This document shows, in pieces, positions 1 through 42,306 of a stretch of 42,306 nucleotides of DNA (position 1 is the stretch's first letter; each line of letters starts with the position of its first letter). Below the pieces are notes generated by a model. That model saw only the letters and a program-made list of their open reading frames with translations. It did no database searches and had not been told where the DNA came from. The position numbers and the translations under genes are program-made. This DNA is from a bacterium (GTDB lineage Bacteria; Actinomycetota; UBA4738; HRBIN12). Location: positions 1 to 42,306 of the forward strand of contig JAHEXX010000003.1 of assembly GCA_023251895.1 (NCBI GenBank), in the 5' to 3' direction.

Positions 1-23
1 GCGTGTTTGACGAGCCCAAGCAT

Positions 24-1100
24 CTAGGGCGGTAGCGGCTGGGTGGGCAGTGGGTGGGCCCCGTCGCGGTCGACGCGGGCCCGCGTCTCGACCACGTCGT
101 CGTCTGGGAGGTTGGGGATGGCTCCCTCGTTCCGGACGTTGACGATCTGGACGTCGCCGGTGCCTGCATGCAGCGAGGCGACGAGCGCCGCTGCCGCCTC
201 GCTGTAGAAAGCGCCGCCCCGCTCCTCCAAGAGCTTGGGCTTCGTGTCGAGCGCGGGGTCCTTGTACATCTCGAGCAGCTCGCGCTCGATGTCCATGACC
301 TCCTCGGCCCTGGTCCGGTGGGTCCGTTGGTGTTGCAGCACTTCGTCGGTCAGGTAGTAGTAGTGGAGGTAGTACGAGGGGATGGCCCCCAGCGCCCTGA
401 TCAGCTCGGCAGGCATGTCGGTCTCGTCCGCGACCAGACCAATGTCCCTCTCGAGGAGCTCGGGAAGCCGGTTCACGCCATCGATGTAGATCGCCCGCTC
501 CCACGAAAGGTGGTTGAGCCCTACGTGGTCCAGCTCGACACGGGCCGGCTCGACCCCGAAGTGAGCGGCCAGCTCGCGCTGGAACCCGATGCCCACGTTG
601 CACAGACCTATCGCGTGGTGACCGTCGTCCAGCAGCGCCTGTGTGACCAGCCCCGTCGGGTTGGTGAAGTCGACGAACCAAGCGCCGGGCGCGCCCCGGC
701 GAGCCGTCTCTTCGGCCAGTTCGAGGACCACGGGAACGGTGCGCAAGGCCTTCGCGAAGCCGCCGGGGCCGGTGGTCTCCTGCCCGATGCAGCCGAACTC
801 GAGGGGAATCGTCTCGTCCTGGAGCCGGGCGGCCTGGCCGCCCACCCGGAGCTGGACGATGACGAAGTCGGCGCCTTCCAGGGCTTCGTCCCGGTCCCCG
901 GTCAGGGCCAGTCGACCGCTCCAACCGGCCTTCGACAGCATCCGGCCGGCCAGCGCGCCCACGATGTCCAAGCGCTCGGGATCGATGTCCAACAGGGCAA
1001 GCTCATCGACGGGCAGCCGGTCCTCCCGGGTCGCGAACCCCTCGACGAGCTCGGGGGTGTAGGTGCTCCCCGCGCCCACCACGGCGACCTTCACACCCAT
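24..1100 (-). CDS. Family 4 glycoside hydrolase (6-phospho-beta-glucosidase-like), interrupted by an in-frame TAG near the window edge
   Basis: KVAVVGAGSTYTPEL NAD-binding start, GQETTGPGG, FTNP, GLCNV, GLNH and RGGAFYSE motifs. Start taken at ATG 1100. The frame continues MLGLVKH past TAG 24-26. Confidence 0.88.
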   Translation of the reverse strand: MGVKVAVVGAGSTYTPELVEGFATREDRLPVDELALLDIDPERLDIVGALAGRMLSKAGWSGRLALTGDRDEALEGADFVIVQLRVGGQAARLQDETIPLEFGCIGQETTGPGGFAKALRTVPVVLELAEETARRGAPGAWFVDFTNPTGLVTQALLDDGHHAIGLCNVGIGFQRELAAHFGVEPARVELDHVGLNHLSWERAIYIDGVNRLPELLERDIGLVADETDMPAELIRALGAIPSYYLHYYYLTDEVLQHQRTHRTRAEEVMDIERELLEMYKDPALDTKPKLLEERGGAFYSEAAAALVASLHAGTGDVQIVNVRNEGAIPNLPDDDVVETRARVDRDGAHPLPTQPLPP

Positions 1101-1109
1101 CGCCTCGGC

Positions 1110-1119
1110 ATCGTACACT
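1110..1119. promoter_or_regulatory. Bidirectional overlapping -10 elements (ATCGTACACT)
   Basis: TACACT lies 7 nt before ATG 1127 (+). TACGAT lies 9 nt before ATG 1100 (-). Only 26 bp separate the divergent starts. Confidence 0.6.
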
Positions 1120-1126
1120 GCGCTCG

Positions 1127-2203
1127 ATGAAATCGTTAGGAAAGTTTCCTGACCCATTCCTGGCTGAGATCTGCGGTCAACCCGATGCGCTCCGCCGCAG
1201 CGCCGCCGCCCTCGTCGATCAGCGCGACGCGCTGGCCCGGTTGCAGCGGGCCAAGGACTCGGCCCGGACCATCGCGTTCACCGGCATGGGGAGCTCGTAC
1301 GACGCGTGCTATCCGGCCGTCAACGACCTGGCCGCTCGCGCGCTTTCCGCCATCCTGGTCGACAGTGCGGAGCTCCTGCACTTCCGCCGTCCCATGCTCG
1401 GTCCACACACGCTGCTCGTGGTCGTCAGCCAGTCCGGGCAGAGCGCAGAGGTGGTGAAGCTGGTCGAACAGCTCGCCAATCAACGGTACCGGCCGTTCGT
1501 GGTATCGGTCAGCAACGGCACCGACAACGCTCTGGCGGAACGAGCCGACCTGGCCCTCGACACATGGGCGGGTTCGGAGAGCGGGCCGTCCACCATGACA
1601 TTCGCCGCCGCCCTGGTCACCCTGACGGCGGTGTCGCACGTGCTGGCCGGCGGCGACCTCGACACGGCGGTGGATCGGACCCGCACGGCCGCCGAGGGCG
1701 CGGCCCAGTCGATCGAGCGGCTGGTGGACACACCCGAGGAATTCGCCGCGCAGCTTGGCGAATGGCTTGGGGACCGCCGCGTGATGGTGCTGCTGGGGCG
1801 GGGTCCAGCTCGAGCTGCCGCGGAGATGGGCGCCCTCCTCATCAAGGAGGCCACCGGCCTGCCGGCCGAGTCCCTAGAGGCGGCGATGTTCCGCCATGGC
1901 CCGCTGGAGATGGCCGGGCCCGACATGGCCGCCTTCGTGTTCGCCACCGAGCCGGAGACCCGAAGGCTGGACATCGGTCTCGCCGCCGACCTCATCGACA
2001 CCGGAGCGGCGGTGCTCGTCGTGACGCCGGACGGTGAGGCCCCGGCGGGCGCATTGGCGGTCGCCACCGGCTACCTGGACCGCGCGCTGACCGCGGCCGC
2101 GTCGGTGGTCCCGGCGCAGCTCCTGGCCTGGCGCGTCGCGGTGCTCCGTGGCAAGCACCCCGGCGAATACACACGGGCGACGAAGGTAACTACCCGTGAG
2201 TGA
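1127..2203 (+). CDS. Double SIS-domain sugar-phosphate isomerase/deaminase (GlmS C-terminal-like, no glutaminase domain)
   Basis: EICGQP, GMGSSY, VSQSGQS, LLIKE, FRHGPLEM and C-terminal TKVTTRE. Confidence 0.88.
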   Translation: MKSLGKFPDPFLAEICGQPDALRRSAAALVDQRDALARLQRAKDSARTIAFTGMGSSYDACYPAVNDLAARALSAILVDSAELLHFRRPMLGPHTLLVVVSQSGQSAEVVKLVEQLANQRYRPFVVSVSNGTDNALAERADLALDTWAGSESGPSTMTFAAALVTLTAVSHVLAGGDLDTAVDRTRTAAEGAAQSIERLVDTPEEFAAQLGEWLGDRRVMVLLGRGPARAAAEMGALLIKEATGLPAESLEAAMFRHGPLEMAGPDMAAFVFATEPETRRLDIGLAADLIDTGAAVLVVTPDGEAPAGALAVATGYLDRALTAAASVVPAQLLAWRVAVLRGKHPGEYTRATKVTTRE

Positions 2204-2825
2204 GGCCGACGCTCTCCGGGTCGCTCTGACCTTCGACGCGGAGCACCCCGACCGACCCAAGGGTCCCTCCGGCAACGCCGAGGCGATCCTGGACACGCTC
2301 CGAGACGCGAGGATCCGGGCCACCTTCTTCATCCAGAGCCGGTGGGCCACATCCCATCCCACCACTACCGAGCGCATCGCGAACGAAGGCCATCTGGTCG
2401 GACACCATTCCAAGTTCCACGCCCCGATGTCGCTTCTCTCCGACGACGGCCTTCGGACCGATGTGCGAGAGGCCGAGGAGGAGATCGAACGGATCGCCGG
2501 CGCGAGCCCACGGCCGTGGTTCCGGTGCCCCTTCGGCGACGGGCGGGACGACCCGCGCGTGCTCGCCGCACTGAACGACCTCGGGTACCGCAACATCCAC
2601 TGGGACGTCGAGGCCGAGGACTGGGAAGACTGGCAGACCGGCCCGGGGGTCCGAGACAGGATCGTCGACGGCGTCCGGGCCCGCGGGTTCCGAGACGTCG
2701 TCGTGCTGCTCCACACATGGCCAGCTCCCACGGCGGAGGCACTGCCCGGCATCCTGGGGGCGCTGGACGCGGAGGGCGTGCGCTTCGTGACGCTCGACCA
2801 GCTCGAGGAGGCGCAGGTACCGTGA
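2196..2825 (+). CDS. Polysaccharide deacetylase (CE4/NodB)
   Basis: ALTFDAE, ATFF, GHHSKFH, WFRCPFG, DWED and VLLH motifs. Confidence 0.88.
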   Translation: MSEADALRVALTFDAEHPDRPKGPSGNAEAILDTLRDARIRATFFIQSRWATSHPTTTERIANEGHLVGHHSKFHAPMSLLSDDGLRTDVREAEEEIERIAGASPRPWFRCPFGDGRDDPRVLAALNDLGYRNIHWDVEAEDWEDWQTGPGVRDRIVDGVRARGFRDVVVLLHTWPAPTAEALPGILGALDAEGVRFVTLDQLEEAQVP

Positions 2826-3841
2826 GCCGACCGGCGATCCTCGCCGTCGACGGCGGCGGGAGCAAGATCGACGCCGCCCTCGTAGCGCGGACCGGACGGC
2901 TGATCGGCGCCGCCCGCTCGTACGCCTACACGTACGACGGCACGGACGCGGTCAGCCGACTCGAGGGGATCAGGGAGGCCATCAAGGCAGCCTGCGCCGA
3001 CGCGCGCCTGAGCCCGGACGAGCGGCCCATCGCCGAGGTCGGGGTGTTCTGCCTGGCCGGGGCCGATCTCCCCCAGGACGACCGTCGCATCGCCCGGGCC
3101 CTGAAGAAGCACGGCTGGGCCGACACCGACATCGTTCGCAACGACACCTTCGCCGTCCTCCGGGCCGGTACCGAGCGGGAATGGGGCGTGGCCGTGGTGT
3201 GCGGCCACGGGACCAACTGCTCGGGGGTGGCCCCCGACGGGCGCATGTGCCGGTTCCCCGCCGTGGGCGTGATCTCCGGCGACTGGGGCGGCGGCTCGGA
3301 CGTCGGCGAGGCCGCGCTGTGGTACGCGCTCCGGGCGCGGGACGGGCGCGGGGAGAAGACGACCCTTGCCTCGCTGGTGCCGGCACACTTCGGGATGAAG
3401 CGCCCCCGGCAGGTCATGGAGGCGATGTACTTCGGCCGCTTGGATGAGGATCGGGTCGAGGAGCTCGCGCCGCTCGTCTTCCGGGCGGCGGCCGAGGGGG
3501 ACCGGGTCGCCCAGAGCATCGTGGACCGCCAGGCCGACGAGGTCGTGGCTATGGCCGGCACGGCCGTCCGCAAGCTGCGGCTGACCAAGCTGGACGTCGA
3601 GGTCGTATTGGGGGGCGGCATCTTCCGTAACCGGTACGAGAACTTCTTCGACCGGATCCGGGAGGAGCTGTGGAAGGTCGCGCCACGGGCCCAGGTTCAC
3701 GTGCTGACCGCGCCGCCGATCGTGGGGGCGGCCCTGCTGGGTCTGGATCGCCTGGGGTGCGGCCCGGACACGGCCCGCCGCGTCCGGGCCGCCTTGACGC
3801 ACGACCGCCTGCGCTCCGAGACTGCTCTTGGGAAGGAGTGA
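2822..3841 (+). CDS. BadF/BadG/BcrA/BcrD ATPase family sugar kinase (GlcNAc-kinase-like)
   Basis: [25 protein letters not shown] and SGDWGGG motifs. GTGA overlap with the upstream stop. Confidence 0.88.
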
Positions 3842-3843
3842 GC

Positions 3844-5043
<1,200 letters not shown>

Positions 5044-5046
5044 GGC

Positions 5047-6180
5047 TCAGGCGGAGCGATCCGCGCCGGACTCGTAGCGGGGAAGCCAGCACTCCACCGA
5101 CGTCCCGGCGCCGGGGCGGGTATCGACACGACCCCACCCCCCGGCCAGTTGGGCTCGCTCCAGCAACGAGGACAGCCCAAGGTGACCCGGGGCCGGACGG
5201 TGCAGGAGGGTTACATCGAACCCCTTCCCGTCGTCCGTGACCCGGATCAAGACCCCGTCGTCGACCGACTCCAGCAGCACGCCGACCCGCCTCGCCTCGG
5301 CATGCTTGCGGATGTTCGCCAGCGCCTCCTGTGCGATGCGGAACAGCGTGGCCTGCATTTCCGCCGGCGGCTCGGATTCCAGCCGATCGTCCAACTCGCA
5401 AAGCAGCCCCTTCATCGCTTCGGAGTACTTGAGGTATTGGCGCAGCGCGGCCGAGAGCCCCTCGTGGTCCAACGCGGGCGGCCGCAGCTCGAAGAGCAGG
5501 TTCCGGAGGCGCTCGATGGCGTCGGTGACCACCATGTGGACGTCCTCGATCGCGCGGCCGACCTCCGTGCCGGCGGACTCGTCGGCCAGGAGCCGCAGGC
5601 GCATGTCGGCCGCGCTCATGGCCTGGATGGGGTCGTCGTGGATATCCTCGGCGATGCGACGCCGCTCCTCCTCCCGGGCCTCCTCCAGTCGGAACAGCAG
5701 CTGCCGCCGCTCCTCCATCGTTCGGCGCAATGCATCGAGGCTCCGGCGGAGCTTCTCTTCCGCCTCCTTCTGCTCGCTGACGTCGAGCATGATCCCTCGC
5801 CAGAAAAGCGGCTCCCCCGCCTCGTCCCGAACGATGACCGCCTCGTCCCGGAGCCACACCCACCGGCCGTCCCGGGCCCGCAGCCGGTACTCCGCGCGGA
5901 ACCGCTCCCCGGTGACGCTGACCTTCCGGTCCTCCTCCGCGACCCGATCGACATCGTCGGGATGCATGATCGAGAACCAGAGGTCCGGGCGGGCCGTCCA
6001 ATCCGCCGGGGAGTAGCCCAGGATGGCCTCGATCTGGGGACTCGTGTACAGGTTGGTGCTGAGCTCGTCGGGGGCATCCACGTAGACCGCGGCCGGGATG
6101 CCTTCGACCAGGTGCCGGTAGGTCTCCTCGGCCTCGACCAGCCCGCGGATGAACTCCGAGGAGAGTGGGATCTGTCTCAT
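5047..6180 (-). CDS. Cytoplasmic PAS/PAC sensor histidine kinase, HisKA_3 (NarX/UhpB/DosS) type
   Basis: PAS (IMHPDD...EYRLRARDGRWVW), H-box ERRRIAEDIHD, QEALANIRKHA and DDGKGF. ATGA overlap at 6177-6180. Confidence 0.88.
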   Translation of the reverse strand: MRQIPLSSEFIRGLVEAEETYRHLVEGIPAAVYVDAPDELSTNLYTSPQIEAILGYSPADWTARPDLWFSIMHPDDVDRVAEEDRKVSVTGERFRAEYRLRARDGRWVWLRDEAVIVRDEAGEPLFWRGIMLDVSEQKEAEEKLRRSLDALRRTMEERRQLLFRLEEAREEERRRIAEDIHDDPIQAMSAADMRLRLLADESAGTEVGRAIEDVHMVVTDAIERLRNLLFELRPPALDHEGLSAALRQYLKYSEAMKGLLCELDDRLESEPPAEMQATLFRIAQEALANIRKHAEARRVGVLLESVDDGVLIRVTDDGKGFDVTLLHRPAPGHLGLSSLLERAQLAGGWGRVDTRPGAGTSVECWLPRYESGADRSA

Positions 6181-6659
6181 AGCTTGTAGCCGAACCTCCG
6201 CAACAGCTCCTTGCGCTCCGTGATCTCGGCGTCGCCCTCCACGCCGAGCGGCGACCCGCCGTCGACGACCCCCAGGATGGCCCTGCCTCGTTCGGTCTGC
6301 CCCACCACCACCTCCACCGGGTTGGCGGTGGCGCAGAAGATACGGCACACCTCGGGCACCATCTTCACGGCGTTCAGCACATTGACCGGGAACCCATCCC
6401 GCAGGAACACGATGAACGAGTGCCCAGCCCCGATGGCCTGGGCGTTGCGGATCGCGAGCTCCTCCAGATCCTCGTCGTTCCCGCTGTAGCGGACCAGGCG
6501 GGGACCCGAGGACTCGCAGAAAGCGAGCCCGAACTTGAGGCCCGGAACCCCCTGAACCAGCGTCTCGTGGAGGTCCTCCACGGTCTTGATGAAGTGAGAC
6601 TGCCCGAGGATCAGGTTCAACTCCTCGGGGTTCTCGATCGGAACGGTCATGAGTTCCAT
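6177..6659 (-). CDS. Adenosine-specific kinase family protein (DUF355-type)
   Basis: ILGQSHFIKTVEDL, FCESSGPRL, GAGHSF and CATANP motifs. Confidence 0.85.
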   Translation of the reverse strand: MELMTVPIENPEELNLILGQSHFIKTVEDLHETLVQGVPGLKFGLAFCESSGPRLVRYSGNDEDLEELAIRNAQAIGAGHSFIVFLRDGFPVNVLNAVKMVPEVCRIFCATANPVEVVVGQTERGRAILGVVDGGSPLGVEGDAEITERKELLRRFGYKL

Positions 6660-6671
6660 GTGGCGCCCCCC

Positions 6672-7844
6672 TCAGAACTCGGACGGCAGGCGCGAGATCA
6701 CCCCGGCCAGCAAGGTGATACGCGGAACGACACTGGTCAGGTCGATCCACTCGGCCGGGGCGTGATCGTCTCCCCCGATGGGCCCCAGGCCGTCGATCGT
6801 GGGAACGCCGGCCGCGGACGTCGTATTCGCGTCTGAGGCACCGCCCGTCGCGGCATCCCGCAGCTCGAACCCCAGCTCGTGCGCGATCGCGACGGCCAGG
6901 GCGGCCAGCTTGGCCCCGCCCTCCCCCTTCTCCATGGGCCGGTGCCACTTGCCACCGGAGACCACGACCTCGACGTCGGGAACCGTGTGCTCGCCCGCGA
7001 TCCGCTCCACCTCGGCCTCGGCCGCAGCGAGCGTCTCTTCGTGCGGGGAGCGCAGGTCCACCTCGATCACACATCGGGCGGGAACGACGTTGGTCCGGGT
7101 CCCACCTTCGACCAGCCCAACGTTCACCGAGACGCCCGGCCACCGCTCGTTCAGGCGCTGCATCGCGATCGTCTTGTGGGCGGCCTCCAGGATCGCGTTC
7201 CGTCCCTTCTCCGGCTCCACGCCGGCGTGCGCGGCCCGGCCAACGATCTCGATCCGGTAGTCGGACACGCCTTTGCGAGCCGAGACGATGTCGCCGTTCG
7301 CCCGCGCGCCCTCCAGCACGAACGCGACGTCGGCCTCCTTCGCCTGCTCCAAGATGTGCTCCCGGGAGAACGGGGAGCCGATCTCCTCGTCGGGGTTGCA
7401 CACGTAGGTGATCCGCCCGAACCGCTCGAATCCGGCCTCCTGGAGCGCCTCCACCGCGACCAACCCGAGGAGCAAGCCGCCCTTCATGTCCGAGACTCCC
7501 GGCCCGTAGGCCCGGTCGCCCTCGATCCGGAACGGCCGCTCGGCAACCGTGCCCTCGTCGAACACCGTGTCCATGTGCCCGATGAGCAGGATCCGGGGAC
7601 CCCCCGAACCTTCCAGGCGCCCGATCAGGAGGTCCCCGAGCTGCGGTCCCCGCCCGGCCAGCACGTGGGCGATCCGTTCCACGCTCCAGCCGTTGGCCTC
7701 GAATCCCCGCTCGCACATGTCGGCGACGCGGTTCACGCCCTTCGGCGTGTACGACCCACAGTCGACGTTCACCATCTCCCGGAGGACGCCGACGTACTCG
7801 TCGTACCGGCGCGCGGCGGCGCCTCGGATGGTCTCGAGGTCCAC
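6672..7844 (-). CDS. M20 family metallopeptidase (carboxypeptidase G2-like)
   Basis: GHMDTV, GPGVSDMKGG, DEEIGS, GGASD and DHAPAEW. GTG start 6 nt after TACCGT. Confidence 0.88.
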   Translation of the reverse strand: MDLETIRGAAARRYDEYVGVLREMVNVDCGSYTPKGVNRVADMCERGFEANGWSVERIAHVLAGRGPQLGDLLIGRLEGSGGPRILLIGHMDTVFDEGTVAERPFRIEGDRAYGPGVSDMKGGLLLGLVAVEALQEAGFERFGRITYVCNPDEEIGSPFSREHILEQAKEADVAFVLEGARANGDIVSARKGVSDYRIEIVGRAAHAGVEPEKGRNAILEAAHKTIAMQRLNERWPGVSVNVGLVEGGTRTNVVPARCVIEVDLRSPHEETLAAAEAEVERIAGEHTVPDVEVVVSGGKWHRPMEKGEGGAKLAALAVAIAHELGFELRDAATGGASDANTTSAAGVPTIDGLGPIGGDDHAPAEWIDLTSVVPRITLLAGVISRLPSEF

Positions 7845-7850
7845 GCCCGG

Positions 7851-7860
7851 ACGGTAGCAT
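7851..7860. promoter_or_regulatory. Bidirectional overlapping -10 elements (ACGGTAGCAT)
   Basis: TACCGT (-) lies 6 nt before GTG 7844. TAGCAT (+) lies upstream of the ADH gene. Confidence 0.5.
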
Positions 7861-7890
7861 GGCCGCCACGCTGGGAACCAGGAGCGATGG

Positions 7891-9000
7891 ATGGGGCGCG
7901 AGGCGCGAGGTGCGATCGTCGATGTGGCGGGCGGCGGCATCACGGTGGAACCCATCCTGGTCGGCCCGCCGGGGCCTGGCGAGGTGCTCGTACGCCTCGT
8001 CGCGAGCGGCGTGTGTCACAGCGACGAGTGGGCCCGACACAACGGGAACTGGGGCTTGCCGTTCCCGCTCCTGCTCGGCCACGAAGGAGCCGGAGTCGTG
8101 GAGGAGATGGGCGAGGGAGTCGAGGATCTCAGCCCGGGCGACCGCGTCGTGATCGCCTGGGCCGTTCCCTGCGGGGGATGCCGAGCGTGCCGGCGCGGCG
8201 CCCCGCGGAAGTGCGCCCACCAGATCTCTGGGCAACGTCCCCTGCGGCGGGCCCGGGACGGCGCGCAACTCTCAGGCGTGCTCCAGTGCGGCACCCTTGC
8301 GACGCACACCGTGGTGCTGGCCAGCCAGGCCATCGCGATGCCCGACGAGATCCCGCTGGAACGAGCTTGCCAGCTGGGGTGCGGGGTCTCCACGGGCGTT
8401 GGGGCGGCGCTCCAGACGGCGAAGGTGTGGCCCGGGGCCCGGGTCGCGGTCATCGGCCTGGGCGGGGTCGGACTGTCGACGCTCCAGGGCGCGAGGATCG
8501 CCGGCGCGGAACAGCTGATCGCTGTTGACGTCGTGCCGGCCAAGCTGGAGTGGGCGAAGCGGATGGGGGCGACCGATACGGTGGATGCGTCGGCGAGCGA
8601 TCCGGTCGACTGCGTCCTCCGGCTCACGTCCGGCGACGGCGTCGACTTCGCCTTCGAGGCCACCGGCAACCCCAACTGCGTCCGCCAGGCCGTCGAGATG
8701 GCCGGGTTCGCCGGAACCGCCGTGGCGATCGGCGTGCCCCCTGTACCGAGCGAGGTCACGCTTCCTTGGGCCGGCCGGGACGGAGGTGCCTACTCGCGCA
8801 AGGTGAGCCTGCTCGTGACCGACGGAGGTGACCCCATCCCGTCGGAGGACTTCCCCGAGCTCGCCCGCCGCTACCGAGACGGGGAACTGGACCTCGACGG
8901 GATGGTCACCCGGGAGCTCGCGCTCGAGGACGTGGAGGACGCGTTCCGGGCGATGCTCGCAGGCGAGGTGATCCGCTCCGTCGTCCGCTTCGACTCCTGA
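7891..9000 (+). CDS. Zinc-dependent alcohol dehydrogenase (class III / mycothiol-dependent formaldehyde dehydrogenase-like)
   Basis: GVCHSD, GHEGAG, structural zinc motif CxxCxxC-x7-C, LGCGV and GLGGVG. Confidence 0.85.
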   Translation: MGREARGAIVDVAGGGITVEPILVGPPGPGEVLVRLVASGVCHSDEWARHNGNWGLPFPLLLGHEGAGVVEEMGEGVEDLSPGDRVVIAWAVPCGGCRACRRGAPRKCAHQISGQRPLRRARDGAQLSGVLQCGTLATHTVVLASQAIAMPDEIPLERACQLGCGVSTGVGAALQTAKVWPGARVAVIGLGGVGLSTLQGARIAGAEQLIAVDVVPAKLEWAKRMGATDTVDASASDPVDCVLRLTSGDGVDFAFEATGNPNCVRQAVEMAGFAGTAVAIGVPPVPSEVTLPWAGRDGGAYSRKVSLLVTDGGDPIPSEDFPELARRYRDGELDLDGMVTRELALEDVEDAFRAMLAGEVIRSVVRFDS

Positions 9001-9036
9001 GCTTGCACCGCCATCCGGGGTAGCATCCGCGTCGGC

Positions 9037-9714
9037 ATGAGCGACGCACCCGACGGGTACAACTGGTGGTGGCGGATCGGCCCTCCGATCGTGGGCTCCG
9101 CGTGCCGGTTGCTGTTCCGGCTCCGGTACCGCGGCGTGGAGCACATCCCCCCGTGGGGCTCGGCCATCCTCGCCGCCAACCACGTCAGCATGCTCGACGG
9201 CATCGTCCTCGCGCTCGCCCCCGCGAGGTTCCGACGCCGCCCCTGCCGGTTCCTGGTGGCTTCGGAGTTCTTCGAGAGACCGTTGCTCCGCTTCTTCCTG
9301 AAGCGGTTCCGGCAGATCCGGGTCCGCCGCGGGGAGCAGGACACCGAGGCCTTGGACGAGGCGATCCACACCATCCGGGCCGGTGTCCTGGCCGGCATCT
9401 TCCCGGAAGGCCGCATCAACGAGGGCACCGAGCTCCAGCGAGGCAGATCGGGCACGGCGCGCATCGCCCTCGCCACCGGGGCCGCCGTCATCCCGGCCGG
9501 CATCTGGGGGACCCAGGACCGGTACCCCAAGTCGGGCCTTCGACGGCAGCGCCCGTGGCGGACCCGGATCACCGTCTCGTTCGGCGAGCCCATCCTTCCG
9601 GCCGGCGACGCCGATTCGCCCGAGGACATCCAGCACTTCACTGATCGCGTCATGGCCGCCATCGCCGATCAGACCGCACGGGCTCGCGCCGACGCCGAGG
9701 GGCCCCGGCGGTAG
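9037..9714 (+). CDS. Lysophospholipid acyltransferase (PlsC family)
   Basis: NHVSMLD (HX4D) and IFPEGR motifs. Confidence 0.88.
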   Translation: MSDAPDGYNWWWRIGPPIVGSACRLLFRLRYRGVEHIPPWGSAILAANHVSMLDGIVLALAPARFRRRPCRFLVASEFFERPLLRFFLKRFRQIRVRRGEQDTEALDEAIHTIRAGVLAGIFPEGRINEGTELQRGRSGTARIALATGAAVIPAGIWGTQDRYPKSGLRRQRPWRTRITVSFGEPILPAGDADSPEDIQHFTDRVMAAIADQTARARADAEGPRR

Positions 9715-9717
9715 CCG

Positions 9718-11154
9718 TCAACCCTTGACGACGCCGACCGGGCGCAGGCGAGCCACGATCCGGCACAGCCCGGCCCCCTCGCACACCCGCACAACCTCGG
9801 AGACGTCCTTGTAGGCGTAGGGCGCCTCCTCGGAGAGCAGCCCCCAGTGCGCCGGGGCCAGCGTGATGCCCTCCGCCTCCAGCTTCCGGGCCACCTCCGG
9901 CCCGCTCATGACCTTCTTCGCCTTCGTCCGGGACATGGCCCTGCCGGCGCCGTGGCACGTGGACGAGAAGGAGCGCTCGGCCGACTCGTTCGTGCCGACC
10001 AGCACGTAGGAGGCGGTCCCCATACTGCCGGGGATAATCACCGGCTGCCCGATGTCCCGATAAGCGCTCGGCACCTCAGGATGCCCGGGGCCGAACGCGC
10101 GCGTGGCCCCCTTCCGGTGCACGCAGACGGTGCGACGCTTCCCCTCAACGACGTGGTCTTCGACCTTCGCGAGGTTGTGGGCCACGTCGTACACGAGGGA
10201 CAGACCCAGGTCCCGAGCGCTCCGCCCGAACACCTCCTGGAACGCCTCCCGGGCGCCGTCGCCAAGTACATGGCGATTGGCCCGGGCGAAGTTCGCCGCC
10301 GCGTACATCGCCCCGAGGTACTCGTCGGCCGCGGGATGCGACAGCGGGACGCACGCGAGCTGGCGGTCGGGGACCTCGATGCCGATGCTCGGCATGAGCC
10401 GGTCCATCACCTTCACGTGGTCGGTGCACACCTGGTGTCCCAGGCCCCGCGAGCCCGAATGGACCATCACGCAGACCTGTCCCACGAACATCCCCATCAC
10501 GCCTGCCGCTCGCACGTCGGCGATCTCCTCCACCACTTGGACCTCCACGAAGTGATTGCCGGCGCCCAGCGAGCCGAGCTGCGACGAACCGCGCTGGAAG
10601 GCCTTCTCCGAGACGAACTCCGGCCGGGCCCCCGCCAGCGTGCCACGGTCCTCGCAGTGCTCGGCGTCCTCCTCGAACCCCACGCCACGCGACAACGGGA
10701 ACCGCACCCCTTCGACGAGCACACGCTCGGTCTCCGTCCCGGATAGCCGCATGCGTCCCTTCGTCCCCACCCCGCGGGGGACGTGGACACCGAGCACGTG
10801 CACCAGCTTCTCGATGACCGGCTCGACGTCCTTCTGCCATTCCAGGTCCGAGCGGAGTAGCCGCACCCCGCACGCGATGTCGAACCCCACCCCGCCCGGA
10901 GAGATCACGCCGTGGTCGGCGTCGGTGGCAGCCACGCCGCCGATGGGAAAGCCGTAGCCCCAGTGGATGTCGGGCATCGCGTATGAGGCCCCGACGATGC
11001 CGGGTAGCGTGGCCACATTGGCGACCTGCTCGATGGCTCGATCCTGAACGGCCCTGTCCATCAGCTCCTGCGATGCGAACACGATGCCGGGGACCCGCAT
11101 CCCGGCTTCCACGGGGATCCGCCACACGTATTCCTCGAGCCGTTCGAGTTCCAT
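9718..11154 (-). CDS. rtcB: RNA ligase RtcB (archaeal/eukaryotic-like)
   Basis: MPDIHWGYGFPIGG, GFDIACG, GNHF, HSGSRG, HRKGAT, PGSMG, CHGAGR and EEAPYAYKD. Confidence 0.96.
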   Translation of the reverse strand: MELERLEEYVWRIPVEAGMRVPGIVFASQELMDRAVQDRAIEQVANVATLPGIVGASYAMPDIHWGYGFPIGGVAATDADHGVISPGGVGFDIACGVRLLRSDLEWQKDVEPVIEKLVHVLGVHVPRGVGTKGRMRLSGTETERVLVEGVRFPLSRGVGFEEDAEHCEDRGTLAGARPEFVSEKAFQRGSSQLGSLGAGNHFVEVQVVEEIADVRAAGVMGMFVGQVCVMVHSGSRGLGHQVCTDHVKVMDRLMPSIGIEVPDRQLACVPLSHPAADEYLGAMYAAANFARANRHVLGDGAREAFQEVFGRSARDLGLSLVYDVAHNLAKVEDHVVEGKRRTVCVHRKGATRAFGPGHPEVPSAYRDIGQPVIIPGSMGTASYVLVGTNESAERSFSSTCHGAGRAMSRTKAKKVMSGPEVARKLEAEGITLAPAHWGLLSEEAPYAYKDVSEVVRVCEGAGLCRIVARLRPVGVVKG

Positions 11155-11164
11155 GCCTCCCCCT

Positions 11165-11575
11165 TCACACGTCGAGGTACACGTCGGCCTCGACCCGGCC
11201 GGATCCCTCGCGAACCTCCAGCTGGTGGTACGTGGCGGCCTTCACGGTGGTGCCCCCGGCCCGTCCGTCGAGCGGGGCCATCTCCACTTCGGCCTCCAAC
11301 TCCGAGTCGGAAACGCGGAGCACCCGAACCCGCCCGAACCCGGCCTCCTCGATCTCGTGCAGCACGATCAGTTCGTTCAGGAAGTCCACCAGAACGGCCG
11401 CGGCGTCGGTACCTTCGACCTTCACTGTGCGCGCCACGATCGGCATCCGAGCCCGGGCGCCCATGACATCGATCAGTCCTCGAGCGGCCTGCTCGAACGC
11501 CTGCTCGCGGGTCGCGCCCCAGGCCCGGATACCCAGGTCCGCCGTGTGCTCCAGGATGTTGTAGCCGGCTGACAT
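11165..11575 (-). CDS. Archease (RtcB activator)
   Basis: EHTADLGI, VKAATYH and terminal LDV. Lies directly upstream of rtcB. Confidence 0.92.
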   Translation of the reverse strand: MSAGYNILEHTADLGIRAWGATREQAFEQAARGLIDVMGARARMPIVARTVKVEGTDAAAVLVDFLNELIVLHEIEEAGFGRVRVLRVSDSELEAEVEMAPLDGRAGGTTVKAATYHQLEVREGSGRVEADVYLDV

Positions 11576-11751
11576 GCGGAACTCACCCCCGCGGACACCT
11601 CCAGTCTCACACAAGTGCGCGTGGTCCCACTGGTCCCGGGACCTGCGACCTATGCAGCCACAGCCCGCAGCCGACTCGATGTGGTTCCGAGGAGCTAGGG
11701 CGACAAGCCCGCGGTCCTCCGGAACCCGCGCGTTCCGGCAGCGCTCGGCCG

Positions 11752-11991
11752 TCAGGCCGCTTGGCGCAGCAGGTATCGGTTGCCGGACAGTCGTTGAACG
11801 ACGCCCCTGCCCACCAACTCGCGGAGGATCGCCCTCACGACGTCGACGCGGATGCCGTACCAGGTGGATAGCCCGGCCGGGGTCCACACGAGCTTCGGAT
11901 TGCGCACGAACGCATCGAGAACTACCCCGCGCTCGAACCCACGGCCCCGGCCCGTGGTCGATCCGCCCATCAGGTCCGGACGACGCTTCAT
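11752..11991 (-). CDS. Small hypothetical protein, winged-helix-like
   Basis: VLDAFVRNPKLVWTPAGLSTWYGIRVDVVRAILRELVGRGVV helix-turn-helix-wing pattern. Co-oriented with neighbours. Start uncertain (11991 or 11970). Confidence 0.55.
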   Translation of the reverse strand: MKRRPDLMGGSTTGRGRGFERGVVLDAFVRNPKLVWTPAGLSTWYGIRVDVVRAILRELVGRGVVQRLSGNRYLLRQAA

Positions 11992-12016
11992 CGGAACCCC
12001 CGTCGGCACCCTCACC

Positions 12017-12688
12017 CTACTGCGCCTCGGCCCGGGACGACGAATCCCCTGGTGACGCCGCACGGAGGTGTCGGCCGAACCAATCAGCCGCGAGTTCCGT
12101 GGCACGCTCCAGAGCCCCAGGCTCTTCGAACAAGTGGGTGGCCCCGGGCACGATCTCCAGACGGTTCTCGCATCGGAGCAAGCGCTGGGCGTCCCGGTTC
12201 AGCTCGATCACCACCGGGTCGTCCTCTCCCACGATGAGCAGCGTGGGGGACACGACCTCGGCCAGACGCGGTTCCGCCAGGTCCGGGCGGCCGCCGCGGG
12301 ACACCGCGGCCGCGATCGCAGACCCGAGGTCGGCCGCGGCCCACAACGCCGCCCCGGCCCCCGTGCTGGCCCCGAAGTACGCCAGGGGCAAGCTCGTGAA
12401 CTCGGGAACGGCCCACACCCAATCCGTGGCGCCGAGCAGCCGAGTTGCCAGCAGCGGGATGTCGAACACTTTGGCACGGTCCGCGGCCTCCCCCGCCGTC
12501 AGCAGGTCGAACAATAGGGTGCCGATCCCAACGCCGTTCAGGTGTCGGGCCACCGCCGCGTTCCGGGGGCTGTGACGGCTGCTGCCGCTGCCATGGGCGA
12601 ATAGCACGCAGCCGACGGCGCCATCCGGAACGGCCAGCTCGCCGGGCAGCGACACCGGGCCGATGTCGAGCGTGACCTCGCGAGGCAT
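12017..12688 (-). CDS. Dienelactone hydrolase family alpha/beta hydrolase
   Basis: FAHGSGSSRHSPRN, YFGASTGA, SRGGRPDLA and GATHLFEEPG. This is the type often fused to phosphoribosyltransferases. Confidence 0.88.
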   Translation of the reverse strand: MPREVTLDIGPVSLPGELAVPDGAVGCVLFAHGSGSSRHSPRNAAVARHLNGVGIGTLLFDLLTAGEAADRAKVFDIPLLATRLLGATDWVWAVPEFTSLPLAYFGASTGAGAALWAAADLGSAIAAAVSRGGRPDLAEPRLAEVVSPTLLIVGEDDPVVIELNRDAQRLLRCENRLEIVPGATHLFEEPGALERATELAADWFGRHLRAASPGDSSSRAEAQ

Positions 12689-12706
12689 GCCCTCCCCCCC
12701 TCCGGC

Positions 12707-12922
12707 TTAGTAGGAGAATACGGGCGACCGATGCGGATGGTCGTGCGGCGAGATCGCCGGCTCCCGGTGGTCCCACACCAGATGGAGGTGCCTCCCCCGG
12801 CGCAAGACGTGCGCACCACACACCTCGCACAACATGACGGCGAGATCCTCGCGGCCGGTCGGCAACAGCAGATCCACGCCACACGCGGGGCACGTGAACC
12901 GCACGTGGCGCTCCCTGGTCAT
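12707..12922 (-). CDS. Small zinc-ribbon protein with His-rich tail
   Basis: CPAC...CEVC motifs. GGAGGTG RBS before ATG 12922. Confidence 0.65.
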   Translation of the reverse strand: MTRERHVRFTCPACGVDLLLPTGREDLAVMLCEVCGAHVLRRGRHLHLVWDHREPAISPHDHPHRSPVFSY

Positions 12923-12950
12923 AGCCACCACCTCCCGCGGAACCACAACC

Positions 12951-13038
12951 ACTGTGCCACGGTCGGGGCCGCGAATCCCGGGCCCAGGGTCCCGTTACGG
13001 ACGTGACCCCAGGCGATGCCCGCCGGGGAAACGGTCCC
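12951..13038 (-). promoter_or_regulatory. Candidate promoter with DosR/NarL-type boxes
   Basis: Minus-strand GGGAC-CCTG-GGCCC (12980-12993) and GGGAC-CGTT-TCCCC (13025-13038), upstream of -10-like CACAGT (12951-12956). Confidence 0.5.
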
Positions 13039-13050
13039 TTCTCGGACCTC

Positions 13051-13983
13051 CTACAGCGCGGCGACGGCCGAGATCAGGTTGGAGTCGCGCAGCTTCCGAA
13101 GGGCCTCGCGCTCGATGAGGCGAACCCGCTCGCCCGAGAGCCCCAGCACCTTGCCGGTTTCGCGCAGAGAGAGGGGCTGCCCGTTCTCGAGACCGTAGCG
13201 AAGGGCCACAACCTGCCGCTCCCGCGTATCCAGCACCCGGTCCACGGCGTCGCCGATCTCCTCGCGGAGCAGTGCATCCTCGACCTCATTGAAGGCAGCA
13301 TCGGAATCGACCTCCTCGATGAGGTCGCCGAGCTCGGTGTCTTCGCCAACCGGCGACTGGAGCGACAGCGGCTCGCGCCGGCCCATCTCGGTGAGGTCGT
13401 CGATCTCTTCGATCGTGGTATCGAGCGCCTTGGCCAGCTCCTCCCGCGAGGGCTCGCGACCCATGGACTGCGCGAACTGGAACCGCGTGCGGTTCAGCTT
13501 GCGCAACCGGTCGTGGATGTGCACCGGCAGGCGGATGGACCGGGATCGGTCGGCGATGGCCCGGGTGATGCCCTGGCGGATCCACCACGTGGCGTAGGTA
13601 GAGAACTTGAAGCCCCGTCGCCAGTCGAACAGCTCAACGGCCCGCATCAGCCCGATGTTGCCCTCCTGGATGAGGTCCAGCAGGGGAAGCCCCTGGCCCT
13701 GGTACTTGCGGGCTACCGAGACCACCAGGCGCAGGTTCGCCATGATGAACCGCCGGCGGGCCGCCTCCGCCTTCCGGACCTCGGCCTTGGCCCGCATGAT
13801 GGAGCGCTCGGAGCGGAGCCGCCCGGCCCGCAGGCGCTCCTCGGCCTCCTTGCCGTGCTCGATGGTCATGGCAAGCTCGACCTCCTCCTCCTTGGTCAGG
13901 AGGGGCTCTCGGGCGGCAGCCTCCAGGTACAGCCGGAGATCGTCGGCGTCGTCGGTGCCCAACGGGCGTGCAGGTTCTGCCAT
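13051..13983 (-). CDS. RpoD/SigB-like sigma-70 factor (regions 1.2-4, no region 1.1)
   Basis: [48 protein letters not shown] and ERVRLIE. An in-frame upstream ATG exists at 14103. Confidence 0.92.
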
Positions 13984-14112
13984 GCTACGTATCACTCTCC
14001 CCCTCGAAGCCCTGGAGCGGGCGCGTTGCCGTTCCCATGGAGGTCTTCGGGATCTTGCGGTGAACGCGTTGGGGCGCGCAGAAAAGCCAGCCTCCTCGGC
14101 CATTCAATTGCG

Positions 14113-14141
14113 ATGGTAACTGGGAGCCTCCTCCTTGTAAA
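14113..14141 (-). promoter_or_regulatory. Sigma-70-type promoter of the sigma gene
   Basis: TTTACA (14136-14141), 17 bp spacer, TACCAT (14113-14118). Confidence 0.65.
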
Positions 14142-14396
14142 GGCGGCGCCACGTTGAGGTCTTGTGTCTTCATCCGTTCCTCACGGATAGGCGGGCCCAT
14201 CCCTGCGGGGTCGTGACACCTCCCTACGCACGGCTTCTGTTGTCTTCCCGGAGGAACAACGCTGAGCGACGACTTCGGATTCCTGCCGCCTGAGCGCCCG
14301 CCCTAGCCCAGCAGCTCGCCATGCACTGCGGCACCGTGCCCCGGGGGACGAGACCGTCGTCGGGGACGAGGCGTTCCTGGAGGCCCTCGCCGCCGC

Positions 14397-15275
14397 CTAC
14401 CGGGCCCGGTTCGCGGCCGGCGCCCCGGGGCGGACCCGCCGGTCGGCCGCCGTCGCGTGCGGCCACTGGCGCACCCCGGCCGGCAGGAGCGGGACCATCG
14501 CCCGGCAGATCGCGGCGGCCGCATCCAACGCCCGTTCCTTCCTCGGCGACCACGCCAGCCCGAAGCCGTCGCGCAACCGGGGCGGCAGCAGGCCGACGGT
14601 GACGGACCGCATCGCGGCCACGAGCGGGCGGAGGACCCGCGGGGCAGGGGGCCCGAGGATGCCGGGCGCCAGGGCCCGGGCCTCATCGGTCACCTCGATC
14701 GAGGCCAGCGAGTCGTCGAGGTACCTCGCGAAGTCCCTGTACGAAGCGGGGATCACGTCGTCGGGCACGAGGAAGGCACGCGCGAGGCCCTTCATCTCCT
14801 CGTAGTAGCGCTCGAGGGCGTATGGCGGGATCGGTCGGACGAAACGTTCGAACGTGACCGACGCGGAGTCGACGAGCGTGGCGAACACCCATAGCAACAG
14901 CTCCGGGTCGAGCGCGCGGTAGGCACGGCCGCCGCGCGCGCCCGTCACTCGCCCATGTACCTGGTTCACGCGCGCGGCGGCTTCCCCGGCCTGGTCCGTG
15001 TCCCCGAATCCAACCGTGAGCACTGCGTCGAGGGTCCGCCACAGCCGCTCGAAGGGGTCCCGCGCGAAGTCGCTGTGATCCGCGACCCCGGCGGCCACCA
15101 TCGGATGGGCGATCTGCATGAGCAGGGCCCGGCCGCCTCCCAGGACCGTCACGGTCTCGCCGTTCAGCTTCCACACCATCGACCCCGGGCCGAACGGCCC
15201 CGGGTCGCCGGGGCGGCCTGGCTCCGGCCTGGGGAACCCGCGGAAGACGCCGGCGATGCCGGGCGCGTAACTCAC
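14397..15275 (-). CDS. Oxygenase MpaB family (DUF2236, Lcp-like)
   Basis: FGPGSMVW, ALLMQIAHPMVAAGVADHS, RVNQVHGRV and YRALDPELLLWV. GTG start 7 nt after TAACAT. Confidence 0.85.
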   Translation of the reverse strand: MSYAPGIAGVFRGFPRPEPGRPGDPGPFGPGSMVWKLNGETVTVLGGGRALLMQIAHPMVAAGVADHSDFARDPFERLWRTLDAVLTVGFGDTDQAGEAAARVNQVHGRVTGARGGRAYRALDPELLLWVFATLVDSASVTFERFVRPIPPYALERYYEEMKGLARAFLVPDDVIPASYRDFARYLDDSLASIEVTDEARALAPGILGPPAPRVLRPLVAAMRSVTVGLLPPRLRDGFGLAWSPRKERALDAAAAICRAMVPLLPAGVRQWPHATAADRRVRPGAPAANRAR

Positions 15276-15285
15276 AGGGGCGATG

Positions 15286-15761
15286 TTAGCGGGCGGACCG
15301 GCGCGTTCCGATCGCGTTCTTCGACCCCTGCAGGTGGCGCTGTACGCCCACGTCGTAAGCCTCTCGGAGCCAACCTCGCACCTCGTCATCGAGGTCGTCT
15401 TTCGACCGGATGTGCACGTGGTAGACGTAGTTGTTCGGCGGGATCTCCTCGATCCTGGCGAAACGAGGGCTGTCGATGCGCCGCTTCAGCCAGAACCCGA
15501 TCCGCAGGCCTCGCTTCTGGAGCGTGGCTCCGGCGAATCGCACACGGACCATGAAGCCGATCCCCGTCTTCACCGCCACCGCCTTCACGCCGGGCCCGGA
15601 CGCGCGGACCATCCGCGCGTCCGGTACAGGTCGACGACCTCCTTGGGCTTGCCGCGGAGCTGATCCTGCACGGTCATGCGGACGCATGAGTGCCACATGT
15701 TCCTGGTGACGAAGCGCTGGCCGCAACGCGGGCACCTCCAGAGCGGTCGGAGGTCCCCCAC
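15286..15761 (-). pseudogene. DUF5655-like protein split by a frameshift near 15615-15625
   Basis: The N-terminal frame reads WRCPRCGQRFVTRNMWHSC...DLYR. The C-terminal frame reads ARMVRASGP...KTGIGFMVRVRFAG...DLDDEVRGWLREAY. Confidence 0.7.
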
Positions 15762-15766
15762 CGCGC

Positions 15767-17098
15767 TTACCTCGTCGCCCGCACCGATGTGACCGGCGCG
15801 AGGCGAGGTGCGACGGTGCTCCATGTCTCGCCGCCGTCCGCCGAACCGAAAACCTCGCCGGACGTCGCGCCGAAGTACATCCCGAGCGGCTCCAGTCCGT
15901 CGTGCCCGAAGGCTTGGCGGAGGATCGTGAGGTAGGCGTCCCGCGACGGCAACCCCTCGGCCCGAGGTGCCCACGTCTCGCCCGCGTCGCGGGTCTCGTA
16001 TACGCGGAGCTTCCCCTCCGGCGTCACCCGGTCCCGGTCGGCCACCAGGGGGATGACGAAGGCCCGGTCCGGGTCGTGCGGGTCCACGACCATCGGGAAC
16101 CCGAAGTCCGACGGGAGCCCGTCCGCGATGTCGATCCAGCTCTCCCCGGCGTTGTCGCTGCGGTACACGCCCCCGTGGAACTGCATGAACAGCCGCTCCG
16201 GGCGGCGCGGGGCCCGGTGCATGTTGTGCACGCACAGGTCGAGCGTGCTGGCACGGGCCTCTTCCGGGAGGTACCGGGGGACCAGGCCGCCGTTGCCGTT
16301 ACGCCAGGTCTCCCCGCCGTCGTCGGTGATCCACACGCCGACCGCCGAGATGCCGACCGCCATCCGCTCCGGCGCCTGCGGCCACGGGCAGATCGAGTGC
16401 AGCGCCAGCCCTCCCAGCCCCGGCTGCCAGTCCTTGCGACCGGGCTGGTCCCACAGGCCCCGGTTCAGTTGCCAGCTGTGGCCGCCGTCCTCGCTGCGGA
16501 ACAGCGCCGCGGGATCGACGCCCGCCCACACGACCCCGGGCTCCTCTCCGGGCTGCACGACCCAGGTCCGGACGACGCTGGCATCCTCGCCCTCGGGGAA
16601 CTTGGGGCCGTCGGCTTGTTCCCACTCCTCCGCCAGCGGGTCTTCCGTGTGGTAGAGCCGCGGACCGAACTGCCCGTGGGTGACCGAGGCGAAGTAGCGG
16701 CCCGACCGCGGGTCGCGCGTCGCGAACTCCACCATGGTCCCGGAGAACCGCCGGGCCGCGATCTCCATGGCGCCGCCCCGAGGGCCCCGCAGGACGAACA
16801 GCCCCTTCTTCGTTCCCACCAGGACCTCGGCGTCGTCCGCGCCCCCGGAGATGGCGGGGAGGATCTGAACGCGGTCGGCTTCCGACACCGGGGCCTCCGG
16901 ACCGGCGCGTTCCCCGTTCACGAAGACGGCGACGTGCACGCGGATCGAACCTTGTTCGTCGAGCACCCACCCGGCCAACCGGGGATGGGCGCGTTCGAGC
17001 CCGCGGACGACCTCCGCGACGCTCTCCCCGCCGATCCGGACCTCCCGCTCGCCGCCGGCCAGGTCCCGGAGCGGTGACCGCAGGCTGACCACCGCCAT
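15767..17098 (-). CDS. MoaD/ThiS ubiquitin-like domain fused to a BNR/Asp-box beta-propeller (exo-sialidase-like)
   Basis: Residues 1-86 contain VAVFVNGE...ILPAISGG. They are followed by LVGTKKGLF and repeated SxDGGxTW Asp-boxes. Confidence 0.85.
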   Translation of the reverse strand: MAVVSLRSPLRDLAGGEREVRIGGESVAEVVRGLERAHPRLAGWVLDEQGSIRVHVAVFVNGERAGPEAPVSEADRVQILPAISGGADDAEVLVGTKKGLFVLRGPRGGAMEIAARRFSGTMVEFATRDPRSGRYFASVTHGQFGPRLYHTEDPLAEEWEQADGPKFPEGEDASVVRTWVVQPGEEPGVVWAGVDPAALFRSEDGGHSWQLNRGLWDQPGRKDWQPGLGGLALHSICPWPQAPERMAVGISAVGVWITDDGGETWRNGNGGLVPRYLPEEARASTLDLCVHNMHRAPRRPERLFMQFHGGVYRSDNAGESWIDIADGLPSDFGFPMVVDPHDPDRAFVIPLVADRDRVTPEGKLRVYETRDAGETWAPRAEGLPSRDAYLTILRQAFGHDGLEPLGMYFGATSGEVFGSADGGETWSTVAPRLAPVTSVRATR

Positions 17099-17108
17099 GT
17101 GCCGGAGT

Positions 17109-17501
17109 CTAGCCGTCGTCGACGATGGCCGTGACCTCGACCTCCACCAGGATCTGGGGATCCAGGAAGGTGAGGCCACCGACGGTCGTGTTCGCCGGCT
17201 TCACGTCGCGAAAGATCTCACCGTGGGCCCTGGCCGCCTCCTCCCACCGGGTCGCGTCCGCCAGATAGATCCGCGTGCGGACGACGTCGGCGAACGACGC
17301 ACCGAGCTCGCCCAGTGCCTCCCCGATCGTCTGCAGCGCGGCAGCGGTCTGGCCCCGCAGGTCCCCTGGATGGAGCACGGTTCCGTCCGGCGTGGCCGGG
17401 GCCGTGCCGGCCACCTCCACGATGTTCCCGACCCGAACCGCTCGCGAATACCCCATCACCTTCGCCCACGGGCGGTCGGCGTCCACCAGCCGTCGCGTCA
17501 T
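17109..17501 (-). CDS. RidA/YjgF family protein
   Basis: GYSRAVRVG, DVVRTRIY, PANT and LVEVEVTA. AAGGAG RBS. Confidence 0.9.
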   Translation of the reverse strand: MTRRLVDADRPWAKVMGYSRAVRVGNIVEVAGTAPATPDGTVLHPGDLRGQTAAALQTIGEALGELGASFADVVRTRIYLADATRWEEAARAHGEIFRDVKPANTTVGGLTFLDPQILVEVEVTAIVDDG

Positions 17502-17567
17502 CGTCTGCTCCTTCCGATCCCGCTCCAGGAACGAGACCATATCCACCCCGCGGTAGGCTGGGGAACG

Positions 17568-18464
17568 ATGGGGCGCATGCAGATACCGGACGCGCAGGTC
17601 GTCGACCTGCGCGGTCCCGTCTCGTACCGTGAGTGGCCGGGGCCGAAGGCAAGGACGTTCGTCCTGAGCCACGGCCTGGGCGGGGCCCATGTCAACTGGG
17701 CGCAGGTCGCACCCGGCCTCGCGGAGCGAGGCCGGGTGCTGGTGCCCGACCTCGCCGGGTTCGGCGACACGCCGCTCGCCGGGCGTTCGGCCACTCTCAC
17801 GGCGAACCGGGAGCTGCTGTCGGCGTTCCTTGAGAAACTCGTGGGCGGGTCTGCCGTCCTGATCGGGAACTCGATGGGGGGCGCGATCTCGATGCTCCAG
17901 GCCGCGTTGGAGCCGGCGTCGGTGGAGGCGCTCGTGCTGTCGTCCTCGGTATTCCCGTGGGCGAAGGGGGCGCGGCCGGCCGCCATCGTGATGGTCGGGT
18001 TCGCCCTGTACCGGACGCCCGGGGTCGGCCGGTGGCTGGCAACCAGGCGCTTCCGCCACATGGACCCCGAACAGGCCGTGCGCATCGGGTTCCGCATCAT
18101 CACTGCAGATCCCCGGGCCATCCCCACCGACGTGGTCCTGGCACACGCGGAGCTGTTGCGGCAACGGCAGCGGGACCTCGAGGCGGAGGAGGCCTTCCTC
18201 CAGGCCACCAGGTCGCTGCTGTCCCTCGGCCGCCGCCCGGAGGTAAGCAGACGGATCCTCGACGGGATCGCGAGTCCAGTCCTGGTGATCCACGGCCGCC
18301 GCGACCGCCTGGTACCCATCGAGTTCGCCGAAGCCGCCGTCGAAGAACGCCCGAAGTGGCGACTCCGCGAGTTCCCCGACCTCGGCCACGTGCCCCAGCT
18401 CGAGGCTCCGGTGCGCTGGCTGGCCGCTGTCACCGGCTGGCTGGACGAACTCGACGCCGCCTGA
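17568..18464 (+). CDS. Alpha/beta hydrolase
   Basis: HGLGG, DLAGFG, GNSMGG, HGRRDRLV and GHVPQLE. Start is 17568 or 17577. Confidence 0.88.
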   Translation: MGRMQIPDAQVVDLRGPVSYREWPGPKARTFVLSHGLGGAHVNWAQVAPGLAERGRVLVPDLAGFGDTPLAGRSATLTANRELLSAFLEKLVGGSAVLIGNSMGGAISMLQAALEPASVEALVLSSSVFPWAKGARPAAIVMVGFALYRTPGVGRWLATRRFRHMDPEQAVRIGFRIITADPRAIPTDVVLAHAELLRQRQRDLEAEEAFLQATRSLLSLGRRPEVSRRILDGIASPVLVIHGRRDRLVPIEFAEAAVEERPKWRLREFPDLGHVPQLEAPVRWLAAVTGWLDELDAA

Positions 18465-18471
18465 CCACGGG

Positions 18472-19869
18472 CTACAGGCCGGCGGCCTTCCCGAGCTCGG
18501 CGATCGAATCCTCGAGGGCCCTGGCCAGGGAGTCGATGTCCGGCACGGCGTCCCAGTCGGCGGTCAGACCGAAGGCCATCGTCCCGGCGAGCGACGTGCA
18601 GGCGATGGAGAGCCCGGCGTTCTCGCCGAGCGGCATGGACGGGTAGCTCGCGAGCAACCGGGCACCGGCCAGGTACAGGGGCATCTGCGGCGCAGGGATG
18701 TTCGACACGACCAGGTTGAACCACGGGCCCCGCGAGGCCAGGCGGGCCGCCATCATGTGCAGCACGGGCGGCGCGTACGTCCCCAGGTTGATGATGGCGT
18801 CCGCACCGAGCGCCATCATCGACTCCTTCAGGTGCCGGGTCCCCTCCCGCACCAGCACGAGCCGGCGCTTCGATCCCATGGGGCCCACCGGCAGATCCAC
18901 GAACGCCGGCGCGACCCGGTTGCCGACCAGATCGTGCTGTTCGGGCGACCGCACAGAGACCGGCACCAAGGCGCGCAACGTGCGCCCGCGGGTCCGTTCG
19001 CCCCGGGTCCGGAGAAGGTTGTGGATCGCGCCGGCCGCGGCGGTCAGCACCACGTCGTTCACGGTGCCGCCGAGCGCGCGCTTCACCTCCTTGAACCGCT
19101 CGAGCGGCGCTTCAGCCATGGCGAACCGGCGGTTGGGGCCGATCTGCACGTCGAACGGTCCCACGGGCCGCCCGCCCATGCCCAGGATGTCGCGGGCGCC
19201 GGCGAGGGGGAGGCCGAGCGCCTCCGACACCACGGCCGGCGCCCGCACGAGCGTCCGGGCCGCCTCGACGAGGAGGCCGGCGGGGTGGAGCAGCTGGTCC
19301 TCGATGGCCTCGCGGACGAGGTCGGCCTCCGAAGGTGGCGGCTCCGGCGTCCACGGTTCGCCGGCCTCCTGAACGGACAGCTCGGGCGTCGTGTCGAACA
19401 CCGTCCCTGCTATGTGCATACCCGAGATGCCGTCGATCAGGCAGTGGTGCACCTTCAACAGCGTTGCGAGAAGCCCACCCTCCAGGCCTTCGTACACGTA
19501 CATCTCCCACAGCGGCTTGGAGCGATCCAGGGGACGTGACAGCACGCGCTGGACCGCGTCGGCCAGCTCGCGCCGGCCCCCAGGGTGAGGCAGCGCAGCC
19601 CGTCGGAGGTGGAAGGAGAGGTCGAAGTGCTCGTCGTCCACCCACACCGGCCTGGCCAGATTGAACGGCACCTGCAGCACCTTCTGCCGGAACCGAGGTG
19701 CCAGGTGGAGGCGGGAGGCGACGACCCGCCGGACGTCCTCGAACCGCAGGCGCCCGGTGGGGCACGTGGCGGGGTCCAGGATGGACAGCCCACCGACGTG
19801 CATGTGCATCGCCGGCCGCTCCAGGTAAAGGAACGACGCGTCGAGGGCCGTGAGTCTCTCGGGGGCCAT
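18472..19869 (-). CDS. Wax ester synthase/diacylglycerol acyltransferase (WS/DGAT)
   Basis: LTALDASFLYLE, PLDRSKPLWE, HHCLIDG, TVNDVVL and VVSNIPAP. Confidence 0.93.
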   Translation of the reverse strand: MAPERLTALDASFLYLERPAMHMHVGGLSILDPATCPTGRLRFEDVRRVVASRLHLAPRFRQKVLQVPFNLARPVWVDDEHFDLSFHLRRAALPHPGGRRELADAVQRVLSRPLDRSKPLWEMYVYEGLEGGLLATLLKVHHCLIDGISGMHIAGTVFDTTPELSVQEAGEPWTPEPPPSEADLVREAIEDQLLHPAGLLVEAARTLVRAPAVVSEALGLPLAGARDILGMGGRPVGPFDVQIGPNRRFAMAEAPLERFKEVKRALGGTVNDVVLTAAAGAIHNLLRTRGERTRGRTLRALVPVSVRSPEQHDLVGNRVAPAFVDLPVGPMGSKRRLVLVREGTRHLKESMMALGADAIINLGTYAPPVLHMMAARLASRGPWFNLVVSNIPAPQMPLYLAGARLLASYPSMPLGENAGLSIACTSLAGTMAFGLTADWDAVPDIDSLARALEDSIAELGKAAGL

Positions 19870-19946
19870 CGCAACTCCACGGTACCGCGTCCGGCGGGGC
19901 GCCGCGACCCGGGAGCGACCGGGTGCTATCGTCCGCGGCCGAGGCC

Positions 19947-21890
19947 ATGACCGTCCGACGCCCTCCGGCCACGCTCGTGCTCGCCGCCCTCGCTCTCGTT
20001 GCGATGGTCGGTATGCCGACAATCGCTCGCGCCGCGTACGAGGATGGCGGAACCTACACGGTCGAGGCCCGGGACAACTTCTTCGCCCCCGAAGTCGTTC
20101 GGATCCCCGTGGGCGGGACCCTGGTGTGGACGAACACCGGCCGCAACCCCCACACCGTCACCGCCGACGACGGTTCCGTGGACTCCGGGAACATGGCGCC
20201 CGGCGCGACCTACGAACGGACGTTCCATGCCTCCGGCGCCTATCCCTACTACTGCGTCTACCACGGCTCGGCTGGCCTCGGGATGGCCGGCACGGTCCTG
20301 GTGGGCGACGCGTCGCTCCCGGGCGAGGCCTCCGGCGTGGGCCCCGGACGGGAGGAGCCACCGGCGGTCGTGGGGCCGACCATCCGGGTGCCCACTGACC
20401 GCCCCACGATCCAGTCTGCCGTCGATCACGCGCAGCCCGGGGCGCTGATCATCGTCCAGCCCGGCGTCTATCACGAGGCGGTGAAGGTCACGACCCCGTT
20501 CCTGACGATCCGGGGAACCGACCGAAACCGGGTGATCCTGGACGGCGACTTCGAGCGGCCCAACGGCATCTTCGTGTTCGAGGCCGACGGTGTGGCGATC
20601 CAGAACATGACCGCGCGCCGCTACCTGCTGAATGGGTTCTACTGGTCGAGTGTCAACGGCTACCACGCGTCGTACCTGACCGCCTACGACAACGGCGACT
20701 ACGGCGTCTACGCGTACGACTCCCAGTACGGACGGTTCGACCACTCCTACGCGAGCGGGAGCCCCGACTCCGGCTTCTACATCGGCCAGTGCCACCCGTG
20801 CCACGCCGTCATCACCGACGTCCTGGCGGAGAACAACGCGCTCGGGTTCTCCGGCACCAACGCCAGCGGCGACCTCTACATCGTGAACTCGGAATGGCGA
20901 AACAACCTCTCCGGCATCGTCCCGAACACGCTCGACTCCGAGGAGCTGCCGCCGCAACGGGACGCGGTGATCGCCGGGAACTGGGTCCACGACAACAACA
21001 ACCTGGAGGCGCCGGCCAAGGCGCTCCAGTACCCCACGTACGGCATGGGGATCGTCGTGGGCGGCGGCCGGGATGACCTGGTGACCCACAACCTGGTCGA
21101 GAACCACGCCACGTTCGGGATCGTCGTGATCGTGAACCTTGACCGGAACGTCTGGGTCACGGCCGACAACGAGGTCCGCGACAACGTGGTGCGGGGTTCG
21201 GGTCGGGCCGACCTCGCCCTCGGGGCGCCGTCGGCGGGTGGCGACTGCTTCGCCGGGAACCGCTTCGACACGAGCCTGCCGCCGCTGATCCAGGCCCAGT
21301 ACGGCTGCGGATTCACACTGAACCCGGCCGGCGGCGGCGATCCCAGCGTCACGCTCGGGTCCCTCGTCCGGTTCGCCGAGGCCCAGGGCGGCGGCTTCTC
21401 ATCCGGCGACTGGAAGACCCAGCCCGCCCCCCCGCCCCAGCCCAACATGCCGGAGGCAACCGGCCTGCCGACGCAGCCGGCCGTTCCGGGGCCGGTGGTC
21501 CCCGGTGACTTCGAGATCCGCGACGCTCGCCGTTTGGACGTGCGAGCGAGCGTCCACCAGAGCCCGGAGGTGACCGTGATGGGTGTTCCGCTCGCGACCA
21601 CGTGGTGGGGAGTCCTGCTCGGGCTGTACGGCTACGTGTTACCGCTGGTGCTGTACTCGGCCTGGGTCTCGATCGCGCTGTGGGACCTGGTGCGGCAGGA
21701 CGCCGTGTCCACGTCCCGGCGGGCGTGGTGGATGGCCGGGATCCTGCTGGTGCCCGGGATCGGCCCCGTCGCCTACTATGCGCTCGGCCGGTCCCCCATC
21801 CCCCGGTCGCTCAGGCTGATGCTGGTGGTCGGAGGGCTCGCGATCTACCTGGCGATCGACGCGGTCCTCTACCTGATCGGTTCGAGCTAA
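19947..21890 (+). CDS. Exported cupredoxin + right-handed beta-helix (NosD-like) protein with C-terminal membrane anchor (PLDc_N-like)
   Basis: Signal peptide, type-1 Cu ligands PHTV...YYCVYH...GM, TIQSAVD...PGVYHE, Asn/Gly-rich repeats and three C-terminal hydrophobic helices. Confidence 0.8.
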   Translation: MTVRRPPATLVLAALALVAMVGMPTIARAAYEDGGTYTVEARDNFFAPEVVRIPVGGTLVWTNTGRNPHTVTADDGSVDSGNMAPGATYERTFHASGAYPYYCVYHGSAGLGMAGTVLVGDASLPGEASGVGPGREEPPAVVGPTIRVPTDRPTIQSAVDHAQPGALIIVQPGVYHEAVKVTTPFLTIRGTDRNRVILDGDFERPNGIFVFEADGVAIQNMTARRYLLNGFYWSSVNGYHASYLTAYDNGDYGVYAYDSQYGRFDHSYASGSPDSGFYIGQCHPCHAVITDVLAENNALGFSGTNASGDLYIVNSEWRNNLSGIVPNTLDSEELPPQRDAVIAGNWVHDNNNLEAPAKALQYPTYGMGIVVGGGRDDLVTHNLVENHATFGIVVIVNLDRNVWVTADNEVRDNVVRGSGRADLALGAPSAGGDCFAGNRFDTSLPPLIQAQYGCGFTLNPAGGGDPSVTLGSLVRFAEAQGGGFSSGDWKTQPAPPPQPNMPEATGLPTQPAVPGPVVPGDFEIRDARRLDVRASVHQSPEVTVMGVPLATTWWGVLLGLYGYVLPLVLYSAWVSIALWDLVRQDAVSTSRRAWWMAGILLVPGIGPVAYYALGRSPIPRSLRLMLVVGGLAIYLAIDAVLYLIGSS

Positions 21891-22804
21891 GGGATCTCGG
21901 CCGGCGTCACGGTCTTGCGAGCCGTGGCGGCCATCACCGACCCCACAACGATCAGCACGCCGCCCGACGCCAGGCCCGGACCCACCTTCTCACCGAGGAT
22001 CGCGAAGCCCAGGATCGCCGCGGTGAGCGGCTCGGACGAGGAGATGATGGCGGTGCGCACGGACCCCAGCCGCTTCAACCCCTCGAGCAGGCACACGAAA
22101 GCCCCGGCGGTGCATGCGCTCATCCCGAAGATCGGCCACCACCCGTGCCAGCTCGTCGGCACATCGAAGTTCCCGGTCATCAACGCGAAGACGAGCAAGC
22201 CCGATGACGCGGCGGCAGCCTGCCACATCGAGCCGGTCAGCGCATTGGTCCCCTTGATCACATGATCGGCGCCGATCAGGTACGCGGTGTACATCAGCGC
22301 CGACCCCAACGCGAAGACCACGCCGATGGTCTCGATCGCGATGCCCCCGGATGTGCCGACGATCAGCGCAGCTCCCGAGACCGCGCACGCGAGCGCGGCG
22401 ACGGTCAGCCCGCCGGGACGTCCCCAGCCCAGGGTCCACGAGGCCAGGGTCACGAAGACCGGATAGGTGAAGAACAGGAGCGTGACCGCGCCTGCCGTTC
22501 CGTGTGGCACCGCCGCGAAGAACAGGGACGCCTCCACCGCGTACCCGGCGATCCCGATCACCACGATCCCGAGGCGCTCCCCAGGCACCGGCGCCAGCGG
22601 CAGGCGCACGGCGACGAGAACTGGAACGAGCACGAGTGCTGCCAGAGCGAAGCGGATCGCCAGCATCGACACGACGGGGATGCCGGTCCGCAGCTCGACC
22701 TTGCCCAAGATGACCACCAGGCCGAAGAAGAACGCAGACAGGAACAGAAGGAAGGCACCCAGCAGGTCTCCTCGCTGCTGTGTTCCTCGTGCGGTCGCGC
22801 TCAC
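21887..22804 (-). CDS. DMT/EamA family transporter
   Basis: About 10 hydrophobic segments with a duplicated EamA pattern (YPVFV; EPLTAAILGFAILGE). Confidence 0.88.
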   Translation of the reverse strand: MSATARGTQQRGDLLGAFLLFLSAFFFGLVVILGKVELRTGIPVVSMLAIRFALAALVLVPVLVAVRLPLAPVPGERLGIVVIGIAGYAVEASLFFAAVPHGTAGAVTLLFFTYPVFVTLASWTLGWGRPGGLTVAALACAVSGAALIVGTSGGIAIETIGVVFALGSALMYTAYLIGADHVIKGTNALTGSMWQAAAASSGLLVFALMTGNFDVPTSWHGWWPIFGMSACTAGAFVCLLEGLKRLGSVRTAIISSSEPLTAAILGFAILGEKVGPGLASGGVLIVVGSVMAATARKTVTPAEIP

Positions 22805-22852
22805 GCCGGGAAGTATCTCAGCGCCGCTCAGGCCGACGGAGGAGATACATCG

Positions 22853-23638
22853 CTACGCCTCCGCGAGGAACGCCGCGACCCGCTGCGCGATGGCGGCGAT
22901 CGCCGAGAATAGCTCCTCGACGTTCGCGTACTCCATCAGCTCGGCGTTGGGCAGCAGATCCGCCAGAATGCGCCCCAGCTCGACCGGATGGATGGGGTCG
23001 TCGTCCACGCAGATCAAAAGGACCGGGGCCGTCACGGCGCGGAGCAGCTCCCGATCGGACACCGGGAAGTCCTCGATTACGCCGCGGATCGCGCGGGCCA
23101 GCGCGTCGGGTTCCCCGTGCTCCCACAGCGCACGGTCGAGCTCGATCCGCCACGGCATCGCCAGATACTCGTTCACGCGCTCGGGGTCGGAGAGCAGGGC
23201 ATCGACCGCCTGCTCCGGCGTCCTCCCCTGGACCTGGGAGGCCATGTGGTGGAACCGCTCCTTGTACTGGAACGGCCGGTCCAGGCCGGCCGGCAGCAGG
23301 AACACCATCCGCTCGAACCGATCGGGCCTTCGCGTGAGGAGGTTCCCTATGGCGCCCGCGCCCAGGGATGTCCCTACCGCGCAGGTCGCGCCATACGCGT
23401 CGGCCACCGCCTCCAGGTCGTCGGCGAAGTCGGCGAACCGGAACCCGGCGTCGGGCGAGGTCCGGGAATGGCCGTGGCCCCGGAAGCAGAACCGCACCTT
23501 CGTTCCCGGCACGAGAGGGGTGAACGCGGCCAACTCGCGGCAGCTGTTCGTCAGGCCGTGCGCCAGCACGGTGACCGGCTCGCCGTCGCCGTCGATCTCG
23601 ACGTGCAGGGTCGCTTGGGGCGTGACGATCTCGGGCAC
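22853..23638 (-). CDS. Alpha/beta hydrolase
   Basis: AHGL, FRGHGHS, GTSLGAG and DDPIHP. GGAGG RBS before GTG 23638. Confidence 0.85.
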   Translation of the reverse strand: MPEIVTPQATLHVEIDGDGEPVTVLAHGLTNSCRELAAFTPLVPGTKVRFCFRGHGHSRTSPDAGFRFADFADDLEAVADAYGATCAVGTSLGAGAIGNLLTRRPDRFERMVFLLPAGLDRPFQYKERFHHMASQVQGRTPEQAVDALLSDPERVNEYLAMPWRIELDRALWEHGEPDALARAIRGVIEDFPVSDRELLRAVTAPVLLICVDDDPIHPVELGRILADLLPNAELMEYANVEELFSAIAAIAQRVAAFLAEA

Positions 23639-23719
23639 AACGCCTCCGGACGTTCCGACGCGAACCATCCTCTCAGGTCGTAGTGGAGACGAGTTCCGTC
23701 ACCCCAGGACCGTCACGCC

Positions 23720-24130
23720 TCAATAGCGGCGGAACATCCCGGGCGCGTCGTCGGGCCTGGCCCGGAACCCGTACCGTTCGTAGAACCCCTCATACCCCTT
23801 GGCCGCCATCAGCCCCACGAACGCCCCCGGAGGCGCGTGCTGCTCGAGCCAGGCCATCACCGCATCCATGATCCGCGCCCCGAGCCCGCGCCCCTGGAAC
23901 TCTGGCAGGACAACGATGTCCTGGACGTAGAAATACAGGCCGCCGTCGCCGGCCACTCGGCCGCACCCGACCACGCGCCCGTCGTGCACCAGGGCGATCG
24001 AATACAGCTCGCGGCCGAGCGAGGCGGCGACCGCGGCTTCCGACACCTCGCTCCAGCCCACCGACCGGCGCAGGGGGAAGTACTCGTCGGGAGTGAGGAC
24101 CCGCTCGATCAGCTCGAACCCATCGGTCAC
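23720..24130 (-). CDS. GNAT N-acetyltransferase
   Basis: DIVVLPEFQGRGLG acetyl-CoA motif and FYERYGF. Confidence 0.9.
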   Translation of the reverse strand: MTDGFELIERVLTPDEYFPLRRSVGWSEVSEAAVAASLGRELYSIALVHDGRVVGCGRVAGDGGLYFYVQDIVVLPEFQGRGLGARIMDAVMAWLEQHAPPGAFVGLMAAKGYEGFYERYGFRARPDDAPGMFRRY

Positions 24131-24139
24131 GCCGACAGG

Positions 24140-27100
24140 CTACGACGAGGTGTCGGCCGGAACCGGCTCCGCCACGTCGTCACCGCGGGCCAGCTGGTCG
24201 CCGATCCTCCCCGACCAGGCCCAGATCAAAGCCGTAACGACCAGGAAGGCCACGCCGGACGCGATCAGGATGGGGCGAACCCGATTCTCCGACCAGATCA
24301 ACGAAAGGATCAGCGCCGGCACGATCCAGCCCAGGTTGTACGCGATGTCGAACAGGCTGAACCCGCGCCCCCGGAAGTCGTCGGGCAGGGCCTGTTGCAT
24401 GATGGTGTCGGCCGAGATCTTCCCCAGGAAGAACCCGAAGGCTCCGACGAACGTGATGGCCGCGTACCCGGCGATGCTCTGGACACCGCCGAACAGGATG
24501 ACCCCGACCCCCAACGTCCCCATCGCCGAAAGGAGCAGCCGGATCGGCGGGACGTGGTCCCTGAACTTCTGGGCAACCACCATGCCGATGGCCGCGCCCA
24601 CCGCCCCCGTCGCGCCGGCGACCGCCACGGCCGCGTCGCCGCCCTTCGCCCCCGTCAGCAGGTTCCGGGCCTGCAGGGCGAAGACGAGGGCCACGAAGCC
24701 GAAGAACTCCATCCGCAGCGCCTGGAACGAGGTCAGGCCGAGGGCCGCGGCGGGCCGGCGCACGACCTCCCGCAGCCCGGCACCGATGTCTCGGACGATC
24801 CGCCGGACTTCCTCCCCGAACGCCGTGGCCCGCTTCGTATACTCCAGGCGATCAATCTGCTTGGCCACGATCGCGGCCACGGCATACAACCCCGCACCGA
24901 CCAACGCGACGAGTCCAGCGCTGGCTCCTCCGGTAGCGACGAAGGCGAGCCCTCCGCCGAACAGCTGGAAGATGGCCCCACCGGCCTGCGAGAGTCCGTT
25001 GCCCTGCAACAGGTCCTTGCCCTGCAGGACGGCCGGCAGGCCGGCGGACTTGATCGCGAGCAGCATCCGGGTGCAGGCCAACGCGATCAAGATGGCCAGG
25101 ATCGGCACGACGTCGGACAGCCTGTCCCCCAGCCCGGTCAGCGCGATCGCCGCCATCGCCACCACCGCAGCCCGGAACAGGTTGGAGACGACCAGCAGCC
25201 GACGGCGCTCGAACCGGTCAACGAACACGCCGACGAAGGGGCTCACGAATGTGTACGGCACGTACAGCGCGAGCACCACGATCAGCAGGTACCGGGTGGA
25301 CGGCACGTTCGCGACGTCGAAGCCCTTCTCGTTGCCGATGGCGATGGCCTTGGCCAGCGAGCCCTGGACCATGCCGTCGGCCATCTGCGCCACGAACTGC
25401 ACACCCATCAGCGCGGCGAAGCTGCGGTTGGAGAACACCGCGAACATCCTGTTGAAGAAGCCGGAGAAGGCCTGGAGCGGCCGCAGGAGCCTTCGCCGCC
25501 AGGCCGCCAGGCCGGCGGCGACGCCGGTCGCGATCGCCAGCGAGATCCACGCGTCTGCCGAGCTGAACGCGTTCCGGGTCACCGCGATCACGGCGATGGC
25601 CGACAGGATGACGAGCGCCATCGAGACACCGGGGATCAGAGCGATCTTCGTCCACGGGTCGTCGATCTCGAACCACTTCGAGGCGATCAGGCCGGGCAGC
25701 ACGACGAGCAGGAACAGCCCGCCGAGGACCCGGAGCGTGTGCAACGGGTTCTCCCACGGCCTCGCCGGATGGGACAGCCGAGCGGCCACACGGTCGCTGG
25801 CGGCCTTCGCCGCGGCGACGGCCCGCGGCGAGGGGGAGGCCAGATCCGGGCCGGTGACGACCGAGACATCGGGCGTGACCCGAGTGAAGCGGCCGAGATC
25901 CGCGTCCGCGTCGACGCTGCCCCGGTAGAAACCGCGGATCAGGAACACGACCGGCTTGCCGTCCGCGTACTGAGAGAGCTTGTGCCCGAGCTGGCCGAAG
26001 TACATCTTCGAGACCTTCGTGTACTCCGGGGAATTCCCCTCGGTCGGCCGCCCTGCCAGGAAGTCGTGCACCGACCCGAAGAAGGTCGCCGACCGCTGGG
26101 CCGCCGGACCGGGGAGCCCGTTGCGGGCCACGTTGGTGAAGGTCTTGGCCCACCCGTAGGCAACCGGGTCATCCCGGTAGTTCACGACGAAGACATTGGC
26201 CTGGTCGGGGTCAGTCCGGGCCACGATCTCGTGGACGGCCGCCAGCGCGGCGCGGGTCTCCTGGTTGATCCACTGGTTCTTCTCGGTGGTCCACCGGTGT
26301 TGCAGGCCGTCGTTGATGACGAAGCCGAGGGCGACCACGATCAGGATGCATCCGGCTAGACCGACGACCCGACGGGGCCCCTCACCACGGAGCAGCCACC
26401 GAAGGGCCACCCACGCCCCCAGCCCGGCCAGCCCCATGAAGGCAGCCGTGGCGTTGACGAACCGGTAGTACGGGTACGGCTTGGCGACGAACAGGAACCC
26501 GAGCGCGCCGAGTAGGGGCAGCAGCCACGCGATCGACAGCGCCCCGAACTCGCTGGAGGGTTGGCGGTCCCGCCGGGCTCGCCATACCGTCCACCCGATG
26601 GCCAGGGCGATGAGCGGGAACGTGATGAGCGGCTCCAGGCTGGCGAACCAACCCGCCAGGCGGTTCAGGAAGAAGTCCCTGGTGTAGGGCGGCGGCACCG
26701 CCGCGTCCTTCAGCGACCCGGCAGGCCCCCATATCCCCACCACCCATAGGCCAAAGCCGAAGACCATGCCGGCGCCGGTGGTCAGCAGGCTGGGGCCGTA
26801 CCGCTTCAGCGCCGGGGCGATCCGGAATCGGCTGGTCAGGAAGCTCACGCCGAACGCGGCCATCATCGCCAGACCGAAGAACACGCACGTCGTCGGGTGC
26901 GTGAAGGCCGCCAGCACGGCCAGCAGGAACACCGCCGACCTTGCGCCCCAGGAGGTGCGGGCCGCCGGATAGAAGGCCAAGAGCGACGACAGCACGAACA
27001 AGACGGTGATGTTGTCGAGGTATCCCACGAACGGCGTGGTCAGGAACAGCCCGACGGTCGCGAACAGGACAAGCAGGAACAGCAGCGGGTCGCGATGCTG

Positions 27101-27499
27101 TCGGTACGCGAACGCACCGAGCGCGAGGCCCGTCAGCACCGGGATCCCGATCATCATGAACGCGCTGAACGTGAACCGGTCGATGCCCGCGATCCGCCGG
27201 AGCATCGCGCCGGCGAGGGGCACGCTCACCCGGTAGCCGCCGGCGAAGACTCCCCCGGGCCCCCATCCCTGGGCCAGGCGACCGGGGGCGCCCTCCATGA
27301 TCACGTTTGCCCGCCACGAGTACCAGGCGGGATCGCGGGTCGGGGCGGTCATGCTGGTGTCGGCGAGGAACCCCCAGCCCAACGCGGCCAGCAGGACAAG
27401 GGCCAGGGCCACCAGCACGATCGGACGCGAGAGCCACCCGTCTTCGGTCTCCGGGGGATGGACGACCTGGCTCGTCGGAGCGTCCTTGGTCAGCGTCAC
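24140..27499 (-). CDS. Large polytopic membrane protein: GT-C-like N-terminal half fused to a C-terminal MFS transporter
   Basis: One 1119-aa frame. The C-terminal ~430 aa has MFS motif A (GVFVDRFERRR) and DDFRGRGFS. The N-terminal part has many TM segments with DPAWY after TM1 (GT-C assignment is inferred). Confidence 0.75.
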   Translation of the reverse strand: MTLTKDAPTSQVVHPPETEDGWLSRPIVLVALALVLLAALGWGFLADTSMTAPTRDPAWYSWRANVIMEGAPGRLAQGWGPGGVFAGGYRVSVPLAGAMLRRIAGIDRFTFSAFMMIGIPVLTGLALGAFAYRQHRDPLLFLLVLFATVGLFLTTPFVGYLDNITVLFVLSSLLAFYPAARTSWGARSAVFLLAVLAAFTHPTTCVFFGLAMMAAFGVSFLTSRFRIAPALKRYGPSLLTTGAGMVFGFGLWVVGIWGPAGSLKDAAVPPPYTRDFFLNRLAGWFASLEPLITFPLIALAIGWTVWRARRDRQPSSEFGALSIAWLLPLLGALGFLFVAKPYPYYRFVNATAAFMGLAGLGAWVALRWLLRGEGPRRVVGLAGCILIVVALGFVINDGLQHRWTTEKNQWINQETRAALAAVHEIVARTDPDQANVFVVNYRDDPVAYGWAKTFTNVARNGLPGPAAQRSATFFGSVHDFLAGRPTEGNSPEYTKVSKMYFGQLGHKLSQYADGKPVVFLIRGFYRGSVDADADLGRFTRVTPDVSVVTGPDLASPSPRAVAAAKAASDRVAARLSHPARPWENPLHTLRVLGGLFLLVVLPGLIASKWFEIDDPWTKIALIPGVSMALVILSAIAVIAVTRNAFSSADAWISLAIATGVAAGLAAWRRRLLRPLQAFSGFFNRMFAVFSNRSFAALMGVQFVAQMADGMVQGSLAKAIAIGNEKGFDVANVPSTRYLLIVVLALYVPYTFVSPFVGVFVDRFERRRLLVVSNLFRAAVVAMAAIALTGLGDRLSDVVPILAILIALACTRMLLAIKSAGLPAVLQGKDLLQGNGLSQAGGAIFQLFGGGLAFVATGGASAGLVALVGAGLYAVAAIVAKQIDRLEYTKRATAFGEEVRRIVRDIGAGLREVVRRPAAALGLTSFQALRMEFFGFVALVFALQARNLLTGAKGGDAAVAVAGATGAVGAAIGMVVAQKFRDHVPPIRLLLSAMGTLGVGVILFGGVQSIAGYAAITFVGAFGFFLGKISADTIMQQALPDDFRGRGFSLFDIAYNLGWIVPALILSLIWSENRVRPILIASGVAFLVVTALIWAWSGRIGDQLARGDDVAEPVPADTSS

Positions 27500-27564
27500 T
27501 CCCCCTCGTTCTTTCGGAAAGCCGGACGGTCTGCCCCGGCCTCGGGGAGACGCACCAGGATAGA

Positions 27565-27581
27565 CGACGGCATGGCCGTCG
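27565..27581 (-). terminator. Hairpin after the phosphoesterase stop
   Basis: CGACGGC-ATG-GCCGTCG 7-bp stem, 5 nt past the TAA. Only a weak U-tract. Confidence 0.35.
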
Positions 27582-27586
27582 AACGC

Positions 27587-29065
27587 TTATCCGCCCCGGG
27601 AGGCGGGGCCCGGCGGCGGGTGCAGCGGAAGGATGAGCGGCGGCAGGGAATCCTGGTTGAAGTCGAACTCCTTCCACAGGTTCCCCAGGATCTTCACATC
27701 CTCCCGGACTGTGGGCCGCGAGTCGGGACGACCGTCGGTCTTGGGGTTCAACCGAGCTCCGCCCATGAACCGATCCTCGATCAGCTTCAGGTACGCATCG
27801 AACGAGAGGACCTGATGGTCGATGAGGCCCGCCCGCGCCCACGGGCTGATCAGGATGCCGGGAGTCCTGAACCCGAACCCGTTCTGGTCCACCACCGGCG
27901 GGACCACGTGATCGTAGAAGCCGCCCCAGTCGTCCCAGGTGATGAATATCGCGGTGCTGTTCCAGTCGGGGCCCTGCATCGCGGCATTCACCATCTGGGT
28001 GACGTACGTCTGGCCGAGCGAGAGCGGCTCTCCGGTGTCAGGATGCTCGCTCCGGCCCACGCTCGGCATGATCCACGACACGGCGGGAAGGGTCCCCGCA
28101 GCCGCGGCGTTCAGATAGGCGTCGTGGCCCTGGACGTGGCCGAGCTGACGAGTTTCGCGGACGTCGGTGAAGCCGGGCAAGGGGTTCTTGTTGGCAGACG
28201 TCGTGTCGTCCCCGGCGGGACACCGGTGCGCGTCGATGCAGGTGTCGGGACCCACGTAGTATCCCCAGCTGACCCCGTACCGGTGCAGGAGCCAGGTGAT
28301 GTCGGTCCAGGCGTAGAGGGGCTTCTGGACGCCCTTGTTCTGTATCCGCAGGAAGTCGCCCAGGCCCAGGTCGGACCGGCAGCTCATCGGATCCTTGGGA
28401 TCGCGACACCTCGCCGACCATGCGGAAACCAGGAACAGGTGGGAGGGCAACGTCCACGAATCCATAGGGGCGAACATGCGATCCTGCAGGACGAAGTGCT
28501 CCGCGTAGGACCAGTAGTTCGGGATCTCCCGCGCGTCGTGGTACCCGACCACCGTCGGCTCGCCGTGCGGCCCCCGCTTCGTGGCGCACTTCGGCAGGCT
28601 CCGGTGCGTCCCGCACAGGCTACCGACAGAGACATACGTCTGTATGAACCCGTTCATCTTCCCGCCGTTCAGGTCCTTCTTGAACGCGTTCTCCGTATGC
28701 GGTCCGCCCTCGTTGATCAGGTTGGGATCGTGATAGACACCGACGCACCGGCCGAGGGTCGGGTCCGGGATGCACACGTCGAACCGCCCGTCCGGCTTGC
28801 GCGGGATGCCGTCGGCGCCCGGGAATGTGCCGAAGTAGTGATCGAACGACCGGTTTTCCTGCACGATGAAGATGAGGTGCTGGATCTTCTGGTAGCCCTC
28901 CGGCACCCCCTTCGGGGGCTTGACCCTCTCGGAGGGGGTGGGCTGGACGGTGGACGGGTCGGGCCTCGAAGCCTCCGAGCCCGGGCCCGGCTGACCCTTG
29001 GTCTGGGTGCAGGCTGCCGCGAGCACCGCGATCGCGACCAGCAGCGTCGAGAGCCTTGCTCTCAC
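27587..29065 (-). CDS. Phosphoesterase family lipoprotein (phospholipase C/AcpA-like)
   Basis: Lipobox [36 protein letters not shown] and GFRTP. GTGA overlap. Confidence 0.9.
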
Positions 29066-30711
29066 GGGCGCGCTTCCGGCAGGCATGGCAGGGACTCCAT
29101 CATCGACGAGGGGAAAACGGCCTGGAAGACGCGGTCGCTCCCGTGCCCGGGCGGGATCGTCGTTCCCGCGCCCGCCGTCATCGACTTCGTGAACGTCATG
29201 AGGTACTGGGAGACCTGATCGAGGGACACGTGGTTCCTCTTGACCTCGTCCCTGTTCATGATGACCTGAGTCTGGTTCAAGCCCTCGACGAGCCTCACGT
29301 TGTCGCCGTCGCGATCGAACCGACCGTTGATGCGAGCAGCCAGCTCGCTGGTCGAGATCTGGAAGCCCCCGGTCACCTTCGGGCTGGGGAGCGCCCCGTG
29401 GTCCGCGGTGACCACCATCGCCCAATTCCCCGCGCCCACCTGGCGGTTGAGGAACTCCACGAACGTCTTCAGCGCCCGGTCCTGGGCCACCACCGCGTCC
29501 TTCATCTCCGGGCTGTTCATCGTCCATACGTGGCTGATGTAGTCGATCTCCTTGTAGTTCAGGAACAGGAGGTCGGGCACTTCGTCGGTCCCGAACCCCT
29601 CGCGCTTCACGATCTCTTCGATCACCCTGGTCTCGTACGGAGTGCGCGCCGGCGTGTCGAAGCCCTTCAGCAGGGGCTCGATCTGGTTGTTCCGCCACTT
29701 GCCGTCGAGCCTCCCGTCGGCCCGGTCGAGGGCCTGGACGTCGCCCTCGAAGCCCGGCACAGCGTTCGTGTACGCCGGGAACCTGTAGTAGGGCTGTACG
29801 TTGTCTGGGAGGTTCCACCGGAACCCCTCGGCGCCAAGGGTGTCGGCCTGGACCGTGCGCAGCACAGCGATGTCGCGATCGCCCCCGCCCCAATCGCTGC
29901 CGTGACCCATCATGCCGAGATGGATGCTGACCGTGCCGACCAGGCCCACCAGTGCCTGGTCCCCGGTGTGGCGGTCGAAGAGGTCCGCGAGCGTCGGGAG
30001 GATCAGGTAGGACAGCCCGTTGGAGTAGGGGCCGGTGATCTGGTCCCCGATCACCAGGTGATGCCCGACGATCCCGTGCTTGTTGGGGTACGCCCCGGTG
30101 CCCATCGTGGCGTGGATCTGGGCCGTGCTGGTGGGCGACGACCCCACGGTGGCGTGCTCGTACCACGTGCCCTTCGGGATCAGGGACTTGAGGTACGGCC
30201 ATTCGTCCTTCCACGCATCGAGGACGTCGCGGCCCCCCGCGTCCCACACCATCGTCACGATGAGCTTGGGTGGCGACTTGCGGTCGGCCGCCGGGACCAA
30301 GGCCTCGGTCATCGGGGTCCCGTCCGGCGCATGGAAATCGAAGTGCAGCAGATCGGCTTCCGTGGGCGCGATGTCGGCCGACGTGACCGGCCTGTTCACC
30401 CGGTCCTGCCCCCGGATGAAGCCGGGCCCGTACCAGAACATCGGCACGTCCTGGACGTATGGCCACGGCCCCACGTGGGGAAGCCCGGACCCCACGAAGT
30501 TCGGCTGGAGCGCGACGATCTGGATCTGGCCGCTCCGATCCGGCCGGTAACCTCGCCACATACGCAGGAGCCATTGGTGGGGAAGGCTGCACGCGACCTG
30601 GCGGAGGTCGGCGATCAGCACCGCCCGCGTGGGTGCGCTGGAGGCGATGGCCTGAGGAACCGACAGCAAGGCGAGACAGCAGAGGACGCTGAGCGTTCGC
30701 CTGGGGGTCAC
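29062..30711 (-). CDS. Exported alkaline phosphatase superfamily enzyme (PafA/NPP-like), circularly permuted
   Basis: [31 protein letters not shown] and VTADHG motifs. The RSG...H.GPW.Y..VP...DIAPT block sits at the N-terminus. Confidence 0.85.
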
Positions 30712-30790
30712 AAGCAGACAACCAAACTACAAATGTCCCGGAACGGCAACCATCGACGGGGGGCCGGTTCCGGTTTCGAGCCGAGATAAG

Positions 30791-32149
30791 GTGAGGCCCG
30801 TGTCGACTCCCCGACGCCTGCTCGGACTCCTCCTCGTGCTCGCGATCCTCGCCGTCCCCCCGGCGATCTTCCGGGCTATGTGCCTCGGGAACAGCTGCGC
30901 CGGAACCGGAGGCGGCACGACGCGGGTTCCGTTCTGCCCGCTGCCGCCCGAGCTCCGCTCCGACATCCAGGCCGGCTTCCGGACCGGACGCTCCCCCGAC
31001 GTGCTCGGCGTAACGGCCGGCACCCCGGTGATCGGCGGGACCGCCGAGGGGGAGCAGCGGTGGATCACAGCTCGGTGGCCATCGACCGCCGAGCTGCCGG
31101 ACACCCGGGTGCCGATCGCGTTCGCCGGGGCAGGGGTGTGGCGCGGAGCGCGGATCCCCCCGGGCACCGGACTGGATCAGATCGCGCCGACCGTTTCGGA
31201 CGTCCTGGGGTTCCCCCGCCCGCACCCCGGCGTCCGCGCCGGGGTGGCCGTCCCGGGGGTTCGCAGGACCGGGGCGACGCCGCCGAGGCTCGTACTGGAG
31301 GTGGCCTGGAAGGGGGTCGGTTCGGAAGACCTCGAGCGGGTGCCGGGGAGGTGGCCCTTCCTCCGTTCGATGATGGCCCAGGCCGGAACGATGGACGGCA
31401 CCACCGGATCCGTCCCCGTCGACCCGGCCGCCACACTGACTACGATCGGCACCGGCGGACTCCCGTCCCAGCACGGGATGACCGGAACCGCAGTCCGCAA
31501 CGACCGCGGCCGGGCCGTGCGGGCGTGGGGTCCGGGTTCGCCCATCTCGGTGATCGCGACGCTTGCCGACGATATGGACCAGGCGATGCATCAACGGCCG
31601 ATGATCGGCCTGGTCGCGACGGACCCCGCGGACCGGGGGATGGTGGGTGGCACCTGGTACGTGCCCCACGATCGGGACCGCGTCTCCTACACCGCCGGCA
31701 GGACATCGCAGCAGCGGGCGGTCGCAAACCTACTGGCGGACGGCTTCGGCGCGGATGGCGTCCCAGATATCCTGGCCGTCGTCATGCAGGGCCCCATCTT
31801 CCAGATGGACGCCGAGCTCCGCGAGATCGTGGGGGCGACGAACGCGGCGACCGGCGGTTCCACGATCGTCGTCGTGGCGGGAACCGGCTCCGCGCTCGCC
31901 CCGGACGGCTCGGGGGTCCCGGCGCAGCGTGTCGTCGCGCAGGTCGAGCGGGCCGTGGGCGGAGAGCGGCCGGTCGTGGCCGCGGCGGTGCCGGGCGGGC
32001 TCTTCCTGAACCAGCCTGCATTGGCCGCTGAGGGCATCTCCGGCCAGGCGGTTCAGCAAGCCGTGCTGGACCTCGATGGGCCGGGGGCCCAGCGCCTGTT
32101 CACCGATTCGTTCCAGGGGTTCGCCGTCTCGTTCGCGAGGTACTGCTGA
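30791..32149 (+). CDS. Degenerate alkaline phosphatase superfamily paralog (permuted; metal ligands lost)
   Basis: RSPDV...[10 protein letters not shown]...QIAPT, then [11 protein letters not shown] and [18 protein letters not shown] replaces TADHG. Confidence 0.7.
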
Positions 32150-33162
32150 TGGCGCGGTCGGCGGTCCCGACCCACCGCGACGCCGCGTCGTCGCGCACGT
32201 CGGTCGCCGTCGTGGTGGGCTTGATCGGCGTCGCCCTTCTCTTGCGCCTGGCGGCGCCGGAGCGCATCGCGTGGGTGCAGACGTTCTTCATCGTCTTCGG
32301 GTCCTTGTTGATCCAGGCGCTCCCCTTCGTGCTGATCGGTGCGTTCGCCTCCGCAGCCATCGAGGTGTTCGTTCCGCCGAACGCGCTCGAGAAGCTCGCC
32401 CAGTTGCCCAGGACCCTCCAACTGCCGGCCGCGGGCTTGGCGGGCATGGCCTTCCCCCTGTGCGAGTGCGGCTCCGTGCCGGTCGCGAGGCGGCTCGCGG
32501 CCAAGGGCTTGATGCCGTCGGCGGCGGTCACCTTCATGCTTGCCGCACCGGTCGTGAACCCGGTGGTCATCGCCTCGACCTTCGTCGCCTACCGCGGACG
32601 GACCTCGCTGTGGACCATGGTCGGCGGCCGGTTCCTGCTCGGGCTGCTCGCCGCGATCGCGGTCGGATGGGTCATCGGAGGGCGTTCCAAGGACGAACTC
32701 CTCCGCCCCCGTGCCGACGACGCAGCCCACGACGAACATGTCGCGTTCGGACCCCCTGAGGCCAGGTGGCGGCAGTTCTTCGTGCACATGGGGATCGACT
32801 TCTTGTTCATGGGCCGGTACCTGGTACTGGGCGCGACGGTGGCCGGCGTCGTGCAGACGTTCCTCCCCCAGGCGATCATCGGTCACGTCGCCGGACTGCC
32901 GGTCGTGAGCATCCTGGTGATGATGGCGCTCGCGGCGGTCCTGTCTCTGTGCTCGGAGTCGGATGCTTTCATCGCGGCTTCATTCGTGCAGTTCACGACG
33001 TCTGCGCAGCTGGCCTTCCTCGTTTTCGGGCCGATGGTCGACCTGAAGCTCCTCGCCATGTACACGGGGACGTTCGATCGCCGCTTCGTGCGGACGCTGG
33101 TCCTCACGGCGGCGGCCGTGACGCTGGTGGGGGCGATGTGGATCGGGGTGGTCGCCGGATGA
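32149..33162 (+). CDS. Permease, UPF0718/DUF318 (YcgR-like)
   Basis: FPLCECGSVP, LAAPVVNP, LSLCSESDAF and GPMVDLK. Confidence 0.9.
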   Translation: MARSAVPTHRDAASSRTSVAVVVGLIGVALLLRLAAPERIAWVQTFFIVFGSLLIQALPFVLIGAFASAAIEVFVPPNALEKLAQLPRTLQLPAAGLAGMAFPLCECGSVPVARRLAAKGLMPSAAVTFMLAAPVVNPVVIASTFVAYRGRTSLWTMVGGRFLLGLLAAIAVGWVIGGRSKDELLRPRADDAAHDEHVAFGPPEARWRQFFVHMGIDFLFMGRYLVLGATVAGVVQTFLPQAIIGHVAGLPVVSILVMMALAAVLSLCSESDAFIAASFVQFTTSAQLAFLVFGPMVDLKLLAMYTGTFDRRFVRTLVLTAAAVTLVGAMWIGVVAG

Positions 33163-33869
33163 AGTGGTCGCTCAGCCCCGCCCGGATCACCGGGGCCCTG
33201 GTGCTCGCGGCGTGGGGGGCGCTGTTCTGGTTCCTCCTTCTGACAGGCCGCACCAACCTCTACCGTTCCACCCGAACGTCTTGGGTGGTGCCGGTGGGAG
33301 CGGTGCTGCTCACGCTGGGAGCCCTCGGCCGTCTGGCCGCGGCTCGCGTCGGCTCACCGCAGCCGCTCCGGGCGAGGGAGGCCTGGATCATGGGCTTGAT
33401 GGTGCTCCCCGTGGTCGTGCTTCTGGCGCTGCCGCCGGCCACCCTCGGCCAGTTCTCGGCTTCGAAGAAGACGTCGTTCTCATCGCGGCCGTTCCTGACG
33501 CAGTACGGGCAGTTCAACTCGACCGGTCCCATCACGCTCCTGAACGTCGCGGCGGCGCAGACGAACGATGTCGCCGGCAGGGCGCTAGCGAAGCGAGCCG
33601 GAACGAACGTCGATTTCATCGGCATCGTCACCCGGTACGACGACACGCCGGCCGACGAGTTCCTGCTCACTCGGTACGTGATCACGTGCTGCGTGGCGGA
33701 CGCCACGGTTGCCCAGGTCCGCGTGGTCAACGTGGTGCCGGGCAGGTTCTCCGCGGACGAGTGGGTCGAGGTGAGGGGCCCGATCTATCCCATCGGGCGC
33801 GAGATCATCGTGGACGCGTCTTCGATCCAACAGGTCGCCCAGCCCGACAAGCCGTACGTCACGCCCTAG
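33159..33869 (+). CDS. TIGR03943/DUF1980 (YcgQ-like) membrane protein
   Basis: Three N-terminal TM segments, LPPATLG and RYVITCCVADA. ATGA overlap with the permease. Confidence 0.88.
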   Translation: MKWSLSPARITGALVLAAWGALFWFLLLTGRTNLYRSTRTSWVVPVGAVLLTLGALGRLAAARVGSPQPLRAREAWIMGLMVLPVVVLLALPPATLGQFSASKKTSFSSRPFLTQYGQFNSTGPITLLNVAAAQTNDVAGRALAKRAGTNVDFIGIVTRYDDTPADEFLLTRYVITCCVADATVAQVRVVNVVPGRFSADEWVEVRGPIYPIGREIIVDASSIQQVAQPDKPYVTP

Positions 33870-34305
33870 CCGCGGAGCGGCGGCCCCGCGCCTGTCCGGA
33901 GCAGTCGGCGCACAAGCCGAACACCTCGGCCTGGTGCGAGGACAGCGCGAACCCCCGGCGGCGGGCGGCGCGGGCGGCCCACGGCTCCACCTCGCACGAC
34001 GGGATCTCGATGACCAGCCCGCAACCCTCGCAGATCAAGTGGTGGTGATGGCCCGGGTCGCACAGCTTGTAGGCGAGCTCGCCGTCCCCGGCCGGGAAGG
34101 TCCGGGCCAGACCGGCCTCGGCGAGGGCCTGCACCGTGCGGTACACGGTGGCAAGGCCGGGGCCGGGCCGCGATCGCGTCAGCCGGGCGTGCAGTGCCTG
34201 CGCCGTCACCGGCCGTCCCGACCGGGCCAGCGCTTCGGCGACCGCGGTCCGCTGCCGGGTGGGGCGCAGGCCGGCCTCGGCCAGCATGGAGGCGATCTCG
34301 TTCAC
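33866..34305 (-). CDS. zur: Fur-family regulator, probably zinc uptake regulator
   Basis: LRPTRQR, GLATVYRT, HHHHLICEGCG and CADC. Last gene of the znu operon. Confidence 0.85.
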
Positions 34306-35132
34306 GCTCCCACCCTCCGGGGATGCCTCCTCGCCGCGCGACGCCCGATCACGGTGGCCAGCACGAACACGGCGATGGCGGTCAGAACGATGGCGCCACC
34401 GGACGCCAGCGTGCCCTGCGCGATCGATCCCACCAGGCCGACCAGCGCGGACGCGAACCCCGCCGCGACGCCCCACAGCATCGACCCCCGGAACGAATGG
34501 GCCAGTCGGGAGCCGGCCGCGACCGGGATCACCAGGAGCGCCGCGATCAGAAGGAGCCCCACGACGTGCATCCCTGCCGCCACGAGCAGCGCGGTGAGGA
34601 CGAGCAACAGTACGTTCAGGCGGTCGACGGGGAGCCCGGATGCGCGGGCCGTCTCCTCGTCGAGGGCCACGGCGAGGAGCTCTTTGTAGAACACGGCCGT
34701 GACCCCGAGCACCGCCGCGCAGAGGACCGCGATGACCGCGATGTCGGTCCAGTCGGTCACCAGGATGTTGCCGAACAGGACCGTAAGAGCGGACGCGTCG
34801 AACCGATCGATAGCCGACAGCACCACGATCCCGAGCGCGATACCGAAGTAGAAGATCAGCGCGAGCGACAGGTCGCCGGCCAGGCGGCCGCGGGCTCGGA
34901 GCACCTCGAGCACGAAGCCCCCCAGGACGGCCGCGCCCAGCGCGCCCCACACCGGCGAGATCCCCATCCACAGCCCGAGCGCCACGCCGGCGAAGGCCAG
35001 GTGCCCCATCCCGTCGCCTATCAGGGAGAGCCGCCGCTGGACCAGGAAGCTCCCGATGACCGGCGCCGTCACCGCCACCAGCCCCCCGGCCAGGTAGGCG
35101 CGGATCGCGAACGGGACCAGCAGGCGCGTCAC
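34302..35132 (-). CDS. znuB: Zn/Mn ABC transporter permease
   Basis: RRLSLIGDGMGHLAFAG, LFGNIL, DEETARASG and VGLLLIAALLVIP. Confidence 0.88.
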   Translation of the reverse strand: MTRLLVPFAIRAYLAGGLVAVTAPVIGSFLVQRRLSLIGDGMGHLAFAGVALGLWMGISPVWGALGAAVLGGFVLEVLRARGRLAGDLSLALIFYFGIALGIVVLSAIDRFDASALTVLFGNILVTDWTDIAVIAVLCAAVLGVTAVFYKELLAVALDEETARASGLPVDRLNVLLLVLTALLVAAGMHVVGLLLIAALLVIPVAAGSRLAHSFRGSMLWGVAAGFASALVGLVGSIAQGTLASGGAIVLTAIAVFVLATVIGRRAARRHPRRVGA

Positions 35133-35842
35133 CGGGAGCCGCCCCCTCCGAGGGCCAGGTGCGTGTGGAATTCCTCGTGCGTGATCTGGCGGACCCTGCC
35201 GTCCTCGATCACCAGGATCCGGTCGCACTCCTGGTGGAAATCATCCGGATCGTGCGAGACCGCTACGACGGTCGCGCCGGCGTCCGCTCGCCGCCGGAGC
35301 TCCTGGGCAAGGGCCGGACGCAGGCGCTGGTCGATCCCTGTGGTGGGCTCGTCGAGGAGCAGGATGTCGGGATCCGCGACCAAGGCCCGAGCCAGGATGG
35401 CCCGTTGCTGCTGGCCCCCGGAGAGCTCGAACAGACACTCGGCCGACAGGTCGCCTAAACCCACCGACTCGAGTGCGGCGTTCACCTTGCTCCAGTCCCG
35501 GCGGTCCATCCTGCGAAGCAGCCCCTTCGACGGGGTGAGGCCGGCCGCCACCACCTCCGTGACCGAGACCGGCAGGGAGGTGGCCATACGGAGCCCTTGC
35601 GGCGCATAGCCGATCCGCCGCCGGATCGCCGGGTCGAGGGGCGAGCCGCCGAGCACCGTGACCGACCCATCCGCCGGCCGAAGGAGCCCGACGCACAGCT
35701 TGAGCAGCGTCGACTTGCCGCTCCCGTTCGCACCGGCCAGCACTGCGAACTCGCCGGCCGAGAGATCGAGGTCGACGCCGTCGAGGATGGGTTCCGCTCC
35801 GTACCCGAACCGCACCCCGGTCAGCTCCACGGTCACCGGCAT
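35129..35842 (-). CDS. znuC: Zn/Mn ABC transporter ATP-binding protein
   Basis: GANGSGKS, LSGGQQQR, LDEPTTGID and VSHD. Confidence 0.88.
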   Translation of the reverse strand: MPVTVELTGVRFGYGAEPILDGVDLDLSAGEFAVLAGANGSGKSTLLKLCVGLLRPADGSVTVLGGSPLDPAIRRRIGYAPQGLRMATSLPVSVTEVVAAGLTPSKGLLRRMDRRDWSKVNAALESVGLGDLSAECLFELSGGQQQRAILARALVADPDILLLDEPTTGIDQRLRPALAQELRRRADAGATVVAVSHDPDDFHQECDRILVIEDGRVRQITHEEFHTHLALGGGGSR

Positions 35843-36726
35843 CGCAGTCCCTCCCGGAGGGTGGTCAGGTTCGCGCGCATGACCGTACGGTAGTCGCCCG
35901 ACCTCGGCGCGAACTCAAGGGTCGACATCGGGAGCGCTGGAACGCCGGCGTCCGCGGCCACGCTCTCCCCGATCCGGCGCCCCTCCTCGGTTCCCTCGTA
36001 GAAGACGGCCGGCGCCGCTTCCCCCGACGAGATCGCGTCGAGGGCGACCTGGATGGCGGCCGCGCTCGGCTCGCTCTCGGGGGTGAGCCCCTCGATGCCG
36101 AGCTGCGTGAGGCCGTACCGCGCCGCCAGGTAGCCGAAGGCCTCGTGGGTCACGACGAAGGTGCGGGCGCCGCAGCCGCTGAGGCCGTCGCGGTAAGCCG
36201 CGTCCAGCGCGCGGAGGGCCGCGAGCGCGGCGCCGGCGCGCCGCTCGTAGCCAGACGTGCCCTCGGGATCGGCTGCCGCGAACGCGTCGGTCACCCTCGT
36301 GACCACGTGTTCCATCAGGACGGGGTCGAGCCACACGTGCGGGTCGAAGGAGAGGTTGTGCGCTTCCGAGGGCTGGAGCTTCATCCCCTGGCTCACCGCC
36401 ACCACTGTGCCGCTCGCCTCCCGCGCGGCCCGCTCGATGTCGGGCTGGAACCCCAAGTCGCCCAGCAGGACGACGACGTCCGCGGTCTGGAGGTCGGCCC
36501 GTTCGTTCGCGGTGAGCGTCGTGTCGTGGGCCTCCACGCCGGGCGGGGTGAGGTCCTCCACCTGCACCCGGGGACCGCCCGCCGCCTGGGCCGCCCACGC
36601 CAGCGGGTACATCGACGCCACGACCCGAAGCGCTCCTCCCACGCTCGTCCCGCGGCATGCCACGGCCGTCGCCCCGAGGGCGACGGCCATTGCGAGCAGG
36701 ATCCTGAGGGCTCGGGCCACAAACAC
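35833..36726 (-). CDS. znuA: Zn/Mn ABC transporter substrate-binding lipoprotein
   Basis: Lipobox AVAC, PGVEAHD, DPHVWLD and THEAFGY. Confidence 0.88.
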   Translation of the reverse strand: MFVARALRILLAMAVALGATAVACRGTSVGGALRVVASMYPLAWAAQAAGGPRVQVEDLTPPGVEAHDTTLTANERADLQTADVVVLLGDLGFQPDIERAAREASGTVVAVSQGMKLQPSEAHNLSFDPHVWLDPVLMEHVVTRVTDAFAAADPEGTSGYERRAGAALAALRALDAAYRDGLSGCGARTFVVTHEAFGYLAARYGLTQLGIEGLTPESEPSAAAIQVALDAISSGEAAPAVFYEGTEEGRRIGESVAADAGVPALPMSTLEFAPRSGDYRTVMRANLTTLREGLRCR

Positions 36727-36737
36727 TCACCCTAGTC

Positions 36738-36756
36738 GAGAATGATTATCATTTCA
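36738..36756. promoter_or_regulatory. Zur/Fur box
   Basis: AT-rich palindrome AATGAT-T-ATCATT (36741-36753) just upstream of znuA. Confidence 0.8.
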
Positions 36757-36812
36757 ATTCCGGGTCGACGCCCGGGTTGTGTGCGACGCAGCGCGACCGG
36801 TAGGTTTGGGGG

Positions 36813-37847
36813 GTGGCGGTGAAGATCGGCATCGGTCTGTTCACCGGGCAGATCCCTGCGGGATCGCCTCGGACCTTCGAGCGGGAGTTCCGAGAGACGC
36901 TCGACCTGGTTCGCTTGGCCGAGGCCCTGGGGTTCGACTCGGCGTGGGTCAGCGAGCACCACGGCTCATCCGATGGGTACTTCCCGTCGCTGCTCGTGAT
37001 GCTGGGGGCACTGGCGGCGGCCACCGACCGGATCGAACTTGGAACCGGGCTCGTGCTCGCGCCGTTGCACGATCCGCTGCGCCTGGCGGAGGACGCAGTC
37101 ACGGTGGACCAGCTTTCCGGCGGCCGGTTGATCCTGGGACTGGGACTGGGGTGGCGGGCCGAGGAGTTCCGGATGTTCCGCGTACCACGCTCGGAGCGTT
37201 CGCAACGCACGGACGAGACCATCGAGATCCTGCGGAAGGCCTGGACCGGGAAGCGGTTCTCGCACGAGGGGAAGGTGTTCCGGTACGACCGGGTGCGGGT
37301 GATGCCGCCGCCGGCCCGTCCTGGTGGACCACCGATCTACGTGGGCGGGTACGCTCCGGCGGCCCTTCGGCGGGCCGGGCGCCTGGCCGACGGCTACCTC
37401 CTCGACGCGGGCACCGTCGAGGAGGTGAGTCGGGCGCTGGCGCAGGTCGAGCAGGCGGCTCGCGACTCCGAGCGGGACCCCGAGGCCATCGGCCTGGCCC
37501 TCGGCCACAACGTGTGGGTCTCGACCGACCCCGATCCCTGGTCACAGGTCCGCGATGGGGTTGCGCACCAGCTCGGCGCGTACGCGGCGTGGGAGGAGGG
37601 ACACGACACGCCGGAACACGACTCGCTCGAGCCGGCGACCGACGGGGAGGAGTTCCGGCGCGCGACCGCCGCGGGAACGCCGGCCGAAGTCTCACAGCGT
37701 CTCCGCCCCCTGGCCGAGGCGTTCGGGGACCGTCGGGAATTCCACTTGATCGTGCGGCTGCACTACCCGGGGATGGACCTCGAGACCGCGGCGGCGGCCA
37801 CCGAGCTGTTCGCCGAAGGGGTCATCCCCGCCTTGAGGGGCAGCTAG
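36813..37847 (+). CDS. LLM-class (luciferase-like) flavin-dependent oxidoreductase
   Basis: GFDSAWVSEHH, PLRLAED, SGGRLILGLGLG and PPIYVGG. TAGGTT lies 6 nt before the GTG. Confidence 0.9.
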   Translation: MAVKIGIGLFTGQIPAGSPRTFEREFRETLDLVRLAEALGFDSAWVSEHHGSSDGYFPSLLVMLGALAAATDRIELGTGLVLAPLHDPLRLAEDAVTVDQLSGGRLILGLGLGWRAEEFRMFRVPRSERSQRTDETIEILRKAWTGKRFSHEGKVFRYDRVRVMPPPARPGGPPIYVGGYAPAALRRAGRLADGYLLDAGTVEEVSRALAQVEQAARDSERDPEAIGLALGHNVWVSTDPDPWSQVRDGVAHQLGAYAAWEEGHDTPEHDSLEPATDGEEFRRATAAGTPAEVSQRLRPLAEAFGDRREFHLIVRLHYPGMDLETAAAATELFAEGVIPALRGS

Positions 37848-37856
37848 CGCCCTTCA

Positions 37857-38084
37857 TCACCTGGTCTCGTCCAAGACCTTCTTCCGCTCGCGGTACTCCT
37901 GCTCGGAGATCTCGCCGCGCGCGAACCGCTCCGCCAGGATCCGATGGTCGGCCCGCTCCGGCGATCCGCTCGACGAGCTGCCGGACACAGCCCGGACGAG
38001 CAGGAACACGATCAGGGCAATGAGGGCCCACGAGAACACCATCCAGAAGACCCCCCAGCCGGTCATCCACCCGTAGGGCATCAT
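37857..38084 (-). CDS. SHOCT-domain membrane protein
   Basis: One TM segment, then ILAERFARGEISEQEYRERK. Confidence 0.85.
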   Translation of the reverse strand: MMPYGWMTGWGVFWMVFSWALIALIVFLLVRAVSGSSSSGSPERADHRILAERFARGEISEQEYRERKKVLDETR

Positions 38085-38091
38085 CTTGCCC

Positions 38092-38436
38092 TCATCGTCC
38101 GAAGTGGTGAGCCCACATCCCGCCGCTTCTCATGCCGCCCGTCATCATCCCGCCGCCTGGGCCGCCATCGGTCATCATGGTGGGTCCCATCCGACCCGCG
38201 CCGCCCATCATCTGACCCATCTGCGCGTGCATCGCGTCGCACTGCGCCCGCCACGCCGCCGGCATCTGCGCATGCATCCGCTCCATCGCAGGCGATTCGT
38301 GCATCGCGTTGCATGTCGCGAACATGGAACCCATCCCGCCGGTCGGCGCGGCGGAGCGATCCGCGAAGGCGAACCCCAAGGACAACGACAGCACGATCCC
38401 GATCGCGACTCCCACGAAGATCCAACGTCCCTTCAT
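38092..38436 (-). CDS. Met/His-rich exported small protein (putative Cu/Ag-binding)
   Basis: Signal peptide ending AFA, then CNAMH, ERMH, CDAMH and a GM-rich tail. AGGAGG RBS. Confidence 0.7.
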   Translation of the reverse strand: MKGRWIFVGVAIGIVLSLSLGFAFADRSAAPTGGMGSMFATCNAMHESPAMERMHAQMPAAWRAQCDAMHAQMGQMMGGAGRMGPTMMTDGGPGGGMMTGGMRSGGMWAHHFGR

Positions 38437-39863
38437 CGTTCTCCTCCTTCTTCCGCGCCAACGGTAGCCGGCCGGTATGAAGGCCCCGTGAAGTTCCCGG
38501 CGGACTCCGATGAAGGGCGTGGAAGGCGAACCGTGAACGTCGCTCCCGCTCCGGGCTTGCTCGCGACCTCGATGTCGCCGCCGTGGGCGCGGGTGAGCTC
38601 CCGGGCGACGGTCAGGCCGATCCCGGAGCCACCCGCCCGAGATCCCCTCCCCCGGAAGAAGCGGTCGAAGACGTGGGGGAGCTCGTCGGCGGGGATCCCC
38701 GGACCGGTGTCGGATACCCCGATGACGCCATCGGACCCCTCAGCACTGAGACTCACGGCCACGACCCCGCCCCGCGGCGTGAACTTGAGGGCGTTGGACA
38801 GCAGGTTGCCCACGATCTGGCGGACACGAGTGGGGTCGGCGAGAACGATCACGTCGGAGAAGTCGGCCAGCAGCTTCACCCCGGCGGCGTCGACGGGCCC
38901 GGCGAACTCCCGAACCGTGTCGTCGAGGATCCGGCGCAGCTCCACGGGTCGTCGCTCCAGCGAGAACCACGCCGCGTCGGCCGATGCCAGGGCCTCCAGG
39001 TCCGCAACGAGGCGCGAGAGCCGCAGCGTCTCCTCGTGCAGCGACTCGAAGGCGGGCGGGGCCGGTTCCACCACACCATCCTGCAATCCCTCGATCTGGC
39101 TGCGGAGGATCGCGAGGGGCGTCCTGAGCTCGTGCGCCACGTCGGCCGCGAAGGCCCGCCGCAACCGGTCCTCCTCCCCGATCGTGTCTGCCATGGAGTT
39201 GAATGCCCTGGCCATCTCGCCGAACTCGTCGGTAGCCTCGAAGGCGACGCGCTCCGAACGCTCGCCGGCGGCGACCGCCCGCGCGGCGCGAGTCAGCTCG
39301 CGCGCGGGGGCGGTCGCCCGCCGTGCCAGGACGACGCCCAACGCCAGCGCGACGAGGCCCGCGAGGATCCCGCCGACGAGCAGCAGCCGGTTCACGGAGG
39401 ACCGGAACGTGACGTCCTGCGGAAGGAGCCCCGGCTCGGGAAGCCTGACGATCGCCGTTCCGACAACCGCCCCGTTCACCCGAACCGGGAAGGACAGCGC
39501 GGGCCCGAGCGGCCCGCCTCCCATCATCCGGCGGTGCATCGTGGCCATCCGCGACCCGGCGGCGCCGGCGGACGGCTCCCAGATCCTGCGCCCCGACGCG
39601 TCGACCAGCCGGACCGTTCCTCCGTCCATGAGCGCGAGCGGGGCGAGCGTGTCCAGATCCACCCGGTCCCAGCCGCCCATCCTCGAGTAGGAGTCGGCGA
39701 GCGCCGCGGCGAGCTGGGCCTGCCGGACGTGCCTCTGTTCCTGGAGGTACGAGGTGAAGCGGGTCCCGAAGGCGAGGTTCACCAGGATCGCGGTGAGGGC
39801 GGCCGCCGCGATCCCCACCCCTGCAAACGCGGCCGCCAGCCGGAACGCGAACGACCTACGCAT
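38433..39863 (-). CDS. HAMP sensor histidine kinase (BaeS/CopS-like)
   Basis: Two TM segments, HAMP domain, VAHELRTPL, NLLSNALKF, DTGPGI and GSGIGL. MATMHRRMMG in the sensor loop. Confidence 0.92.
   Translation of the reverse strand: MRRSFAFRLAAAFAGVGIAAAALTAILVNLAFGTRFTSYLQEQRHVRQAQLAAALADSYSRMGGWDRVDLDTLAPLALMDGGTVRLVDASGRRIWEPSAGAAGSRMATMHRRMMGGGPLGPALSFPVRVNGAVVGTAIVRLPEPGLLPQDVTFRSSVNRLLLVGGILAGLVALALGVVLARRATAPARELTRAARAVAAGERSERVAFEATDEFGEMARAFNSMADTIGEEDRLRRAFAADVAHELRTPLAILRSQIEGLQDGVVEPAPPAFESLHEETLRLSRLVADLEALASADAAWFSLERRPVELRRILDDTVREFAGPVDAAGVKLLADFSDVIVLADPTRVRQIVGNLLSNALKFTPRGGVVAVSLSAEGSDGVIGVSDTGPGIPADELPHVFDRFFRGRGSRAGGSGIGLTVARELTRAHGGDIEVASKPGAGATFTVRLPRPSSESAGNFTGPSYRPATVGAEEGGER
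38461..38515 (-). promoter_or_regulatory. Internal promoter with OmpR-family direct repeats
   Basis: TGAAG at 38478, 38489 and 38511 (11-bp register), next to minus-strand TACCGT (38461-38466). Confidence 0.55.
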
Positions 39864-40554
39864 CCGGCTTCACCCCGAACTTGTAGCCGACCCCCGTCAC
39901 GGTCAGGACGTACCGGGGATGCCGGGGGTCGTCGCCAAGCTTGCGGCGCAGGTTCTTCACGTGCGCGTCGATGGTCCGCTCGTAGCCCTCGTAGTCGTAG
40001 CCTTGGACCTTCGTGACGAGCTCGTACCGGGAGAACACGCGGCCCGGGCGCGTCGCCAGCGCGTGGAGCAGGTCGAACTCGCTCCGGGTGAGTTCTACAG
40101 GCTCCCCATCGATCGCGACCTCCCGAGCCTCCCGGTCGATCACCAGCCTGTTCTCATCGAACGACATGGTCGACGGTGTCGCTCCGCCGCCCGCACGGCG
40201 CAGCACCGCGTCGACGCGGGCCACTAGCTCGCGTGGGCTGAACGGCTTCACGAGATAGTCGTCGGCGCCCTGGCGGAGGCCGGCCACCCGGTCGTCCTCA
40301 CCCGCCTTGGCAGTCAGCATGATGATGGGGAGATCGGAGTGGCTCCGGACGTTCCTGGCGATCTCCTCGCCGGTGAGGTCGGGCAGCATGAGGTCCAGCA
40401 CGAGGAGGTCCGGGTGGGCCCGCTCCACTGTCTCGAGGGCTCGCTGGCCCGTATCCGCCACGAGCACCGAGTAGCCCTCCCGTTCGAGGTAGGAACGGAC
40501 GAGGTCCCGGATCTTGCGCTCGTCGTCCACCACCAGGATCGTCGCGGTTCCCAT
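39856..40554 (-). CDS. OmpR/PhoB-family response regulator
   Basis: VVDDE, LDLMLP, GADDYLVKPF, RTIDAHVKNLRRKL and TVTGVGYKF. Confidence 0.95.
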   Translation of the reverse strand: MGTATILVVDDERKIRDLVRSYLEREGYSVLVADTGQRALETVERAHPDLLVLDLMLPDLTGEEIARNVRSHSDLPIIMLTAKAGEDDRVAGLRQGADDYLVKPFSPRELVARVDAVLRRAGGGATPSTMSFDENRLVIDREAREVAIDGEPVELTRSEFDLLHALATRPGRVFSRYELVTKVQGYDYEGYERTIDAHVKNLRRKLGDDPRHPRYVLTVTGVGYKFGVKPDA

Positions 40555-40586
40555 GTTCGCATACCTCCACGGGGTATCTGGTCCCG

Positions 40587-40651
40587 ACGCTAGGCTCCCC
40601 TCGAGATCTTCGGAGGGCCGACGGTCCCCACGCGGGCGGGCCGTTCGACCC
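40587..40651 (-). promoter_or_regulatory. Candidate promoter with tandem DosR/NarL-type boxes
   Basis: Plus-strand GGGCC-GACG-GTCCC (40615-40628) and GGGCC-GTTC-GACCC (40638-40651), upstream of minus-strand TAGCGT (40587-40592). Confidence 0.55.
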
Positions 40652-40659
40652 GGCGAGGG

Positions 40660-41781
40660 CTAGTTGTCCCTCGCCCCCTGGGCGATCCAGGTTGCGATGA
40701 GCTGGACCTGCGCGTCCGGCAAGGGCGGCACAGAGGGAGGCATCTGCATCCCGACGGCAAGCAGGTGGGCGATCAGCTCGCTCTCCTCCGGCTTGCCCGG
40801 CACGACCACCCCTTCCTTCGCCATGACGCCCTCGTACGTGTCCAGCCGTAGGTTCCCGGGGGGCGGCGAGTTCCGCGGGGCCACCACGTGGGGTCCGCCG
40901 TGCCGCTGGAAGATAGGCAGCACCTCGCCGGAGAAGCTCACGGTCCGGTCCAGCGGCATCGGCATCTCCCGCATCGGCATCGGCTTCCCGATCCGGGCCA
41001 CCGGACTGCGCTGGTAGTTCATGGTGTCCGGGGGGGACATGAGATTGCCGTGCGTCCTTGGCGAGCGCGCGACGATCGCCAGCAGGCTCCCGCCGATCAG
41101 CCCGATACCGGCCTGAGCCCCATAGGGCAAGGCTCGAGCGAGGAACTGCCGTCGGGACGTCGTCCCATGCACCTCGAGGGCGGCCGCCGGCTCCCCCCGC
41201 AGGATCTCGAGGATCCGCAACCCGACGACGAAGTACAGCACCCACACCAGCGCGATCACGCCCCCGAGAACCCACAGGTTCAGCCACCGGATCCGGATCC
41301 CGGCGTGCGAGCGGAACAGCTGACGGTCACCGGTCACCGTGTAGCTCGCGCTCGCCTCCGTTTCGCGGTACGTCGAGTTCCCGGCGAACAGCGCATCGAC
41401 ATCGCTCCCCCCCGCCTCCCGCAACTGCTCGGTGATCGTGGCCATGCCCATACGATCGGTGACGGCGCTGCCGATCAACATGTGGCCGTTGACCTCGTCG
41501 CCCCAGTACGCCGGCCGCTCGAAGTAGATCGTCGCGCCCGAGATCGGGTGACCGTCCGCATCGGTGAGGCTCGCCCGGATCGTGACGGTAGCCCCGAGCC
41601 TCACCCGGTCCGGGAGGACGACCTTGAGGTGCGCAGGGTGGTCGCCGACCGGCATCGCCGCGCCGGATGGCTGGGTCGTCGGCTCCTGCATCTGGCCGTG
41701 CGCCCACGCGAGCCTGGCCGGTGCCAGGAACGTGCCGACGAGGAACGCGAGGGCCAACGTGCGCCTCGCGGCCATCCTCAT
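40660..41781 (-). CDS. Membrane protein: signal peptide, Ig-like domain, TM, internal twin-arginine motif, TM, planctomycete-cytochrome-c-like domain lacking CxxCH
   Basis: LAWA cleavage site, TIRASLTDADGHPISGA, SRRQFL, and VSFSGEVLPIFQRHGGPH...LRLDTYEG...VVPGKPEESEL...MPP...WIAQGA. ATGA overlap with the NrfD gene. Confidence 0.78.
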   Translation of the reverse strand: MRMAARRTLALAFLVGTFLAPARLAWAHGQMQEPTTQPSGAAMPVGDHPAHLKVVLPDRVRLGATVTIRASLTDADGHPISGATIYFERPAYWGDEVNGHMLIGSAVTDRMGMATITEQLREAGGSDVDALFAGNSTYRETEASASYTVTGDRQLFRSHAGIRIRWLNLWVLGGVIALVWVLYFVVGLRILEILRGEPAAALEVHGTTSRRQFLARALPYGAQAGIGLIGGSLLAIVARSPRTHGNLMSPPDTMNYQRSPVARIGKPMPMREMPMPLDRTVSFSGEVLPIFQRHGGPHVVAPRNSPPPGNLRLDTYEGVMAKEGVVVPGKPEESELIAHLLAVGMQMPPSVPPLPDAQVQLIATWIAQGARDN

Positions 41782-42305
41782 GACGCCGCCACCCCCTGGG
41801 TACCGAGGGCCGGCTGCGCGGCGGGCACCGTATCCGTCCCCTCCTCGTGCTCGCGGATCTCCCACATCGACATCACGGGGAGGAACCTCGTGAACACGGC
41901 GATCATCAGGACGAAGAGCGCGAGCGCGCCAAGGCTGAGCGCGATCTCGATCCAGCTCGGCAAGTACCGGGCCGGATTGGCGTACGGCATCTGCGGCACC
42001 TTCAGGCTCGCCACGACGATGATATAACGCTCGAGCCACATCGCGACACCGACCAGCGCAGCGGCCGCCACGATCCACCGCACGTGCCGGGTGCGCCTGA
42101 CCGTCACGACCAGCACGGGGACGAGCAGCCCCGCGACAACGTAGAACCAGTAGAGCGGTGCGAAGGTCCCAGTGAAGATCTGACCGAGGTAGACGGGCTC
42201 GCTGCCCTCGAGCTTGTAGCCGGCGGTCAGGAACTCCGAGATGTTGAAGTAGAGGATCACGAGCGCGAGGGCCGCGAGCAGGTAGCCGAGGTTCACGAAG
42301 TGCCG
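41778..42305 (-). CDS. NrfD/PsrC-family membrane anchor, 3' part (5' end outside window)
   Basis: WLERYIIVV, YLPSWIE and FTRFLPVMSMWE, typical of NrfD/ActC/DsrP-type subunits. Confidence 0.82.
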   Translation of the reverse strand, partial: RHFVNLGYLLAALALVILYFNISEFLTAGYKLEGSEPVYLGQIFTGTFAPLYWFYVVAGLLVPVLVVTVRRTRHVRWIVAAAALVGVAMWLERYIIVVASLKVPQMPYANPARYLPSWIEIALSLGALALFVLMIAVFTRFLPVMSMWEIREHEEGTDTVPAAQPALGTQGVAAS

Positions 42306-42306
42306 C

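Follow-up and report, generated by a model that had tools for sequence, protein, structure and literature searches.

A cysteine-free cytochrome-c-like domain behind an internal twin-arginine motif in a candidate third subunit of an FeS-NrfD module

What could a cytochrome-c-like domain carry when it has lost its cysteines, and by which route would it leave the cytoplasm? The question is raised by gene X (40660..41781, minus strand), which encodes 373 amino acids followed by a stop codon and is the third gene of an FeS-NrfD-X operon. Cytochromes c are defined by their covalently attached haem, and the reason for this attachment is an old open question. The window, i.e. the whole stretch of DNA analysed here, comprises 42,306 nucleotides of contig JAHEXX010000003.1; all features described below lie on its minus strand.

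The first-pass annotation had read X as a cleavable N-terminal signal, an Ig-like domain, a transmembrane segment (TM1), an SRRQFL loop, a second helix (TM2) and a cytochrome-c-like domain. This layout was confirmed by translation of the open reading frame and a check of the coordinates. The N-terminal signal, of the Sec type, covers residues 1-27 (41701..41781); residues 2-19 form a helix in the AlphaFold model, and a cleavage-like site between A-W-A and H suggests that the signal is removed. Its RR pair was not conserved in the family alignment. ARRTLAL at the N-terminus was considered as a Tat signal of the entire protein and rejected, since the family does not conserve it. An extracytoplasmic beta-sandwich of the invasin/intimin/MG-type follows at residues 45-152 (41326..41649) and was recognised as Ig-like by Pfam, VIA-align and Foldseek. 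The Pfam models Big_1 and Big_3_5 matched residues 58-150, both under their cut-offs. VIA-align gave Z scores of 10-12 against solved structures, with invasin (1cwv) at Z 11.5, rmsd 2.1 and 89 aligned residues. When the full-length model was compared with the PDB by Foldseek, the matches listed were to the Ig-like domain only, and the cytochrome domain was absent among them. The Ig-like domain contains no conserved His, Cys or Met.

TM1 (residues 166-195, 41197..41286) is a strongly hydrophobic segment that crosses the membrane from outside to inside. The internal twin-arginine motif SRRQFL (residues 209-214, 41140..41157), with R210 and R211 invariant, lies in the cytoplasmic loop behind it. 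TM2 (residues 215-238, 41068..41139), the proposed Tat-dependent helix, is Gly/Ala-rich and weakly hydrophobic. Just outside TM2 stands the conserved motif RSPRTHGNL (41041..41067), in which R239, P241, T243 and H244 are invariant and which is kept also in the CxxCH-bearing relatives P0086, P0183 and P0222. The cysteine-free cytochrome-c-like domain of the PSCyt1 type occupies residues 277-373 (40663..40953). In the AlphaFold model the beta-sandwich spans residues 47-153, helices follow at 169-195 and at 210-239, and residues 277-373 fold into a helical domain. The pLDDT of the helical domain is mostly 88-98, with one 10-residue block at 70, and the linker at residues 241-264 is modelled at low confidence.

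The X family was defined at E <= 6.8e-44 and has 85 members including the query (P0001-P0085). About 100 homologues with the same architecture were found, all of them from uncultured members of Actinomycetota, Chloroflexota and a small number of further phyla. This distribution may explain why the family has gone unnoticed so far; our literature search found no published account of a cysteine-less, cytochrome-c-like subunit with an internal Tat motif. In all 51 aligned homologues (38-78% identity) RR, GPH and MPP are invariant, and none of the 51 has a cysteine in the C-terminal 135 residues.

Three lines of evidence support the cytochrome-c fold that had been suggested for the C-terminal domain. 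First, the Pfam model PSCyt1 (PF07635) matched residues 309-350 with 26.4 bits against a cut-off of 22, and with 30.9 bits in the genome scan. The match begins at profile position 11-12 and extends to 58, i.e. it starts after the CxxCH. Second, a profile-profile alignment of the X family with 55 CxxCH-bearing PSCyt1 domains gave a probability of 99.9% and an E value of 1e-31. Third, the sole PDB match by profile search was FoxE of Rhodobacter ferrooxidans (5mab; E 3.1e-11), which also superposed on residues 277-373 of the model by VIA-align (Z 9.6, rmsd 2.9 A, 93 aligned residues), ranking 27th in the wide search. FoxE thus contains a homologous domain that shares the proximal His and the distal Met-Pro with X. 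FoxE is a dihaem c-type cytochrome of two such domains, whereas X has one, anchored in the membrane behind the Tat motif; and FoxE-type and planctomycete proteins carry CxxCH, which X does not. The portion of PMC10654088 consulted calls FoxE an Fe(II) oxidase and describes its Met haem ligands.

The profile-profile alignment pairs His298 with the His of CxxCH, Pro297 with the second Cys, and MPP with MP. The MPP of X (residues 347-349, 40735..40743) is invariant and aligns also to that of FoxE, which makes Met347 a candidate distal haem ligand. Both axial-ligand positions of c-type cytochromes, His298 and Met347, are therefore kept without exception in alignment with the 55 CxxCH domains. The sequence HGGPH (residues 294-298, 40888..40902), which the first-pass annotation had placed at the CxxCH site, is found in the same correspondence when the CxxCH-bearing homologue P0086 is used. 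That reading held for the proximal His and the distal Met, but not for the motif as a whole: only G296, P297 and H298 are fixed, and the position of H294 is occupied by H, N, S, Y, F, K or R. Aligning xGGPH to CxxCH takes a one-residue gap in the motif. We note that this gap, together with the Pro at the place of the second Cys, could disturb the haem pocket.

With no cysteine in the C-terminal region of any of the 51 homologues, neither CxxCH nor a variant of it for covalent haem attachment is present in the family. Without CxxCH, covalent attachment of haem is impossible, and, judged by its sequence, X is by definition not a c-type cytochrome. The domain may instead be a natural example of a cytochrome c converted to non-covalent haem binding. 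Cytochrome c552 has reportedly been engineered into b-type variants by Cys-to-Ala exchange, so that the class I cytochrome c fold is said to hold haem without thioether bonds; Sanders in 2001 is said to have described Tat export of cytochrome c derivatives. These were laboratory constructs, whereas X would be a natural conserved family.

The genomic setting ties X to a membrane module. The ATG start codon of X overlaps the TGA stop codon of the upstream NrfD gene as ATGA. The C-terminal 175 codons of this NrfD-like membrane subunit lie at 41778..42306, and the rest of the gene is on contig C116 of this genome. Its 3' part shares an exact 51-residue overlap with a reading frame (L003:7103-8107) that scores 101 bits with Pfam NrfD; the NCBIfam models QrcD, HybB and HmcC all scored under their cut-offs on this part. 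In all 20 loci whose upstream DNA is long enough, the FeS, NrfD and X genes sit side by side on one strand; two more loci have a partial NrfD gene at the contig edge. An apparent in-frame stop in the FeS gene of one locus (L014) was rejected as such: it is the natural stop, which a BLAST segment had overrun. In P0116 the two membrane subunits form a natural fusion (NrfD at residues 15-414, X at residues 498-819). The synteny, the fusion and the complex model described below, which outscored its controls, bear out the proposal that X belongs to an NrfD complex to which it is translationally coupled.

The FeS subunit (322 residues) scored 74 bits with Fer4_11 and 19.5 bits with TAT_signal, the latter under the cut-off of 22.7; Pfam found no molybdopterin-like domain in it. 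Its best NCBIfam match was DsrO (174.3 bits, cut-off 200), and that of the 335-residue N-terminal part of NrfD was DsrP (113.3, cut-off 350). Since both scores are under the cut-offs, neither subunit is an equivalog. An NrfD-like subunit and a multi-cluster FeS subunit with a Tat signal are encoded together here, as is characteristic of NrfD-type quinone-interacting complexes. As far as the excerpted text of PMC8076601 goes, DsrJOP of DsrMKJOP, ActB/ActC/ActE of alternative complex III, NrfBCD and Qrc likewise combine an FeS subunit, an NrfD-like subunit and a cytochrome-type subunit on the outer face; X is free of cysteine and unrelated to DsrJ or ActE. When eight ORFs of contig C116 were searched with Pfam, none of them matched a multihaem, molybdopterin or NiFe catalytic subunit. 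The hallmarks of alternative complex III, i.e. a pentahaem ActA, a molybdopterin-like ActB and a second NrfD-like subunit ActF, were not found in these eight ORFs either, and the 94% complete genome gave a single NrfD match. The idea that the module is a necessary replacement of a bc complex, as alternative complex III is, was rejected, because cytochrome b and COX1 are each encoded twice in the genome. The neighbouring genes encode a BaeS/CopS-like kinase and an OmpR-type regulator, a YHS-domain protein, a redoxin and a Met/His-rich 114-residue protein (4 loci). A GAF-kinase/NarL pair is located upstream.

When the FeS subunit (residues 40-322) was modelled with X (residues 239-373) and haem, ipSAE was 0.90 in three of three runs against 0.00 for the best control; the position of the haem carries no score. 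The runs shared at least 50% of their contacts, and the pLDDT of the partner was at least 81. In the calibration of the tool the ipSAE mark was reached by 58 of 80 solved complexes and by 2 of 110 mismatched pairs, counts that apply only roughly here because our own alignments were used and a ligand was present. The predicted interface involves G296/P297, S305-P308 and P348-P352 of X. On the FeS side it involves residues 66-79, with the first Cys cluster, and an invariant LEWPW C-terminal extension. The family-specific and nearly invariant SPPP loop of X (residues 305-308, 40858..40869) thus lies against the FeS subunit in the model.

Alternatively, the cysteine-less domain could be a pseudo-cytochrome free of any cofactor, whose role is confined to docking, to structure or to shielding the last FeS cluster. 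In that case X would use Tat because it folds fast in the cytoplasm or pre-assembles there with the FeS subunit, itself exported by Tat. The predicted FeS interface takes in a large part of the conserved surface (SPPP, MPPSVPP, GGP), which could be kept for binding alone. The loss of both cysteines in every member, the gap and the Pro in the motif region, and the Tat signal of the FeS partner itself are also in line with this interpretation. On the other hand, it leaves His298 and Met347 at both haem-ligand positions, invariant over 38-78% identity, on a scaffold that is kept for haem in all 124 CxxCH relatives. It would also leave an FeS-only module without the kind of terminal centre present in every NrfD complex covered by the excerpt of PMC8076601. 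We regard a cofactor-free domain as unlikely.

A non-haem ligand, e.g. a Cu or Fe ion bound via His244, His298 and Met347, in a module concerned with metal redox or stress, appears improbable to us. The neighbouring kinase and regulator, Met/His-rich, YHS-domain and redoxin genes would suit such a function, as would the Glu/His-rich insertion of distant family members, the Asp/Glu/His-rich insertion of the CxxCH sister P0086 and the description of FoxE, the only solved relative, as an Fe(II) oxidase in the portion of PMC10654088 consulted. The Met-rich sequence MPMREMPMP ahead of the domain points the same way in X itself; the family, however, conserves only P274 of it. H244 is kept in the CxxCH relatives too and therefore does not compensate for the loss of the cysteines. 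Furthermore, known Tat-exported copper enzymes receive their copper after export, so that a metal-ion site would not explain a switch to Tat.

The export signal itself was then analysed across the family. The RRxFL motif of the earlier reading proved to be conserved, with Arg at both R210 and R211 in 51 of 51 homologues and Lys substituting in none. Over 96 family proteins the consensus is S/T-R-R-x-F-L, with S/T at -1 in 68, F in 79 or L in 14 at +2 and L in 87 at +3, and the spacing from RR to the R.P.TH behind TM2 is fixed at 27-30 residues in all 96. On the crude Kyte-Doolittle scale, the best 19-residue windows in X scored 2.38 for TM1 and 1.51 for TM2. The family means on this scale are 2.25 and 1.82, with overlapping ranges of 1.75-2.65 for TM1 and 1.32-2.24 for TM2. 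The eight residues after TM2 contain two K/R in 75 of the 96 proteins and one in 21. In the part of Tooke et al. 2017 (PMC5449189) consulted, the hand-over from Sec to Tat is governed by a low hydrophobicity of the last TM and by positive charges behind it. The last TM of X fits this rule, from which we infer that its export would depend on Tat; TatC is encoded on contig C63 (220 bits). That X is instead inserted entirely by Sec/YidC, with RR as a mere positive-inside topology signal, is very improbable: positive charges are expected in a cytoplasmic loop and the hydrophobicity of TM2 overlaps that of TM1 in some members, but neither Arg gives way to Lys in any of the 51 aligned homologues, the S/T, F and L around the pair still follow the Tat consensus, and comparable conservation is lacking in the N-terminal signals of these proteins. 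The positive charges conserved at the outer end of TM2 also contradict the positive-inside rule and suit Sec release as described in that part of PMC5449189.

As far as the same text goes, the dual Sec/Tat proteins resemble X in the internal RR consensus directly before a last TM of low hydrophobicity, in the positive charges behind it and in an extracytoplasmic, redox-type C-terminal domain. Their cargo is a Rieske, MoCo, FeS or phosphoesterase domain, whereas that of X is a cytochrome-c fold. X differs from them also in having just one Sec-dependent TM besides a signal peptide, and a large Ig-like domain exported by Sec ahead of the motif; its family is absent from the four families named there. 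Haem is an accepted cofactor of Tat cargo, and the DyP peroxidases EfeB/YcdB are Tat-exported haem b proteins, according to the excerpt of PMC13673990. They would be like X in the loading of haem in the cytoplasm before folded export by Tat. Their fold and chemistry are unrelated to X; they are soluble, carry their Tat signal at the N-terminus and act as enzymes, not as electron-transfer subunits.

The link between the RR site and the loss of the cysteines was examined in the wider set of relatives. An RR site was present in all 99 cysteine-less relatives with at least 100 residues upstream of GPH; five further ones are N-terminal fragments and stand outside this count. Among the 124 CxxCH relatives, 9 had a loose RR site and 115 had none. 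In the tree all 102 cysteine-less domains fall in one group (SH-aLRT 91), with P0086 as the single CxxCH sister. The expected co-variation was thus found as an association; since the cysteine-less domains form one group, it is consistent with a single event and not with repeated co-variation. P0086 starts with MRRTAL and passes the loose RR rule, and its relative P0183 starts with MRSAML. No close relatives of P0086 were found in the metagenome scan, where the best matches were 48-56% identical over segments and NrfD/FeS genes were nearby in 2 of 80 loci, on the other strand. A search for sisters of this type in 401 Chloroflexota and 4 further genomes returned X alone. Loss of the cysteines through missing cytochrome c maturation was rejected: the genome has CcsA and ResB, i.e. 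a working-looking Ccs system, and the loss of covalent attachment was therefore not forced.

Taken together, each part of the earlier interpretation that is testable in silico is supported. We consider it somewhat probable that X is a Sec/Tat-inserted subunit with non-covalent haem b, acting as the terminal redox centre of the FeS-NrfD module. The module would consist of a Tat-exported four-cluster FeS protein, the NrfD-like membrane subunit and X as a membrane-anchored third subunit, and would interact with quinone. Sec would insert the protein as far as TM1, including the N-terminal signal and the Ig-like domain. The S/T-RR-x-F-L loop, together with a TM2 of weak hydrophobicity and the positive charges that follow it, would then pass the chain to Tat, which would move the folded C-terminal domain across the membrane. 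Haem b, which we infer as the cofactor, would be taken up non-covalently by this domain in the cytoplasm, and this would explain why X no longer uses the route through Sec and Ccs. Outside the cell, the haem-edge face of X would dock on the FeS subunit. Electrons could then be exchanged, in either direction, between menaquinol/menaquinone, via NrfD and the FeS chain, and a putative external partner. In view of the homology to FoxE and the acidic and His-rich inserts, metal ions outside the cell are a possible substrate of the complex. We give a little less than an even chance to the evolutionary part of this reading, namely a natural conversion from a c-type to a b-type cytochrome coupled to a switch of export from Sec and Ccs to Tat.

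If this reading is correct, the X family would be the fifth family of dual Sec/Tat-inserted membrane proteins, widening the short list of those that need both systems, and X would be the first haemoprotein of cytochrome-c fold to be exported by Tat. The lineage would offer a ready-made test case, in which both cysteines were dropped, both axial ligands kept and a Tat signal gained at the same step. It would mean that a cytochrome c fold that receives its haem in the cytoplasm can function with this haem bound non-covalently, and that the export route is set by the cofactor chemistry chosen. X would be the terminal redox centre of an undescribed minimal NrfD complex, in which a single haem joins FeS and NrfD and which is controlled by a DosS/DosR-like GAF-kinase regulator, and the NrfD family of energy-transducing complexes would gain a three-subunit member that has no catalytic subunit.

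Gene X (40660-41781, minus strand) encodes a protein of 373 residues, hereafter protein X; a script check of positions showed that the first-pass annotation had located all of its features exactly. The window is the entire contig C32 of a genome of 2.49 Mb that is 94% complete. The ATG start of X and the TGA stop of the upstream NrfD-like gene overlap as ATGA, and this upstream gene is truncated by the window end. Positions 42152-42306 of the window overlap positions 7954-8108 of a second contig of the same genome, C116 (155 nt, 98% identity), and the two halves of the NrfD-like protein, once translated, share an exact overlap of 51 residues. The operon of X therefore continues on C116. The assembly break lies within the NrfD gene and was probably due to strain variation. 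In the locus on C116 (L003), the FeS gene (6142-7110) encodes a multi-cluster FeS protein of 322 residues (Pfam Fer4_11, 74 bits) with a TAT_signal match slightly below the Pfam cut-off (19.5 bits), and is followed by the NrfD-like gene (from 7103 on; Pfam NrfD, 101 bits). The closest NCBIfam models were DsrO for the FeS protein (174 bits versus a cut-off of 200) and DsrP for the NrfD-like protein (113 bits versus 350). Since both scores are below the cut-offs, the two proteins are relatives of DsrO and DsrP, not equivalogs.

Protein X begins with a signal-like segment (residues 1-27, ending at a cleavage-like A-W-A|H), followed by an Ig-like beta-sandwich (45-152), which gave Pfam matches to Big_1 and Big_3_5, both under the cut-off, and Z scores of 10-12 against invasin, intimin and macroglobulin domains in the structure comparison (VIA-align). 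TM1 (166-195), a loop (196-208), the SRRQFL motif (209-214), the Gly/Ala-rich TM2 (215-238) and the sequence RSPRTHGNL (239-247) come next, and a linker (248-276) leads to the helical PSCyt1 domain (277-373; PF07635, 26.4 bits versus a cut-off of 22). The mean pLDDT of the AlphaFold model was 80.6; values were below 50 at residues 241-264 and mostly 88-98 in the PSCyt1 domain, with one 10-residue block at 70.

The C-terminal domain had been proposed to be a cytochrome-c fold without the cysteine pair, and the analysis bears this out. A profile built from the last 135 residues of 23 sequences (the window and 22 loci) matched a single distinct PDB sequence, FoxE of Rhodobacter ferrooxidans (5mab), with an E-value of 3.1e-11. 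The model of residues 277-373 superposed on FoxE with a Z score of 9.6 and an rmsd of 2.9 Å over 93 residues (VIA-align). According to the available part of PMC10654088, FoxE is a c-type cytochrome that carries two haems, ligated by His/Met, and serves as the Fe(II) oxidase encoded in the fox operon. In a local profile-profile alignment, the X family matched 55 CxxCH-bearing PSCyt1 domains, drawn from a phmmer search with residues 200-373 of X, with a probability of 99.9% (E 1e-31). As the first-pass annotation had suggested, HGGPH stands at the CxxCH position, H298 falling on the CxxCH His and P297 on the second Cys, in a motif region that contains a one-residue gap; the distal Met is also retained, MPP of X aligning with the conserved MP of the CxxCH domains. 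No Cys was found in the C-terminal region of 51 aligned family members. These facts indicate that X retains the fold and both ligand positions but cannot attach haem covalently. Loss of the cysteines as a by-product of a lost maturation system is ruled out by CcsA and ResB, which are encoded in the genome, so that c-type maturation is available. Two small PSCyt1 relatives, P0177 and P0238, show other departures from CxxCH, with single-Cys AxxCH-like (MAASCH) or CxxxCH (CTANCH) motifs.

A word-indexed search recovered 96 proteins, 85 of which, the query included, have the full architecture (E <=6.8e-44); the only names given to members of this family are "hypothetical" and "c-type cytochrome domain-containing". 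When 51 members (38-78% identity) were aligned, the invariant residues were R210 and R211; R239, P241, T243 and H244 past TM2; G296, P297 and H298 in the motif region; and M347, P348, P349, W365, Q368 and G369 near the C-terminus. The GPH part of the HGGPH motif is thus conserved, while its first His (H294) varies. The internal RRxFL motif proved to be conserved as well, reading S/T (68)-R-R-x-F (79) or L (14)-L (87) among the 96 proteins, and it lies 27-30 residues before the R.P.TH motif in all of them (96/96). The family alignment showed no conserved RR in the N-terminal signals. A second K/R follows the invariant R239 in 75 of the 96. In the best 19-residue Kyte-Doolittle window, TM2 of X scored 1.51 versus 2.38 for TM1; the family means were 1.82 and 2.25, with overlapping ranges. 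TatC is encoded in the genome. In the available part of PMC5449189, Tooke et al. report that the transfer of a chain from Sec to Tat is governed by a low hydrophobicity of the last TM segment and by the positive charges behind it; the families named there are four, namely Rieske, Sco3746, polyferredoxin and YkuE.

Co-variation of the RR motif with loss of CxxCH was analyzed with an exhaustive phmmer search (residues 200-373 of X) of 1.84 billion representatives, which gave 1333 matches at E <=0.001. The 240 proteins sorted comprised 104 Cys-less proteins with [GA]GPH, 124 with CxxCH and 12 others or fragments. Under a loose rule (an RR site 50-130 residues upstream of the motif, with an uncharged stretch behind it), the site was present in 99/99 Cys-less proteins in which GPH is preceded by 100 residues or more, the remaining five being N-terminal fragments, and in 9/124 CxxCH proteins. 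In a maximum-likelihood tree from a quick rather than a careful search, 102 Cys-less domains formed one group (SH-aLRT 91), with the CxxCH protein P0086 as its sister (SH-aLRT 92). A single event could thus account for the association: the expected co-variation was found as an association, not as independent replication. P0086 and its CxxCH relative P0183 are signal-anchored (N-termini MRRTAL and MRSAML, respectively) and keep the post-TM motif (RSPYTH). A distant clade with the order NrfD-FeS-X (P0076-P0085 and P0111) has a Glu/His-rich insertion of 20-40 residues within the cytochrome-like domain, between residues 320 and 325 of X, and in P0086 this position holds a longer insertion, rich in Asp/Glu/His; such insertions may be cation-binding loops.

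The proposed link to NrfD is supported by gene order. Among 33 loci in species-representative genomes, 24 were from the X family and 20 of these had sufficient upstream DNA; FeS, NrfD and X adjoin on one strand in 20/20, in the order FeS-NrfD-X in 15 and NrfD-FeS-X in five. Two of the other four loci start inside NrfD and two at X. A metagenomic protein of 819 residues (P0116, one cluster) is a one-frame fusion of NrfD (residues 15-414, 40% identical to NrfD of the source genome) and X (498-819), with GRRRFL at 652. This fusion could be a gene-calling artefact; if it is real, the signal segment of X would become an internal TM segment, and 650 residues of a polytopic protein would precede the RR motif. 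In another metagenomic protein (P0112, 212 residues), the N-terminal 100 residues of FeS, comprising the Tat signal and the first Cys cluster, are joined to a Cys-less X domain; this arrangement arose either by deletion or through chimeric assembly. In two metagenomic loci (L056 and L115), the gene of a PSCyt1 CxxCH protein and an NrfD/FeS pair (39-43% identical to that of the source genome) lie about 1.6 kb apart on opposite strands; here too, PSCyt1 may be linked to NrfCD.

A complex of FeS (residues 40-322, 19-row alignment), X (239-373, 23 rows) and haem was also modeled. The model passed with an ipSAE of 0.90 in 3/3 runs, the best control giving 0.00; any two runs agreed in at least 50% of their contacts, with a partner pLDDT of at least 81. 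In the calibration of the tool, the ipSAE mark was met by 58/80 solved complexes and 2/110 mismatched pairs, counts that are only rough for this model owing to the user-made alignments and the accompanying ligand. The predicted interface comprises GGP of the motif, a family-specific SPPP loop and MPPSVPP in X. FeS contributes the surroundings of its first Cys cluster (residues 66-79) and a C-terminal extension in which LEWPW is invariant; this extension lies outside the DsrO-matched part (residues 1-258).

On C116, a redoxin gene lies upstream of the operon, and genes for a GAF-HisKA_3-HATPase kinase (L003 4185-5432, plus strand) and a NarL/LuxR-type regulator (about 5384-6049, plus strand) directly precede the FeS gene, a domain layout shared with redox sensors of the DosS/DosR type. 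In 11/20 loci, the gene immediately upstream encodes a similar regulator. Directly downstream of X, the window encodes an OmpR-type regulator and a BaeS/CopS-like histidine kinase (38433-40554, minus strand); a matching pair lies beside the module in nine loci, the copy in L021 being incomplete at a contig edge. A membrane-anchored protein of 114 residues (38092-38436, minus strand), very rich in Met/His/Gly, had no Pfam or NCBIfam match and may be metal-binding; the Met-rich protein adjoins the BaeS-like kinase in four related loci (L005, L006, L008 and L009). A SHOCT protein is also encoded downstream of X. Further downstream, a ZnuA-type metal-binding lipoprotein gene (minus strand) and a luciferase-like monooxygenase gene (plus strand) at 35833-37847 have no evident link to the module.

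The genome contains two COX1, two cytochrome b, one NrfD match and one PSCyt1 match. On this basis, the module is an accessory branch, and not the core, of an aerobic chain. Its occurrence is rare (5/401 sampled genomes of the phylum and 3/22 others of the same family).

Sturm 2006 and Miethke 2013 reportedly deal with DyP-type peroxidases. In the available part of a 2026 Tat review (PMC13673990), haem cargo is cited only via these two studies. All 14 kinds of NrfD complex described in the available part of PMC8076601 include a catalytic subunit of the multihaem, molybdopterin or NiFe type, and the FeS-NrfD-X module resembles none of them. No published description of the X family or module was found in the literature on PSCyt1, b-type Tat cargo and NrfD-like proteins; the external TATFind/TMHMM list and supplements of Tooke et al., outside this search, might name a member. 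The X module is probably a minimal NrfD complex, the outer redox centre of which is a putative Tat-delivered, non-covalent haem domain. This domain would connect the quinone pool to an external partner by electron transfer.
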